Shown here piece by piece: positions 1 through 45,352 of a stretch of DNA of 45,352 bases (positions are counted from its first letter, which is position 1; each line of letters opens with the position of its first letter). The notes under the pieces are model-generated. The model was not told where the DNA came from. It worked only from the letters and a program-made list of their open reading frames with translations, and ran no database searches. The DNA is taken from the IMG/VR virus record IMGVR_UViG_3300012940_000043, positions 1-45,352 of that record. One strand, 5' to 3'. Origin of the DNA: a virus (Duplodnaviria > Caudoviricetes). The position numbers and the translations under genes were made by a program.

Positions 1-31
1 CCGCGCCGGGGCCCCAGGCCCCGCGCCCGGG

Positions 32-121
32 GGTGAGGTGGCCGAGTGGTTGAAGGCGCACGCCTGGAACGCGTGTATACGGGAAACCGTATCGAGGGTT
101 CGAATCCCTCTCTCACCGCCA
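32..121 (+). tRNA. tRNA-Ser (anticodon GGA), host gene and integration target
   Basis: Acceptor stem GGTGAGG/TCTCACC, D-arm TGGCCGAGTGG, anticodon stem CACGC/GCGTG around CTGGAAC, long variable arm, GGTTCGAATCC T-loop, encoded CCA. Confidence 0.97.
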
Positions 122-123
122 CC
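110..123 (+). repeat. attL core CTCTCACCGCCACC (tRNA 3' end)
   Basis: Identical 14-mer at 45230-45243. Confidence 0.93.
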
Positions 124-125
124 CT

Positions 126-142
126 CCTGTAGGAATTTCAAC
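126..142. repeat. attP inverted-repeat arm CCTGTAGGAATTTCAAC
   Basis: Reverse complement, with 1 mismatch, of GTTGAATTTCCTACAGG at 45204-45220. The two flank the core in the reconstituted attP. Confidence 0.75.
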
Positions 143-229
143 CAGTTAGGCCGAATTTCCAGATCGTGCCGCCGGCACGGACCTCTGGCACACCGGCTTG
201 GCACGTTTGGCACACCCACGGAGGACCCC

Positions 230-331
230 ATGAAGACCCCCGATCCGCCGCCCCCGCCGCCCCCGTGCTGGTCCGCCGCCCTGAGGGTGGTGAGCCGTGT
301 CCGGGAGCTGGAAAGACGGGCCGGCGCTTGA
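230..331 (+). CDS. Small hypothetical protein (33 aa, Pro-rich)
   Basis: GGAGG ahead of ATG230. Short and low-complexity. Confidence 0.3.
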
Positions 332-377
332 GCCCGCATGGACTGGCGTCTACCTTCCGGGTCACCCGGAGGTTCCC

Positions 378-551
378 ATGTCCAAGCCCCACCACCAGCC
401 CGTCGAGTTCACCGACCGGCAACGCTGGGCGTTCGTCGTTGCGTTCATCCTCGGCGTCGTCGTCACGGCCGGCCTCGTCACCGAGTGGCCCGGCATCCTC
501 GGCCTGTCCCATCCGCAGGCTGCGCGGGTCGTGTACCTCAGCCCGCCCTGA
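378..551 (+). CDS. Small membrane protein (57 aa, one TM helix)
   Basis: GGAGG RBS, ATG378, hydrophobic stretch [18 protein letters not shown]. Confidence 0.6.
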
Positions 552-568
552 ATTGTGTCGGACCCTTG
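550..568 (+). promoter_or_regulatory. Putative phage RNAP promoter GAATTGTGTCGGACCCTTG, copy 1
   Basis: Identical 19-mer at 550, 3343 and 14259, each at a gene boundary heading a functional block. Confidence 0.7.
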
Positions 569-619
569 GGGCCGAAGAATGAGGCCATCTCCTCAGGTTC
601 ACCCTGAGGTCAACCTACA

Positions 620-660
620 GAAGCCCCTGGTGGTCACCCGCCGGGGGCTTCGTCGTTTCT
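620..660 (+). terminator. Terminator-like hairpin upstream of the RNAP operon
   Basis: GAAGCCCCTGGTGG-TCAC-CCGCCGGGGGCTTC 14-bp stem followed by GTCGTTTCT (weak U-tract). Confidence 0.55.
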
Positions 661-670
661 GGAGAGACCA

Positions 671-880
671 GTGAGGCAAATGAAACCGTCCGACCTCCGC
701 ATCAGATGGGACCCGACGTGGCCGGGGCCTAACAGGTGGCACGTCGAGCGCCGCATCGGCATCTTCCCGTTCTGGGGGATGTGGGCCTACGAGAGCGGGC
801 ACCCGACCGAAGATGCCGCCCGCTGGGAGCTGAAGCGGATACTGCAGCCTTCGATCCTCATTCCTGGAGAAGCCGTCTGA
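671..880 (+). CDS. Hypothetical protein (69 aa, Trp-rich)
   Basis: GGAGAG RBS before GTG671. The stop overlaps the probable RNAP start (CTGA). Confidence 0.65.
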   Translation: MRQMKPSDLRIRWDPTWPGPNRWHVERRIGIFPFWGMWAYESGHPTEDAARWELKRILQPSILIPGEAV

Positions 881-3324
881 CCACAAACATCCGCGACAAG
901 ATACGCCAGCAACTGGAGCTGGAGGACGAGGCCCGCGCCCTCGGCGCTGACCGCTACCGCGCCCGCCGGCCCCTGCCGTGGCGCACCGAGGCGGCCGGTC
1001 AGGACGAGGAGGCCGAGCTGCCCCCGGGCCGTCAGCTCCTGAAGCTGTCGGTCGAGCCGACCGCCGCCGCCATCCGAGAGTTCGTGGACCGGATCAAGGC
1101 GGGCGGGGCGGGCAGGAGACCGCTCGCCCTGAAGCTCCTCGACCTCGCACCCGCCGAGGAGATCGCCTACCTGACCGGCCGGGTCGTCGTGAACTCGGCC
1201 GCCCACCGCCTGACCGCCCAACAGACGGCGTTCGCCATCGCCGCCGCCGTCACCGACCACGCCGAGATGCGTAACCTGAAGGAGGCCAACAAGGCCGGCT
1301 TCCAGGGGCTGCTCAAGGAGAACCAGCGCAAGAGCTACAGCTCCAAGCGCCGGGCGGCGGTGCGGGACATCATGGAGAAGGAGGGCGCGAAGGTCGCCCT
1401 GTCCCAGAACGAGCAGCTCAGCGGTGGCATGAAGGCCATCGAGCTGTTCTGCGAGGCGACCGGCCTGTTCGTCATGGAGCTGGAGCCCAGCCGCCGGGGG
1501 GAGGTCTACGTGATCCGCCCGACCGAGACGGTGCAGGGGTGGCTGGAGAAGCAGCACGCCCGATGCGAAATCCTGGAGCCCATCCACCTCCCCATGGTGG
1601 TCCGGCCCCGCCGCTGGCGGTCCCCCTTCTACGGGGGCTACCTGACCAAGCGGCCGGGCCTGCGCCTCGTGAAGCAGTGGAACCCCGCCTATCACTCCGA
1701 GCTGCGCCACGTCGACATGCCGGCCGTCTACGACGCCGTCAACGCGGTGCAGGACACCCCCTGGAGGATCAACCGCCGGGTCCTCGACGTGATGCGCGAG
1801 GTCTGGGACGGGGGCGGATCGCTCGGCGGCCTGCCCCTTCGGGAGGACGAGCCGCTGCCGGGCAAGCCGGCCGACTTCGAGACCAACGCCGAGGCCGCCA
1901 CGCGGTGGAAGGCGGACGCCGCCGCCACGCACCAGCGCAACGCCCACACCCTGAGCAAGCGACTGGCCGTCAGTCAGCGGCTGTGGATCGCCCAGAAGTT
2001 CGCCGAGGAGGAGGCCATCTACTTCCCCCACGAGCTGGACTTCCGCGGGCGCATCTACCCGATCCCCGTGGGTGGCCCGCACCCCCAGGGGGAAGACAGC
2101 GCGAAGGCCCTGCTGGAGTTCGCTGACGGCAAGCCCCTCGGGGAAGCCGGTGGGTTCTGGCTGGCGGTCCACCTCGCCAACTTGTTTGGGGTGGACAAGG
2201 TCGCCTTCCAGGACCGGCTCGCCTGGGTCTACGAGAACGAGGCCCGCATCCTGGACAGCGCCAGCAACCCCCTCGACGGGGAGCGGTTCTGGACCACGGC
2301 AGACAGCCCCTACTGCGCCCTGGCCGCCTGCATAGAGTGGGCGGGCTACGTGGAGCAGGGGGCGGACTTCGTGTCTCACATCCCGGTCGCCCTCGACGGG
2401 TCCAACTCGGGCCTGCAGCACTTCTCCGCCATGCTCCGTGACCCCACGGGTGCCCGCGCGGTGAACCTGCTGCCGACTGACCGGCCCCAGGACGTCTACA
2501 TGGAGGTGGCCACCAAGGCCCAGGCCCTGGTGGACAGCGACGACAGTCCCCAGGCCCAGCCGTGGAAGGGCGGCAGGGTCACCCGCAAGATCGCGAAGCG
2601 GCCTTGCATGACCTACTGCTACTCGGCCACCCGGTTCGGGATGCAGGGGATGATCCTGCAGACCCTGCGCGAGATCGACAAGGAGAACGCCGAGGCCGGC
2701 AAGCCGCCGCACCTGGGCGGGGCGGACAACTACCAAGCCGCCGTCTGGCTGTCGCACGTCCTGTGGAACGTCATCGGTGAGGTGGTGTCCGCCGCCTCGA
2801 CCGCGATGGAGTGGCTCCGCAACGCCGCCAAGGTGGCGAGCAGCGCGGACCAACCCATCTGGTGGACCACGCCGGACGGCCTGCCGATCCTCCAGGCGTA
2901 CCGCACGGTGGACGCGCGGGCGGTGCGAGTGTTCTACGGCGGCCGGAGGCTGGAACTAGTCGTGGCCGTCGACAATGAGAACATCGACCGGCGGGCACAG
3001 GCCAATGGCATCGCGCCCAACTTCGTCCACTCACTCGACGGTGCCCACCTCCGAGCAGTCGTGAACGAGCTGAAGCGGCGGGGCGTCAGCCACGTCGCCG
3101 TGATCCACGACAGCTTCGGCACCCACGCCGCAGACGCCGACACCCTGTCGCTCGTGCTGCGGTACACGTTCATCGACCAATACACCCCCGACATCCTCGC
3201 TGGGTTCCGGGATGAGCTGACCGACCAACTCCCCCCGGAAGTGGCCCAGGCCATCCCCGAACCGCCCCCTCCGGGGCCGCTCGACCTGAACGCTCTGGCC
3301 CAGGCGGACTACATGTTCGCCTGA
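877..3324 (+). CDS. gp1: T7-like single-subunit DNA-directed RNA polymerase (probable CTG start at 877; ORF open from 736)
   Basis: Motifs DFRGRIY, LDGSNSGLQHF (motif A), RKIAKRPCMTYCYS (motif B), PNFVHSLDG, IHDSFGT (motif C) and C-terminal YMFA. Confidence 0.97.
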   Translation: MTTNIRDKIRQQLELEDEARALGADRYRARRPLPWRTEAAGQDEEAELPPGRQLLKLSVEPTAAAIREFVDRIKAGGAGRRPLALKLLDLAPAEEIAYLTGRVVVNSAAHRLTAQQTAFAIAAAVTDHAEMRNLKEANKAGFQGLLKENQRKSYSSKRRAAVRDIMEKEGAKVALSQNEQLSGGMKAIELFCEATGLFVMELEPSRRGEVYVIRPTETVQGWLEKQHARCEILEPIHLPMVVRPRRWRSPFYGGYLTKRPGLRLVKQWNPAYHSELRHVDMPAVYDAVNAVQDTPWRINRRVLDVMREVWDGGGSLGGLPLREDEPLPGKPADFETNAEAATRWKADAAATHQRNAHTLSKRLAVSQRLWIAQKFAEEEAIYFPHELDFRGRIYPIPVGGPHPQGEDSAKALLEFADGKPLGEAGGFWLAVHLANLFGVDKVAFQDRLAWVYENEARILDSASNPLDGERFWTTADSPYCALAACIEWAGYVEQGADFVSHIPVALDGSNSGLQHFSAMLRDPTGARAVNLLPTDRPQDVYMEVATKAQALVDSDDSPQAQPWKGGRVTRKIAKRPCMTYCYSATRFGMQGMILQTLREIDKENAEAGKPPHLGGADNYQAAVWLSHVLWNVIGEVVSAASTAMEWLRNAAKVASSADQPIWWTTPDGLPILQAYRTVDARAVRVFYGGRRLELVVAVDNENIDRRAQANGIAPNFVHSLDGAHLRAVVNELKRRGVSHVAVIHDSFGTHAADADTLSLVLRYTFIDQYTPDILAGFRDELTDQLPPEVAQAIPEPPPPGPLDLNALAQADYMFA

Positions 3325-3327
3325 CGC

Positions 3328-3341
3328 CTGAGTTAGCCCAG
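3328..3341 (+). promoter_or_regulatory. Operator-like 14-mer CTGAGTTAGCCCAG abutting phage promoter copy 2
   Basis: Member of a family of about 10 CTG-N8-CAG quasi-palindromes at gene boundaries. Confidence 0.6.
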
Positions 3342-3342
3342 C

Positions 3343-3361
3343 GAATTGTGTCGGACCCTTG
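3343..3361 (+). promoter_or_regulatory. Putative phage RNAP promoter, copy 2 (DNA-metabolism genes)
   Basis: Exact 19-bp repeat directly after the RNAP gene, where T7-like class II promoters begin. Confidence 0.72.
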
Positions 3362-3389
3362 AGGCAGCACGCCTCACGACACGGAGACC

Positions 3390-3671
3390 ATGAACCTCAC
3401 CTCTGTTGCAGACCGCGTTCGCCATGCGAGCGAGGTTACGACCCTGCGCGAGCCCGCCTTCCGCATCATCGACCGCATCCAAGGTCTCGACCCCGCGGTC
3501 CAGTACCGCGCGCTCGCGCTCGCCTTCGTCGCCTGTTCCCAGGCGCTAGGCGTCGACCCCCACGAGATGGCCGCCCGCGCCGAGCGCCAGATGGCGCAGG
3601 CCGAAGGCCCGTTCACCTACCACGTCCAGGCCATCCGCGATTACGCCGCGGACGAGCTGGCTCACCGCTAA
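3390..3671 (+). CDS. Hypothetical phage protein (93 aa)
   Basis: GGAG RBS, GC3-rich codon usage, first gene after the promoter. Confidence 0.8.
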   Translation: MNLTSVADRVRHASEVTTLREPAFRIIDRIQGLDPAVQYRALALAFVACSQALGVDPHEMAARAERQMAQAEGPFTYHVQAIRDYAADELAHR

Positions 3672-3677
3672 GGCTCC

Positions 3678-4085
3678 ATGAAGATCACCATCCCCGTCAT
3701 CCGTAAGAACCACGTCGGCACCCGCTACCACTACGCCCCCGACGTGATCTTCCACGACAGCCGCCCGAACTCCTACGGCGGTCTCGTCAAGGAAGAAGCC
3801 ATCCACGAGTTCACCGTCGAGGCGAAGACCGTCTTCGTCTACGACTTCCGCGCAGCCGGTCGGATCAAGGCCGCGGGCGCGCTCGTCCTGGCCGCCACCG
3901 TCGGCTACATCGTCGTCCCTGTCGTGGTGGCGGCTGCCGCCATCGCGGACACCGTCATCGAGACCGCGTTCGCCATCAAGGAGATCGTGACCGACAACGC
4001 CACCTACGCCGGCTCCCTCGTCCGGGACCTCCAGGACGACACCAAGGCCGTGATCCGGGCCGTCGTCCGAGAGGTGGTGCGTTGA
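3678..4085 (+). CDS. Hypothetical protein with a hydrophobic segment (135 aa)
   Basis: Tight operon packing and phage-like codon usage. Confidence 0.75.
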   Translation: MKITIPVIRKNHVGTRYHYAPDVIFHDSRPNSYGGLVKEEAIHEFTVEAKTVFVYDFRAAGRIKAAGALVLAATVGYIVVPVVVAAAAIADTVIETAFAIKEIVTDNATYAGSLVRDLQDDTKAVIRAVVREVVR

Positions 4086-4252
4086 GCCTCGCGATCCGCG
4101 CCCTCCTCGCCAAGGCCGCCCGTGACGCCGTGCTGAACGGCGGTCCCGTCTCCACCGACATCCAGATGCAGCTCGCCGCCGAGGGCTACGACCTCGGCCG
4201 GCTGGAACGCGACGTCGAGCGCATCAACGCACAGCGCGCCGCCAACATCTGA
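4082..4252 (+). CDS. Hypothetical protein (56 aa, MSLAIRALLAKAARDAVLNGG...), not in the ORF track
   Basis: TTG start overlaps the upstream TGA (TTGA), GAGG RBS, fills the gap exactly. Confidence 0.65.
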   Translation: MSLAIRALLAKAARDAVLNGGPVSTDIQMQLAAEGYDLGRLERDVERINAQRAANI

Positions 4253-4270
4253 GTCAACCCAGCAGTCTAC

Positions 4271-4945
4271 ATGGCAAAGAACAACAAGACCGTCATCACC
4301 ACGCCGCGCGGGATCGCCGTGTGGCCGAACCTCAACGAGCCCAGCAAGAAATACAACAAGTACGAGTGCAAGCTGCGGCTCCTCGCCTCCGACCCGAAGG
4401 TCCAGGAGTTCGTCTCCCGCCTGGAGAAGATGCGGGACGACACCTACGACGCCAAGGTCGCCGAGCTGAAGGCCGAGAAGAAGGCCGCCCTGGCCCTGGA
4501 GCTGAAGAAGGGCGACGTCGTCAAGGTCGAGCGCGACCTGGAGACCGGCGAGGAGACCGGCTACCTGATCTTTGCCGCGTCCCTGAATGCCGGCGGGATC
4601 GTGAAGAACGGCCCCCGGGCCGGTCAGCCCTGGTCCCAGAAGCCGGACATCTTCGACGCCAAGGGCAACAAGCTGAAGAACCCCCCGCGCATCTGGGGCG
4701 GCTCGGAGCTGAAGCTGTCCGTCGAGGCCGAGGGCTACGTCAAGACCGACAAGACCGTGGTCGTCTCCATCGACCTCCGCGGCGCGCAAATCCTGAAGCT
4801 CGTCACGGGCGGCCAGCGGTCGTTCTCCGACTACGGCTTCCAGGAGGAGGACGGTGACGAGATCACCGACCAGCCGCTGTTCGAGGACGAGACCTCCGGG
4901 GACGAGTCCGGCTCGTCGGACGCCCCGAGGCATGACGACCTCTAA
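4271..4945 (+). CDS. gp2.5: Single-stranded DNA-binding protein (T7 gp2.5-like)
   Basis: TTPRGIAVWPNLNEP, PDIFDAKG, IWGGSELK motifs and an acidic C-terminal tail. Confidence 0.9.
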   Translation: MAKNNKTVITTPRGIAVWPNLNEPSKKYNKYECKLRLLASDPKVQEFVSRLEKMRDDTYDAKVAELKAEKKAALALELKKGDVVKVERDLETGEETGYLIFAASLNAGGIVKNGPRAGQPWSQKPDIFDAKGNKLKNPPRIWGGSELKLSVEAEGYVKTDKTVVVSIDLRGAQILKLVTGGQRSFSDYGFQEEDGDEITDQPLFEDETSGDESGSSDAPRHDDL

Positions 4946-5366
4946 GGAGCTGCGGCTCCAGTTCTTCCTGCCGCACGACCCGATGCCGACCCCCCGCCCG
5001 AAGATCGCGGCGCGGGGGCGGTTCGCCCACGCCTACTACCCCGCCGACTACTCGAAGTGGAAAGCGCGCGGGGCTGAGCTGGCGGTGGACGCGGTCGCGG
5101 CGGTGGGAGGAGTGCCGGGGGATCGGGCCGGTCCCATCACCCTCGGCGCTGAGTTCATCCTCACTCCCCCCAAGACCACCAAGTTGGCGTTCCCCAACCC
5201 GGACGTCGACAACTACCTCAAGGGCTTGATGGACACACTCACGGACAGCGGCGTCGTCTGGGACGACGACTGGCAAGTCCACGAGCTGATCCGGGTGAGG
5301 AAGCGGTGGGCCACCCCCGGCGAACCCCCGGGCACCCACGTCACCCTCCTCTACGAGAGACCATGA
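4932..5366 (+). CDS. rusA: RusA-family Holliday junction resolvase
   Basis: PTPRPK N-terminus and PDVDNYLKGLMDTL...WDDDWQV catalytic Asp pattern. Sits in the gp3 position. Confidence 0.8.
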   Translation: MTTSKELRLQFFLPHDPMPTPRPKIAARGRFAHAYYPADYSKWKARGAELAVDAVAAVGGVPGDRAGPITLGAEFILTPPKTTKLAFPNPDVDNYLKGLMDTLTDSGVVWDDDWQVHELIRVRKRWATPGEPPGTHVTLLYERP

Positions 5367-5533
5367 ACCGAGCCATGAGACGCGCCCGCGCGTCCAACAA
5401 GACCGGCCGCGGCCGGAAGTTCAGCCGCGCCCTGCGCGTCGGCAGCCTGTTCGGCCGCCTGTCCTACCTGCACCCCACCAAGGGGTGGCGCTTCCGCCAG
5501 TCTCCCATCGCGGCCCTGATGGAGCGCGTGTGA
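5363..5533 (+). CDS. Small basic hypothetical protein (56 aa)
   Basis: ATGA overlap with the upstream gene, GAGAG RBS. Confidence 0.6.
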   Translation: MNRAMRRARASNKTGRGRKFSRALRVGSLFGRLSYLHPTKGWRFRQSPIAALMERV

Positions 5534-5961
5534 GGATCATGCCGATGGCTACCGTGGACTACCTCGTGGTCCACTGCACCGCCTCCCCGCCGATGCGGGA
5601 GTTCGGCGCACGAGAGATCGACGCCGAGCACCGCAAGCGGGGCTACCGCTGCATCGGCTACCACTACGTCATCCGCCGGGACGGCAACATCGAGCGCGGC
5701 CGGTCGCGTCGCGAGCCTGGAGCGCACGCCGAGGGCTATGACCACCGCTCGCTGGGCATCGCCCTGGTGGGAGGAGCCGCCCCGGACGGGACCCCCGAGG
5801 CCAACTACACGCCGGCCCAGTACGACAGCCTGGAGAGCCTCCTGCGGAATATCGCCGAGGCCCTGCCCGAGGCCGCCGTGGTGGGACCGACCGACCTCGG
5901 CCTGAAGTCCCCGCCGCTGGGCTTCGACGTCCGGTCCTGGTGGGCCGAACGCAACACCTGA
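5530..5961 (+). CDS. gp3.5: T7 gp3.5-like N-acetylmuramoyl-L-alanine amidase fold, probably catalytically inactive
   Basis: LVVHCTAS, IGYHYVIRRDG.IE.GR, GAHAEG, SLGIALVGG are present. The C-terminal His and Cys zinc ligands are replaced by Pro. Exact start uncertain (5530, 5539 or 5545). Confidence 0.88.
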   Translation: MRIMPMATVDYLVVHCTASPPMREFGAREIDAEHRKRGYRCIGYHYVIRRDGNIERGRSRREPGAHAEGYDHRSLGIALVGGAAPDGTPEANYTPAQYDSLESLLRNIAEALPEAAVVGPTDLGLKSPPLGFDVRSWWAERNT

Positions 5962-5988
5962 GTCAGACCAGTCAACTAGAGAGAACCA

Positions 5989-6156
5989 ATGCAAATCGGC
6001 TTCTTCGGTCTCCTGACCATCGTCCTCGTCATCCTGAAGCTCACCCACGTCATCTCGTGGTCGTGGCTCCTGGTGTTCGCCCCGCTCGCCGTGGGCTTCG
6101 CCATCGGTGTCGTCATCGCCATCCTGGCGATCATCGCCGCCATCGTGGTGGGCTGA
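5989..6156 (+). CDS. Small phage membrane protein (55 aa, LKLTHVISWSW motif), not in the ORF track
   Basis: GAGAGA RBS, two hydrophobic helices, and a motif common in small phage membrane proteins. Confidence 0.75.
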   Translation: MQIGFFGLLTIVLVILKLTHVISWSWLLVFAPLAVGFAIGVVIAILAIIAAIVVG

Positions 6157-6159
6157 GCA

Positions 6160-6423
6160 ATGCAGAGAACCAAACCTCAGATCGTCGCCCAGCACCTCAA
6201 GATGCTCGGCCGGATCACCGACGCCACCGCCCGCGCCGCCTACGGCAGCTTCCGACTGGCGGACGCGATCTACCGCCTGCGGCACGACCCCAAGGCGCAG
6301 CGCCTGCTGCCGAAGGGTCACACCATCATCACCGTCCCCCGCGTGGACGTGATGGGCAACCCGTTCGCCGAGTACCGGCTGGTGCCGGCGGCCCAAGCCG
6401 AGAGGAGCCGCGCCCATGCGTGA
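6160..6423 (+). CDS. Helix-turn-helix DNA-binding protein (87 aa)
   Basis: HLKMLGRIT...A..AYGSFRLADAIYRLR resembles small phage winged-HTH proteins. Confidence 0.7.
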   Translation: MQRTKPQIVAQHLKMLGRITDATARAAYGSFRLADAIYRLRHDPKAQRLLPKGHTIITVPRVDVMGNPFAEYRLVPAAQAERSRAHA

Positions 6424-6571
6424 CCCCAACGGACGCACGCTCGTCCGCACCAAGACCACCATGCGGGCCGCTTTCGAGGAGTTCTTCGAGCGGCAGCTCG
6501 GGGCTCCCGTGAGCCTCCCGACCAAGTCCGGCCTGAAGACCGAGCCGGCGTGGCGGGTGACCCGCCGATGA
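6416..6571 (+). CDS. Hypothetical protein (51 aa, MRDPNGRTLVRTK...)
   Basis: GAGGAG RBS, overlaps the upstream stop. Confidence 0.55.
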   Translation: MRDPNGRTLVRTKTTMRAAFEEFFERQLGAPVSLPTKSGLKTEPAWRVTRR

Positions 6572-6617
6572 GCTTCGGCCTCCTCCGCACGTGCCTGCAA
6601 CTCTAACGGAGAACCCC

Positions 6618-6875
6618 GTGAAGAACCTGCTGAACACCATCGCGGCCCGCCTGGGCTACGTCACCATCGAGAGCTACAGCCGGGCCGTCGCCGCCCAGAG
6701 CCGGGCCGAGCGCCGGGCGTCCGCCGCCGAAAGCCGACTCGCGGACTTCTCCCACCGCGCCGCCTTCGGGCAGAGCCGGCGGGTCGGCAGCGTCGAGCGT
6801 GACATCGACTACGCGACCGGCGAGCGCCGGCTGTCCGGCACCTACGCTCTGAGGCCCCCCGCCTTCTCCCTGTGA
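6618..6875 (+). CDS. Hypothetical protein (85 aa)
   Basis: GGAGA RBS before GTG6618, GTGA overlap with the primase gene. Confidence 0.65.
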   Translation: MKNLLNTIAARLGYVTIESYSRAVAAQSRAERRASAAESRLADFSHRAAFGQSRRVGSVERDIDYATGERRLSGTYALRPPAFSL

Positions 6876-8551
6876 AGCGCCAGGACGAGCGTCCTCAGAG
6901 CGACCTCGTCCGCCACGAGCCGTGCCCATCCTGCGGGTCCAGGGACAACCTGGGCCGGTACAGCGACGGGCACGGCTGGTGCTTCGGCTGCAACTACTTC
7001 GAGCCGGGCGACGGGTCGCCTCCACCCCATACCGAGGAACCACGGAGGCGAATGGACCTCATCACCAACGGGGAGATCGTCCCGATCCCCCACCGCAATC
7101 TCACGCGGGAGACCTGTGAGAAGTACGGCTACCGCGTCGGCACCTTCGGGGCCGGCGTCTGCCACATAGCCCCGTACTGCGACGAGACCGGCCGGGTCAC
7201 CAAGCAGAAGATCAGGTTCAAGAACGACGCCGGGGAGAAGGACTTCCTGGTGACCGGCGACAAGGGCAACGACGCCCTGTTCGGTCAGCACCTCGCCCGC
7301 GACGCCGGCAAGATGATCGTGGTGACCGAGGGCGAGATCGACGCCATGTCGGTCTCCCAAGCCTTCGGCAATAGCTGGCCGGCGGTCTCCGTCCCGAACG
7401 GCGCGGCCGGCGCGCGTAAGGCACTCGCCAAGCACGTCGACTGGCTGGAGCGCTTCGAGCGCGTGGTCCTCTGCTTCGACATGGACGAGCCCGGCCGCAA
7501 GGCGGTCGAGGACTGCGTCAGCCTGTTCACCCCCGGCAAGCTGTTCATCGCCCGGCTCCCCCTCAAGGACGCCAACGAGATGCTCAAGGCGAACCGCTCG
7601 AAGGAGCTGGTGGACGCCATCTGGGGAGCCAAGGCGTATCGGCCGGACGGTATCCGCTCCGTTGCCGAGCTGAAGGAGAAGGCGCTGGCCCCGGCGAGTT
7701 ACGGCCTGCCCTGGCCCTGGCGCACCATGACCGAGCGGACCCGCGGCATCCAGCGCCACTATATGTACGGCTGGGGCGCGGGTGTCGGCACCGGCAAGAC
7801 CACGACCCTGAAGCAGCTCATGCTCGCCGCGATGCGGCCGGATACCATCGAGGACCAGGGGGACCTCCCCATCGTGATCCCCGAGCCCCGGCCGGTCGGC
7901 ACCATCCTGTTCGAGGAGAACCCCGCCAAGACCCTGCGGACCATCGCGGGGATGGCCATGGGTAAGCGCGTCAACGTCCCTGGAGTCGAGTACGACGAGG
8001 CCGAACTAGCCGCGACCATCGACAGTTTTGAGGGCCTGTTCTTCCCCGTCGATGTCTTCGGGGCAAAGGACTACGACACCATCCGGTCGCACATCCGGTT
8101 CCTCGTGCTGAGCGAGGGTGTGAAGGACCTGTTTCTCGACCCGCTCACGGCCCTCGTGGCCGGCGAGGAGGACGAGCGCCGGGCGCTGGACTACATCATG
8201 GCGGACCTGTCGGGCCTCGTGGAGACCCACGGGGTCACCCTTCACTACGTCAGCCACCTCACCACCCCCCAGGGCACAGCCCACGAGGAGGGCGGCCGGG
8301 TGCTGGAGAAGCACTTCACGGGCAGCCGCGCGCTGGCCCGCTGGTCTCACGCCCTCATCGGGCTTGAGCGCGACAAGCAGAACCCCGACGAGCCCACCGT
8401 CGTCCGCGGCCTGAAGGACCGCGAGTTCGGTGAGGCGGTCGGTCCCCTCCTGGGCCTGCAGTTCGACCGCGTGACCGGCCGCATGGTCGAGGTCCCGCTG
8501 GACGAGGAGCCGAGCCCGTTCAAAGACGAGAGCATCCACACTGACCTCTAG
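6872..8551 (+). CDS. gp4: DNA primase/helicase (T7 gp4-like)
   Basis: Cys4 zinc finger (CPSC...CFGC), TOPRIM (TEGEIDAMS, FDMDEPG), Walker A GAGVGTGKTT, SHL and FTGSR helicase motifs. Confidence 0.96.
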   Translation: MKRQDERPQSDLVRHEPCPSCGSRDNLGRYSDGHGWCFGCNYFEPGDGSPPPHTEEPRRRMDLITNGEIVPIPHRNLTRETCEKYGYRVGTFGAGVCHIAPYCDETGRVTKQKIRFKNDAGEKDFLVTGDKGNDALFGQHLARDAGKMIVVTEGEIDAMSVSQAFGNSWPAVSVPNGAAGARKALAKHVDWLERFERVVLCFDMDEPGRKAVEDCVSLFTPGKLFIARLPLKDANEMLKANRSKELVDAIWGAKAYRPDGIRSVAELKEKALAPASYGLPWPWRTMTERTRGIQRHYMYGWGAGVGTGKTTTLKQLMLAAMRPDTIEDQGDLPIVIPEPRPVGTILFEENPAKTLRTIAGMAMGKRVNVPGVEYDEAELAATIDSFEGLFFPVDVFGAKDYDTIRSHIRFLVLSEGVKDLFLDPLTALVAGEEDERRALDYIMADLSGLVETHGVTLHYVSHLTTPQGTAHEEGGRVLEKHFTGSRALARWSHALIGLERDKQNPDEPTVVRGLKDREFGEAVGPLLGLQFDRVTGRMVEVPLDEEPSPFKDESIHTDL

Positions 8552-8555
8552 CCTC

Positions 8556-9095
8556 ATGAGTACCCCGCCCCGCCTGAAGGTCGTGAACCTCTGGGCCGGG
8601 CCGGGGGCGGGCAAGTCGACCACCGCGGCCGAGCTGTTCGCCAAGATGAAGCACGCGGGCTACCGCGTGGAGCTGGTCACCGAGGAAGCCAAGGACCTGA
8701 CCTACGACGGCGACACCCGCCGGCTGGAGAACCAGCTCCTGCTCCTCGGCCGGCAGTACGACCGGCTCGACCGGATCGCCGGCCAAGTCGAATGGGCCAT
8801 CACCGACAGCCCGCTGCCCCTGGTGGTCGCCTATCTGAACCCCCGCTGGCGCACGCCGTCGTTTGTGGCCCTGGCCAGTGAGGCTTTCGGGCACTTCGAC
8901 AACCACGACTTCGTGATCCGCCGGGTCAAGACCTACCAGCCTTACGGCCGGCGGGAGAGCGAGGACGAGGCCCGAGAACTGGACCACCGCATCTCCGTGG
9001 TGGCCAGAGACTTCGTCGGTCCCGGCATCCGCGAGGTGACCGGCGACGCCACCGCCGCGGACACCATCCTGCGCCAGCTCAAGGGTGCAGTGTGA
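8556..9095 (+). CDS. P-loop NTPase / nucleotide-kinase-like protein
   Basis: NLWAGPGAGKST Walker A, ITDSP, and YQPYGR lid-like motif. Confidence 0.8.
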   Translation: MSTPPRLKVVNLWAGPGAGKSTTAAELFAKMKHAGYRVELVTEEAKDLTYDGDTRRLENQLLLLGRQYDRLDRIAGQVEWAITDSPLPLVVAYLNPRWRTPSFVALASEAFGHFDNHDFVIRRVKTYQPYGRRESEDEARELDHRISVVARDFVGPGIREVTGDATAADTILRQLKGAV

Positions 9096-9454
9096 GTGAG
9101 GTCCCCTACCTGGACGGTGCGTCACCCGTCGGCCCGCTCGGAATACCTGTCCTGCGGAAACGCTCGGCCTCGAAGTCTGCCACCGAGATACTCCGCACCG
9201 CCGCCAAGATCATGGAGGAGCGGGGCAAGACCTACGACCAACCGTCCGGCGAGCGGTCCATGGAGCGCACGGTGAAAGCCTTCAACGCCATCACCGGGCA
9301 GCACATGACGGAGGCCCAGGCGTGGCTGTTCATGCAGCTCCTGAAGGACGTCCGCCAGTGGCAGAAGCCGGGCTTCCACGAGGACAGCGCCGAGGACTGC
9401 GTCGCCTATGCGGCGCTCAAGGCCGAGTGTCTCGCCCGCGGCGGCCCGAAGTAA
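9092..9454 (+). CDS. Conserved phage protein (DUF6378-like helical protein)
   Basis: ERGKTY...FMQLLKDVR...HEDSAEDCVAYAAL pattern, GTGA overlap. Confidence 0.7.
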   Translation: MSEVPYLDGASPVGPLGIPVLRKRSASKSATEILRTAAKIMEERGKTYDQPSGERSMERTVKAFNAITGQHMTEAQAWLFMQLLKDVRQWQKPGFHEDSAEDCVAYAALKAECLARGGPK

Positions 9455-9482
9455 GGCCCACCCCCTAACCCCGAGGTAAAAC

Positions 9483-11390
9483 TTGCTCGTTTTCGACCTG
9501 GAGTCCGATAGGCTCCTGGCGGAGCTGACGCGCGTCCATTGCATCAACATCGTGGACCGGACGACGGGAGACCGTCTCCGGTTCAACGACGTGTTCGATG
9601 ACGCCGCCGGCTCTGTCGAGGCCGGCGTCCGCCTCCTCCAAGAGGCTGCCGATATCGGTGGCCACAACGTCATCGGGTTCGACATCCCGGCCATCCAGAA
9701 GGTGTACCCGTGGTTCAACCCGAAGGGGCGAGTGCGGGACTCCATGGTCGAGGCCCGCCTGATTTGGACCACCATCGCCGACGTCGACCACAAGGCGGTG
9801 AAGCAGGGCAAGCGCCCCCGGCAGTTCCTCCAGGAGGGACTACTCGGCACCCACAAGCTGGCCGCCTGGGGCTACCGGCTCGGCGAATACAAAGGCGACT
9901 TCAAGGGTCCCTGGGACACGTTCACCCGAGAGATGGACGACTACTGCGCCCAGGACGTGGAAGTCACCGTCAAGCTGTTCGACCTCATCGACAGCAAGGG
10001 ATACCCGAAGGAGCCACTGGAGCTGGAGACCGCGGTCGCCTGGATACTTGCGCTGCAGGAGCGGCACGGGTTCCTGTTCGACCGGGCGAAGGCCGAGGAC
10101 CTACTCCAGAAGTTGATGCTCCGCCGGGCCGAGCTGGAGGATCAGCTCCGCACCGTATTCCGTCCCTGGTACGAGCCCGAGCGATACAAGGGCGAGCCCG
10201 TCGTCCTGGTCCCTAAGACCGACAACCGCAAGCTCGGCTACGTCAAGGACGCCCCGCTCACCAAGGTTGTCCTGCAGACCTTCAACCCCGCCTCCCGGCA
10301 GATGATCTCCTCCCGGATGGCCGCCCTGTTCGGGTGGAAGCCAGTGGAGTTCACGCCGAGCGGGCAGGCGAAGGTGGACGAAACCACCCTGGCCGGTCTC
10401 GACTATCCCGAAGCCAAGCTCCTGGTGGACTACCTCACGGTCGACAAGCGGCTGGGCCAACTGGCCGAGGGCGACCAAGCGTGGCTGAAGCTGGTCGGCG
10501 CGGACGGGCGCATCCACGGCCGGGTGAACCCTATGGGGACCATCACCCACCGGATGTCCCACATGACGCCGAACATGGCCCAGGTCCCGGCCTGCAGCGC
10601 GCCCTACGGGGAGGAGTGCCGGGAGTTGTTCACCGTCCCACCCGGCTACGATCTCGTGGGCGTGGACGCCGAGGGCGTACAGCTCCGGGGGCTCGGTCAC
10701 TACATGGCCCGGTTCGACGGCGGAGCGTTCGCCGAGGCGGTCGCCAACGGCGACAAGAAGAAGGGCACCGACGCCCACACGATCAATCAGAAGATCATCG
10801 GCCTGAACCTTCGGGACTCGGCCAAGACCTGGATTTACGCCTACCTCCTGGGGGCCGGCGGCTGGAAGCTCGGCTCCATCTGCTACGACGACTTCACGGA
10901 CGAGCAGCGCGCCACGTTCAACCGCCGCTACCCGCCAGGCGACGCCCGAGACGAGGCGTTCGTCCGCCTCGGCAACAAGGCCAAGCGGAAGATCGAGGCC
11001 GGCCTGCCGGCGCTCCGCGCTCTCCAGGACTTGATCCAGGAGAAGGCGAAGCGCGGCTACATCAAGGGCCTGGACGGGCGGATCGTGATGATCCGGTCGC
11101 TGCACTCGGCGCTCGCGTCGGTGCTCCAGTCCTACGAGGCCGTCATCATGAAGCGCGCCCTGGTGCTCGCGCACCGGGAGTTCCTCTCCCTGGGCTGGGT
11201 CCATGGAGTGGACTTCGCCTGGGTCGCCAACGTCCACGACGAGTTCCAAATCGAAGTAAAGACTGAGCTTGCTGAAGAAGCCGGCCGCATCGCGGCTAGG
11301 GCCATCCAGGAAGCGGGCCGTATCTACGGATCGCGATGCCCGCTCGCGGGTGAATACAAGCGGGGTCGCAACTGGCGCGACACCCACTGA
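9483..11390 (+). CDS. gp5: Family A DNA polymerase (T7 gp5-like) with 3'-5' exonuclease
   Basis: ExoI FDLES, GHNVIGFD, YCAQDV. Polymerase motifs DAEGVQLR, RDSAKTWIY, NVHDE. Confidence 0.96.
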   Translation: MLVFDLESDRLLAELTRVHCINIVDRTTGDRLRFNDVFDDAAGSVEAGVRLLQEAADIGGHNVIGFDIPAIQKVYPWFNPKGRVRDSMVEARLIWTTIADVDHKAVKQGKRPRQFLQEGLLGTHKLAAWGYRLGEYKGDFKGPWDTFTREMDDYCAQDVEVTVKLFDLIDSKGYPKEPLELETAVAWILALQERHGFLFDRAKAEDLLQKLMLRRAELEDQLRTVFRPWYEPERYKGEPVVLVPKTDNRKLGYVKDAPLTKVVLQTFNPASRQMISSRMAALFGWKPVEFTPSGQAKVDETTLAGLDYPEAKLLVDYLTVDKRLGQLAEGDQAWLKLVGADGRIHGRVNPMGTITHRMSHMTPNMAQVPACSAPYGEECRELFTVPPGYDLVGVDAEGVQLRGLGHYMARFDGGAFAEAVANGDKKKGTDAHTINQKIIGLNLRDSAKTWIYAYLLGAGGWKLGSICYDDFTDEQRATFNRRYPPGDARDEAFVRLGNKAKRKIEAGLPALRALQDLIQEKAKRGYIKGLDGRIVMIRSLHSALASVLQSYEAVIMKRALVLAHREFLSLGWVHGVDFAWVANVHDEFQIEVKTELAEEAGRIAARAIQEAGRIYGSRCPLAGEYKRGRNWRDTH

Positions 11391-11403
11391 TCCCCGGCGG
11401 AAG

Positions 11404-11742
11404 ATGCTGGACAACGCCCGGCAGCGCGCACGCAAGGCCGGCGTCCCGTGCAACATCTCCCTCACGGACCTCGTGATCCCCTCCCATTGCCCCGCCCTGG
11501 GCATTCCGCTGCGCCCCAAACCGGGGAAGCGCGGGGGAGGGGACAACTCCCCATCGCTCGACCGCATCCGGCCCGAGCTGGGCTACGTCCCCGGCAACGT
11601 CATCGTCGTCTCGCGCCGGGCGAACCGCATCAAGAACGACGCCACCATCGAAGAATTAGAGGCCATCGCTGACTTCTACCGCATCGGGCTCAAGCCCCAG
11701 CGGCCTGGCCGGCGGACCCGCTCGCGGCGGGACCCCGCTTAG
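11404..11742 (+). CDS. HNH-like endonuclease
   Basis: CPALG...SPSLDRIRPELGYVPGNVIVVSRRANRIK pattern typical of phage HNH nucleases. Start uncertain. Confidence 0.8.
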   Translation: MLDNARQRARKAGVPCNISLTDLVIPSHCPALGIPLRPKPGKRGGGDNSPSLDRIRPELGYVPGNVIVVSRRANRIKNDATIEELEAIADFYRIGLKPQRPGRRTRSRRDPA

Positions 11743-11977
11743 CCGCGCTTCGAGGTTCATCCTCGACCTGTTCACCACCAAGGACGGCACCAGCGGCGAC
11801 CTCGGCCGAGTCCTCTGGGCGCTCGCCGTCGTGGCGTTCCTCGCCCTGGCCGGCTGGGCCGTCATCAAGAACCGCGAACACTTCGACCCGGTCGCCATGG
11901 GCACCGGCATCGCCGCCGTCCTCGCCGCTGGCGGGGCGGCCCTCGCCATGAAGCACAAGACGGAGCCCGACGAATGA
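11705..11977 (+). CDS. Holin-like membrane protein (2 TM) with no canonical start codon, not in the ORF track
   Basis: Frame reads ...FILDLFTTKDGTSGDLGRVLWALAVVAFLALAGWAVIKNREHFDPVAMGTGIAAVLAAGGAALAMKHKTEPDE*, with an ATGA overlap into the spanin. The start is tentatively placed at an in-frame CTG. Confidence 0.6.
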   Translation: MAGGPARGGTPLSRASRFILDLFTTKDGTSGDLGRVLWALAVVAFLALAGWAVIKNREHFDPVAMGTGIAAVLAAGGAALAMKHKTEPDE

Positions 11978-12342
11978 TCGAGCCTGTCCTCGGGACCATC
12001 TTCAAGGTGTCCCGAGCCGTCGCCCCTGAGCTGGGCCTAGCCCTCGTGGCGGCGCTCGCCGCCCTCGGGATCACCCGCGCAGACCTTTCGCACACCCGCA
12101 AGGCCCTCACCGAGACCCAGCACGAGCTGGCCGCGGTGACCGCCCAGCGGGACCTGTACGTGACCGAGAGCGCCCGGCGGGAGGCCGACGCGAAGGCGGC
12201 CCAGGCCGCCGCCGAGGCGTCCGCCAAGGCCGCCCACTCGGCCTCCCAGGCCGTGCTCAACGCCAAGCCCACCAACCCCGCCGACCTCTGCGCGTCAGCC
12301 CAGGCGCTGATCCGTGAGGTCCGGCAGCAGGAATCCCAGTGA
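11974..12342 (+). CDS. Putative i-spanin (Rz-like)
   Basis: N-terminal hydrophobic segment, Ala-rich coiled coil, C-terminal Cys, next to a lipoprotein and a lysozyme. Confidence 0.7.
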   Translation: MIEPVLGTIFKVSRAVAPELGLALVAALAALGITRADLSHTRKALTETQHELAAVTAQRDLYVTESARREADAKAAQAAAEASAKAAHSASQAVLNAKPTNPADLCASAQALIREVRQQESQ

Positions 12343-12518
12343 GTCCCGACGACGACATCCAGGACGACGAGCCGGCCATCATCTTCGGGATGACCCTGCC
12401 GGTCGCCGAGACGGTGGCCCTAGCCATCCTCACCAACCCCGCAGCCTCCGACAAGGCGCGCGAGTTCGCCAACGACCTCCACGAGCTGACGGTCGGTAGG
12501 CAGGGAGGCGTCAATTGA
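12339..12518 (+). CDS. Hypothetical protein (59 aa, MSPDDDIQDDEPAIIFG...)
   Basis: GTGA overlap upstream and TGATG overlap downstream. Confidence 0.6.
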   Translation: MSPDDDIQDDEPAIIFGMTLPVAETVALAILTNPAASDKAREFANDLHELTVGRQGGVN

Positions 12519-12775
12519 TGCTCTCCGCTCGCATCATCGGGACCATCCTCGGGATGGTCCTGGGGGTCTCCGCCTGCGCCTCGCGGAGCGAGCCCCCGCC
12601 GCAGCCCATCGTGGTGCCCTGCCACACCAAGGAGGTGAAGCGCCCTAGCTTCCCGTTCGACGCCTTACCCCTCGACGCGGACATCTTCACCCAGACCAAG
12701 ACCCTGCTGGCCGACCGCAAGGAGCGCCAGGGGTACGAAGCCAAGCTCGAAGCCGCCAATGAGGCGTGCCGATGA
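12518..12775 (+). CDS. Putative o-spanin lipoprotein (Rz1-like)
   Basis: Signal peptide with lipobox VSAC, Pro-rich linker, GGAGG RBS. Confidence 0.75.
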   Translation: MLSARIIGTILGMVLGVSACASRSEPPPQPIVVPCHTKEVKRPSFPFDALPLDADIFTQTKTLLADRKERQGYEAKLEAANEACR

Positions 12776-13233
12776 CAACCCCCTCCCTGCGGGCGACCAT
12801 CCGTCGCCACGAGGGGGTCCGCCGGAAAGCCTACAAGGACAGCCGAGGCATCTGGACCATCGGCTGCGGGCATAACCTTCAGTGCGACCCCGAGCTGTTC
12901 CCACAGCTCCGCCACCTCATTGATGTCGGGATCACCGACACCCAGATCGACGCCCTTCTCGACCACGACATCGCCAACGCCGAGCACCAGCTCGACCTCT
13001 ACCTGCCCTGGTGGCGGCACCTCGATAACGTCCGTCAGGACGTGATGGTCAACATGGCGTTCAACCTCGGCATCCAGAAGCTGCTGGGGTTCCACAACAC
13101 CCTCGCGGCCATCCACGACGGCCGGTACGCCGACGCCGCCAAGGGCATGGCCCAGTCCTTGTGGGACCATCAGGTCGGCGAGCGGGCTGACGAGCTGGAG
13201 GCCATGATGGCCACCGGGAGGCTGCAGCATTGA
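12772..13233 (+). CDS. Endolysin, T4-type/GH24 lysozyme
   Basis: RRHEGVRRKAYKDSRGIWTIG catalytic E-X8-D-X5-T motif and NMAFNLG. Confidence 0.9.
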   Translation: MTTPSLRATIRRHEGVRRKAYKDSRGIWTIGCGHNLQCDPELFPQLRHLIDVGITDTQIDALLDHDIANAEHQLDLYLPWWRHLDNVRQDVMVNMAFNLGIQKLLGFHNTLAAIHDGRYADAAKGMAQSLWDHQVGERADELEAMMATGRLQH

Positions 13234-13445
13234 GGCCCGGCACAAAGCTGGGCGGCAGGGTGGACACAGCCTCCGGTGACTATGTCAGGGTCATCGGCCC
13301 GGTGAACGACTGGCGCTGCGATGTCCCCGTCTACCACTATCACCTGAAGAGGGGCGACCGGCACGCTTCCTTCTGGTTGTCCAGTGACTGTCCGTTGGAG
13401 ACCGTCGCGGACACCGTCCGTGGAGTATGGGAGTCCCTCGCATGA
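13230..13445 (+). CDS. Hypothetical protein (71 aa)
   Basis: TTGA and ATGA overlaps on the two sides, GGGAGG RBS. Confidence 0.6.
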   Translation: MRPGTKLGGRVDTASGDYVRVIGPVNDWRCDVPVYHYHLKRGDRHASFWLSSDCPLETVADTVRGVWESLA

Positions 13446-14260
13446 GGACCCTCCTGCTCGACGCCGACGCCCTGGCCTACCGCGCCTCGGTCGTCCACCA
13501 GCGGGAGTACCAGTGGGACGAGGACGCCCCGCCCTCCCTGGTCACCGACCCAGAGGACGCCCGCCAGCAAGTCCGGGACGAGATCGACCGCTACATGGCC
13601 GAACTGGAGGCGGACAGGTTCATCATCTGCCTCTCCGACGACCTCCGGTGCTTCCGCAAGGAGCTGGTCGACCAGACCTACAAGGCGAACCGGAAGACCG
13701 TCGAACGCCCGGCCATGCTCTACGAGCTGAAGGGCTGGATGCGCGAGCGGTTCCCCTCCGATCTCCGCCCCCTGCTGGAGGCGGACGACGTCATGGGCAT
13801 CCTCGCCAGCGAGCCCACGCCGGGCGAGGAGCGCATCATCGTGTCCGAGGACAAGGACATGCTCACCATCCCCGGCTTCGTCTACCGCCGGGGCAAGCTC
13901 CGCTACGTGACCCAAGCGAACGCCGACCGCTGGCATCTGATGCAGACCCTGATGGGCGACAAGGTCGACGGCTATCCCGGCTGCCCCGGCGTCGGGGAGA
14001 AGACCGCGGCCGAGCGCCTGGACGCCCTCCTGGGCGTCGAGAGCTACGAGCACGAGTTCACCCGCGGCCCCCGCAAGGGCACCACCGAGACCCGCTGGCG
14101 GGACGTGCAGATGGAGAGGCCCTGGGACGTGGTCGTGAGCCTGTTCCTGAAGGCAGGGAAGACCCCCAGGGATGCTCTTGCCCAGGCCCGCCTCGCCCGC
14201 ATTCTGCGGTTCGGTGAGTGGAACGGACGGCCCCATCTGTGGACCCCGCCGGCCTCCTGA
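13442..14260 (+). CDS. gp6: 5'-3' exonuclease (T7 gp6-like)
   Basis: LLDADALAY, YKANR, LEADDVMG, SEDKD, GDKVDGYPGCPGVG motifs. Confidence 0.93.
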   Translation: MRTLLLDADALAYRASVVHQREYQWDEDAPPSLVTDPEDARQQVRDEIDRYMAELEADRFIICLSDDLRCFRKELVDQTYKANRKTVERPAMLYELKGWMRERFPSDLRPLLEADDVMGILASEPTPGEERIIVSEDKDMLTIPGFVYRRGKLRYVTQANADRWHLMQTLMGDKVDGYPGCPGVGEKTAAERLDALLGVESYEHEFTRGPRKGTTETRWRDVQMERPWDVVVSLFLKAGKTPRDALAQARLARILRFGEWNGRPHLWTPPAS

Positions 14261-14277
14261 ATTGTGTCGGACCCTTG
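14259..14277 (+). promoter_or_regulatory. Putative phage RNAP promoter, copy 3 (structural genes; phi6.5-like position)
   Basis: Exact 19-bp repeat (23 bp shared with copy 1) at the boundary between replication and structural genes. Confidence 0.72.
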
Positions 14278-14324
14278 GAGCCCGCAGGGGGCCAACACAC
14301 TGGTTCTCTCCGAATACCCCCTAA

Positions 14325-14386
14325 GGACCCCTCAGGCATTATCCCTTGGCCGCGTGCAGTTAGGCCCCTGAGGGGTCCCTCTTTTT
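14325..14386 (+). other. 12-bp inverted repeat (RNase III-like processing stem or terminator)
   Basis: GGACCCCTCAGG (14325-14336) and CCTGAGGGGTCC (14367-14378), followed by CTCTTTTT. Confidence 0.5.
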
Positions 14387-14396
14387 GGACACCCTG

Positions 14397-14597
14397 ATGG
14401 CCTCACGTGTTTTCCCCCGCACCCCCGAGCAGTTCTTGGAGGAGCTTGAGCGCCGAGCGCCCGAGCCCCGCCCAGGTCCCGAGCAGAGCATCGAGCAGAT
14501 CATGTTCGAGGCCGGCCGGCGCAGCATCGCCCGGGAGATGCGGGACCTGTATCACCTGACCCGTAAGAGAGACCTGGACGACATTGTGCCTCTTTAA
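14397..14597 (+). CDS. Hypothetical protein (gp6.5-like position)
   Basis: LEELERRAPE...IMFEAGRRS pattern is common upstream of T7-like portals. Confidence 0.7.
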   Translation: MASRVFPRTPEQFLEELERRAPEPRPGPEQSIEQIMFEAGRRSIAREMRDLYHLTRKRDLDDIVPL

Positions 14598-14904
14598 GAC
14601 CCCGAAGGTTCAGCCGGTCGGGGCAGATGCGAAGGACCTCCCCGTCGTTCGTAACCCTCTGCTCGACGGGTTGGACCCTATCCTCAGAGCCCGGTCCCAG
14701 GGGCTGTCACGTCTGCGGATCGACCGCGGGACGCGCCGCCCGAGCTACACCGGGGCAGTGATCGCTCCCCCGACGCAAGCTAGCTCGGGCATCACCCTCC
14801 GCTCGCCGCAGCTCCCCGTCTCGCAGCAGACTGGGATCACCATCAACCCAGCTACCCAAGTGGCGAATGCGTTCGCTCAGCAGAAGCTCGGCTCCCTGAA
14901 CTAG
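14584..14904 (+). CDS. Small virion protein (gp6.7/gp7.3-like)
   Basis: MCLFKTPKV N-terminus and GLSRLRI motif, immediately upstream of the portal. Confidence 0.7.
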   Translation: MCLFKTPKVQPVGADAKDLPVVRNPLLDGLDPILRARSQGLSRLRIDRGTRRPSYTGAVIAPPTQASSGITLRSPQLPVSQQTGITINPATQVANAFAQQKLGSLN

Positions 14905-14908
14905 CAAC

Positions 14909-16426
14909 GTGGCATCCGCCCAAGCGCGTTACGACGCGCTCGCCGCCGCCCGGTCCACCGTACTGGAGCGCGCGCGTGATGCCGCAAGGCTCACGATACC
15001 GGGGATCATCCCCGACGACGGGCAGAACGAGCACACCATCTTCAAGCAGCCGTACCAGTCGGTCGGCGCTCGTGGCGTGGCGAGCCTCGCCTCGCACCTT
15101 CTGCTCGCCCTCTTTCCCCCGAACCTCCCGTTCTTTCGCCTCTCCCTAGACGAGGAAGTCGCCAACGCCCTGGGCCAAGACCTGGGGCAGGCGAACGAGA
15201 AGCTCGCGCAGATCGGGCGCACCGTGCTCGGCCTCATGGAGGGGAACGCCCTCAGGACCGTCCTTATGGAAGTCCTGCGGCACCTCATCGTCGCCGGTAA
15301 CGTGCTCCTGCACGTCCCACTCGACGGGAAGAACGCTCGGCTGTTCCGCCTCGACCAGTACGTGGTCAAGAGGGACGCCGCCGGCCGCTACAGCGAGATC
15401 ATCGTGAAGGAGGAGGTCGACCCCTCGACCCTGTCCCCCGAGGTCCGCACCGCTGTCAGCCTGGACCTCCCAAGCAGCGCGACGGTGTCCGGCAAGATCG
15501 CCATCTACACCCGCGTCACGCGGGCCAACGGCCAAGTCCAGCACTACCAGGAGATCAAGGGCAAGGAAGTCCCCGGCTCCCGCGGGGGTTCACCCGAGGA
15601 TGTCGCCGGATGGTTCCCCCTCCGGTGGCTGGTGGTGCCCGGCTCCGACTACGGCCGGGGTCATGTGACCGAGGTCATCGGTGACCTGATGTCCCTCGAA
15701 GACCTGACCATGGCGATGGTCAAGTTCGCCGCTGAGGCGTCCCGTATCCTCCGCATCGTGGACCCGAACGCCGGGATCGACGTGGAGGAGCTGGCCTCCG
15801 CCGAGACCGGCGATTTCCTGACCGGCTACCGCGACCGCATCCAGACGCTTCAGCTCGAAAAGAGCCAGGACTGGCTGGTCATGAACCAGCTCGCCGAGCG
15901 CATCGAGAAGCGCGTCGAGAACTCCTTCCTCATCAGCTCCGGGCAAATCCGCGACGCCGAGCGCGTCACCGCGGAGGAGGTCCGCCTCGTGGCCCAGGAG
16001 TTGGAGACCGTGCTCGGCGGGACCTACACGGTCCTCTCAGCCGAGCTGCAGCTCCCCCTCACCAACCGCTACCTCTACATCGCCGGCCGGCGGGGAGTGA
16101 TCCCCCGGCTGCCAAAGACGATCACCCCCAAGGTGGTCACCGGCTTCGACGCCCTCGGCCGCGGTGCAGCGGTCAACCGCCTGCGCGCATGGCTGGGGGA
16201 CCTCCAAGCCACCTTCGGCAACGGCTGGCAGTCCTATGCTCGTGTGGATGAGATCATGCACCGGCTGGGTGAAGGCGTGGAGGATGTTGGCGGGATGATT
16301 AAGTCCGCCGACGAGCTGCAAGCAGACCAACAGAACGCCGCCCTCGCCGAGGCCGGCCGCGTCGCCGCGCCGCAGATCGCTAAGGCTGCGTTCGCGGAGG
16401 CACCCCAACAATCGGAACCAGCATGA
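14909..16426 (+). CDS. gp8: Portal (head-tail connector) protein
   Basis: YQSVGARGVASLAS, LFPPNLPFFRL, DYGRGHV, RDAERVTAEEVR. Confidence 0.96.
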   Translation: MASAQARYDALAAARSTVLERARDAARLTIPGIIPDDGQNEHTIFKQPYQSVGARGVASLASHLLLALFPPNLPFFRLSLDEEVANALGQDLGQANEKLAQIGRTVLGLMEGNALRTVLMEVLRHLIVAGNVLLHVPLDGKNARLFRLDQYVVKRDAAGRYSEIIVKEEVDPSTLSPEVRTAVSLDLPSSATVSGKIAIYTRVTRANGQVQHYQEIKGKEVPGSRGGSPEDVAGWFPLRWLVVPGSDYGRGHVTEVIGDLMSLEDLTMAMVKFAAEASRILRIVDPNAGIDVEELASAETGDFLTGYRDRIQTLQLEKSQDWLVMNQLAERIEKRVENSFLISSGQIRDAERVTAEEVRLVAQELETVLGGTYTVLSAELQLPLTNRYLYIAGRRGVIPRLPKTITPKVVTGFDALGRGAAVNRLRAWLGDLQATFGNGWQSYARVDEIMHRLGEGVEDVGGMIKSADELQADQQNAALAEAGRVAAPQIAKAAFAEAPQQSEPA

Positions 16427-16605
16427 CCCGTAAAGTCGAACAGGCCCCCGAGGCCGCCCCCGGCGTCTCCGCCGGCACCTCCGTCAGGACCAACGACAAG
16501 GTCGAGGTCCCCACCGCGCCCAAGATCGAGCACATCGAAGAGAAGCTCGGCAACGGCACCGTGGCCCGCACCTACGTCGGCCTCGCGCCGAACGCGGTGG
16601 CCTAA
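16423..16605 (+). CDS. Hypothetical protein (60 aa)
   Basis: ATGA overlap, lies between portal and scaffold. Confidence 0.65.
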   Translation: MTRKVEQAPEAAPGVSAGTSVRTNDKVEVPTAPKIEHIEEKLGNGTVARTYVGLAPNAVA

Positions 16606-16618
16606 GGTGGGCCTCTGA

Positions 16619-17533
16619 GTGAGCGATAACGCCGCTGCTGTTCAGGCAGCCGTCGAGTCCGGTGCGGCCCCTGACGCCTCTTACGTCGAGCGTATGGTCT
16701 CGGCGACCCCGCAGGAGCCCCGTGTGGCCACCCGCGAGGACCTCGACGCCGCCTTGCGCCCGTCCAACATCCCGGAGAAATTCTGGGACGCTAAGACCGG
16801 CCGCGTGAACGTGGACGCCATGGCTTCCGCTTACGCGGAGCTGGAGAGGCGGTTCAGCGCCTCCCGCCAGGAGAAGCCCCAGGCTTCCGAGGAGAAGCCC
16901 GGCGGGGAACCCCCCGCGGCCGGCAAGGTCACCATCGAGAAGAAGGACGGAGAGACGCCGGACGGCAATCAGCCGGACGAGACGGCTGACGCCCCGAACC
17001 CCGTGACATCCGCGGTCGAGGCCATCGCCAACGCCTACGCCGAGAAGGGCGAGGTGCCCGAGGAGGCCATCAAGTCTCTCGTGGACCTGGGCGTGCCAAA
17101 GCAGTTCATCGACGCCCACATCGCCGGCATCCAGGCGTTGGAGCAGCTCGCCGTCATGCGTGCCCACGAGGTCGCGGGCGGGGCCGAGACGTTCAACGCC
17201 GCCCTGCAATGGGGCTCGCAGAATCTCACCGACGCGGAGCTGAAGTCGTACAACGACATGGTCACCAACCCCGAGACCCAGCGTCAGGGGGTGGAGTGGC
17301 TGGTCTCGAAGTTCAGGTCAGCGAACCCCTCCGAGGGCTCCCTGATCCAGGCCGACGTCTCCGCCGGCCCCGGCGACGTCTACTCGTCGGAAACCCAGAT
17401 GACCGCGGACATGCGCGATCCGCGGTACGCCAAGGACCCGGCCTTCAGACAGCAAGTCGCCGAGAAGATCGCCCGGTCCAGGCAGGCCGGCACCCTCTCC
17501 ACGAGGGTACAGCACTACCGGGCCTCCCGTTAA
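16619..17533 (+). CDS. gp9: Capsid assembly scaffolding protein
   Basis: PEKF...AYAELE, AGG..FN..LQW, MRDPRYAKDPAFRQQVAEKI. Confidence 0.92.
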   Translation: MSDNAAAVQAAVESGAAPDASYVERMVSATPQEPRVATREDLDAALRPSNIPEKFWDAKTGRVNVDAMASAYAELERRFSASRQEKPQASEEKPGGEPPAAGKVTIEKKDGETPDGNQPDETADAPNPVTSAVEAIANAYAEKGEVPEEAIKSLVDLGVPKQFIDAHIAGIQALEQLAVMRAHEVAGGAETFNAALQWGSQNLTDAELKSYNDMVTNPETQRQGVEWLVSKFRSANPSEGSLIQADVSAGPGDVYSSETQMTADMRDPRYAKDPAFRQQVAEKIARSRQAGTLSTRVQHYRASR

Positions 17534-17718
17534 CTCATCCCCGCCCGGCGGGACCCATCGGCCTTCGGGCCGGTGGGAGCCGGGTCCAAGTTCTCTACTG
17601 CTCCAGAACAATCCAAAGCGGGGGGCCGGCTGCGGCTGATAACCCCCGACGACGCTGTGGACCCTGAGGCTGATGGGACAAGCAACCCCCTCAACCCCAC
17701 TCACAGACACCAAGTAAA

Positions 17719-18666
17719 ATGACCGACTCCACTCCGTCCCGTCCAGGTCAGAAGCAGGGCGGCTCGGACAACTACGAGCTGTACCTGGACCTCTTCGGCG
17801 GCGAAGTCCTCACCGCCTTCGAGACCAAGGTCATCATGCGCGACAAGCACATGGTGAAGACCTTGGAGAAGGGCAAGCAGTTCCGCTTCCCGGCCATCTG
17901 GCAGACGACCGCGGCCTACCACACCCCCGGCACGGAAATCCTGGGCAACCAGATTCCGTCGACCGAGATCGTGGTCTCGCCGGACGACAAGCTGATCGCC
18001 TCGGTGTTCATCGCGGACATCGATGAAATCCTGTCCCACTTCGAGTTCCGCTCGCCCTACGCCGCGGAGCTGGGCCACGCCCTGGCCAAGCACTACGACA
18101 GGAACGTCATCCGGCGCGTCATCCAGTCCGCCCGCGGCGGCGCTCTGTTCACTGGCGACACGGGCGGTTCGACCTTGATCAACGCGAACTACGACTCCGA
18201 CGCGACCGTGCTGTTCGACGGCATCAGCGACGCCAAGCTGACGATGGAGCAGAAGGACGTTCCCGTGGACGCCCAGCCTGTCTACGCGCTGTTCAAGCCG
18301 CTGCAGTTCTCGATGCTCGCGCGGTCGGACAAGAACCTGAACCGCGACTTCAACGGCGGCTCGGCGGACATCCGCCGGCAGTCGCTGACGACCATCGATG
18401 ACGTCGTGATCCTGAAGTCGAACAACACGCCCTACGGCGTTGACGACTCCGCGAACGCGAACATCCCGTCCAAGTACCGCGCCAGCTTCCTGAACACCAT
18501 CGGCGTCGTCTGGACCCCGATGGCCGCCGCTACCGCGGAGGTGCAGGGCCTGTCCTCGCAAGTCGTGGACCAGCCGCAGAAGCAGGGCTCCCTGATGATC
18601 TCCCGCCTGATGGTCGGCACGGACCCGCTGCGGTCCAAGTGCGCCGTCGAGCTGGCGGTCGCCTAA
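17719..18666 (+). CDS. gp10: Major capsid protein
   Basis: LYLDLFGGEVLTAF, GKQFRFP, YHTPG, ELGHALA, C-terminal LRSKCAVEL. Confidence 0.95.
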   Translation: MTDSTPSRPGQKQGGSDNYELYLDLFGGEVLTAFETKVIMRDKHMVKTLEKGKQFRFPAIWQTTAAYHTPGTEILGNQIPSTEIVVSPDDKLIASVFIADIDEILSHFEFRSPYAAELGHALAKHYDRNVIRRVIQSARGGALFTGDTGGSTLINANYDSDATVLFDGISDAKLTMEQKDVPVDAQPVYALFKPLQFSMLARSDKNLNRDFNGGSADIRRQSLTTIDDVVILKSNNTPYGVDDSANANIPSKYRASFLNTIGVVWTPMAAATAEVQGLSSQVVDQPQKQGSLMISRLMVGTDPLRSKCAVELAVA

Positions 18667-18716
18667 GCCACCCCTCTAGCCCTCTCGGGGGCTAGACGCG
18701 CTCAGCGCACTCCCCC

Positions 18717-18762
18717 GAGCCCCTACTAGGTAACCCCTGGTGGGGGCTCAGTTTTTTTTTTT
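18717..18762 (+). terminator. T-phi-like intrinsic terminator after the capsid gene
   Basis: 14-bp stem GAGCCCCTACTAGG/CCTGGTGGGGGCTC followed by 11 T. Confidence 0.9.
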
Positions 18763-18782
18763 CGCCACCGAGGGTTTGCCCC

Positions 18783-19409
18783 ATGTCCATGCTTACCCCA
18801 CTCACCGAGTTGGACGCGGTGAACGAGATGCTCATGAGCATCGGCCAAGCCCCCGTGTCCTCCCTGTCGGTGCCCGGCGATGTCGCTATCGCCCGCTCGC
18901 TCCTGACGCCCGTGGTCCGCTACGTCCAGCTCTATGGGTTCGAGTTCAACACCGATGAGGACTACACCCTAACGCCCGACGTCGATGGTCTCATCCATGT
19001 CCCCGAGGGCGTCCTGCGGTTGGACCCGATGGACCCCCGCCAGCGTCTGACGCCGCGGACCCACCCGACGTCCGGCCGGTGCCTGTGGGACCTCGCAAAC
19101 AGGACCTGGACCATGTCCGCGCCGGTCGACTGCCGGATAGTCTGGGCCTACGCCTTCGAGGACCTCCCGGAGTCCGCCAAGAATTACATCACGGTCGCCG
19201 CCTGCCGGCGCTTCCAGGCGAAGATGATCGGCTCCCGCGAGCTGGACCTCTACGAGGAAGCCGACGAGCAGCGCGCCTGGAACCTCCTGATCCGGGACGA
19301 GCGGGCCAACCGCGACACCAACTCGTTCCGCAAGAGCAAGTCCCTACAGAGCGCCCTGAACAGAACCGGCCGGGGCTACCCCTGGACCGGCGGTGAGGTG
19401 ACCGGGTGA
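18783..19409 (+). CDS. gp11: Tail tubular protein A
   Basis: TELDAVNEMLMSIGQAPV, GFEFNT, FEDLPESAKNYI. Confidence 0.93.
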   Translation: MSMLTPLTELDAVNEMLMSIGQAPVSSLSVPGDVAIARSLLTPVVRYVQLYGFEFNTDEDYTLTPDVDGLIHVPEGVLRLDPMDPRQRLTPRTHPTSGRCLWDLANRTWTMSAPVDCRIVWAYAFEDLPESAKNYITVAACRRFQAKMIGSRELDLYEEADEQRAWNLLIRDERANRDTNSFRKSKSLQSALNRTGRGYPWTGGEVTG

Positions 19410-21595
19410 GCCTAGTAACCGACACCCTTCCGGCGCTGTTCAACGGGGTCTCCCAGCAGAGCCCTGAGGTGCGCTCGAAGGACCAGCTCGAAGACCTCGT
19501 GAACGGCTGGGCGTCCATCGCGGACGGCGTCTCTAAGCGTGCTCCCACCGAGCACGTCGCCAAGCTGCTCGATAGCGCCCCGAGCAACGCCTACATCCAC
19601 ACCATCAACCGCGACGCCACCGAGCAGTACGTGGTCATTGTGGCCGGCGGAGTCATCCGGGTGTTCGATCTCAATGGGACCGAATACACCGTCAACGCCC
19701 CCGGTGGCTGGGACTACCTGTCGGGCATCGGGGACTACGGGACCCAGGTCTCGCTGTTCACCGTCGCCGACTACACGTTTGTCGTGAACCGGACCCGCGA
19801 GTGTCAGCTCAGTCCCCTCGCTGACGAGCTGGCGCGCACCCGCGACTACTACCTGTGGCTCAACCGCTCCTACGGCACCGACGAGAACGGCGTGCCCTAC
19901 GGCCCCGGCTACCCCTACCAGTACGCCCTGCCGGCGGGGAACGGCTTCCTGTTCAGCTCAGTCCAGAGCTTCGACAAGCTGCCCGACACCGCGGCGGATG
20001 GGGAGGTGTGGTTGGTCAAGGGAGACGAGACCACCCGGTTCGTCAGCTACTACGTCCGCAAGAACGGCAACGTCTGGGACGAGACCGTCTTCCCCGGCGA
20101 GGAGCACGTCCCCAACGCCCTGACCATGCCCCACGGGTTGGTCCGCGAGGGCGACAACACGTTCACCTTCGCGCCCTTCTCGTGGGCTCCGCGGCGGGTG
20201 GGCGACGGCAAGTCCAATCCGGACCCCGGCTTCCAAGGCCGGCGCATCCAGAAGGTGTTCTTCTACCAGAACCGCCTGTGCTTCCTGTACGACGAGAACG
20301 TCATCATGTCGTGCGTGGGGGACTTCGGGAACTTCTGGCGCAGCACCGTCCTGGACTACCTGGACAGCGACGTCATCGACACCTCCCCGACCACGACCAA
20401 GGTGGCGCTCCTTCAGGACGCCGCCGCGTTCAACGACGGGATCATCCTGACGTCGGACCAGACCCAGTTCTCCATGACCAACGGCGAGGCCGGTGTGAGC
20501 GCCGAGTCCATCGCCATCAAGCCCGTCACCAACTACTCGGTGAACATCCGGGCCGGGCTCGCGGAGCTGGGGTCGGAGGTCTACTACGCCACTGAGCAAG
20601 CCGGCTGGGCTTCGATCCGGGAATACACCCACGACTCCAGCACCGACGCGCTGTCGGCCGCCAACATCACCGGCCACGTCCCCCGCTACATCCCCGCGGG
20701 CGTCCACAGGATTGTCCCCGCGGACGACCTGAACGCCCTGTTCGTGCTGACCTCCGGGGCCAACACCTCGGTCTACGTCTACCAGTTCTACTGGGTGAGC
20801 GACCAGGAGAAGGCCCAGAGCGCGTGGCATCGCTGGGACATGGGAGCCCCCGTGGTCTCCGCCGCGTACCTGCGGGGTTGCCTCTACGTGCTCATGGCGC
20901 GTGGCGACGGGCTGTGCCTGGAGAAGATCGACCTGACCTCCGGGGCCAAGCCGACCCAGACGGGCCATCAGGTCTACGTCGACCGGCGCGCGGTGCTCGT
21001 GGCTAGCAGCTACAACTCCGCCTCCGACCGGACGGTCTTCACCCTCCCCTACTCCCCTGAGCAAGGTCCCTACCGGCTCATCGTGGGCGAGGCGTGGTCG
21101 ACCCAGGAGATGCGGCTGCTCGACCCGTCGACCTACGAGTGGATCGGCCCCAATCAGGTCCAGGTCCCCGGCAACTGGACGGGCGGCGCGTTCATCGGCG
21201 GCACCGCCTACACGTTCCGCCTGCAGTTCTCCCAACAGTACGCCCGCAAGCGGGACGGGTCGGCGGTCAACACCGGCCGGCTGCAGCTCCGCACCTGGAC
21301 GGTCTCCTACAAGGACACCGCCTACTTCCAGACCCAGGTCGCCCCCTACGGGGACGCCTACGGGACGGACTATGCGGACGTGATCCCCTCGAAGCTCATG
21401 AGCTTCACTGGGCGGGTGGTGGGCGACAGCGACCTCATCCTCAACAGACCCTCCTTCCATACCGGGACCTACAGCTTCCAGGTCCAGGGGAACTCCAAAC
21501 AGGCGACCATCGCCATCGAGAACGACAGCCACGTCGGCTCGACGTTCATCTCGGCGGAGTGGGAAGGCTTCTACTGGAACCGCGCCTCCGCATGA
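19406..21595 (+). CDS. gp12: Tail tubular protein B
   Basis: LFNGVSQQ, TVADYTFVVN, FFYQNRL, QSAWHRW, SAEWEG. Confidence 0.94.
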   Translation: MSLVTDTLPALFNGVSQQSPEVRSKDQLEDLVNGWASIADGVSKRAPTEHVAKLLDSAPSNAYIHTINRDATEQYVVIVAGGVIRVFDLNGTEYTVNAPGGWDYLSGIGDYGTQVSLFTVADYTFVVNRTRECQLSPLADELARTRDYYLWLNRSYGTDENGVPYGPGYPYQYALPAGNGFLFSSVQSFDKLPDTAADGEVWLVKGDETTRFVSYYVRKNGNVWDETVFPGEEHVPNALTMPHGLVREGDNTFTFAPFSWAPRRVGDGKSNPDPGFQGRRIQKVFFYQNRLCFLYDENVIMSCVGDFGNFWRSTVLDYLDSDVIDTSPTTTKVALLQDAAAFNDGIILTSDQTQFSMTNGEAGVSAESIAIKPVTNYSVNIRAGLAELGSEVYYATEQAGWASIREYTHDSSTDALSAANITGHVPRYIPAGVHRIVPADDLNALFVLTSGANTSVYVYQFYWVSDQEKAQSAWHRWDMGAPVVSAAYLRGCLYVLMARGDGLCLEKIDLTSGAKPTQTGHQVYVDRRAVLVASSYNSASDRTVFTLPYSPEQGPYRLIVGEAWSTQEMRLLDPSTYEWIGPNQVQVPGNWTGGAFIGGTAYTFRLQFSQQYARKRDGSAVNTGRLQLRTWTVSYKDTAYFQTQVAPYGDAYGTDYADVIPSKLMSFTGRVVGDSDLILNRPSFHTGTYSFQVQGNSKQATIAIENDSHVGSTFISAEWEGFYWNRASA

Positions 21596-22089
21596 TCCTG
21601 TTTCAGGACCTCCGCGGGGTGGACCCGGCGGCCCTCGTGGTCACGGTCTCCCACCTCGCGGAGAACCTCCGCCCGTCCGACCTGGACGAGATCGCAGCCG
21701 TCTCCGACTTGGAGCCCTTCGTGGCCCTGATGGAGGCGGTGGCGGTCTCCGACAGGGTCTGGACTATCGTCTCCGATGAGACCCCCATCGCCGTCTTCGG
21801 CTGCGCCCCCGCGGGCGACGGCACCGGCTACGTATGGATGGTTGGCACCCCCGCCATGGACCAACCGTCCAACGCCATCGGCATCCTCCGGGCCACCCGC
21901 CCGTACCTCGCCGAGATGCACCAAGTTTACTCCTGCCTCTGGAACAACATCGACGCGCGCAACGTGCGCTCCATCCGATGGCTCCAGTGGGCGGGCTTCT
22001 CCATCATCGACGCCCATCCCCGGTTCGGCCGGCAGGGGCTCCCCTTCCTCACCTTCGCCAGGATTGAACCATGTGTCTCCCAGCAATAG
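21592..22089 (+). CDS. gp13: gp13-like protein (GNAT-like fold)
   Basis: LRPSDLDEI...VWMVGT...LWNNIDARN..SIRWLQWAGF, ATGA overlap with gp12. Confidence 0.85.
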   Translation: MILFQDLRGVDPAALVVTVSHLAENLRPSDLDEIAAVSDLEPFVALMEAVAVSDRVWTIVSDETPIAVFGCAPAGDGTGYVWMVGTPAMDQPSNAIGILRATRPYLAEMHQVYSCLWNNIDARNVRSIRWLQWAGFSIIDAHPRFGRQGLPFLTFARIEPCVSQQ

Positions 22090-22610
22090 GCGCGGGTCTC
22101 GCCGCCATCGGCAGCGCCCTGGCGTCCCCTGTGGGCATCGGCGCGATGGCCGTCCTAGGCGGCGCGTCGGCCGTTGGTAGCGTGCTCTCCCAACGTGCCG
22201 CGGCGAGCGCCCAAGAGAGGGCCATCAACCTTCAGCTCCAGCAGCAGGACCAGCAAATCGGCGACCAGCAGGCCGCCGAGATCAACGACCAGCTCCGTGC
22301 CGCACGTCGTGAGCAGGCCCGGATCAAGGTTGCGGCCGGTGAGGCCGGGCTACAGCTTGGCGGCTCCGTCGAGGCGCTACTGCAGGACAGCCTGATGCAG
22401 GCCGGCCTGTCCATCGGCCGGATCGACACCAACGCCGACAACATGCGGGCTTCCGCCCGCGCCCAGGCGGACTCCCTGATGTCCCGCTTCCAGAAGCCCA
22501 CGATCCTCGGGTCGGGTCTGGAGATCGCAAGCGGCATCGCCAAGGGCTACGCCACCGGCAAGAGCCTGCAGCTCTCCCGCACCTCCACCGCAATGAAAGC
22601 CGCCGGCTAA
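22071..22610 (+). CDS. gp14: Internal virion protein (gp14-like)
   Basis: MC.P N-terminus, Ala/Gln-rich, AAGEAGL.G.SV motif, synteny. Confidence 0.8.
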   Translation: MCLPAIGAGLAAIGSALASPVGIGAMAVLGGASAVGSVLSQRAAASAQERAINLQLQQQDQQIGDQQAAEINDQLRAARREQARIKVAAGEAGLQLGGSVEALLQDSLMQAGLSIGRIDTNADNMRASARAQADSLMSRFQKPTILGSGLEIASGIAKGYATGKSLQLSRTSTAMKAAG

Positions 22611-22613
22611 CAC

Positions 22614-24749
22614 ATGCCCAACTTAGCGGACACCCCCACCCGTCGACAGCGGGCGGAGCGGATCACCCAGAACCGGGACACCGTCCTCCCACGCGCCCGT
22701 AACACCGACCAGCCCCACCTGGGCGTCTTCGCGGACATGCGCGACGCCTACCGCGGCGACAGCGTGGCGGAGACCCGCCGCGCCCTCGGGATGCTCAACG
22801 AGACGGTGGCTGATCTGGGACAGGCCAGCAACATCGACGCGGCCATCCGTGCCCCCGCCGAGGCCGGCCGCGCATCCCTCGACGCCGCCGCCGGTAAGCC
22901 GGCCGACCCGGTCATGGCCAAGTCCCTGGCCTACCAGGAGACGTACTACAAGACCAAGGCCGAGGCCGACCTCAACTCGTGGCAGAACGATACCGCCACG
23001 GCGTTGCAGGACATCATCGACAAGGGCGGGAGCCCCGGCGATGTCCATGAGGAGCTGATGAAGCGGGTGGCGTCGTTCCGCGACGCGGCGCTCCAGAAGT
23101 ACCCCACCGCCACCGCCCGCGCTCTCGTGGGCCAGGGGATGGCGAGGTTCGCCTCCGACCTGGACGTCCGGGTGGCCCAGCAGTTCAAGACCAAGACCGA
23201 CCAGGACATGCTGGACACCATTGGCTCCAACCTCATCGCGAGCCTTGACCGGGGCCACATGCTCACCCAGGCGGCCATCCAGCCGGACCCCCTGAAGGTC
23301 CCCCTGAACGCCCCCGTAGGTTCCCCCTCGGGTGTCCCGATGGTCGGCCCGAACGCCCCCCGCGGTCTACGCAACAACAACCCGCTGAACGTCAGCGAGC
23401 TGGGCGGCGGGAAGAAGTGGGACGGCCAGACAGGCAACGATGGGCGCTACCCGAAGTTCGCCACCATCGACAAGGGCTTCGCCGCCGCCGACGACAACCT
23501 CCTGGCCTACGCCAAGAGGCACGGCATCTCGACCCTGAGGGGCATCATCAGCCGCTGGGCTCCGCGCTCTGAGAACGACACCGCGGCGTACATCCGCACG
23601 GTGGCTGGTGACCTTGGCATCGGCGCTGACCAGAAGCTCGACCTCCTCGACCCCGACGTGCGCCGCAAGGTTCTCCTGTCGATGGCAAAGGTGGAGACCG
23701 GGCAGGACATCACTCCGTACCTGGGCCAGGGCGCTGACCAGCCGGTCACCGCCGAGCAACCCGTGGTCGGCCCGCATGGCCCCACCTGGGGCATCGGCGG
23801 GGCCTTCGAGCAGGCGCTCGCCCAGGCCCGCGCCGCTGGGCTCGACCCGAAGAAGGCGAAGGACAGCCTCCGCGCCGCGGTCATCGTCTGGGGCACCAAT
23901 CCCGACGACCCGCACCCGGACGAGCTGCAGACGCTGCTCTACAGCACTCAGGCTGACGGTAAGACCCCGAGCCTCTCCCCCGCGGAGATGTCCCAGGTCC
24001 AAGAAGCGGTCATCACCGCCCGTGCCCTACAAGACCGCCTCGACAAGAAGGTCAGGGAGGACAAGGCCAAGGCGCTGGACAAGACCCTGTTCGACGCCCT
24101 GGGCACCGGCCACGACATGTCGCCGGCCATCGAGGCTGCCGTCCACGACGGCACCCTCTCCGCGGCCGAGGGCGTGGCGTGGAAGAACCGCTTCCAGTCC
24201 GACCTCAACGAGCAGCTCTCGGGCCGCGAGAACTGGCAGACCGTCTCTGGATTCCGGCTCCGCCTGACCGAGGCGAATGTCGACATCCCCCGCGTCCGCG
24301 AGGAGATCGCCCAGGCGTACAACCACGGCCAGCTCGGTACGGGAAAGGCCGCCGCCAACGCCTTCGTCTCCCTGATGCAGGCCACCAGCGAGCGCCGCGC
24401 TATGAACAGCGCCGACGCCAACACCGGCCGGGACTACCTAAATCAGGTCATCCGCCCTGACTCGGAGGTCCTGCGCGGGAACCAGCCGGTGGCGACCGTC
24501 TACTTCCAGGCGCTCCGCACCTACGAGCAGATCGTCTCCCAGGGCAAGCCGCCCATGGAGGCGGCCGACAACGTCATCTCCAAGTTCCAGCCCGTGCTGG
24601 ACAAGTGGATGAACGGCCGGCCCGCGCCCACGCCGGCCCCGGCGGCGAACGCCGCGGTGCCCCACCCAGCCACCAACGAGGCAGCCGCCGCCCTGATCCG
24701 CAAGCAGGCGGAGGAGCGTGCGCGCCTGCTCCGTCAGTTGAAGCACTAG
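22614..24749 (+). CDS. Internal virion protein (gp15-like) with an inserted lysozyme-like domain
   Basis: Synteny, plus central RGLRNNNPLN...TLRGIISRWAPRSENDTAAY...MAKVE segment. Confidence 0.78.
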   Translation: MPNLADTPTRRQRAERITQNRDTVLPRARNTDQPHLGVFADMRDAYRGDSVAETRRALGMLNETVADLGQASNIDAAIRAPAEAGRASLDAAAGKPADPVMAKSLAYQETYYKTKAEADLNSWQNDTATALQDIIDKGGSPGDVHEELMKRVASFRDAALQKYPTATARALVGQGMARFASDLDVRVAQQFKTKTDQDMLDTIGSNLIASLDRGHMLTQAAIQPDPLKVPLNAPVGSPSGVPMVGPNAPRGLRNNNPLNVSELGGGKKWDGQTGNDGRYPKFATIDKGFAAADDNLLAYAKRHGISTLRGIISRWAPRSENDTAAYIRTVAGDLGIGADQKLDLLDPDVRRKVLLSMAKVETGQDITPYLGQGADQPVTAEQPVVGPHGPTWGIGGAFEQALAQARAAGLDPKKAKDSLRAAVIVWGTNPDDPHPDELQTLLYSTQADGKTPSLSPAEMSQVQEAVITARALQDRLDKKVREDKAKALDKTLFDALGTGHDMSPAIEAAVHDGTLSAAEGVAWKNRFQSDLNEQLSGRENWQTVSGFRLRLTEANVDIPRVREEIAQAYNHGQLGTGKAAANAFVSLMQATSERRAMNSADANTGRDYLNQVIRPDSEVLRGNQPVATVYFQALRTYEQIVSQGKPPMEAADNVISKFQPVLDKWMNGRPAPTPAPAANAAVPHPATNEAAAALIRKQAEERARLLRQLKH

Positions 24750-24763
24750 CAGTAAGGATGTGA

Positions 24764-27700
24764 ATGGCGGACCAGTCCGTCGCGGCGGCCTACGCTGGCC
24801 GCCCGCAGCCGTCCCAGGATGAGGTCTATCAGGCCCGCCTGGACGAGATCGCCCGCAACGAGCGCGAACTGCAACAGCTCCGCGCCCAGGTCGCGGCGAA
24901 GCAGAAGGCGCAGACCGAGGCTCCGCCCCGCACCCCTCTCCAGCGGTTCGTGGACAATCTGGTGGACGGGGCTCAGCACAACCTGATGCTCACGTTCGCC
25001 CGGCGTTCCCAGGCAGACCCAGCGTTCGCCATCCAGGTGGCCACCGCCGGCAACTACGTGGCAGGGCCCGCGAACCCTGTGACCCTGTTTGCTCTCAGCA
25101 ACGCGGTGGCCGGCCGGGTCATCGACAAGATCGTCCCCGGCTTCACCCAGTCCCAGGTCCAGGAGGAGCAGCAGCGTCGGGCCGACTTCGCCCAGCGCAG
25201 CGCCTCCGACCCCTGGTACAACGCCCCCGGCGGGGTCCCCGGTAAGCTCGTCGCAGGGGCCGCGACCCTCGCCGGCCAGCTCGTCGGCGGAGCCGCGGAC
25301 CCCATCAACCTCGTGGGTCCCGAGGGCTCGGTCGGCAAGGTGCTCGCCACCAAGGGCCTCTCTGCCGCCGCCTCGCTCGCGGCCAAGAAAGCCGCCGGCC
25401 AGGGTCTCCTCAACGCCGTCAACGACGCCGCCGAACAGGCGACCGAGATGGGCCAGCTCAGGGACCACTTCGACCCCATCGAGACCCTGTCGGCCGCCGC
25501 GGTCGGTGTCGGCCTGTCCGCCTCTCTGGACGTCGCCCCCTCCACCGTCCGCGCCCTGGTCGCCAAGTTCCGCACGCCGGACGCCGGCCGGGCACCGCTG
25601 TCGCTCGCCGAGGTCCCCCCCGTCGAGCCGCCGCCCGTGGCCCAGCACGAGCCCTCCCCGGCGCTCCTGCCGGCTCCTGTCGAGGCACCCGCAAGGAAGC
25701 CCGCCGAGGCCCATCAGGCCCCCTCCGCTACCCACCTACCCGCCGTCCCCGAGAAGCCCGCAGGCGACCGCTCCAGCGGCTCCAGTGAGTCCTCCCAGGG
25801 GGCCGGGGCGGGTGACCCGTGGAGCGAGGTGGACTGGGGCAAGATGCGCTCGAAGCAGCGCGCCCAGGCCGCGGTCGAGCACCTCGACAAGCTCCGCCAG
25901 TTCATCAAGCCCGAGCACGTCCGCGACTTCGTGAACGCGCTCGACCAGGAGGTGAACCCGGAGCTGCCCATCGGCGACCGCGTGGGGTTCGTGAACCCCG
26001 AGTACGTCAACTGGGACCACATGGAGAGCAACCCCGAGGACTTCCTCGCCTGGGTGAACATCCGTTCCGCCATCTTCAAGGACCTGTACGACCGGGCCGG
26101 GGATGCGGGGAAGACGTGGGACCAGATTGGCCGCATGGCGGCGCTCATGGGCCAGAACCTCTCCGACCTCATCAAGACCCACGCCGACATCACGGGTGAA
26201 GGCGGCATCGCCGCTCGCGTCGGGGCTCTCGCCCAGACCGCCTTGGAGTCGGCCGACCGCTTCCATGCCCAGCTCAAGGACGTCCGCGCCCAGATTGAGA
26301 GGGGCGACCTGAGCGGGGTCTCCGAGTTCGCCGCGGCGGTGCAGCGCACCGTTCTCCTGGAGGCGATGTCGGAAGGCGCGACCTCCGAGATCGCGCGAGC
26401 CCTGAACTACATGCGGAAGCTGAAGCGCCCTAAGGCCGCGGTGAACGACCTCCAGTCCCTGCTCAACGAGTTCGGGGACGCGGTGAACGGCGGCAAGCCT
26501 GTCGACATCGACAAGGTCAAGCGGACCATGGACGCCGTCGACAAGGCGTACAGGGCGCGCGGCGCGGCCGGCGTGGTCGAGGAAGTCGCCAAGATGCGAC
26601 AGCTAGGCCTGGAGGACTACATCGGCTACCACATCACGGCCGGTCTCCTGTCCAAGCCCGCGACCTGGATACGCAACCTCATCGGCACCCCGTTCATGTC
26701 GGTGTTCAACATCGCCGAGCGGTACGTCGGGGCCGGCATCGGCGCGGCGCGGGAGGCCATCGGTCTCGGTAGCCGCGAACGCATGACCCTGGCCGAGGCC
26801 AACGCCTACGTCGCCTCGTCCGTCGAGGCCCTGCACGATGCCTTTGGGAACGCCTGGAAGGCGTGGAAGTCGGGGACCACGATCACGGACGACACCGGCT
26901 CGTGGGCCGGCGAGGCCCTCCAGCGGCCCGTCCCGTTCCAGCTCAACAAGGATCGGCTCGACCGCTGGGCCAGGGACGGCATGACCTTCCACACCGTCCT
27001 CGACGCCGCCATGACGGCCTACTTCGAGGTGCTGCGGACGGTCGGCTTCCGGTTCTCCGTGGCGGCCGATGAGTTCTACAAGGCCATCACCCACCACCAG
27101 CAGATCAGCGGGCTCGCCTACCGGGAGGCCCACTACCGGGCCTCACTGGCGGACCCGAAGGACTACGCCAAGGTCTTCCAGAAGACCCTCCAGGACATCC
27201 AGCAGAAGCCCACCGCGGCAGCCTTCAAGGAGGCCCGGCGGTACTTCACGGATCGCGAGATGGACCCTGATGGGGTCTACCCCGTGGGTTCCCGCGAGGA
27301 GGAGCTGGCCCTGCTGATCCGCAGCGTGGACCTGGAGAAGATGGCGGCGGACCACGCCCGCATGATGGTGTTCCAGGACGCCGGCCCCATCGTCACCCAG
27401 ATCGACCGCACCCTGCGGACGATCCCCCTCATCAAGTGGTTCTACGTCCCGTTCTTCCGCACGCCCATGGCGCTGCTGCGGGCTGGGATGATCGACCGCA
27501 ACCCGCTCACCCTGGGTCTCCTCGGGGAGAACCGGAAGGCGTTCGGTCGGCTCATCGAGACGGCGAAGAACGACGAGGCGGCGATGGAGCGGGGCGGGGC
27601 CGAAGCGGACCTTGCGATGGCTCGGCTCATCGTCGGCGGCACCATCATGTCCATGGCGTTCATGCTCTGGGCGAACGGCCACCTAGTCGGTCGGCGCGGC

Positions 27701-28714
27701 CAGCCCGGCAACCCGGCCAGTCAGGACGGGATCAGGGACTACTCGCTCCGCCTCCCCAACGGCACCTGGGTCCAGTTCTCCCAAGCGGACCCACTCGGCT
27801 CCATCCTCGGCCTCACCGCCGACGTGGCGCAGACCATGAGGGACCGCCGGCTGGACGACAACCAAGCCTCCGCCCTGGTGGGTGGCGTGTTCGCCGCGAT
27901 CCGCAACAACGTCCTGGAGAAGTCGGCCCTGACGGGCATCAAGGACTTCTTCGACACGTTCTACGGCACCTACTCCCAGAAAGACGCCACAGGCGGCAAG
28001 GCGGTCGCCGAGGGGCTCTCCCAAAGCGCGCTCAGCCTGTACCCCCTGTCGTCCCTGGTGCGCGGCGTCGCCCAGGACATGGACCCCGTAAAGCGGGACG
28101 CCCACAGCCTCATCGACCAGATCAAGGCGATGACGCCCCTGTGGTCGGAAGACCTCCCGGCCCGCCGAGACGCCTTCGGCCGCCCCCTTGTCCGCAAGCC
28201 GGGCGAGCGCGGCATCGCCCAGGCGTTCGCCACGAGCAAGCTCAGCGACGACCCCCTCGACCTGGAGGAGTCCCGGCTCGGCACCGTCATCCCGGACTTC
28301 ACGCTGAAGCCGGCGTCACGGTCGTTCAACGGCCGACCCATCACCCCCGAGGAATACTCGCGGGTGCTGGAGGTCCAGGGCCAACTGTTCCGTAATCCGC
28401 GCACCGGGTTGAACATGGAGGAGGCGGCCCTGTCGCTCATCGCGTCCCCGCGGTATGCCCAGATGGGTGACCTGCAGAGGGCGCACGAGCTGAAGGCGCT
28501 CGTCACCCAGTACCGGGAGGCGGCCAACGCCGCCATCAAGAACCCCCGATCCGCCTACTACATGCCCGACATGGTCCGCCGCACGGCGACCGAGAAGGTC
28601 ACGCAGGAGGCCCAGGAGAAGGGCCTGCGAGGTGCCCGCATGTATCACCGCGCCAGAGTCCTGGGGATGACCTCCGAGGACATGCAGAAGCTGAAGGACC
28701 TCTTCTCCCAGTAA
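24764..28714 (+). CDS. Large internal virion protein (gp16-like)
   Basis: 1316 aa, helical, with VPFFRTP motif, directly before the tail fibre. Confidence 0.82.
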   Translation: MADQSVAAAYAGRPQPSQDEVYQARLDEIARNERELQQLRAQVAAKQKAQTEAPPRTPLQRFVDNLVDGAQHNLMLTFARRSQADPAFAIQVATAGNYVAGPANPVTLFALSNAVAGRVIDKIVPGFTQSQVQEEQQRRADFAQRSASDPWYNAPGGVPGKLVAGAATLAGQLVGGAADPINLVGPEGSVGKVLATKGLSAAASLAAKKAAGQGLLNAVNDAAEQATEMGQLRDHFDPIETLSAAAVGVGLSASLDVAPSTVRALVAKFRTPDAGRAPLSLAEVPPVEPPPVAQHEPSPALLPAPVEAPARKPAEAHQAPSATHLPAVPEKPAGDRSSGSSESSQGAGAGDPWSEVDWGKMRSKQRAQAAVEHLDKLRQFIKPEHVRDFVNALDQEVNPELPIGDRVGFVNPEYVNWDHMESNPEDFLAWVNIRSAIFKDLYDRAGDAGKTWDQIGRMAALMGQNLSDLIKTHADITGEGGIAARVGALAQTALESADRFHAQLKDVRAQIERGDLSGVSEFAAAVQRTVLLEAMSEGATSEIARALNYMRKLKRPKAAVNDLQSLLNEFGDAVNGGKPVDIDKVKRTMDAVDKAYRARGAAGVVEEVAKMRQLGLEDYIGYHITAGLLSKPATWIRNLIGTPFMSVFNIAERYVGAGIGAAREAIGLGSRERMTLAEANAYVASSVEALHDAFGNAWKAWKSGTTITDDTGSWAGEALQRPVPFQLNKDRLDRWARDGMTFHTVLDAAMTAYFEVLRTVGFRFSVAADEFYKAITHHQQISGLAYREAHYRASLADPKDYAKVFQKTLQDIQQKPTAAAFKEARRYFTDREMDPDGVYPVGSREEELALLIRSVDLEKMAADHARMMVFQDAGPIVTQIDRTLRTIPLIKWFYVPFFRTPMALLRAGMIDRNPLTLGLLGENRKAFGRLIETAKNDEAAMERGGAEADLAMARLIVGGTIMSMAFMLWANGHLVGRRGQPGNPASQDGIRDYSLRLPNGTWVQFSQADPLGSILGLTADVAQTMRDRRLDDNQASALVGGVFAAIRNNVLEKSALTGIKDFFDTFYGTYSQKDATGGKAVAEGLSQSALSLYPLSSLVRGVAQDMDPVKRDAHSLIDQIKAMTPLWSEDLPARRDAFGRPLVRKPGERGIAQAFATSKLSDDPLDLEESRLGTVIPDFTLKPASRSFNGRPITPEEYSRVLEVQGQLFRNPRTGLNMEEAALSLIASPRYAQMGDLQRAHELKALVTQYREAANAAIKNPRSAYYMPDMVRRTATEKVTQEAQEKGLRGARMYHRARVLGMTSEDMQKLKDLFSQ

Positions 28715-28717
28715 ACT

Positions 28718-30763
28718 ATGAGCTACGCGACAAGGGTTTCCTACGTCGCGACTGAGGGCCAGGTAGAGTTCGACGTCACGTTCCCCTACCTGGACCCTTC
28801 GCACGTCTTCGCCTTTGTCGGGACGGTCCCCCTCGCCTACACCTGGGTCTCCAGCACGCGCCTGCGGCTGTACGACCCCCGTGTGGCGGGGGAGGTCGTC
28901 ACGCTGCGGCGGATCACCCCTATCGACCGGGCGCTCGTCGTCTTCCAGCCCGGCGCTATCCTCACCGCCGAGGAGCAGAACGAGGCCGTCCTCCAGTGCC
29001 TCTACGTCCAGCAGGAGCTGGCCGACCTCTACACCTCCTCTCTCGACCGGGCGAAAATCCGCGTCGGGGAGAACCTCGGGATCATCACCGACCCCGACGC
29101 CGTCATGGACGAGATGGTTCAGATGGTGCTCGCCGACGATCTGCTCGCCGAGCTGAAGCAGCGATACGTCGACATCGACCTCAATGCCCAGTCCATCATC
29201 GACCAAGCCAACCGGCTGGTCGACACGCAGAGACAAGTGGACGACCACCAGGCCGCCCTGGACATCCTGAACGGGACCGGAGACGGCTCCGTGGTGGCCA
29301 TCGTCCACAAGGAGACGCAGTCCCTGTCGGACAGCGTGTCGGCCCTCGGGCAGAGCCTCGACTTCATCGGCGCGCTCACCCCTGACGGCCTGGCATTCCG
29401 GCTGGCCACCTCCACCGTGGAGATTGACGACGGCGTGTCCCTGGCTTCCTGGCGCTCCAGCATGGAGGCGTCCGACGCCGCCAACCTAGCTCTGATCCAG
29501 CAGGAGCAGAACGACCGCATCACCGCAGTCTCCGCTGAGGCCGACGCCAGGCTCACCCTGAAGACCCAGGTGGACGACAACTGGTCCGCTTTCTCGTCCT
29601 TCCAGCAGTCCCAGACCGACCAGAACTCGGCCTTCACCCAGAACATCGACGCCCTCTCAGGGCGCGTGGGCAGCGTCGAGTCCGCCATCACCACCGAACA
29701 GACCGTGCGGGACCAGGCCGACCAGGCCGAGGCGAGCGCCCGTCTGCAGTTGGCGACCAAGGTGGACGACAACTGGTCCGCCTACGAGAGCTTCGTCCAG
29801 TCCCAGACCACCCAGAACAACACCTTCACGGAGTGGTTCGCCCTTCTAGGCGCAGCCAACGCGGGCGGCACATCCTGGATGCTGGATGACCAGAAGGTCC
29901 AGGTTAAGGCCGCGGACGGGGTCACCACGCTCGCCCTGGCCACCCGGCTCCAGGGCCTGGACTCACGGATCGGCAACAACGAGGCCGCCGTCGTCAACGA
30001 GCAGAGCGCCCGCATCAGCGGCGACCAAGCAAACGCGACGCAAATCCAGACGGTCCAGACCACGGTCGACGGCCACACCTCCAGCATCACGAGCATTCAG
30101 CAGTCGCTGAACGGCGTGATGGCGAAGGCTGGCCTCGAACTCGATGTGAACGGCCACATCACCGGCTGGCTCGCCAACAACAACGGCTCCAGAGGCAACT
30201 TCTACGTCATCGCGGACGTGTTCGCCGTGGTGGACCCGAACAACGGCCAGGCATTCGTCCCCTTCGAGGTTAGTGGCGGGGTTGTCCGTGCGCCAAACCT
30301 CTGGGTCCAGAATCTGGTGGCCGGCTCGGTCACCACGAACGCCATCGTGGACGGCGGGGTCACCACGCCCAAGCTGACGAACAGCGCCATCACCCGGCAC
30401 TGGACCGACGACCGCTCGACCAGCACCATCATTCCCACCGCCGAAGGCGGGAGCTACGACGCCTCGCAGGACGTGTCGGTGGACGGCACCGGACCTGTGC
30501 AGGTTGACGTCCGCCTGGACATCCAGAGTGGGACGCAGGGCTGGGTGGCGTGCCGCCTCTACCGGGACACAACCCTCATCGACACCTTCACCTTCCCCGT
30601 CCTCGGCGGGAACGCGAGCGTCCGCCAGACGGTCAGCTCGTGGGTGAAGGACTACCCGAGCGCCGGGAACCACACCTACCACTACAAGGTGTTCAGCCCG
30701 GACGCGGTCTCGAACCGCACCCTATCCCAGGTGGGCCTGGCAGTGACCGAGTACCGCAAGTAA
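28718..30763 (+). CDS. Tail fibre/adaptor with T7 gp17 N-terminal domain, coiled-coil repeats and a DUF1983-like segment
   Basis: FDVTFPYL...LRRITP...VFQPGAILTAEE.N N-domain, LDVNGHITG...FYVIADVFAV. Confidence 0.85.
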   Translation: MSYATRVSYVATEGQVEFDVTFPYLDPSHVFAFVGTVPLAYTWVSSTRLRLYDPRVAGEVVTLRRITPIDRALVVFQPGAILTAEEQNEAVLQCLYVQQELADLYTSSLDRAKIRVGENLGIITDPDAVMDEMVQMVLADDLLAELKQRYVDIDLNAQSIIDQANRLVDTQRQVDDHQAALDILNGTGDGSVVAIVHKETQSLSDSVSALGQSLDFIGALTPDGLAFRLATSTVEIDDGVSLASWRSSMEASDAANLALIQQEQNDRITAVSAEADARLTLKTQVDDNWSAFSSFQQSQTDQNSAFTQNIDALSGRVGSVESAITTEQTVRDQADQAEASARLQLATKVDDNWSAYESFVQSQTTQNNTFTEWFALLGAANAGGTSWMLDDQKVQVKAADGVTTLALATRLQGLDSRIGNNEAAVVNEQSARISGDQANATQIQTVQTTVDGHTSSITSIQQSLNGVMAKAGLELDVNGHITGWLANNNGSRGNFYVIADVFAVVDPNNGQAFVPFEVSGGVVRAPNLWVQNLVAGSVTTNAIVDGGVTTPKLTNSAITRHWTDDRSTSTIIPTAEGGSYDASQDVSVDGTGPVQVDVRLDIQSGTQGWVACRLYRDTTLIDTFTFPVLGGNASVRQTVSSWVKDYPSAGNHTYHYKVFSPDAVSNRTLSQVGLAVTEYRK

Positions 30764-30792
30764 CCAACCCACTTCTTAAACCGGAAACCGAC

Positions 30793-31032
30793 ATGAACCA
30801 GCCTTCCCCCACGGTGGCTCAGACGCTCCTCTCCCTGCAGCAGCAAGATGCCGCCCTGGCGGTCGAGATCGTGGAGCTGCTGGACAAGCTCGAAGCCGCC
30901 AAGGACCGGCGGCGGGCCGTCCGCAACGCCCTGGAGGGCGCTCGGATCGCCCAGCAGATCATGGTCGAGGCGGCGCAGGCCGTCCAGGCCCAGGCCCCCG
31001 CCGATGAACCGGCGGAAGCCCCCGCGGAGTAA
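30793..31032 (+). CDS. Small coiled-coil protein (79 aa), possible tail fibre chaperone
   Basis: ATG30793, heptad pattern, lies within the tail cluster. Confidence 0.65.
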   Translation: MNQPSPTVAQTLLSLQQQDAALAVEIVELLDKLEAAKDRRRAVRNALEGARIAQQIMVEAAQAVQAQAPADEPAEAPAE

Positions 31033-31035
31033 CCC

Positions 31036-31593
31036 GTGAGCGGGCTCACCAACGCCCAGCTCGCCCAGCAAATCTCCGACCTCATCACGTCCTGGCGGCA
31101 GCTCGTCCAGCAAATGGCGGCGCTGCTGACTGGTCCGGCTGACGGGGGAGACAACGGGGACGGGACCTATCCCGTCTCCGACCTCCTCGGGCAAAGCTAC
31201 CTCCTCGACGGCTACCTCAAGATCATCGACACCGTGAAGGGGCCGGCTGCCCAGGCGGAGACCGCCCTGGCACTCGCCGAGGCCGCACGCGACGCCGCCA
31301 AGGGCTACTCAGACACGGTCGCCGGCCAGCTCGTGCTGGCCCAGGCCGCCCAGGTCGCGGCCACCGCCGCGCGCGATCTCGCCAAGCAGTACCGGGATCA
31401 GGCCGCCTCATCCGCGGCGAACGCCAAGGTGTGGGCCGACAATGCAGCCAACGCCGCGGTCGCCATCAACGTGGACCTGGACGGCGGATGCTCCTCGACC
31501 GTGTACCTGACTGACCAGGCCATCGACGCCGGCAGCGCCTCGTCCACCTTCACCTCAGACCAAGACATCGACTGCGGAGACGCATACGGCTAG
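31036..31593 (+). CDS. Tail-associated protein (185 aa)
   Basis: Ala-rich coiled coil with C-terminal D.G.A repeats (IDAGSA, IDCGDA). Confidence 0.72.
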   Translation: MSGLTNAQLAQQISDLITSWRQLVQQMAALLTGPADGGDNGDGTYPVSDLLGQSYLLDGYLKIIDTVKGPAAQAETALALAEAARDAAKGYSDTVAGQLVLAQAAQVAATAARDLAKQYRDQAASSAANAKVWADNAANAAVAINVDLDGGCSSTVYLTDQAIDAGSASSTFTSDQDIDCGDAYG

Positions 31594-33444
31594 ATGGCCA
31601 AGCACCTACAACTCAGGCGGGACACCGCGGCCAACTGGTCCGCCGTGAACCCCGTCCTGGCCCAGGCCGAGCCCGCCCTGGAGATCGACACCGGCCGGAT
31701 GAAGTTCGGCGACGGCGCGACCGCCTGGGACGACCTCCCCTACTGGGCTCTCGGCTTCGACATCGGGGCCGCCTCCGACACCGACATCCTGGACCGCTCG
31801 GCCGGCGACGGCCGGTACGTCCTGCAGAACCCCGACGCCGTGCTGGCCGCCCTCGCGCGCCAGGTGGGTGCGGCCTCCGACACCGACCTTCTCGACCGGG
31901 TGGCCGGCGACGGGCGCTACCTGCAGTTGGTCGGCGGAGAGACCATCACGGGCTCCCTCACGGTGAACGGCGCGGTGACCCTCGGGTCCACCCTGACGCT
32001 GTCCGGGGACCCCGCCGCCGATCTCCAGGCCGCCACCAAGCGGTACGTGGACGCGGGCCTGAACACCAAGCAGGCCAGCAACATCATCCTGACCTCGCTC
32101 GCCGGCATGACCGGCTCGGCCGACAAGCTCCCCTACTTCACGGGGGCCTCGACCTTCGGCCTGGCCACGCTGACGTCCGCCGCCCGGACCCTGCTCGCGC
32201 AGGCCGACCAGGCCGCCATGCGGTCCACCGGCCTCGGCCTCGGCTCCGCCGCGGTCATGGACGTGGGCACCTCGGGAGCGCACCTGGCGCAGCTCGACCA
32301 GGCCAACACCTGGGCCGCCAAGCAGACCTTCACGGTCGCCCCGACGTTCACCGACAAGGAGGGATCGAGAACGGCCCTCGGGGTCGCCATCGGGTCCGAC
32401 GTGCAGGGCTGGGACGCCAACCTCGATGCCATCGCGGCGCTCGCCGGCACCTCCGGGTTCCTGAAGAAGACCGCGGCCAACACCTGGGCCCTGGACACCA
32501 ACACCTACCTGACGGGCAACCAGCCGGTCACCCTCTCGGGCGACGCCACGGGGTCTGGCGCGACGGCCATCACGGTCACCCTGACGAACACCGGGGTGGC
32601 GGCGGGGACCTACACGAACCCGCAGATCACCGTGGACGCCAAGGGTCGGGTCACCTCGATCCAGAGCGGGGCCGCTGCGGATGGCCTGGCCGTCCTTGAC
32701 CAGTCGAACTCGTTCACCGCCGGGCAAACCATTTCCATCCCGGGGAGTGCCTGGGCGATGGACCTCCACAGGAGTGACATCGACTTCTCGTCTCAGGTCT
32801 GGAACGACGGCAACGGGTGGGCCTTCCAGCATCGCCCTAGGTTCAACGGCAACCTCGCCTGGGACGCGGGGAATCTGACGCCCAGCGTCACGGTCTCGGG
32901 CAACTCCGTCGTCCAGCGGGACGCCAACGGGCACATCTTTGGCCAGTACCTAAACCAGGCGTCCGCCAATAATGAGAACCCCTCCATCTCCCAGTTCATG
33001 GTGACAAACGGGAGCGACGGGTTCCTCCGCAAGGCTTCCGCCGCGTTCGTCGCCGAGCAGATGGCGGCCGGTTCGGCAGGCTACCTCCAGTCCAGCAACT
33101 GGCTCCTGCGCCCGAGCGACGTCTGGTCCGCGGCCGGCCTCACCAGTTGGGGCACCACCAGTGGCACCCTGACCCCCGACTTCAACACCGGGCTCAACTT
33201 CTCGGTCGTCCTCAACGGGGCCACGACCCTGACCAACCCGACCAACATGAAGGTCGGCCAGTCGGGAACTATTTACATCCAGCAGGACGGCTCTGGGGGA
33301 CGCACGATGTCCTTCGGGTCCTCCTGGAGGTTCCCTGGTAGGACTGCCCCCTCGCTCAGTACCGGGGCCAGCCAGGCAGACTGCCTGGTCTATCAGGTGC
33401 TGTCCCCCACCTTCATCCTCTGCACTCTGCTGAAGAACTGCTGA
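31594..33444 (+). CDS. Second tail fibre protein (Mtd/hyaluronidase-type N-terminal attachment domain)
   Basis: LQLRRDTAANW...GRMKFGDGATAWDDLPY, AATKRYVD, ITVDAKGRVT, QQDGSGGRT.SFGS.W fibre motifs. Confidence 0.87.
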   Translation: MAKHLQLRRDTAANWSAVNPVLAQAEPALEIDTGRMKFGDGATAWDDLPYWALGFDIGAASDTDILDRSAGDGRYVLQNPDAVLAALARQVGAASDTDLLDRVAGDGRYLQLVGGETITGSLTVNGAVTLGSTLTLSGDPAADLQAATKRYVDAGLNTKQASNIILTSLAGMTGSADKLPYFTGASTFGLATLTSAARTLLAQADQAAMRSTGLGLGSAAVMDVGTSGAHLAQLDQANTWAAKQTFTVAPTFTDKEGSRTALGVAIGSDVQGWDANLDAIAALAGTSGFLKKTAANTWALDTNTYLTGNQPVTLSGDATGSGATAITVTLTNTGVAAGTYTNPQITVDAKGRVTSIQSGAAADGLAVLDQSNSFTAGQTISIPGSAWAMDLHRSDIDFSSQVWNDGNGWAFQHRPRFNGNLAWDAGNLTPSVTVSGNSVVQRDANGHIFGQYLNQASANNENPSISQFMVTNGSDGFLRKASAAFVAEQMAAGSAGYLQSSNWLLRPSDVWSAAGLTSWGTTSGTLTPDFNTGLNFSVVLNGATTLTNPTNMKVGQSGTIYIQQDGSGGRTMSFGSSWRFPGRTAPSLSTGASQADCLVYQVLSPTFILCTLLKNC

Positions 33445-33944
33445 TGCTCATCTACATCGACAAGCTGACCCCCTGGGGCGGCGAGGCCATCGACGGCATC
33501 CAGCACCCGCTCAACATTGAGCAGTTCTGGACGGACGACGAGCTGGCCACCATCGGCCTGGCCCGGCCGGTACCCTTCGTGCCCCCCGAGGGGAAGCGCG
33601 AGGTCGGCACCGTCCGGTACGTGAAGGGGTCTGACGGGAAGGTCCATGAGGACTGGGACGTCGAGGATGTCCCCGCCCCTCCCCCTCCCCAGCCCTCGGC
33701 CCCCACCCGAAGGCTCGTGCGGAAGTCCACCATAATCCGCCGACTGCAGGAGGTCGGCCTCCTTGACCAGGCATTCGCAGTGCTGGATCAGAACCTCTAT
33801 GCCAAAGCGCGTTTCTGGACGCCCGACTGGCCCTCGATCTACTTTGACGACCCGGAGGCGGTCGCCATACTGCAAGCCTGTGGTGCGGACGTGGACGCCA
33901 TCATGGCCCCGGAAGCCCTCCCGCCGCAGGACGCCGCCCAGTGA
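33444..33944 (+). CDS. Tail fibre-associated hypothetical protein (166 aa)
   Basis: TGATG overlap. The DGIQHP..I...WT..EL..IGL motif is typical of fibre-adjacent genes. Confidence 0.75.
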   Translation: MLIYIDKLTPWGGEAIDGIQHPLNIEQFWTDDELATIGLARPVPFVPPEGKREVGTVRYVKGSDGKVHEDWDVEDVPAPPPPQPSAPTRRLVRKSTIIRRLQEVGLLDQAFAVLDQNLYAKARFWTPDWPSIYFDDPEAVAILQACGADVDAIMAPEALPPQDAAQ

Positions 33945-34903
33945 TCCCCGGTGGGCGAACGACGACCCTGGCATCTGCCTGGCCTCCCGGGACCCGGGTG
34001 GTCTACCTGACAGACTCCAGCGGGACCTACGTGCTCCCGGAGGACTGGAACCCCGCCAACAACACCATCGAGTGCATCGGTGCAGGCGGTGGGGGCGCGG
34101 CTGGTGCCGGCTTCTCGAACGGAGGAGGCGGTTCCGGGGGCGGTGGTGGTGCGTACTCCAAGATCACGAATTGGGCCGCCCAGCCTGGGACCTCCTGCCC
34201 CTACGCGGTTGGAGTCGGCGGTGCCGGCTCTACCACCCTGAGCAGTGGTGGCGGGGCCGGCGGCGACACTTGGTTCTACAACACCTCTACCGTGCTCGCG
34301 AAGGGCGGCTCTGGAGGCGCGACCGCCTCCCCAGGCTACCCCGGTATCGGAGGTTCGTCCTCCTCCGGGGTTGGCACCACCCGATACTCGGGCGGCTCCA
34401 GCTCCACCTCACAGACCACCAAGGGTGCCCCCGGGGGCACCGCCGGGGGAGGCGCGGCCGGTCCCAACGGCAACGGCGGTAACGCCGGCTCCGTGGACAC
34501 CACGTCAGGATACCCGGCCTCTGGGGGCGGCGGTGCTGGCAATGGTCAGGGAGACGGTCAACCAGGCGTTGGCACGACTCCAGGAAGCGGCGGCGGCCCG
34601 TATGGCGGCGGCCCTGGACAGCCCGGCAGCAACGGCTGCGGAGGCGGCGGGGGCATCATCGGCTCCGGCTCCACCTCAGGCTCCAACGGCGGGGCCGGTG
34701 GCAACGGCTCGAACTGGGACTCCAGTCATGGTTCCGGCGGCGGCGGTGGGGGCGGCGGCCTGTATATCACCTACCCGGCATATAACGGCGGAAACGGCGG
34801 CCTCTACGGGGGCGGCGGTGGCGGCGGCGGTGCCGGGGACGGCAGCATCGGATACGGCGGGAACGGTGCCCAGGGCATCATCCGTATCACCTACACTTGG
34901 TAA
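33941..34903 (+). CDS. Glycine-rich tail-associated protein (320 aa)
   Basis: IECIGAGGGG...GGGGGAYS...GNGAQGIIRITY glycine-rich domain pattern. Confidence 0.8.
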   Translation: MIPGGRTTTLASAWPPGTRVVYLTDSSGTYVLPEDWNPANNTIECIGAGGGGAAGAGFSNGGGGSGGGGGAYSKITNWAAQPGTSCPYAVGVGGAGSTTLSSGGGAGGDTWFYNTSTVLAKGGSGGATASPGYPGIGGSSSSGVGTTRYSGGSSSTSQTTKGAPGGTAGGGAAGPNGNGGNAGSVDTTSGYPASGGGGAGNGQGDGQPGVGTTPGSGGGPYGGGPGQPGSNGCGGGGGIIGSGSTSGSNGGAGGNGSNWDSSHGSGGGGGGGGLYITYPAYNGGNGGLYGGGGGGGGAGDGSIGYGGNGAQGIIRITYTW

Positions 34904-34921
34904 GGATCACCACTAACACCA

Positions 34922-35197
34922 ATGGCCAACCGGCCACGAACCCGTCCCGCCCCACAGCGGGACGACCTGGGCTACCGCCTGGGTGAGATCAGCGGGAAGC
35001 TAGACATGCTCCTCGCGAACCAGGCCCAGGACCGGGCCGTCAACGACATCCGCTTCACGAAGGTCGAGAAGGAGCTGGAGGAGCACGCCGAGCAGATCGC
35101 CGGCCTGCGCCGTGACCGCTCCTGGGTCCTCGGCGGGGCCGCAGCCATCAGCGCCCTGGGGATCACCCTTGGCCGCCTGTTCGGGTTCCACCCGTGA
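34922..35197 (+). CDS. Coiled-coil protein with C-terminal TM helix (gp17.5 position)
   Basis: LGEISGKLD coiled coil and terminal hydrophobic helix, immediately before the small terminase. Confidence 0.7.
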   Translation: MANRPRTRPAPQRDDLGYRLGEISGKLDMLLANQAQDRAVNDIRFTKVEKELEEHAEQIAGLRRDRSWVLGGAAAISALGITLGRLFGFHP

Positions 35198-35481
35198 CCG
35201 GCCGAGCGACCGAAGACCAGCTCGACTTCCTTCATGGGATGCTTGCTGGTGCGCTCGCCGACGAGCTAGCCGCCGCCATGGAGCGGTCCCGGGATCGCGT
35301 CGTGGACGGCAAGACCGTCCCCGGCGAGCCCATCAACCCTCAGCTCCTGGACAAGGTGATGAAGTTCCTCGGGATGAACGGCGTGGCCGCCCCCGAGAAG
35401 TCCCCGCGGGTTGACCGGCTGGCCTCCACGCTGGCCGACCTGGACCTCGACGCAGAGGCCCAGCGCGGGGCTCACCACTAA
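35194..35481 (+). CDS. gp18: Terminase small subunit (gp18-like)
   Basis: RATEDQLDFLHG...PQLL..VMKFL..NGV pattern, synteny. Confidence 0.8.
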   Translation: MTGRATEDQLDFLHGMLAGALADELAAAMERSRDRVVDGKTVPGEPINPQLLDKVMKFLGMNGVAAPEKSPRVDRLASTLADLDLDAEAQRGAHH

Positions 35482-35505
35482 CCTTCCACAACCCGAAAGG
35501 TCCCA

Positions 35506-35877
35506 TTGCCCTTCAACGGGCCGGTGGCGTTCGCTGAGACAGGCGAGCGCCGCAACGGCCAACCCGTAGGCGTGCTCACCGCCCCGCTGGTCTACGATAA
35601 CGTCCAGCTCGACACCCTCCATGTGGTCGTCCCGCCCGGCTACAAGTTCGACGGCGCGACCCTCCCACCCTACGTCCGCTGGCTCCTGAAGCCGCGGGAC
35701 CCGCGGTACTTCCGCGCCTCCATCATCCACGACTACATGCTCGACCACCGGCAGTTCTACACGGCCACCCGCGCGGACTCCGCCTTCGTGGCCGCCGCCA
35801 TCGAGGATGGCACGCCGCCATGGCTGGCCAAGCTGATGATGGCCGCGGTCAAGCTCCACCGCTTCCTGTTCCACTAG
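35506..35877 (+). CDS. DUF1353-like protein
   Basis: VPPGYKFDGATLP...ASIIHDY...RADSAF...AAVK. Confidence 0.8.
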   Translation: MPFNGPVAFAETGERRNGQPVGVLTAPLVYDNVQLDTLHVVVPPGYKFDGATLPPYVRWLLKPRDPRYFRASIIHDYMLDHRQFYTATRADSAFVAAAIEDGTPPWLAKLMMAAVKLHRFLFH

Positions 35878-36004
35878 GCCGATTTCCCGGCCCTACGGGC
35901 CCCTCGGGTTGCCCCGGCTACTACCCTAGCCGGGCACCCGAGATCGGCCGCCACGGGCCGTCCAGCGCGGCCTCTGGGCATATTCAGAGACCGACCTTAG
36001 CTCA

Positions 36005-37747
36005 GTGACCTCCAAAGATATCCTCCAGGGGGACTTCCTCAAGTTCCTCTGGTACGTCTGGACCAACATCCTGGCGCTCCCAGCGCCGGATCGCATCCAG
36101 CTCGACATCGGCCGGTATCTAGCCGGCGGCCCCAGCAAGCGGTTCATCCAGGCGTTCCGGGGGGTCGGTAAGTCCTTCCTGACGTGCGCCTACGTGGTGT
36201 GGCGGCTGTGGAAGGAGCCCAACCTCAAGGTGCTCATCGTCTCCGCGGGCGAGGACCTCGCGGTCGAGAACGCCTCCCTCATCCAGCAGATCATCTACCA
36301 CCCGGCCGGCGACGAGCTGTGGGCCGAGCTGCGCGGCGGTCGCCGCTCCTCGACCCTGGCCTTCGACGTCGGCAACTGCGTCCCCGACAAGAGCCCGAGC
36401 GTGAAGTGCGCCGGCATCACCGGGCAGATCACTGGTTCGCGCTCCGACATCTTGATCTCCGACGACGTCGAGGTCCCGAAGAACTCCGAGACGGAGACCC
36501 AGCGGGACAAGCTCCGCCGCCTGACGGGCGAGTATGGCGACATCGCCAAGCCCGGCTCCGAGATCATCTACCTGGGCACGCCCCAGAGCATGGAGTCCAT
36601 CTACAAGGGTCTCCCCGAGCGCGGCTACGACGTCCGAATCTGGCCCGCCCGTTACCCGCTGGCTTCCCGCCTGGGCAACTACCTGGGCACCCTCGCGCCG
36701 CTCCTGCTCGCCGACATCGAGGCCGACCCGGACCTCTGCAAGGACACCGGCACGGGCACCGGGGGAGCCCCGACCAACCCCGTCCGGTTCAACGAGCTGG
36801 AGCTGATCCGCAAGGAGGCGGAGCGCGGCAAGGCCGGCTTCCTCCTGCAGTACCAGCTCGACACCTCCCTCGCCGACGCCGACCGCTACCCGCTCAAGAC
36901 CCGTGACCTCATCGTGACCGACGTGGACCGGAAGGTGGCCCCGATGCGTCTCGTGTGGGGCAGCGGGCCAGACCAGATCATCAAGGACCCCGCGCTGCCC
37001 AACGTGGGCTTCGATGGGGACCGCCTGTGCCGGCCGGTGTTCACCTCCCCGGAGTTCTCCGAGTTCACCGGCTCGGTCATGCACATCGACCCCTCGGGCC
37101 GCGGCAAGGACCGCACGGCCTACGTGGTCACCAAGTTCCTCAACGGCTACGTGTTCATCCGGCGCTGGGGCGGGTTCCCGGACGGCTACTCCCCGGAGAC
37201 CCTGCAGCGGATCGCCGAGATCGCGGCCGAGGAGGAGGTCAACCTCATCTGCACCGAGGACAACTTCGGGGACGGTATGTTCGCCCGCCTCCTGGAGCCC
37301 GTGGTCGCCCGCCGCCGGCCAACGCCGGTCGAGGGCTACAAGGTCTCGGGGCAGAAGGAGGTCCGTATCCTCAACTACGTACGTCCCACCCTGGAGCAGC
37401 ACCGGCTGGTGCTCGACGCCACGGTGGCCCGCATGGACCTCGCCCAGCCCGACACGGTTCACCGGGGGCTGTATCAGCTCACGCACCTGACGGATGCCCG
37501 TGGGGCGCTGCGTCACGACGACCTCATCGACGTCCTGGCCCAGGCCCTCGCCTACTGGACCCCGTACATGAACGCCGACGCCCTCAAGGCGGAGGAGACG
37601 TGGAAGCGGAAGCAGGAGGAGGAGTTCGAGCGGGAGTTCTTCGCTGGCACCATCATCGGGGCCGGGCTGGGGAAGCCCACCGGCCAACGACGGGCACCGG
37701 GCAGGAACCTGAGGGGGACCCGGAGGGGAACCTGGGGGAGAGCCTGA
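36005..37747 (+). CDS. gp19: Terminase large subunit
   Basis: QAFRGVGKS Walker A, GQITGSRSD...DDVEVP, LGTPQ, IDPSGRGKD nuclease motif, HDD.ID. Confidence 0.96.
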   Translation: MTSKDILQGDFLKFLWYVWTNILALPAPDRIQLDIGRYLAGGPSKRFIQAFRGVGKSFLTCAYVVWRLWKEPNLKVLIVSAGEDLAVENASLIQQIIYHPAGDELWAELRGGRRSSTLAFDVGNCVPDKSPSVKCAGITGQITGSRSDILISDDVEVPKNSETETQRDKLRRLTGEYGDIAKPGSEIIYLGTPQSMESIYKGLPERGYDVRIWPARYPLASRLGNYLGTLAPLLLADIEADPDLCKDTGTGTGGAPTNPVRFNELELIRKEAERGKAGFLLQYQLDTSLADADRYPLKTRDLIVTDVDRKVAPMRLVWGSGPDQIIKDPALPNVGFDGDRLCRPVFTSPEFSEFTGSVMHIDPSGRGKDRTAYVVTKFLNGYVFIRRWGGFPDGYSPETLQRIAEIAAEEEVNLICTEDNFGDGMFARLLEPVVARRRPTPVEGYKVSGQKEVRILNYVRPTLEQHRLVLDATVARMDLAQPDTVHRGLYQLTHLTDARGALRHDDLIDVLAQALAYWTPYMNADALKAEETWKRKQEEEFEREFFAGTIIGAGLGKPTGQRRAPGRNLRGTRRGTWGRA

Positions 37748-37842
37748 GGTGAACCCTGAGGGGTATAGACCCTACCCTATACCCTACCCTACCTCCTGAT
37801 GGGTGAACCAACAGGTGAACCTACGGGTATACCCTGAGGGTT
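37743..37842. repeat. Cluster of short repeats at the probable genome-end (concatemer junction) region
   Basis: CCTGAGG x3, GGTGAACC x3, ACCCTA x4 right after terL, at the start of a long non-coding stretch. Confidence 0.6.
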
Positions 37843-38592
37843 TAGATAGTGAGGGGAGGCTGGATTTCAAGACCTCCTCCCCTCCTATTCCTCCCAGCCA
37901 AGGGGGTCTTCCTGCCAACGGCAGGCCGGATCGTTTTTGGGTCGGATTTCCGACAGCCCATACCGCGTGACCAAGTTTCCGTAGTCCCCCCAGGCCCCCA
38001 CCTAGCCCCCGGGGGCATACCCTGAGGGCTACCCCTGGGGCCGCGTTGGCATAGGGGCTCGGCACGGCGATTGCCAAGCGATTGGTTTTGTTGAGCTTTG
38101 ATGCCTCTAGGAATGCCAAGGCCGGGCGGGCAGGGCTCCTGAGGAGCACGGCAGGGGCAACCGGCGGGGCTGGCCTTGGACCCTGATGCTCCGGCCCGCG
38201 CCCTTGATGCCCCCTGCTTTTTTCGCCCCAGCCAACCCGGTCCCCTCGTGGTTCTCCTGCCGGGTCTCCTGCCGGGTCTCCGCGCGTCCGCCCTGCGGCT
38301 GGGGAGCCGGGAACATCGGGATGCCCTGCCGCGCCTCCCTGGGGCTCACTGGCGGGCTTCCTGGGGTTGGCCGCTGGGGTAGTAGCCGGACGCCCTGGCG
38401 GGGCTCCCTGGGGCCTCCCTGGGGCTTTGCGGCGGGGGGCACCATGGCCGCGCGTATGTGCGGGCGGGGGCAGGGGGGACCGGGGGAGCCCCTGCATTTT
38501 TTTCCTGAGTCAAAACAGGGAGTTGTGAGATTTCGGTCCATTTTGTGGACTTCTGGCTTTCCTCATTCGATGATCTAGCGCATATGTCGGCT

Positions 38593-38901
38593 TGTCGCTT
38601 CGGCGGCACGGCCACTCCTCCCCGGCCAAGCATAGGGGCTAGCGCCCTGGGGAGGTCACCAACATCGGTTCCTCGGGACCGTGGCGGGGGCGTTAGGTTG
38701 AGCTGGCGTCCCTGGGGCCTTCGGGCCTCGCCGTGAGGCGCTACGGGAGCAACGGGACCTCGGGAGGCGGAGCGGGTACTGCGGCGCGCGGCTTGGTCGG
38801 CGCAGGCGGTTCCCGGGTAACTCCGCCCGGCGGGCTCGACCGCCGCACCCTCCCGAGTGGGGCTAGCCTTGAGAAGGCTTAACGGGGTTGGTGATGGCGT
38901 C
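38593..38901 (+). ncRNA. Unassigned large structured RNA (about 310 nt) ending at the hammerhead 1 cleavage site
   Basis: At least 9 stems, including two UUCG and one GUGA tetraloop, closed by the long-range pair 38656-38663/38887-38894. No credible ORF. Confidence 0.6.
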
Positions 38902-38951
38902 CGCGGCTGATCCGCCGCGCTGATGAGGGCTAGGGAGGCCCGAAACGCCAT
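38894..38951 (+). ncRNA. Hammerhead ribozyme 1 (type III), predicted cleavage after C38901
   Basis: ATGGCGT-C-CGCGGC[TGATCC]GCCGCG-CTGATGA-GGGC[TAGGGAG]GCCC-GAA-ACGCCAT. Confidence 0.93.
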
Positions 38952-39033
38952 GGAACTTCTGTCTGGTCTCGCCGTGATCTTCGGGCTGACCCTCGGCCCG
39001 TTCATCATCGAAACGATTACGGGGCCGCGCTGA
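38950..39033 (+). CDS. Possible 27-aa hydrophobic peptide MELLSGLAVIFGLTLGPFIIETITGPR
   Basis: ATG lies in hammerhead stem III, GGGAGG lies in loop II, and the stop forms a TGATG overlap with the next gene. Confidence 0.5.
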   Translation: MELLSGLAVIFGLTLGPFIIETITGPR

Positions 39034-39260
39034 TGAACCGCGAACGCCGCAAGCTACTGGAGCGGGCCTCGGCCCTCCGGGATGAGGCTCTTGCCCTCCT
39101 AGAGGAGGTCCGCGACGGGGAGCAAGACGCTTTCGACAACATGCCCCCGAGCTTCCAAGAGGGGGAGCGGGGAGCGGCTATGCAAGAGACGCTTAGCGCC
39201 CTGGACGACGTCATCGGCACCCTAGAGGACCTGGATATCCTCGCCATTGGGGAGGGCTGA
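39033..39260 (+). CDS. Early hypothetical protein (75 aa, acidic, helical)
   Basis: MN.ERRK...EQDAFDNMP.SFQ.GERG pattern seen in phage proteins. Confidence 0.75.
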   Translation: MNRERRKLLERASALRDEALALLEEVRDGEQDAFDNMPPSFQEGERGAAMQETLSALDDVIGTLEDLDILAIGEG

Positions 39261-39308
39261 CGACGCATCCATGACTACCTGCCCTCGGCTTTCTAGCCGG
39301 GGGCTTTG

Positions 39309-39363
39309 CGCGTCCGGGGGTGATGCTCCCCCGCTGATGATGGCCGAGCACGGCCGAAACGCG
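39309..39363 (+). ncRNA. Hammerhead ribozyme 2 (type III), predicted cleavage after C39314
   Basis: CGCGT-C-CGGGGG[TGATGCT]CCCCCG-CTGATGA-T-GGCCG[AGCA]CGGCC-GAA-ACGCG. Confidence 0.9.
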
Positions 39364-39392
39364 ACCAACAAGAGAAACGAGAGGGGACAACC

Positions 39393-39497
39393 ATGAGCCC
39401 GCGAGTGACCTTGCGTGAGAGAAGAAGACGGCGCGAGCCCTGGGGGCTCCGCCGGAGAAGACGAGGGCCTCCCGACGAGGCCCCGCGACACCCCTGA
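39393..39497 (+). CDS. Possible 34-aa arginine-rich peptide MSPRVTLRERRRRREPWGLRRRRRGPPDEAPRHP
   Basis: GAGAGGGG RBS and A-rich leader directly after hammerhead 2. Confidence 0.45.
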   Translation: MSPRVTLRERRRRREPWGLRRRRRGPPDEAPRHP

Positions 39498-39565
39498 GTA
39501 AGCCCAGCGGCTGACTTCCTGATGAGCCGGACGGTTGGCGTCCGGTTCATGTGGGAGCCTGAGAC

Positions 39566-40081
39566 ATGCTGAAGCCCTTTGACACCGGCCTTAACGTGGC
39601 CGTTCTCCAAATCGCCTCCCAACTGTTCCCGACAGGGTACGATGTTGGGCCGGAAGCTCCTGACACCCTGCAGAAACTGACGGCGCACATTTCGGCCACC
39701 GGCCGGATGCTCGTCTGGAACGGCGAGAGCGACGCGACCATCTTCGGAGACCCGGAAGTCAACTGGGCCTTCCGCGCGTGGCATGACTGGGCTCACTGGG
39801 CCGGGCAGTTCCCGTTCGACCTCGCCGGGGAGACCAAGGCGGCCGAGCTTCAGGTGTTCCACCTTGTGAAGCTCTATGGAGCCACTGACCGCGTCGTCGG
39901 CTGGGCCTCCCTGATCCTGGCCGAGGTCATCGGGCAGGCGTTCGCGTTCGACCGCACGGGCGAGTTCCCAAAGGATCAGCGGGCGTTTACCCGCCACGTC
40001 GCGCCGAGCTACCGCCGCCGCGCGCAAGAGCTTGTCGAGTCGTTCGCCGCCGACCTCTCCAAGGCGAAGCTCGCCGCGTAA
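39566..40081 (+). CDS. Early hypothetical protein (171 aa, FRAWHD motif)
   Basis: GGGAG RBS, possible metal-binding NWAFRAWHDWAH...E motif. Confidence 0.8.
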   Translation: MLKPFDTGLNVAVLQIASQLFPTGYDVGPEAPDTLQKLTAHISATGRMLVWNGESDATIFGDPEVNWAFRAWHDWAHWAGQFPFDLAGETKAAELQVFHLVKLYGATDRVVGWASLILAEVIGQAFAFDRTGEFPKDQRAFTRHVAPSYRRRAQELVESFAADLSKAKLAA

Positions 40082-40121
40082 CCCCTGAGCAAGCCCAGCG
40101 GTCTCCCCCGGCCGCTGGGCC

Positions 40122-40174
40122 GCGTCCGCCCCTGAAGCCGGGGCGCTGATGAGGGCCGGGCACGGCCGAAACGC
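40122..40174 (+). ncRNA. Hammerhead ribozyme 3 (type III), predicted cleavage after C40126
   Basis: GCGT-C-CGCCCC[TGAAGCC]GGGGCG-CTGATGA-G-GGCCG[GGCA]CGGCC-GAA-ACGC. Confidence 0.9.
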
Positions 40175-40225
40175 ATCCTGACAACCTGAAGGAGGCCCGC
40201 CGGGAAACCCGCGGGGTGATCCGCT

Positions 40226-41158
40226 ATGCGTCGCGTGTTCGATAACGCCATGGTGGCCCACGTCTGGGCTCAACAGGAGCAACCGGAGGGCCGCAGCCAC
40301 AACGGCAACTTCTACTTTGAGGGGCCGACCCTCTACAGCTACGGGGCGCACTACGTGGTGGGCCGCTTCGTCCAGAATGATCGGGGCCAGCGCGCCGTTC
40401 TCCTGAACACCCGTTCCTATTTTCCCACCACGACGAGCCACAAGGGCCTCGCCGAGGAGGCGGTCCATGGGCTGGGCCTGCCGATCTTCCACGTTCCGGG
40501 AGCGACGGTCGGCCACGCCGACAACCTGAGGTACTACGCGGAGGCCGCTGGCAGGGCCGCGGCGACCGCGAGGCGTGCGCATATGGAGTGGAGCCGCGCC
40601 GCCAACAATGAGCGCGCGATGGCTCTCTTGTCGGAGGCCCGCCATTACGCCCGGTTCTTTGCTCTGGACTGGAACGAGCCGGGGCTTGACGGGCTGGCCG
40701 AGGCGGCCGAGGCGGAGGCCGCGCGGGCCGTCGCGGTCGCCCGCCGTCGCCTCGCCGAAAAGCGCGAGAGTGACCGGAGGGCGTTCGAGGAGTGGCTCGC
40801 CGGTGTTCGGGACCACTGCCCGCCCGCCTACGCCATCGACAAGCGCGGGTCTGTCTACATGCGCGCCCGTGGCGACGTCCTGGAGACGTCCCGGGGCGCG
40901 TCGGTGCCCCTGGGGCACGCACTGAAGGTGTTCCGCTTCGTCAAGCGGTGCCGGGAAGCCGGGGAGGAGTTCCGGGCGAACGGCCGGACCATTCGCGTGG
41001 GCCATTTCCAGGTGTCCAAGATCACGGCCCAGGGCGACATGGTCGCGGGCTGTCACTACCTGTCGTGGGAGCGCATCGCCGAGGTCGCCGCAGCCATCGG
41101 GGTTCTGGACCTGGAGCCCAGCTCGGAGGCGGTCGAGGTTCGGCCGGGGGCGGCATGA
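40226..41158 (+). CDS. Early hypothetical protein (310 aa)
   Basis: Long ORF with GGGGTGA RBS and phage-like motifs (NFYFEG.TLYSYG.H, ETSRGA.VP, AGCH). Confidence 0.82.
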   Translation: MRRVFDNAMVAHVWAQQEQPEGRSHNGNFYFEGPTLYSYGAHYVVGRFVQNDRGQRAVLLNTRSYFPTTTSHKGLAEEAVHGLGLPIFHVPGATVGHADNLRYYAEAAGRAAATARRAHMEWSRAANNERAMALLSEARHYARFFALDWNEPGLDGLAEAAEAEAARAVAVARRRLAEKRESDRRAFEEWLAGVRDHCPPAYAIDKRGSVYMRARGDVLETSRGASVPLGHALKVFRFVKRCREAGEEFRANGRTIRVGHFQVSKITAQGDMVAGCHYLSWERIAEVAAAIGVLDLEPSSEAVEVRPGAA

Positions 41159-41250
41159 GCCGTCCCCCGCCTGACGTCCTGTTGGCCCTGGGGTGCATCG
41201 CCCTGGGGCTCCTGGCGCTGGCCTCGTGGCTGGCCGCCTTCGTCTTCTAG
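41155..41250 (+). CDS. Small membrane peptide (31 aa, MSRPPPDVLLALGCIALGLLALASWLAAFVF)
   Basis: ATGA overlap, single TM helix. Confidence 0.5.
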   Translation: MSRPPPDVLLALGCIALGLLALASWLAAFVF

Positions 41251-41262
41251 CAAGAGAGCGCG

Positions 41263-41511
41263 ATGAACGGAGCACGGAAGCGGCTGATCCGCCGCCTGCG
41301 CCGGAACTTCGACGCGTTCGACCTCCATGACAGCAACGCCATGGTGGACAAGGACTATCGGCTGGTCCTGACCGACCCCGTCTATGGTCCCGCGGTCAAC
41401 CCCGCCCTGACCAAGGCGGAAGCCCGCTCGCTCTACGTCCGGTCTGCCCGCCTGCCGGACGGCGGGCTCCGGCCCGCACCCCCTGAGTTAGCCCAGCGTT
41501 TAGCCGCCTGA
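41263..41511 (+). CDS. Early hypothetical protein (82 aa)
   Basis: GAGAG RBS. Its TGA stop lies inside the hammerhead 4 core. Confidence 0.65.
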   Translation: MNGARKRLIRRLRRNFDAFDLHDSNAMVDKDYRLVLTDPVYGPAVNPALTKAEARSLYVRSARLPDGGLRPAPPELAQRLAA

Positions 41512-41558
41512 CGAGCCGGTGAGACCCCGGCGAAACCGCCCGCCTGGGCGGTCGCGGC
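41503..41558 (+). ncRNA. Hammerhead ribozyme 4 (type I), predicted cleavage after C41553
   Basis: GCCGC-CTGACGA-GCCGG[TGAGACC]CCGGC-GAA-ACCGCCC[GCCT]GGGCGGT-C-GCGGC. Confidence 0.92.
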
Positions 41559-41595
41559 CCCGTGCCTGCACCACAACCACAACTGCATCGGAGAG

Positions 41596-42066
41596 ATGAC
41601 CATGTCCTTGGTCCAGTTCGCCGCAGTGCTGACCCGGAATGGCACGGATGGCCGTGTCTACGGGGGCGACTGTAACCTCGTGCATATCGAGGACCACACC
41701 CGGCGGGACTTCGGCCGGGACCTCGCGTTCCAGGTCGAGCACATGATGCGCCACCGCGACCCGGCCTTGCGCCGCCAGAGCGCGGGCGAGCTGGACGGCG
41801 GCGGCTACCCGGGAGCGCGAGAGTTCGCGCCGGCCGCGGGCGTGGTCATCGACTGGACGCGGCCCCTCTGCCCCGGCTGCTACATGATCGCCCTGTTCAA
41901 CGCCGCCGTGGAGCTGGTGCGGGCGAACGGCCAGCCCCTGGCCGAGCTGGGCCGGACCATGGCGCAGGCGTTCTCGCGCCTCGCCGAGGAGACCGTGATC
42001 TCCGCGGCCTACGAGGCGTGCCTCATCGAGGAGATCGCCGTGATCCTGGACGGAGACGCCGAATGA
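41596..42066 (+). CDS. Early hypothetical protein (156 aa, CPGC motif)
   Basis: GGAGA RBS, directly downstream of hammerhead 4. Confidence 0.78.
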   Translation: MTMSLVQFAAVLTRNGTDGRVYGGDCNLVHIEDHTRRDFGRDLAFQVEHMMRHRDPALRRQSAGELDGGGYPGAREFAPAAGVVIDWTRPLCPGCYMIALFNAAVELVRANGQPLAELGRTMAQAFSRLAEETVISAAYEACLIEEIAVILDGDAE

Positions 42067-42503
42067 CGCACGCCGATCTCGTTTCCCTCATGCTCCGGGG
42101 CTCGGCGGGGGCCTTCTTCGCCTCCTCGGGGTATCACAAGCTGTTCGTGCGCGAGGTCCACGAGCGGCTGGTCGGGCTGTTCAAGCGGCTCGGCTGCTAC
42201 AGCCCCGTCACCGAGTGACTGGTCCCTGCCGGGGAGTTCCTCGGGGGCCTCGGGCTGTTGGCTGGGGTGCTGACCCTGCCGGCCGCCGCCGGTCTCATCG
42301 TGATCCTGGCCGGCGCGATCTACCTGGACTGCTTCCGGGAGGTCGCCGCCAAGCGCCCGCGAGACCCGTGCGACTGGGTCGCGAAGGTCCTCTATATGCC
42401 TGAGGCCCAGCTCGTGATCCTGCTCCTGGCGATCATCATCCTGGGGCCGGGCGTCATGAGCGGCGACCACCTCCTCGGGCTCCTGCTCGGGAGGTTCGGA
42501 TGA
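42063..42503 (+). pseudogene. DoxX-family membrane protein interrupted by an in-frame TGA at 42216-42218
   Basis: LR...GAFFASSGYHKL...E*LVPAGEFLGGLGLLAGVLT..AA...LGPG..S.D is one continuous DoxX-like frame across the stop. Confidence 0.75.
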
Positions 42504-42742
42504 GGGGCCTGCCTCCCGGTCACCCGCCCGCGCGGGGCCATCGCCTGAACCTCGTGTTTCACGCCTGCCTCGGCTCGGCCATGGCCCTGGCCGTGGTGGA
42601 CGTTGGGTTGGTCGTCGTCGTCCAGCACTTCCTCCCCGGAACCCTGCGTGACTACGTCGAGAGCCTGCACGGCCCGCTCACCTCCTGGGTGGGCTTCCTC
42701 GGTACGGGCGCTGCGGTCCTGGACCGCTTCGTCCGCATCTGA
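42500..42742 (+). CDS. Small membrane protein (80 aa)
   Basis: GGGAGG RBS, ATGA overlap, two hydrophobic segments. Confidence 0.62.
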   Translation: MRGLPPGHPPARGHRLNLVFHACLGSAMALAVVDVGLVVVVQHFLPGTLRDYVESLHGPLTSWVGFLGTGAAVLDRFVRI

Positions 42743-42840
42743 ACCGGAGCGCCCATCGGTCGGGGGATCGGTGGGCGTCTCAACCATAGGCCGCGCCGAC
42801 CGAGCGCGGTTCAACCTGCATTCATCGAGAGAGAACTACC

Positions 42841-43008
42841 ATGTCGGCTGCAAGACACCTGCAGTTCGCCGATGCGGCGGACGCGCGCGACTACCTGTCC
42901 ATGAACGGCTTCCGCCGGTTCTCGGAGCGGACCTATCAGTCCCGCTACGGCAAGACCGCCCGGTGGAACCGGGGTCCGAACGGCTCTGTCTCCCTGACGA
43001 TCATCTGA
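42841..43008 (+). CDS. Hypothetical protein (55 aa, MSAARHLQFADAADARDYL...), not in the ORF track
   Basis: GAGAGAG RBS, phage-like codon usage, fills the gap. Confidence 0.62.
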   Translation: MSAARHLQFADAADARDYLSMNGFRRFSERTYQSRYGKTARWNRGPNGSVSLTII

Positions 43009-43021
43009 GGAGGCACAGCAC

Positions 43022-43213
43022 ATGGACCCGGAACAAGACTACGTCGAGCGCGTCCGCCAACTCCGCGACTACCTCGCGGAGGAGTACCGCCTGATGAGCG
43101 CGGACGAGCACGCCACCGAGACCGAGCTGTCCCGTGCCGAGGAACGCCTCCGCACGGCCGACGAGATGCTCGAAGACCTGACCGACGAGTACGCCCCCAC
43201 GGTCTCCCCGTAG
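43022..43213 (+). CDS. Small acidic coiled-coil protein (63 aa)
   Basis: Strong GAGGAGG RBS. Confidence 0.75.
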   Translation: MDPEQDYVERVRQLRDYLAEEYRLMSADEHATETELSRAEERLRTADEMLEDLTDEYAPTVSP

Positions 43214-43272
43214 GACTACTCACGGGTTTCCGTCGCCGTCCCCTCCCCATCCGGGGCGGGGGCTGCTACCGT

Positions 43273-43287
43273 GAACGGAATGAGAAC
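43273..43287. promoter_or_regulatory. Alphaproteobacterial LexA (SOS) box GAAC-N7-GAAC
   Basis: GAACGGAATGAGAAC (reverse strand GTTCTCATTCCGTTC), intergenic, upstream of the regulator and integrase. Confidence 0.7.
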
Positions 43288-43334
43288 ACACAGCCGTCCT
43301 GTGGCAATACGTCCATCGAAGCGCAGCTTGCGCA

Positions 43335-43363
43335 TTGACGCAGCTTCTGAGCTAACCCACCTT
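43335..43363 (+). promoter_or_regulatory. Putative host sigma70-type promoter for regulator/integrase with an operator in the spacer
   Basis: TTGACG-N17-CACCTT. The operator-like CTGAGCTAACCCAC lies at 43347-43360. Confidence 0.45.
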
Positions 43364-43550
43364 ATCCGGCCGGGATTGAACACCACGGTCGGTGAGGGGG
43401 ACGGCAGCAGTGCGCCGCGTCCGCAGCATCACCAGGAGTACGAGGTGCCCGAGCCCACAACGTCGAGCCGCAAGTCCGGGGAACTCACCCTGAGGGCTAT
43501 CGACTCGCGCAACCCAGCGGATAGAACCGCGAAGACGGAAGCCAATCAGG

Positions 43551-44006
43551 ATGCAAACCATGACAGCGGCCCGCCCCGGCCGGAGGGAGGGAGGCCAACG
43601 CTCAGCGAGCTTGGACAAGACTTCCGCCGGAGACTTCGAGCGTTTGGCGGCGGCGATGAAGGTGTTCGCTGCCGCGGTTCCGGAGCGGACTACCATTAGG
43701 CAGTCCCTCGCGCTCCTCCTCGTCTGCTACGCCAGCGCCATGGGACGCAGCATCACGCTGTCTGACATCCAGGACTTGGCTGGTGAAGACTTGGAGGGAC
43801 GACCCCTCATCGGGCAGACGATAGAGCGGACGCTCGACACCTTCAGGGTCCCGACCCATCGGACCCCCAACGCCCTCGGCTGGGTGACCACCGAGGAGGA
43901 CCCGCTCGACCGCCGCCGGAAGTACCTGAAGCTCACCGCCGAGGGCATCTCCGCCGCCAACGAGCTGATTACCGCCCTGCGCACCGTCACGGGCGACGAG
44001 GAGTAG
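43551..44006 (+). CDS. MarR-like winged-helix regulator (candidate repressor)
   Basis: ITLSDIQ helix, LGWVTTEEDPLDRRRKYLKLTAEG MarR wing motif, directly before the integrase. Start uncertain. Confidence 0.8.
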   Translation: MQTMTAARPGRREGGQRSASLDKTSAGDFERLAAAMKVFAAAVPERTTIRQSLALLLVCYASAMGRSITLSDIQDLAGEDLEGRPLIGQTIERTLDTFRVPTHRTPNALGWVTTEEDPLDRRRKYLKLTAEGISAANELITALRTVTGDEE

Positions 44007-44011
44007 CTGAC

Positions 44012-45121
44012 ATGAACCTCCGCCGGAAGCCAAACGGCGTCTGGCTGGTGGACTACGAGGACCCCGAGACCGGGGCTCGCCGACGTGTGTCCACCGGCCT
44101 GACCGACAAGAGCGAGGCCATGAAGAAGGCCCGCGACATCATCCTCGGGCTGGACACCAAGTCCGCCAAGCCGCGCGCGCCGGGCGCAGGCCCCGCCGGG
44201 AAGTCCTCGGGCTTCACGATGGCCGACCTGTTCCGCAAGTGCGAGCTGACCGTCTGGTCGCCCCGGGAGTGCAAGTCCCAGGCGACCGTGCGGTCCAACC
44301 TGAAGTACCTCTCCGCCAAGCTCGGCGACGAGCTGGTGACGGACATGACGTACTCCAGGCTGGAGAAGCTGGCCGAGGACATGTTCGCCGAGGGACTGGC
44401 GGCCGGCACCGTGAAGCGCAAGCTCGACATGGTGTCCAAGGCCCTGACCATGGCGACCAAGTGGACGGACGAGGCCGGCCGGCCCTACCTCATGGGCAAG
44501 CCCGCCTTCCCCCAGATCACGGCCCGCAACCAGCGCGACCGGGTCCTGGAGCCGAAGGAGGAGGCGGCAGTGTTCGTCGCCATCGCCGAGCGGCGGCTGA
44601 AGGAGCCGACGCGCGACTGGCGGCGTTTCGGCATCCTGATCCGGTGGCTGCTCGACACGGGCTGCCGCCTGGGCGAGGCGCTGAACGTCCGCGACACGTT
44701 CCTGGAGGAGGAGGGTACGGGCAACGAGCGGACCACGTTCGTCACCTTCCCCCGCTACACGACCAAGAACGACAAGCCCCGGAGGCTGCCCCTGACCTCG
44801 GCCATCGAGGCGGAGCTGCAGTACCTGAAGATGGCGGCCATCGACGGCCGGCTGTTCCCGCTGAAGCCGGCGACCGTCTGGTACATGTGGGACAACATCC
44901 GCGGCGACCTGAAAGCGAAGGGCTACGACCTCTCCGACGTCGTGCTCCACACCATGCGGCACACCTGCGGGACCCGGCTGGCGAAGAGCCTGCCCATCCA
45001 CAAGGTCTCCCTGTGGCTCGGGCACAGCTCCGTCCAGGTCACCATGGACCACTACATGCACCTCCAGAGCACCGACTTCCTGGACGCGAAGGGCGTCCTC
45101 GAAGCTCATCCTCTGAGTTAG
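44012..45121 (+). CDS. int: Tyrosine integrase
   Basis: Catalytic set TGCRLGE (R), TKND (K), HTMRH (H-x-x-R), LGH, HYMH (Y). N-terminal arm-binding-like domain. Confidence 0.96.
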   Translation: MNLRRKPNGVWLVDYEDPETGARRRVSTGLTDKSEAMKKARDIILGLDTKSAKPRAPGAGPAGKSSGFTMADLFRKCELTVWSPRECKSQATVRSNLKYLSAKLGDELVTDMTYSRLEKLAEDMFAEGLAAGTVKRKLDMVSKALTMATKWTDEAGRPYLMGKPAFPQITARNQRDRVLEPKEEAAVFVAIAERRLKEPTRDWRRFGILIRWLLDTGCRLGEALNVRDTFLEEEGTGNERTTFVTFPRYTTKNDKPRRLPLTSAIEAELQYLKMAAIDGRLFPLKPATVWYMWDNIRGDLKAKGYDLSDVVLHTMRHTCGTRLAKSLPIHKVSLWLGHSSVQVTMDHYMHLQSTDFLDAKGVLEAHPLS

Positions 45122-45229
45122 CGCAGATAATCCGCCATCAAAATGTCTGAGTAAGTGTCGGCCATTCGTGCCCAGGTCGGCACTTACCGGACCCCCCTAT
45201 CTCGTTGAATTTCCTACAGGTTGTTGGCA

Positions 45230-45243
45230 CTCTCACCGCCACC
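45230..45243 (+). repeat. attR core CTCTCACCGCCACC
   Basis: Duplicate of the tRNA 3' end, 109 bp after int. Confidence 0.93.
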
Positions 45244-45352
45244 GCCCTCGCCCGCCCGGGGTCGCTCGCCCTGATCGCCGGGGCCTCCCGGCCCTAGGGG
45301 CCCGTGCGCCGGACCTTGCGGAAGGTGACGCTCGAAGGCCCCGCGTCGATGC

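Follow-up and report, generated by a model that had tools for sequence, protein, structure and literature searches.

The first 63 bases of the early transcript of a temperate T7-like prophage are predicted to hold a conserved RNA pseudoknot, the conserved part of which lies at 38608-38655. By analogy with known systems, we give a probability of about 45% to the reading that this module is a cis-acting, put- or nut-like anti-termination RNA for the host polymerase, and that the structured, lineage-specific segment behind it would be cut off by a ribozyme. The motif, about 50 nt long within a variable leader, is real and apparently undescribed; the literature searched yielded no description of it, and the supplementary motif lists of comparative RNA screens or subscription papers could hold one.

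The early unit and its leader

The window (the whole stretch analysed, 45,352 nucleotides) represents an S2B-like Autographiviridae prophage with an integrase and T7-like gene order. A tRNA lies at 32-118, the RNA polymerase gene (736-3324) is followed by replication and virion genes, the terminase gene (36005-37747) has small early genes downstream, and the integrase gene (44012-45121) is the last of an early unit of about 6.5 kb. Copies of a 14-bp att core are found at 110 and 45230. Among cultured phages, 'Mycobacterium phage jiawei' comes closest by terminase (66%), then Caulobacter phage S2B (64%); both have the gene order of the window. The named host records of the clade are Caulobacter, Brevundimonas, Sphingomonas and Novosphingobium. 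One record labelled as a Mycobacterium phage (L162, OR464703.1) has a terminase that groups with Caulobacter-type phages and carries an alphaproteobacterial rRNA boxA-like sequence, so its host label may be wrong.

A Pfam search of nine early ORFs gave a single, weak match, to a winged-helix family. In the 82-residue product of the early ORF at 41263-41511, 32 residues match a phage protein kinase family (E 1e-5) that is annotated as a regulator of RNase III. The motif CTGAGYWAGCSCAG occurs in five copies (3328, 39494, 40085, 41483 and 45113), three of them within the early unit, and looks like a phage RNA polymerase promoter. Between the terminase and the early promoter, a CCTGC(T/A)TTTTT site (38213 and 38491 in the window) is conserved and often duplicated in about 30 clade loci; it is possibly a pause or termination site linked to genome-end processing.

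The interval 38593-38901, which lies after the end of the terminase gene and ahead of the early genes, is predicted to be the 309-nt non-coding 5' leader of the early transcript, with the following features.

38558..38586, + strand: putative early promoter of the host sigma70 type (TTTCCT, 17-nt spacer, CATATG) with a degenerate -35
38593..38608, + strand: 5'-terminal hairpin with a UUCG loop and inferred transcript start; pair probabilities 0.6-1.0
38610..38627, + strand: predicted stem P1, GGCC (38610-13) with GGCC (38624-27), 4 bp
38617..38655, + strand: predicted stem P2, CCTCCCC (38617-23) with GGGGAGG (38649-55), 7 bp, covarying in relatives
38628..38648, + strand: predicted loop L3, conserved AAGCATA (38628-34), then a small inserted hairpin (38636-47)
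38656..38894, + strand: lineage-specific GC-rich structured segment; folding z -2.05, 2 of 100 shuffles as good
38894..38951, + strand: type III hammerhead, predicted cut after 38901; stems of 6, 6 and 5 pairs

For comparison, we collected 160 loci through terminase searches (the best 80 of 425 and the best 80 of 132). From these, two phage records and one pattern match we delimited 35 leaders by eye, the window's included, leaving out duplicates, clade loci in which no promoter was found and loci cut short. Fifteen leaders, the window's among them, end at a scanned hammerhead cut; the ends of the other 20 are approximate. In most of the 35, a hairpin forms the beginning of the leader, as 38593..38608 does in the window, and a TTGxxx hexamer lies about 35 nt upstream of that start. 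The spacing from promoter to leader start in the window equals that of these TTGxxx promoters; a consensus promoter scanner made no call at 38558..38586, and by consensus the window promoter is weak.

The initial annotation had taken this region as a non-coding, plus-strand RNA that opens the early unit, has a hammerhead as its boundary and could be assigned to no known family, and these points are supported. Relatives combine, at this position, a promoter with a structured leader and a processing site. Two GTG-started ORFs (63 and 49 aa) with no evident ribosome site overlap the leader on the + strand, and the - strand has one ORF of 220 aa. Against Rfam 15, the best E-value for 38570-38910 was 1.9, with nothing at the gathering threshold (riboswitches, antitoxin RNAs and RAGATH included), and the leaders of 13 related loci matched no family. 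When 50,697 phage records were searched by blastn with the window leader, only short chance matches came up; two related leaders as queries gave zero or one short match. Two sequencing runs that were examined (X2 and X3) give no coverage of the leader.

The first hammerhead has the CUGAnGA and GAAA core elements, an NUH site and three stems in a script scan, which placed type III cuts at 38901, 39314 and 40126 and found no such core on the - strand. Rfam lists the second hammerhead only, below its gathering score, and relatives have hammerheads at the same position as the first. A fourth, type I hammerhead was recognised by eye at 41503-41558 (core CTGACGA at 41508, predicted cut after 41553). 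Within the first (38933-38952), stem-loop II contains the ribosome-site-like sequence GGGAGG and the 3' strand of stem III contains the ATG of the next ORF (38950, 27 aa). Several relatives share this arrangement (L021, L025, L081, L161 and L162), so translation of the first cistron may be controlled through the folding and cutting of the ribozyme. Seven loci without a first hammerhead (L005, L006, L007, L011, L013, L019 and L033) have instead, as the leader end, a long and irregular hairpin that begins with GCCGGTTC and may be an RNase III site; ribozyme and nuclease processing may be interchangeable.

The predicted 5' pseudoknot and the fold of the leader

The motif GCCAAGCA, with H-type pseudoknot geometry, is present in 11 of the 35 leaders, four of which are from close relatives. 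AAGCA lies at +36 to +58 in these leaders and is preceded by a near-invariant GGC; the bases that vary between GGC and GCC pair with bases 3' of AAGCATA. The 10-mer of the motif occurs nine times in 905 kb of clade sequence (both strands counted), always in a leader and always on the + strand. In the window, the predicted fold has the interleaved stems, short L1 (3 nt) and L2 of 0-1 nt (here 0) of an H-type pseudoknot, and its L3 consists of AAGCATAG plus the small hairpin; L048 and the variant L003 likewise have a hairpin inserted in L3. This pseudoknot was missing from the stems listed in the initial annotation, whose second helix has a GG/CT extension that clashes with P1.

Stem P2 covaries among relatives, as judged from pairing statistics. 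With the other 102 distinct matches from the metagenome pattern scan as the null set, P2 has at least 6 Watson-Crick pairs in 6/11 motif leaders and in 6/102 chance matches (p 1e-4), and its duplex reaches -11.7 kcal/mol or lower in 10/11 when set against the same 102 (p 3e-7), G+C not being matched in this comparison. P2 pairing averages 5.5 for own and 4.1 for cross combinations. Against shuffles of the same composition, the pairing of 8/11 leaders was reached by at most 27 of 500, and that of L011, L169 and L017 was not significant; L017 has no local P2. The register table, with registers chosen by hand for 10 of the 11 leaders and L017 omitted, serves as illustration rather than as a test. 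For P1, a predicted stem, the covariation support is weak: its GGC/GCC core is almost invariant, the fourth pair is flipped in L081, one pair is broken by a mismatch in L044, and in the Caulobacter group its strands have a competing partner. A motif-blind scan for H-type pseudoknots ranked the P1/P2 fold best in 8/11 motif leaders and recovered the same P1 in L081.

The motif is found on both main branches of the terminase tree, clustering no better than shuffled labels (105/500). In comparisons of the window with other leaders, matches are confined to nucleotides 11-46 (E 2e-5 to L006; profile E 5e-5). A single conserved 310-nt family is not supported: only 38603-38638 match other phages, and the leader of the nearest terminase relative is unrelated. 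One further member (L472), from 98 distinct pattern matches, has a promoter, a new 6-pair P2, a profile E-value of 2e-5 and a hammerhead-like core; its locus is 2.4 kb, with no terminase within. The metagenome pattern scan (52 of 64 parts) gave at least 120 loci, and among the matches listed the only real ones were L271, which is identical to the window and not independent, and L217, from the same contig as L004. The last viral pattern scan covered 42/64 parts. A scan by terminase alignment (8/64 parts) gave no new leader, viral scans with an early protein and with the integrase gave no match, and one with the RNA polymerase gave one contig already in the set. In two family samples of host genomes the pattern matched 32/301 and 56/401; among 60 host loci examined, the two best P2 duplexes belong to known prophages, and the module was not seen as a recurring conserved host element in these 301 and 401 genomes. 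Possible pseudoknot variants with no exact AAGCATA loop (L003, L019, L028, L084, L013 and L053) were excluded from the member count.

The whole leader had been drawn as one multi-branched RNA of about 310 nt. Ten of the listed helices were located by script, TCACCAAC, GGCGGAG and CGGCGG among them, and the CGCC/GGCG hairpin (38729-38740) is also present. The complementary strands exist, but listed helices overlap twice (at 38766-67, CTCGGGAGG and GGCGGAG; at 38729, GGCCTC and CGCC), and a single 310-nt fold is not established. In the unconstrained minimum (-175.0 kcal/mol) the 5' hairpin is kept, as are three hairpins within 38687-38740 and both the GGCGGAG stem and the CGGCGG stem, but the closing helix is not; forcing the drawn architecture gave -159.8, 15 kcal/mol above. 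When pair span was limited to 250 nt (-163.3 kcal/mol), most listed helices returned, the closing helix with a probability of 0.94 and the CGGTTC hairpin with 0.0, and on this modelling the drawn fold is plausible during transcription. The closing helix (38656-63/38887-94) surrounds the 3' 240 nt only, leaving the pseudoknot outside; its last base doubles as the first base of hammerhead stem III.

Shuffling supports the folding energy modestly and in a boundary-dependent way (z -1.5 to -2.7). For 38580-38910 z was -1.52, with 10/100 shuffles as good; for 38593-38901 it was -2.68 on the + strand (0/100) and -0.73 on the - strand, and 4/30 other 310-nt windows of the same phage had z of -2.7 or lower. 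In the 3' segment three hairpins (38687-38740) are well predicted and the overall fold is uncertain. Its 240-250 nt matched none of 571 loci apart from the identical L271, and no independent homolog was found. Most likely, these 240 nt form a variable structured segment that shields the untranslated leader from Rho and nucleases.

A host-like boxA in sister leaders

The leaders follow sigma70-type promoters and range from 62 to about 400 nt across the 35 loci; their length and content differ even among close relatives. L001, the sister of the window in a quick terminase tree, shares one 10-mer only with the window leader. Five sister leaders (L005, L025, L030, S2B and jiawei; three once near-copies are collapsed) contain TCTTTGACA, a putative boxA that is identical or near-identical to that of host rRNA operons. 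It stands at +39 to +43, directly after a hairpin, in four of them and at +86 in one. The sister-phage 16-mer had four matches in five host genomes and zero control matches; one match is the prophage leader, and the other three are upstream of 16S or 23S rRNA, at a distance of 190-229 nt. We call TCTTTGACA boxA because these host matches lie where rrn nut-like sites lie, in which, according to the available text of PMC8632103, boxB precedes boxA.

The S2B leader is 64 nt long and consists of hairpin, hairpin, boxA and hammerhead, and boxA-only leaders measure 62-64 nt; a Caulobacter segnis prophage (L082) has a leader of the pseudoknot type. Motif and boxA never occur in the same leader, an exclusion that is not significant with near-copies collapsed (p 0.35), and 19/35 leaders have neither. 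No boxA-like 10-mer within 2 mismatches is present in the window leader, the nearest being at 39576 and 43759. Other leaders share further, undescribed modules (L013, L017, L019, L044, L047, L048 and L053; L003 and L022; L049 and L052), for example a CAGACGAGACTG hairpin and hairpins with a CACAAG loop; no Rfam match was obtained in the scanned loci, and the L049 leader folds with z -5.8.

Proposed mode of action and known systems

As some sister phages carry a host anti-termination signal at this place, the 5' module likely aids read-through of the early genes by host RNA polymerase. In the mechanism we propose, a host sigma70-type promoter would start the early transcript near 38593; the module (38593-38655) would bind the polymerase or a Nus factor and modify the polymerase in cis, making it processive over the 6.5-kb early unit; the hammerhead would then remove the 309-nt leader and expose the first cistron. 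By analogy, the downstream cut would be tolerable, since HK022 put stays active untethered. Several points speak against anti-termination: the fold is unlike put, P1 is short and near-invariant, and the window promoter is weak. Moreover, terminator-like sites are not enriched in the early unit (two on the + strand, one of them upstream of the leader, and four on both strands, with 3.0 expected), so that a need for anti-termination there is without support. Among the three roles offered in the initial annotation, comparison favours the antiterminator, for the 5' module alone, over decoy or sponge.

The whole ribozyme-released leader might act in trans, as a stable small RNA that is a decoy or sponge for a host defence protein or an RNA-binding protein; the pseudoknot would then serve for binding or for stability. 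We consider this unlikely. The ends of such an RNA would be defined, and pairing of the 5' with the 3' end is predicted for four Caulobacter-type leaders, with a compensatory change in 11 of 49 predicted pairs; sphingomonad-type leaders have further modules in common, and many leaders far exceed the length of the boxA-only type. Phages are also known to carry pseudoknot RNA mimics of type III antitoxins, but the window leader matches no Rfam antitoxin or CRISPR-repeat family, its 3' 240 nt have no independent homolog, the closing helix excludes the pseudoknot and is absent from the global minimum, and the two host family samples did not show the motif as a conserved host element.

We also doubt that the leader is a passive structured 5' end which blocks exonucleases or Rho loading and lets the hammerhead fold without binding polymerase. 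The free variation in length and content between close relatives suits such a role, as do the modest folding z values of the 35 leaders (mean -1.94 on the + and -1.30 on the - strand) and the hammerhead processing of prophage transcripts described in the available part of PMC3088659. Yet an unpaired AAGCATA that persists on both terminase branches points to specific recognition or to tertiary contacts, and at the same position sister phages have a known factor-binding signal. That the stems arose by chance in a sequence of 72% G+C, or that the region encodes a small protein, is very improbable: other windows fold equally well (4/30) and short ORFs exist on both strands, whereas the restriction of the motif to plus-strand leaders and the covarying P2 leave such an account applicable to the 3' 240 nt only.

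A bolder form of the anti-termination reading, tentative and rather doubtful at present, is that in alphaproteobacterial temperate T7-like phages the pseudoknot is a protein-free antiterminator, evolutionarily interchangeable with the host rRNA boxA, and that the leader is a swappable structured-RNA cassette released by the hammerhead as the first product of infection. If true, alphaproteobacterial polymerase would have a pseudoknot antiterminator whose fold is new in this role and which could serve as a compact tool in Caulobacter and related bacteria. S2B (boxA type) and L082 (pseudoknot type) offer swappable modules and an easily testable comparison, and the clade holds several undescribed structured leader RNAs.

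The T7 early leader, from promoters A1-A3 to the first RNase III site, is likewise a non-coding piece removed from the 5' end of the early transcript that host polymerase makes; it is cut by RNase III, whereas the window leader would be cut by a ribozyme and has a conserved pseudoknot. RAGATH motifs are structured RNAs near ribozymes. As described in the accessible part of PMC5737381, RAGATH, GOLLD and ROOL are structured RNAs with no known function that lie close to ribozymes or within prophages, and no Rfam 15 match to them was found in the window leader or in the leaders of 13 related loci. Assignment of the window leader to put, to boxA/nut or to an Rfam 15 family was ruled out by fold, absent sequence and lack of a match, respectively. 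Perreault et al. 2011 (PMC3088659) report several hammerheads flanking short genes in an integrase-bearing prophage, as in the window; the available text says nothing about the RNA that precedes the first ribozyme.

Few RNA-only antiterminators have been described, and the portions of the review literature at hand name put, EAR and RARE. In the available sections of PMC9378689 and PMC8632103, HK022 put is about 65-70 nt long, promoter-proximal, in need of no phage protein, and active far downstream and untethered; its mode is factor-independent read-through via binding of the beta-prime zinc domain. Like HK022 putL and putR, the window module is predicted to be a short structured RNA of a temperate phage; its position agrees with that in relatives whose early host-polymerase promoter is clear, the promoter in the window being putative. 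put consists of two adjacent stem-loops with a stem I triplex, whereas the window has a hairpin and a predicted H-type pseudoknot; the two, from different phage families and host classes, are set apart here by fold and not by sequence comparison. The five sister leaders resemble rrn boxB-boxA in that a hairpin precedes a boxA-like sequence, which lies about as far from the start as AAGCA does in the motif leaders; in the window leader, which lacks boxA, AAGCATA follows the hairpin instead.

Follow-up and report, generated by a model that had tools for sequence, protein, structure and literature searches.

The role of self-cleaving ribozymes adjacent to phage genes is described in PMC6765202 as largely elusive, with the processing of polycistronic transcripts only suggested. 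The closest described systems are prophages of Azorhizobium caulinodans and Agrobacterium tumefaciens (Perreault 2011, PMC3088659), in which tandem hammerheads flank small genes before a regulator and an integrase. The tandem sets cleave in vitro, and that of A. tumefaciens also in E. coli. In the same study a stem I–stem II pseudoknot was predicted in ~40% of hammerheads of all three types, its disruption and rescue by mutation being shown for a type II loop-tail example only; the words 'ribosome', 'Shine' and 'translation' occur nowhere in the main text. A U1-A reverse Hoogsteen pair and the U-A-U triple of sTRSV are known from structures and mutants (PMC2632901), and De la Pena and Flores (2001) reported a viroid hammerhead with an additional nucleotide in the core. 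Our search for literature linking hammerheads with Autographiviridae found none.

We analysed a 45,352-nt stretch of viral DNA (IMG/VR record IMGVR_UViG_3300012940_000043, positions 1 to 45,352; the window). Its source is a T7-like phage carrying an integrase, and four hammerhead motifs were located, all in the early region:

38894..38951, + strand: hammerhead 1, of type III, with cleavage predicted 3' of C38901; stem I 38902-38907/38914-38919; loop I UGAUCC 38908-38913; core 38920-38926; stem II 38927-38931/38937-38941 with a U.G closing pair; loop II AGGGA 38932-38936; GAAA 38942-38945; stem III of 7 bp, which includes A and U of the start codon that follows
39309..39363, + strand: hammerhead 2, of type III, with cleavage predicted 3' of C39314; loop I UGAUGCU 39321-39327; core 39334-39340; extra U 39341; stem II of 5 bp; loop II AGCA 39347-39350; stem III of 5 bp
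40122..40174, + strand: hammerhead 3, of type III, with cleavage predicted 3' of C40126; loop I UGAAGCC 40133-40139; core 40146-40152; extra G 40153; stem II of 5 bp; loop II GGCA 40159-40162; stem III of only 4 bp
41503..41558, + strand: hammerhead 4, type I; stem I of 5 bp; core CUGACGA 41508-41514; stem II of 5 bp with loop UGAGACC; GAAA 41532-41535; stem III of 7 bp; predicted cut after C41553

The three type III copies lie on the + strand and share GUC sites, a 6-bp stem I, a CUGAUGA core and GAAAC, arranged in the type III order. A descriptor scan of the window returned exactly these three as type III motifs and none in 100 dinucleotide shuffles. When scored with a covariance model trained on 33 homologs, from which the window copies were excluded, copies 1-3 reached 79.3, 69.1 and 47.1 bits, the next match being at 11.6. 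Thus the three type III hammerheads of the initial annotation are borne out at the positions given there, and the loop I sequences and the extra nucleotide in copies 2 and 3 were also as claimed. In a viroid hammerhead such an extra nucleotide reportedly sits after A9. The annotated loop II of copy 1, UAGGGAG, had to be revised: a fifth, U.G pair in stem II leaves the loop AGGGA, which ends in A like those of the family. Two other strings were rejected, 'gcgctgatga' at 39029 being a stop/start overlap, and the CUGAUGA at 39520, part of a half-copy at 39491-39552, lacking GAAA. The type I hammerhead had been overlooked; it is without the GUCUC tail that in its four relatives pairs with loop II.

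The genes and hairpins of the region are as follows:

36005..37747, + strand: terminase large subunit, the last late gene ahead of the genome-end region
38950..39033, + strand: 27-aa hydrophobic ORF; start within stem III of hammerhead 1, stop overlapping the next start (TGATG)
39033..39260, + strand: 75-aa gene, phrog_4068 (function unknown), without a clear Shine-Dalgarno of its own
39281..39304, + strand: 10-bp hairpin directly 5' of hammerhead 2; z -4.8 for 39262-39310
39393..39497, + strand: 34-aa Arg-rich ORF 3' of hammerhead 2, with its own Shine-Dalgarno-like sequence
39566..40081, + strand: 171-aa gene, phrog_7806 (function unknown)
40093..40120, + strand: 11-bp hairpin directly 5' of hammerhead 3; z -4.0 for 40080-40125
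40226..41158, + strand: 310-aa gene, phrog_7247 (function unknown), 3' of hammerhead 3
43551-44006, + strand: transcription regulator, which with the integrase closes the early region
44012-45121, + strand: integrase, at the end of the early region

The 75-aa gene is likely to be translationally coupled to the 27-aa ORF. A homolog of the latter was absent from the named phages and the loci examined, except for one locus identical to the window, and the 34-aa ORF gave no credible homolog but low-complexity matches only at the loci examined. At one locus (L126), a homolog of the 171-aa gene begins right after a Shine-Dalgarno-bearing hammerhead. A sigma-70 promoter scan of 37700-44100 returned 0 sites, a search of viral contigs for relatives of the integrase found none, and a tRNA was the sole match to Rfam in the window at the gathering score.

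The Rfam model RF00008 (Hammerhead_3) has a gathering threshold of 48.5 bits; copy 2 scored 31.4 and copies 1 and 3 were not listed. The same model matched 4 of 10 homolog loci at 32-43.5 bits, likewise below 48.5. Sequence comparison thus supports the view that the loop-covarying hammerheads form a recognisable type III subfamily lying under the Rfam cut-off, and our alignment (A1/A3) and model R1 cover what that threshold misses. The annotated 'phage-specific type III subfamily' was correct in so far as a subfamily is recognisable; the kind was already published, and 'phage-specific' seems too narrow because several members in bacterial genomes adjoin an integrase, invertase or transposase and have no terminase in the surrounding 4 kb. 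Among the bacterial-genome loci (16 of 18 examined), a terminase was present at three, an integrase, invertase or transposase without terminase within 4 kb at seven, and no clear marker at the remainder. In each of five bacterial genomes all model matches fell in one locus (150 candidates scored per genome). Close relatives of the terminase locus with at least 3 kb downstream carried type I, II or III hammerheads there in 15 of 36 cases; all those downstream of terminase were on the coding strand, with 0 found in 625,144 upstream bases. The scan detected no hammerhead at the other 21, and therefore the ribozymes look dispensable or replaceable.

We then examined the complementarity between loops I and II, which was said to covary among the three copies. 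Complementarity of this extent has a chance probability of ~0.001-0.007 if the loops are assumed independent. These copies alone are weak evidence of covariation: copies 2 and 3 are a single double change apart, and the loop I of copy 2 can still pair at three positions, one of them G.U, with the loop II of copy 3. The homologs do covary. Three pairs were formed by 60 of 124 seven-base loops, compared with 16.0 on average and never more than 27 in 5000 permutations, which take no account of relatedness; the corresponding figures were 23/51 compared with 5.4 after thinning and 72/328 compared with 13.6 in a larger set. Under the strongest thinning, two of the three pairs were individually weak (matched by 33 and 113 of 5000 permutations). 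In 35 geometry-selected sequences, pairing in the kissing helix reached 94.3%, and each of its three pairs showed double changes; stems I and II were 100% paired, as the parser's selection criterion demands, and stem III 97.1%, double changes being found at 6/6 pairs of stem I and 4/5 of stem II. (An 82-member mixed-length MAFFT alignment misaligned stem II and was left out of the counts.) Loop I carried CC opposite every loop II ending in GGA (117/117) and opposite none ending in AAA (0/118). The penultimate base of loop I, a C in copies 1-3, covaries with loop II position -3 or -2. On this comparative evidence the covarying helix is of 2-3 bp, to which loop II contributes positions -2 to -4 and loop I its 3'-terminal bases.

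The terminal A of loop II behaves differently. It was found in 111 of 115 members where the search pattern left the position open, and in a set with no fixed loop letter, loop I began with U in 28 of 31 members and loop II ended with A in 28 of 31, as is the case in copies 1-3. The loop I base in register with this A is position 4, which was U in 73, A in 19, G in 17 and C in 15 of 124 sequences. Because it varies so freely, U4-A is not a covarying pair, and the four-pair helix initially annotated for copy 2, which included it, was rejected. That every loop I begins with UGA is true of copies 1-3; the homologs start U-R-N, with UGA in 41 of 72 three-pair kissers.

Are these ribozymes intact units, or selfish, decaying cassettes that spread by recombination among early-gene modules, such that copies 3 and 4 now cut poorly? 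The second reading draws on the half-copy without GAAA, the patchy presence among relatives, the tail pairing lost from copy 4, and the 4-bp stem III of copy 3 with its competing folds. Secondary-structure models, which leave out the hammerhead core and the loop kiss, gave stem III probabilities of 0.17-0.29 for copy 2 and 0.02-0.08 for copy 3 with competing folds favoured, and that of copy 1 fell to 0 in an 80-nt context. However, the cores of all four are intact, position and strand are strictly conserved, and the loops are matched copy by copy, the mean pairing within single loci being 2.22 for own loops (n=32) compared with 1.52 for crossed ones (n=48). We therefore regard decay as improbable. 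The preferred reading is that the three type III and the one type I motifs probably cut the early transcript in cis with the covarying loops docked, the docked loop of copy 1 doubling as a Shine-Dalgarno. Cleavage in vivo is suggested by conservation.

This second role concerns the following element:

38933..38938, + strand: GGGAGG, Shine-Dalgarno-like, in loop II and the stem II 3' strand of hammerhead 1, 11 nt 5' of the ATG at 38950

By analogy, GGGAGG is likely to be the ribosome-binding site of the following ORF. For copy 1 the proposal draws on the family and on the TGATG overlap, because the 27-aa ORF has no homolog. In the family, a start codon adjoined the ribozyme in 48 of 105 cases when loop II and stem II spell GGAGG, compared with 7 of 308 otherwise (15/27 compared with 2/139 after thinning; 16/21 compared with 11/299 in the first set), and in 24 of 27 ribozymes with AGGAGG. 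An independent search of new loci, with a pattern containing no start codon, gave an adjacent start in 32 of 84 GGAGG ribozymes; a separate Shine-Dalgarno and start followed none of those 32 compared with 33 of the remaining 52. The 48 adjacent-start ORFs fall into 40 BLAST families (background 5.8%), and ATG, GTG and TTG replace one another at one homologous start. The embedded sites agree with the annotated starts in Caulobacter phage S2B (gp065c) and jiawei, and PHROG hits were obtained for 6 of 32 embedded-site ORFs compared with 5 of 36 controls with a separate Shine-Dalgarno. Taken together, the sequences make it likely that ribozymes of this family carry the Shine-Dalgarno of the next gene inside the docking contact.

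It could be argued that GGAGG merely arises from the CC/GG kiss together with a G-rich stem, and that the adjacent ORFs are translated without it or never. The 57 of 105 GGAGG ribozymes without an adjacent start would fit, as would the orphan status of the 27-aa ORF and a spacing beyond the usual (10-12 nt from the start in 46/48, compared with a mode of 6-7 for separate sites). We consider this unlikely in view of the enrichment of adjacent starts with GGAGG and AGGAGG, its recurrence across 40 gene families and the exclusion of a separate Shine-Dalgarno and start. A title and abstract search of literature outside subscription found no natural hammerhead with a Shine-Dalgarno or ribosome-binding site in a phage or prophage. 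Thus the loop doubling as the ribosome-binding site of the next gene, proposed for copy 1 and dozens of relatives, appears to be new, whereas the loop pairing itself is published.

How would such an element work? In the preferred reading, self-cleavage would divide the early transcript into gene-sized pieces, the predicted cuts being spaced 413, 812 and 1427 nt apart, and the 39281..39304 hairpin would lie close to the 3' terminus of the first cleavage product. Stems I and II would dock through the covarying 2-3 bp loop–loop helix and a putative U-A contact; by comparison with known hammerheads, this contact may be a U1-A pair of reverse Hoogsteen geometry that U4 can optionally join as a third partner, cleavage would be fast at low Mg2+, and the products would have 5'-OH termini, with two hairpins at that end. 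T7 early mRNA is processed by RNase III; the cut here, most likely constitutive and co-transcriptional, would be a self-made counterpart. The embedded Shine-Dalgarno may be an economy co-opted from the CC/GG kiss: structured, rather distant and probably weak, it would become usable once the cut ribozyme undocks.

A stronger version is a cleavage-gated switch, in which the uncut docked ribozyme hides the Shine-Dalgarno and often the start codon, and the cut turns the early gene on. The GG(A) of the site is paired by CC(U/C) of loop I, stem III takes in part or all of the start codon in 24 of 48 cases, and a weak U.G closes stem II in 42/48 adjacent-start ribozymes compared with 19/57 others; PMC5367253 provides an engineered precedent. 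After the cut, opening the site is predicted to cost 4.2 kcal/mol less in copy 1 and 7.3 less in S2B, but over 48 members the median change amounts to 0.3 kcal/mol, as it does in 103 controls (p 0.45, secondary structure only). Folding thus gives no support to a general switch, the site in the family as a whole being predicted to be no less structured after the cut; this negative is soft because the folding model omits tertiary contacts. Moreover, stem II, which hides most of the site, outlasts the cut, and any off state would be brief if the ribozyme is constitutive and fast. We hold gating to be possible but doubtful. The coupling could also run in reverse, with ribosomes on the embedded site melting stems II and III so that cleavage is blocked or delayed and depends on translation. 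By geometry a ribosome loaded there would occupy stem II, GAAAC and the downstream strand of stem III. However, the site and start codon are transcribed last, so that folding of the ribozyme can be almost simultaneous, and members without an embedded site have identical architecture; reverse coupling is very unlikely.

Returning to the preferred reading, the embedded Shine-Dalgarno would tie the ribozyme physically to initiation on the next gene, before 40 unrelated ORF families. Because the site is present in the cultured Caulobacter phage S2B (host CB15), its function is testable with a few point mutants, and a hammerhead with such a site would be a compact natural part combining insulator and ribosome site. 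More tentatively, and as a possible but less likely reading, phages may possess a widespread natural 'ribozyme-RBS cassette', an anti-SD/SD docking pair in a ~50-nt hammerhead before at least 40 unrelated early genes, in which the cut would make the mRNA 5' end and switch on translation. If so, the cassette would amount to a translation switch of natural origin that is activated by cleavage, and the hammerheads of bacteria and phages would have a concrete function.

Among known systems, the prophages of Perreault 2011 are similar in that the hammerheads here are also clustered between small genes near an integrase and share the covarying Watson–Crick complementarity of loops I and II. By eye, the reverse complement of oligo JP137 (PMC3088659) has UGAUGCC in loop I and AUGGCA in loop II, a pair of loops shared with the present family, and a hammerhead with the same loops was tested there and cleaves in vitro; it differs in having a stem II of 4 bp, compared with 5 bp here, and no extra nucleotide. 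(JP137 is named 'HH Aca anti-HH2', and its description column gives A. tumefaciens.) Because the kind is published, the loop pairing that had been flagged adds little by itself. The UNmYN/RNnA hammerheads (CChMVd, sTRSV; Dufour et al. 2009, PMC2632901; RF00008) share the type III topology, a loop I of 6-7 nt with a conserved U at its start, and a conserved A at the end of loop II. In contrast with these, loop I here ends in 2-3 covarying bases Watson–Crick paired with loop II, and the U able to complete a U-A-U triple is the optional position 4 rather than the next to last. In the PK hammerhead (Zhan et al. 2024, PMC11300833) a Watson–Crick pseudoknot likewise props the core, but its 6-bp pseudoknot replaces helix II; membership was rejected, helix II here being a 5-bp hairpin in three copies and the kiss a 2-3 bp add-on. 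Self-cleaving ribozymes also adjoin start codons in fungal and plant RNA viruses, where they serve translation initiation (PMC13725137), although those are of type I in eukaryotic hosts, and 'Shine-Dalgarno' occurs 0 times in that text. Finally, engineered bacterial aptazymes, as reviewed in PMC5367253, similarly place a ribosome-binding site within a hammerhead at the 5' end of a gene. They are synthetic and ligand-controlled and release the Shine-Dalgarno on cleavage, whereas the present element is natural and without an aptamer, and its site in loop II and stem II would stay on a hairpin after the cut.

A descriptor scan of the window found exactly three type III hammerheads, whereas 100 dinucleotide shuffles yielded none. 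All three cores are intact, and the copies have in common GUC, a 6-bp stem I, CUGAUGA, a 5-bp stem II and GAAAC. The initial annotation had counted these three correctly and had missed a fourth hammerhead, which is of type I.

Hammerheads and reference features of the window
32-121, tRNA-Ser(GGA), left end of the window
36005-37747, terminase
38894-38951, copy 1, type III hammerhead (descriptor scan)
39309-39363, copy 2, type III hammerhead (descriptor scan)
40122-40174, copy 3, type III hammerhead (descriptor scan)
41503-41558, + strand, copy 4, type I hammerhead

The extra nucleotide described earlier in copies 2 and 3 is present (U or G after A9), and the loop II given for copy 1 (UAGGGAG) is actually AGGGA, closed by a U.G pair. 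Across loci L001-L090, an extra nucleotide after A9 tracks a 5-bp stem II (16/17 with versus 3/14 without; Fisher p 9e-5, relatedness ignored). None of copies 1-3 reached the Rfam threshold of 48.5 bits, and only copy 2 scored (31.4 bits). A covariance model built from 33 homologs, with the window copies excluded, gave copies 1, 2 and 3 scores of 79.3, 69.1 and 47.1 bits respectively, the next match being 11.6. Copies 2 and 3 are each preceded by a strong hairpin, and folding models predicted competing folds for both (stem III probability ≤0.29 and ≤0.08), as well as for copy 1 in its wider sequence context. We infer that the window hammerheads self-cleave; the four predicted cuts would release intervening pieces of 413, 812 and 1427 nt.

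In the four relatives of copy 4 (one in Caulobacter phage S2B, one in L261 and two in L670), a GAGAC-bearing loop II pairs with the tail GUCUC that follows stem I; copy 4 retains GAGAC with the tail CCCGU, and the loop-tail pairing looks lost. An apparent half-copy of its 5' part (repeat, CUGAUGA and GCCGG; 80% over 40 nt) lies at 39491-39552, joined to a 12-bp hairpin and lacking GAAA, possibly a recombination relic. The repeat, CTGAGYWAGCCCAGCG, has four exact + strand copies (3328, 39494, 40085 and 41483), one directly past the stop codon of the RNA polymerase gene and the other three at early-gene ends, and weaker ones at 4249, 43347 and 45113. Its 10-letter core occurs eight times against 0.34 expected, and is found in neither S2B nor 'Mycobacterium phage jiawei'; this strand-biased repeat is a candidate phage promoter or operator. 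Downstream of copy 3 (40189-40226), AAGGAGG lies 30 nt 5' of the start of a 310-aa gene with an 8-bp hairpin in between, and a second site, GGUGAUC, overlaps the 3' end of that hairpin. An 82-aa ORF at 41263-41511 weakly matches T7-type protein kinase profiles at their end (E 1e-5), and may be a gene remnant.

The window, a complete record of a T7-like phage, encodes a single-subunit RNA polymerase, primase/helicase, DNA polymerase, portal, capsid and terminase, followed by small genes and, beyond these, a regulator and an integrase. At the RNA polymerase it shares 64% identity with S2B, whose genes lie in the same order. The host of the window phage was probably an alphaproteobacterium. The jiawei polymerase (OR464703.1) is also 64% identical, and the recorded host of that phage looks unexpected for the group. 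The record itself is probably a prophage. The 3' end of tRNA-Ser recurs as a short repeat at 45230-45241, past the integrase, as expected of a prophage excised at its attachment sites. Short G-rich repeats with CCTGAGG (37704-37761 and 37820-38031), 3' of the terminase gene, occupy the place where T7-like genome-end repeats would lie. The hammerhead stretch sits between terminase and integrase, which is the early region of the phage genome in its linear form.

The initial annotation had proposed that loops I and II of copies 1-3 covary. From three copies the case is weak: chance complementarity is approximately 0.001-0.007 if the loops are independent, and the loops of copies 2 and 3 are a single double change apart. 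In homologs, however, the two loops do covary. Five pattern scans and five named phage regions gave at least 331 distinct type III motifs (6-bp stem I, 6-8 nt loop I, 4 bp or more in stem II); the patterns fixed no base of the proposed Watson-Crick helix between the loops (hereafter the kiss), although U1, the terminal A, the extra U or a position-2 purine was imposed in some of them. The seven-base-loop test set (first base U, loop II ending in A, window excluded) comprised 124 of 129 among the motifs listed. In these 124, positions 5-7 of loop I are paired to positions -2 to -4 of loop II in 86, 91 and 66 cases respectively, and all three pairs form in 60, compared with 16.0 when loops II were permuted (maximum 27 in 5000), a permutation that ignores relatedness. 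Thinning these 124 left 44 three-pair kissers versus 12.4 (n=85) and 23 versus 5.4 (n=51), the second and third pairs being individually weak at n=51. A helix of at least three pairs was found in 72 of the 328 non-window motifs listed (13.6 expected), and kiss triplets among the motifs listed include GCU/AGC (32), GCC/GGC (19), CCU/AGG (6) and CCC/GGG (3). In 35 geometry-selected sequences, among them window copies 2 and 3, the kiss was 94.3% paired, with both-side changes at all three pairs. With later loci added, among the motifs listed, loop II ending in GGA faced CC in 117/117 and GCA faced GC in 64/75, whereas AAA faced CC in 0/118. Within single loci, the loop pairs matched copy by copy. 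Copy 1, like the first S2B hammerhead, falls in a subclass whose kiss has two pairs (CC/GG) and whose loop II is 5 nt long. One hammerhead (L029:2500-2555, - strand) is a natural loop swap, the only case among the loci examined, with loop I ACGGCA and loop II UGAUGCC, so that the family's loops lie on opposite stems.

Where the pattern did not impose it, the terminal base of loop II was A in 111 of 115 motifs listed, and the base in register with it showed no covariation (U 73, A 19, G 17, C 15 in the 124). The corresponding A forms a reverse Hoogsteen pair with the U that opens loop I in the CChMVd, sTRSV and Schistosoma hammerheads, and sTRSV extends this to a U-A-U triple through a second U (PMC2632901; PMC6155905). 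By analogy, U1-A may act as a docking anchor, with U4 as an optional third partner of the terminal A and two to three Watson-Crick pairs placed behind; this geometry is a model rather than a solved structure.

Copy 1 reads GGGAGG across loop II and the 3' strand of stem II, and an ATG follows 11 nt later within stem III. For the 320 of at least 331 motifs with enough flank, a start directly after GAAAC was found in 16/21 with GGAGG versus 11/299 others. A second search for GGAGG-bearing hammerheads, with patterns lacking a start codon, gave 84 new ones among the matches listed, 32 with an adjacent start against an upstream background of 5.8%. Among these matches, 0/32 with an adjacent start are followed within 70 nt by another Shine-Dalgarno that has its own start, versus 33/52 others; moving the test to offsets 15-35, where separately led genes begin, gave 13-18/84, and offsets 45-75 gave 3-10/84. 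Pooled (413 of 418 motifs listed, with enough flank), adjacent starts were 48/105 for GGAGG versus 7/308, and among the motifs listed 24/27 with the word AGGAGG had one; thinned to below 70% identity, the listed motifs gave 15/27 versus 2/139.

The 48 adjacent-start ORFs, which fall into 40 BLAST families among the motifs listed, look like real genes: PHROGs match 6/32 new ORFs versus 5/36 control ORFs (among matches listed), in one family the start stays in place as its codon varies (ATG/GTG/TTG), a homolog of another, aligned from residue 1, sits behind an ordinary ribosome site, and predicted starts equal the annotated ones for S2B gp065c and jiawei JDBV08_00750. Among the motifs listed, a U.G pair closes stem II in 42/48 adjacent-start ribozymes versus 19/57 other GGAGG ones. 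Counting against use, site-start spacing is 10-12 nt in 46/48, compared with a mode of 6-7 for separate sites (motifs listed); the ribozyme's own GAAAC imposes a floor of about 9. Also against it, the 27-aa ORF behind copy 1 had no homolog among the named phages and loci examined; its support is that it overlaps, at TGATG, a 75-aa PHROG gene without a clear ribosome site of its own. Overall, the embedded site is probably in use.

Such a site could belong to a switch in which cleavage gates translation. The start codon lies within stem III in 24/48 (among the motifs listed), and the predicted cost of opening the site falls after the cut, by 4.2 kcal/mol in copy 1 and by 7.3 in S2B. However, the median predicted drop over the 48, with kiss and core omitted, was 0.3 and equal to that of 103 controls, since cleavage leaves stem II in place; we consider the switch possible but less likely. 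We favour, with good though not full confidence, a cut that would be made constitutively during transcription, the ribosome site having been co-opted from the CC/GG kiss. Among 80 loci collected by terminase similarity alone, some near-duplicates, 36 are close and extend at least 3 kb downstream, and 15 of these 36 carry hammerheads 3' of terminase. All three types (I, II and III) occur there, always on the coding strand, and none was found in 625,144 bases upstream of terminase. That any topology serves there suggests that selection acts on the cut itself. For comparison, RNase III cuts the early transcript of T7. One viral contig (L068) carries seven near-identical type I hammerheads in 3.4 kb.

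The label 'phage-specific' for the proposed subfamily looks too narrow, as bacterial genomes also hold members, several without a nearby terminase: of 16 such loci (46/85 ORFs scanned), three have a terminase and seven an integrase, invertase or transposase with no terminase nearby. In Martelella mangrovi (L219:4001-5506), an anti-restriction gene beside an integrase is bordered by three to four kissing-type hammerheads, which is the arrangement already described for A. tumefaciens. The kiss in copies 1-3 is of an already published kind. Perreault et al. 2011 (PMC3088659) describe tandem hammerheads between prophage genes, cleavage by the tandem sets of A. caulinodans and A. tumefaciens, and stem I-stem II pseudoknots in about 40% of all hammerheads, type III included. 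The oligo JP137 ('HH Aca anti-HH2') listed there gives, as its reverse complement by eye, loop I UGAUGCC and loop II AUGGCA, which means that one member of the subfamily has been tested before. What is new comes nearly all from the embedded ribosome site, not from loop covariation. Searches of open-licence papers and preprints turned up no natural type III hammerhead with a Shine-Dalgarno in its docking loop, and the nearest precedent there is that of engineered aptazymes.
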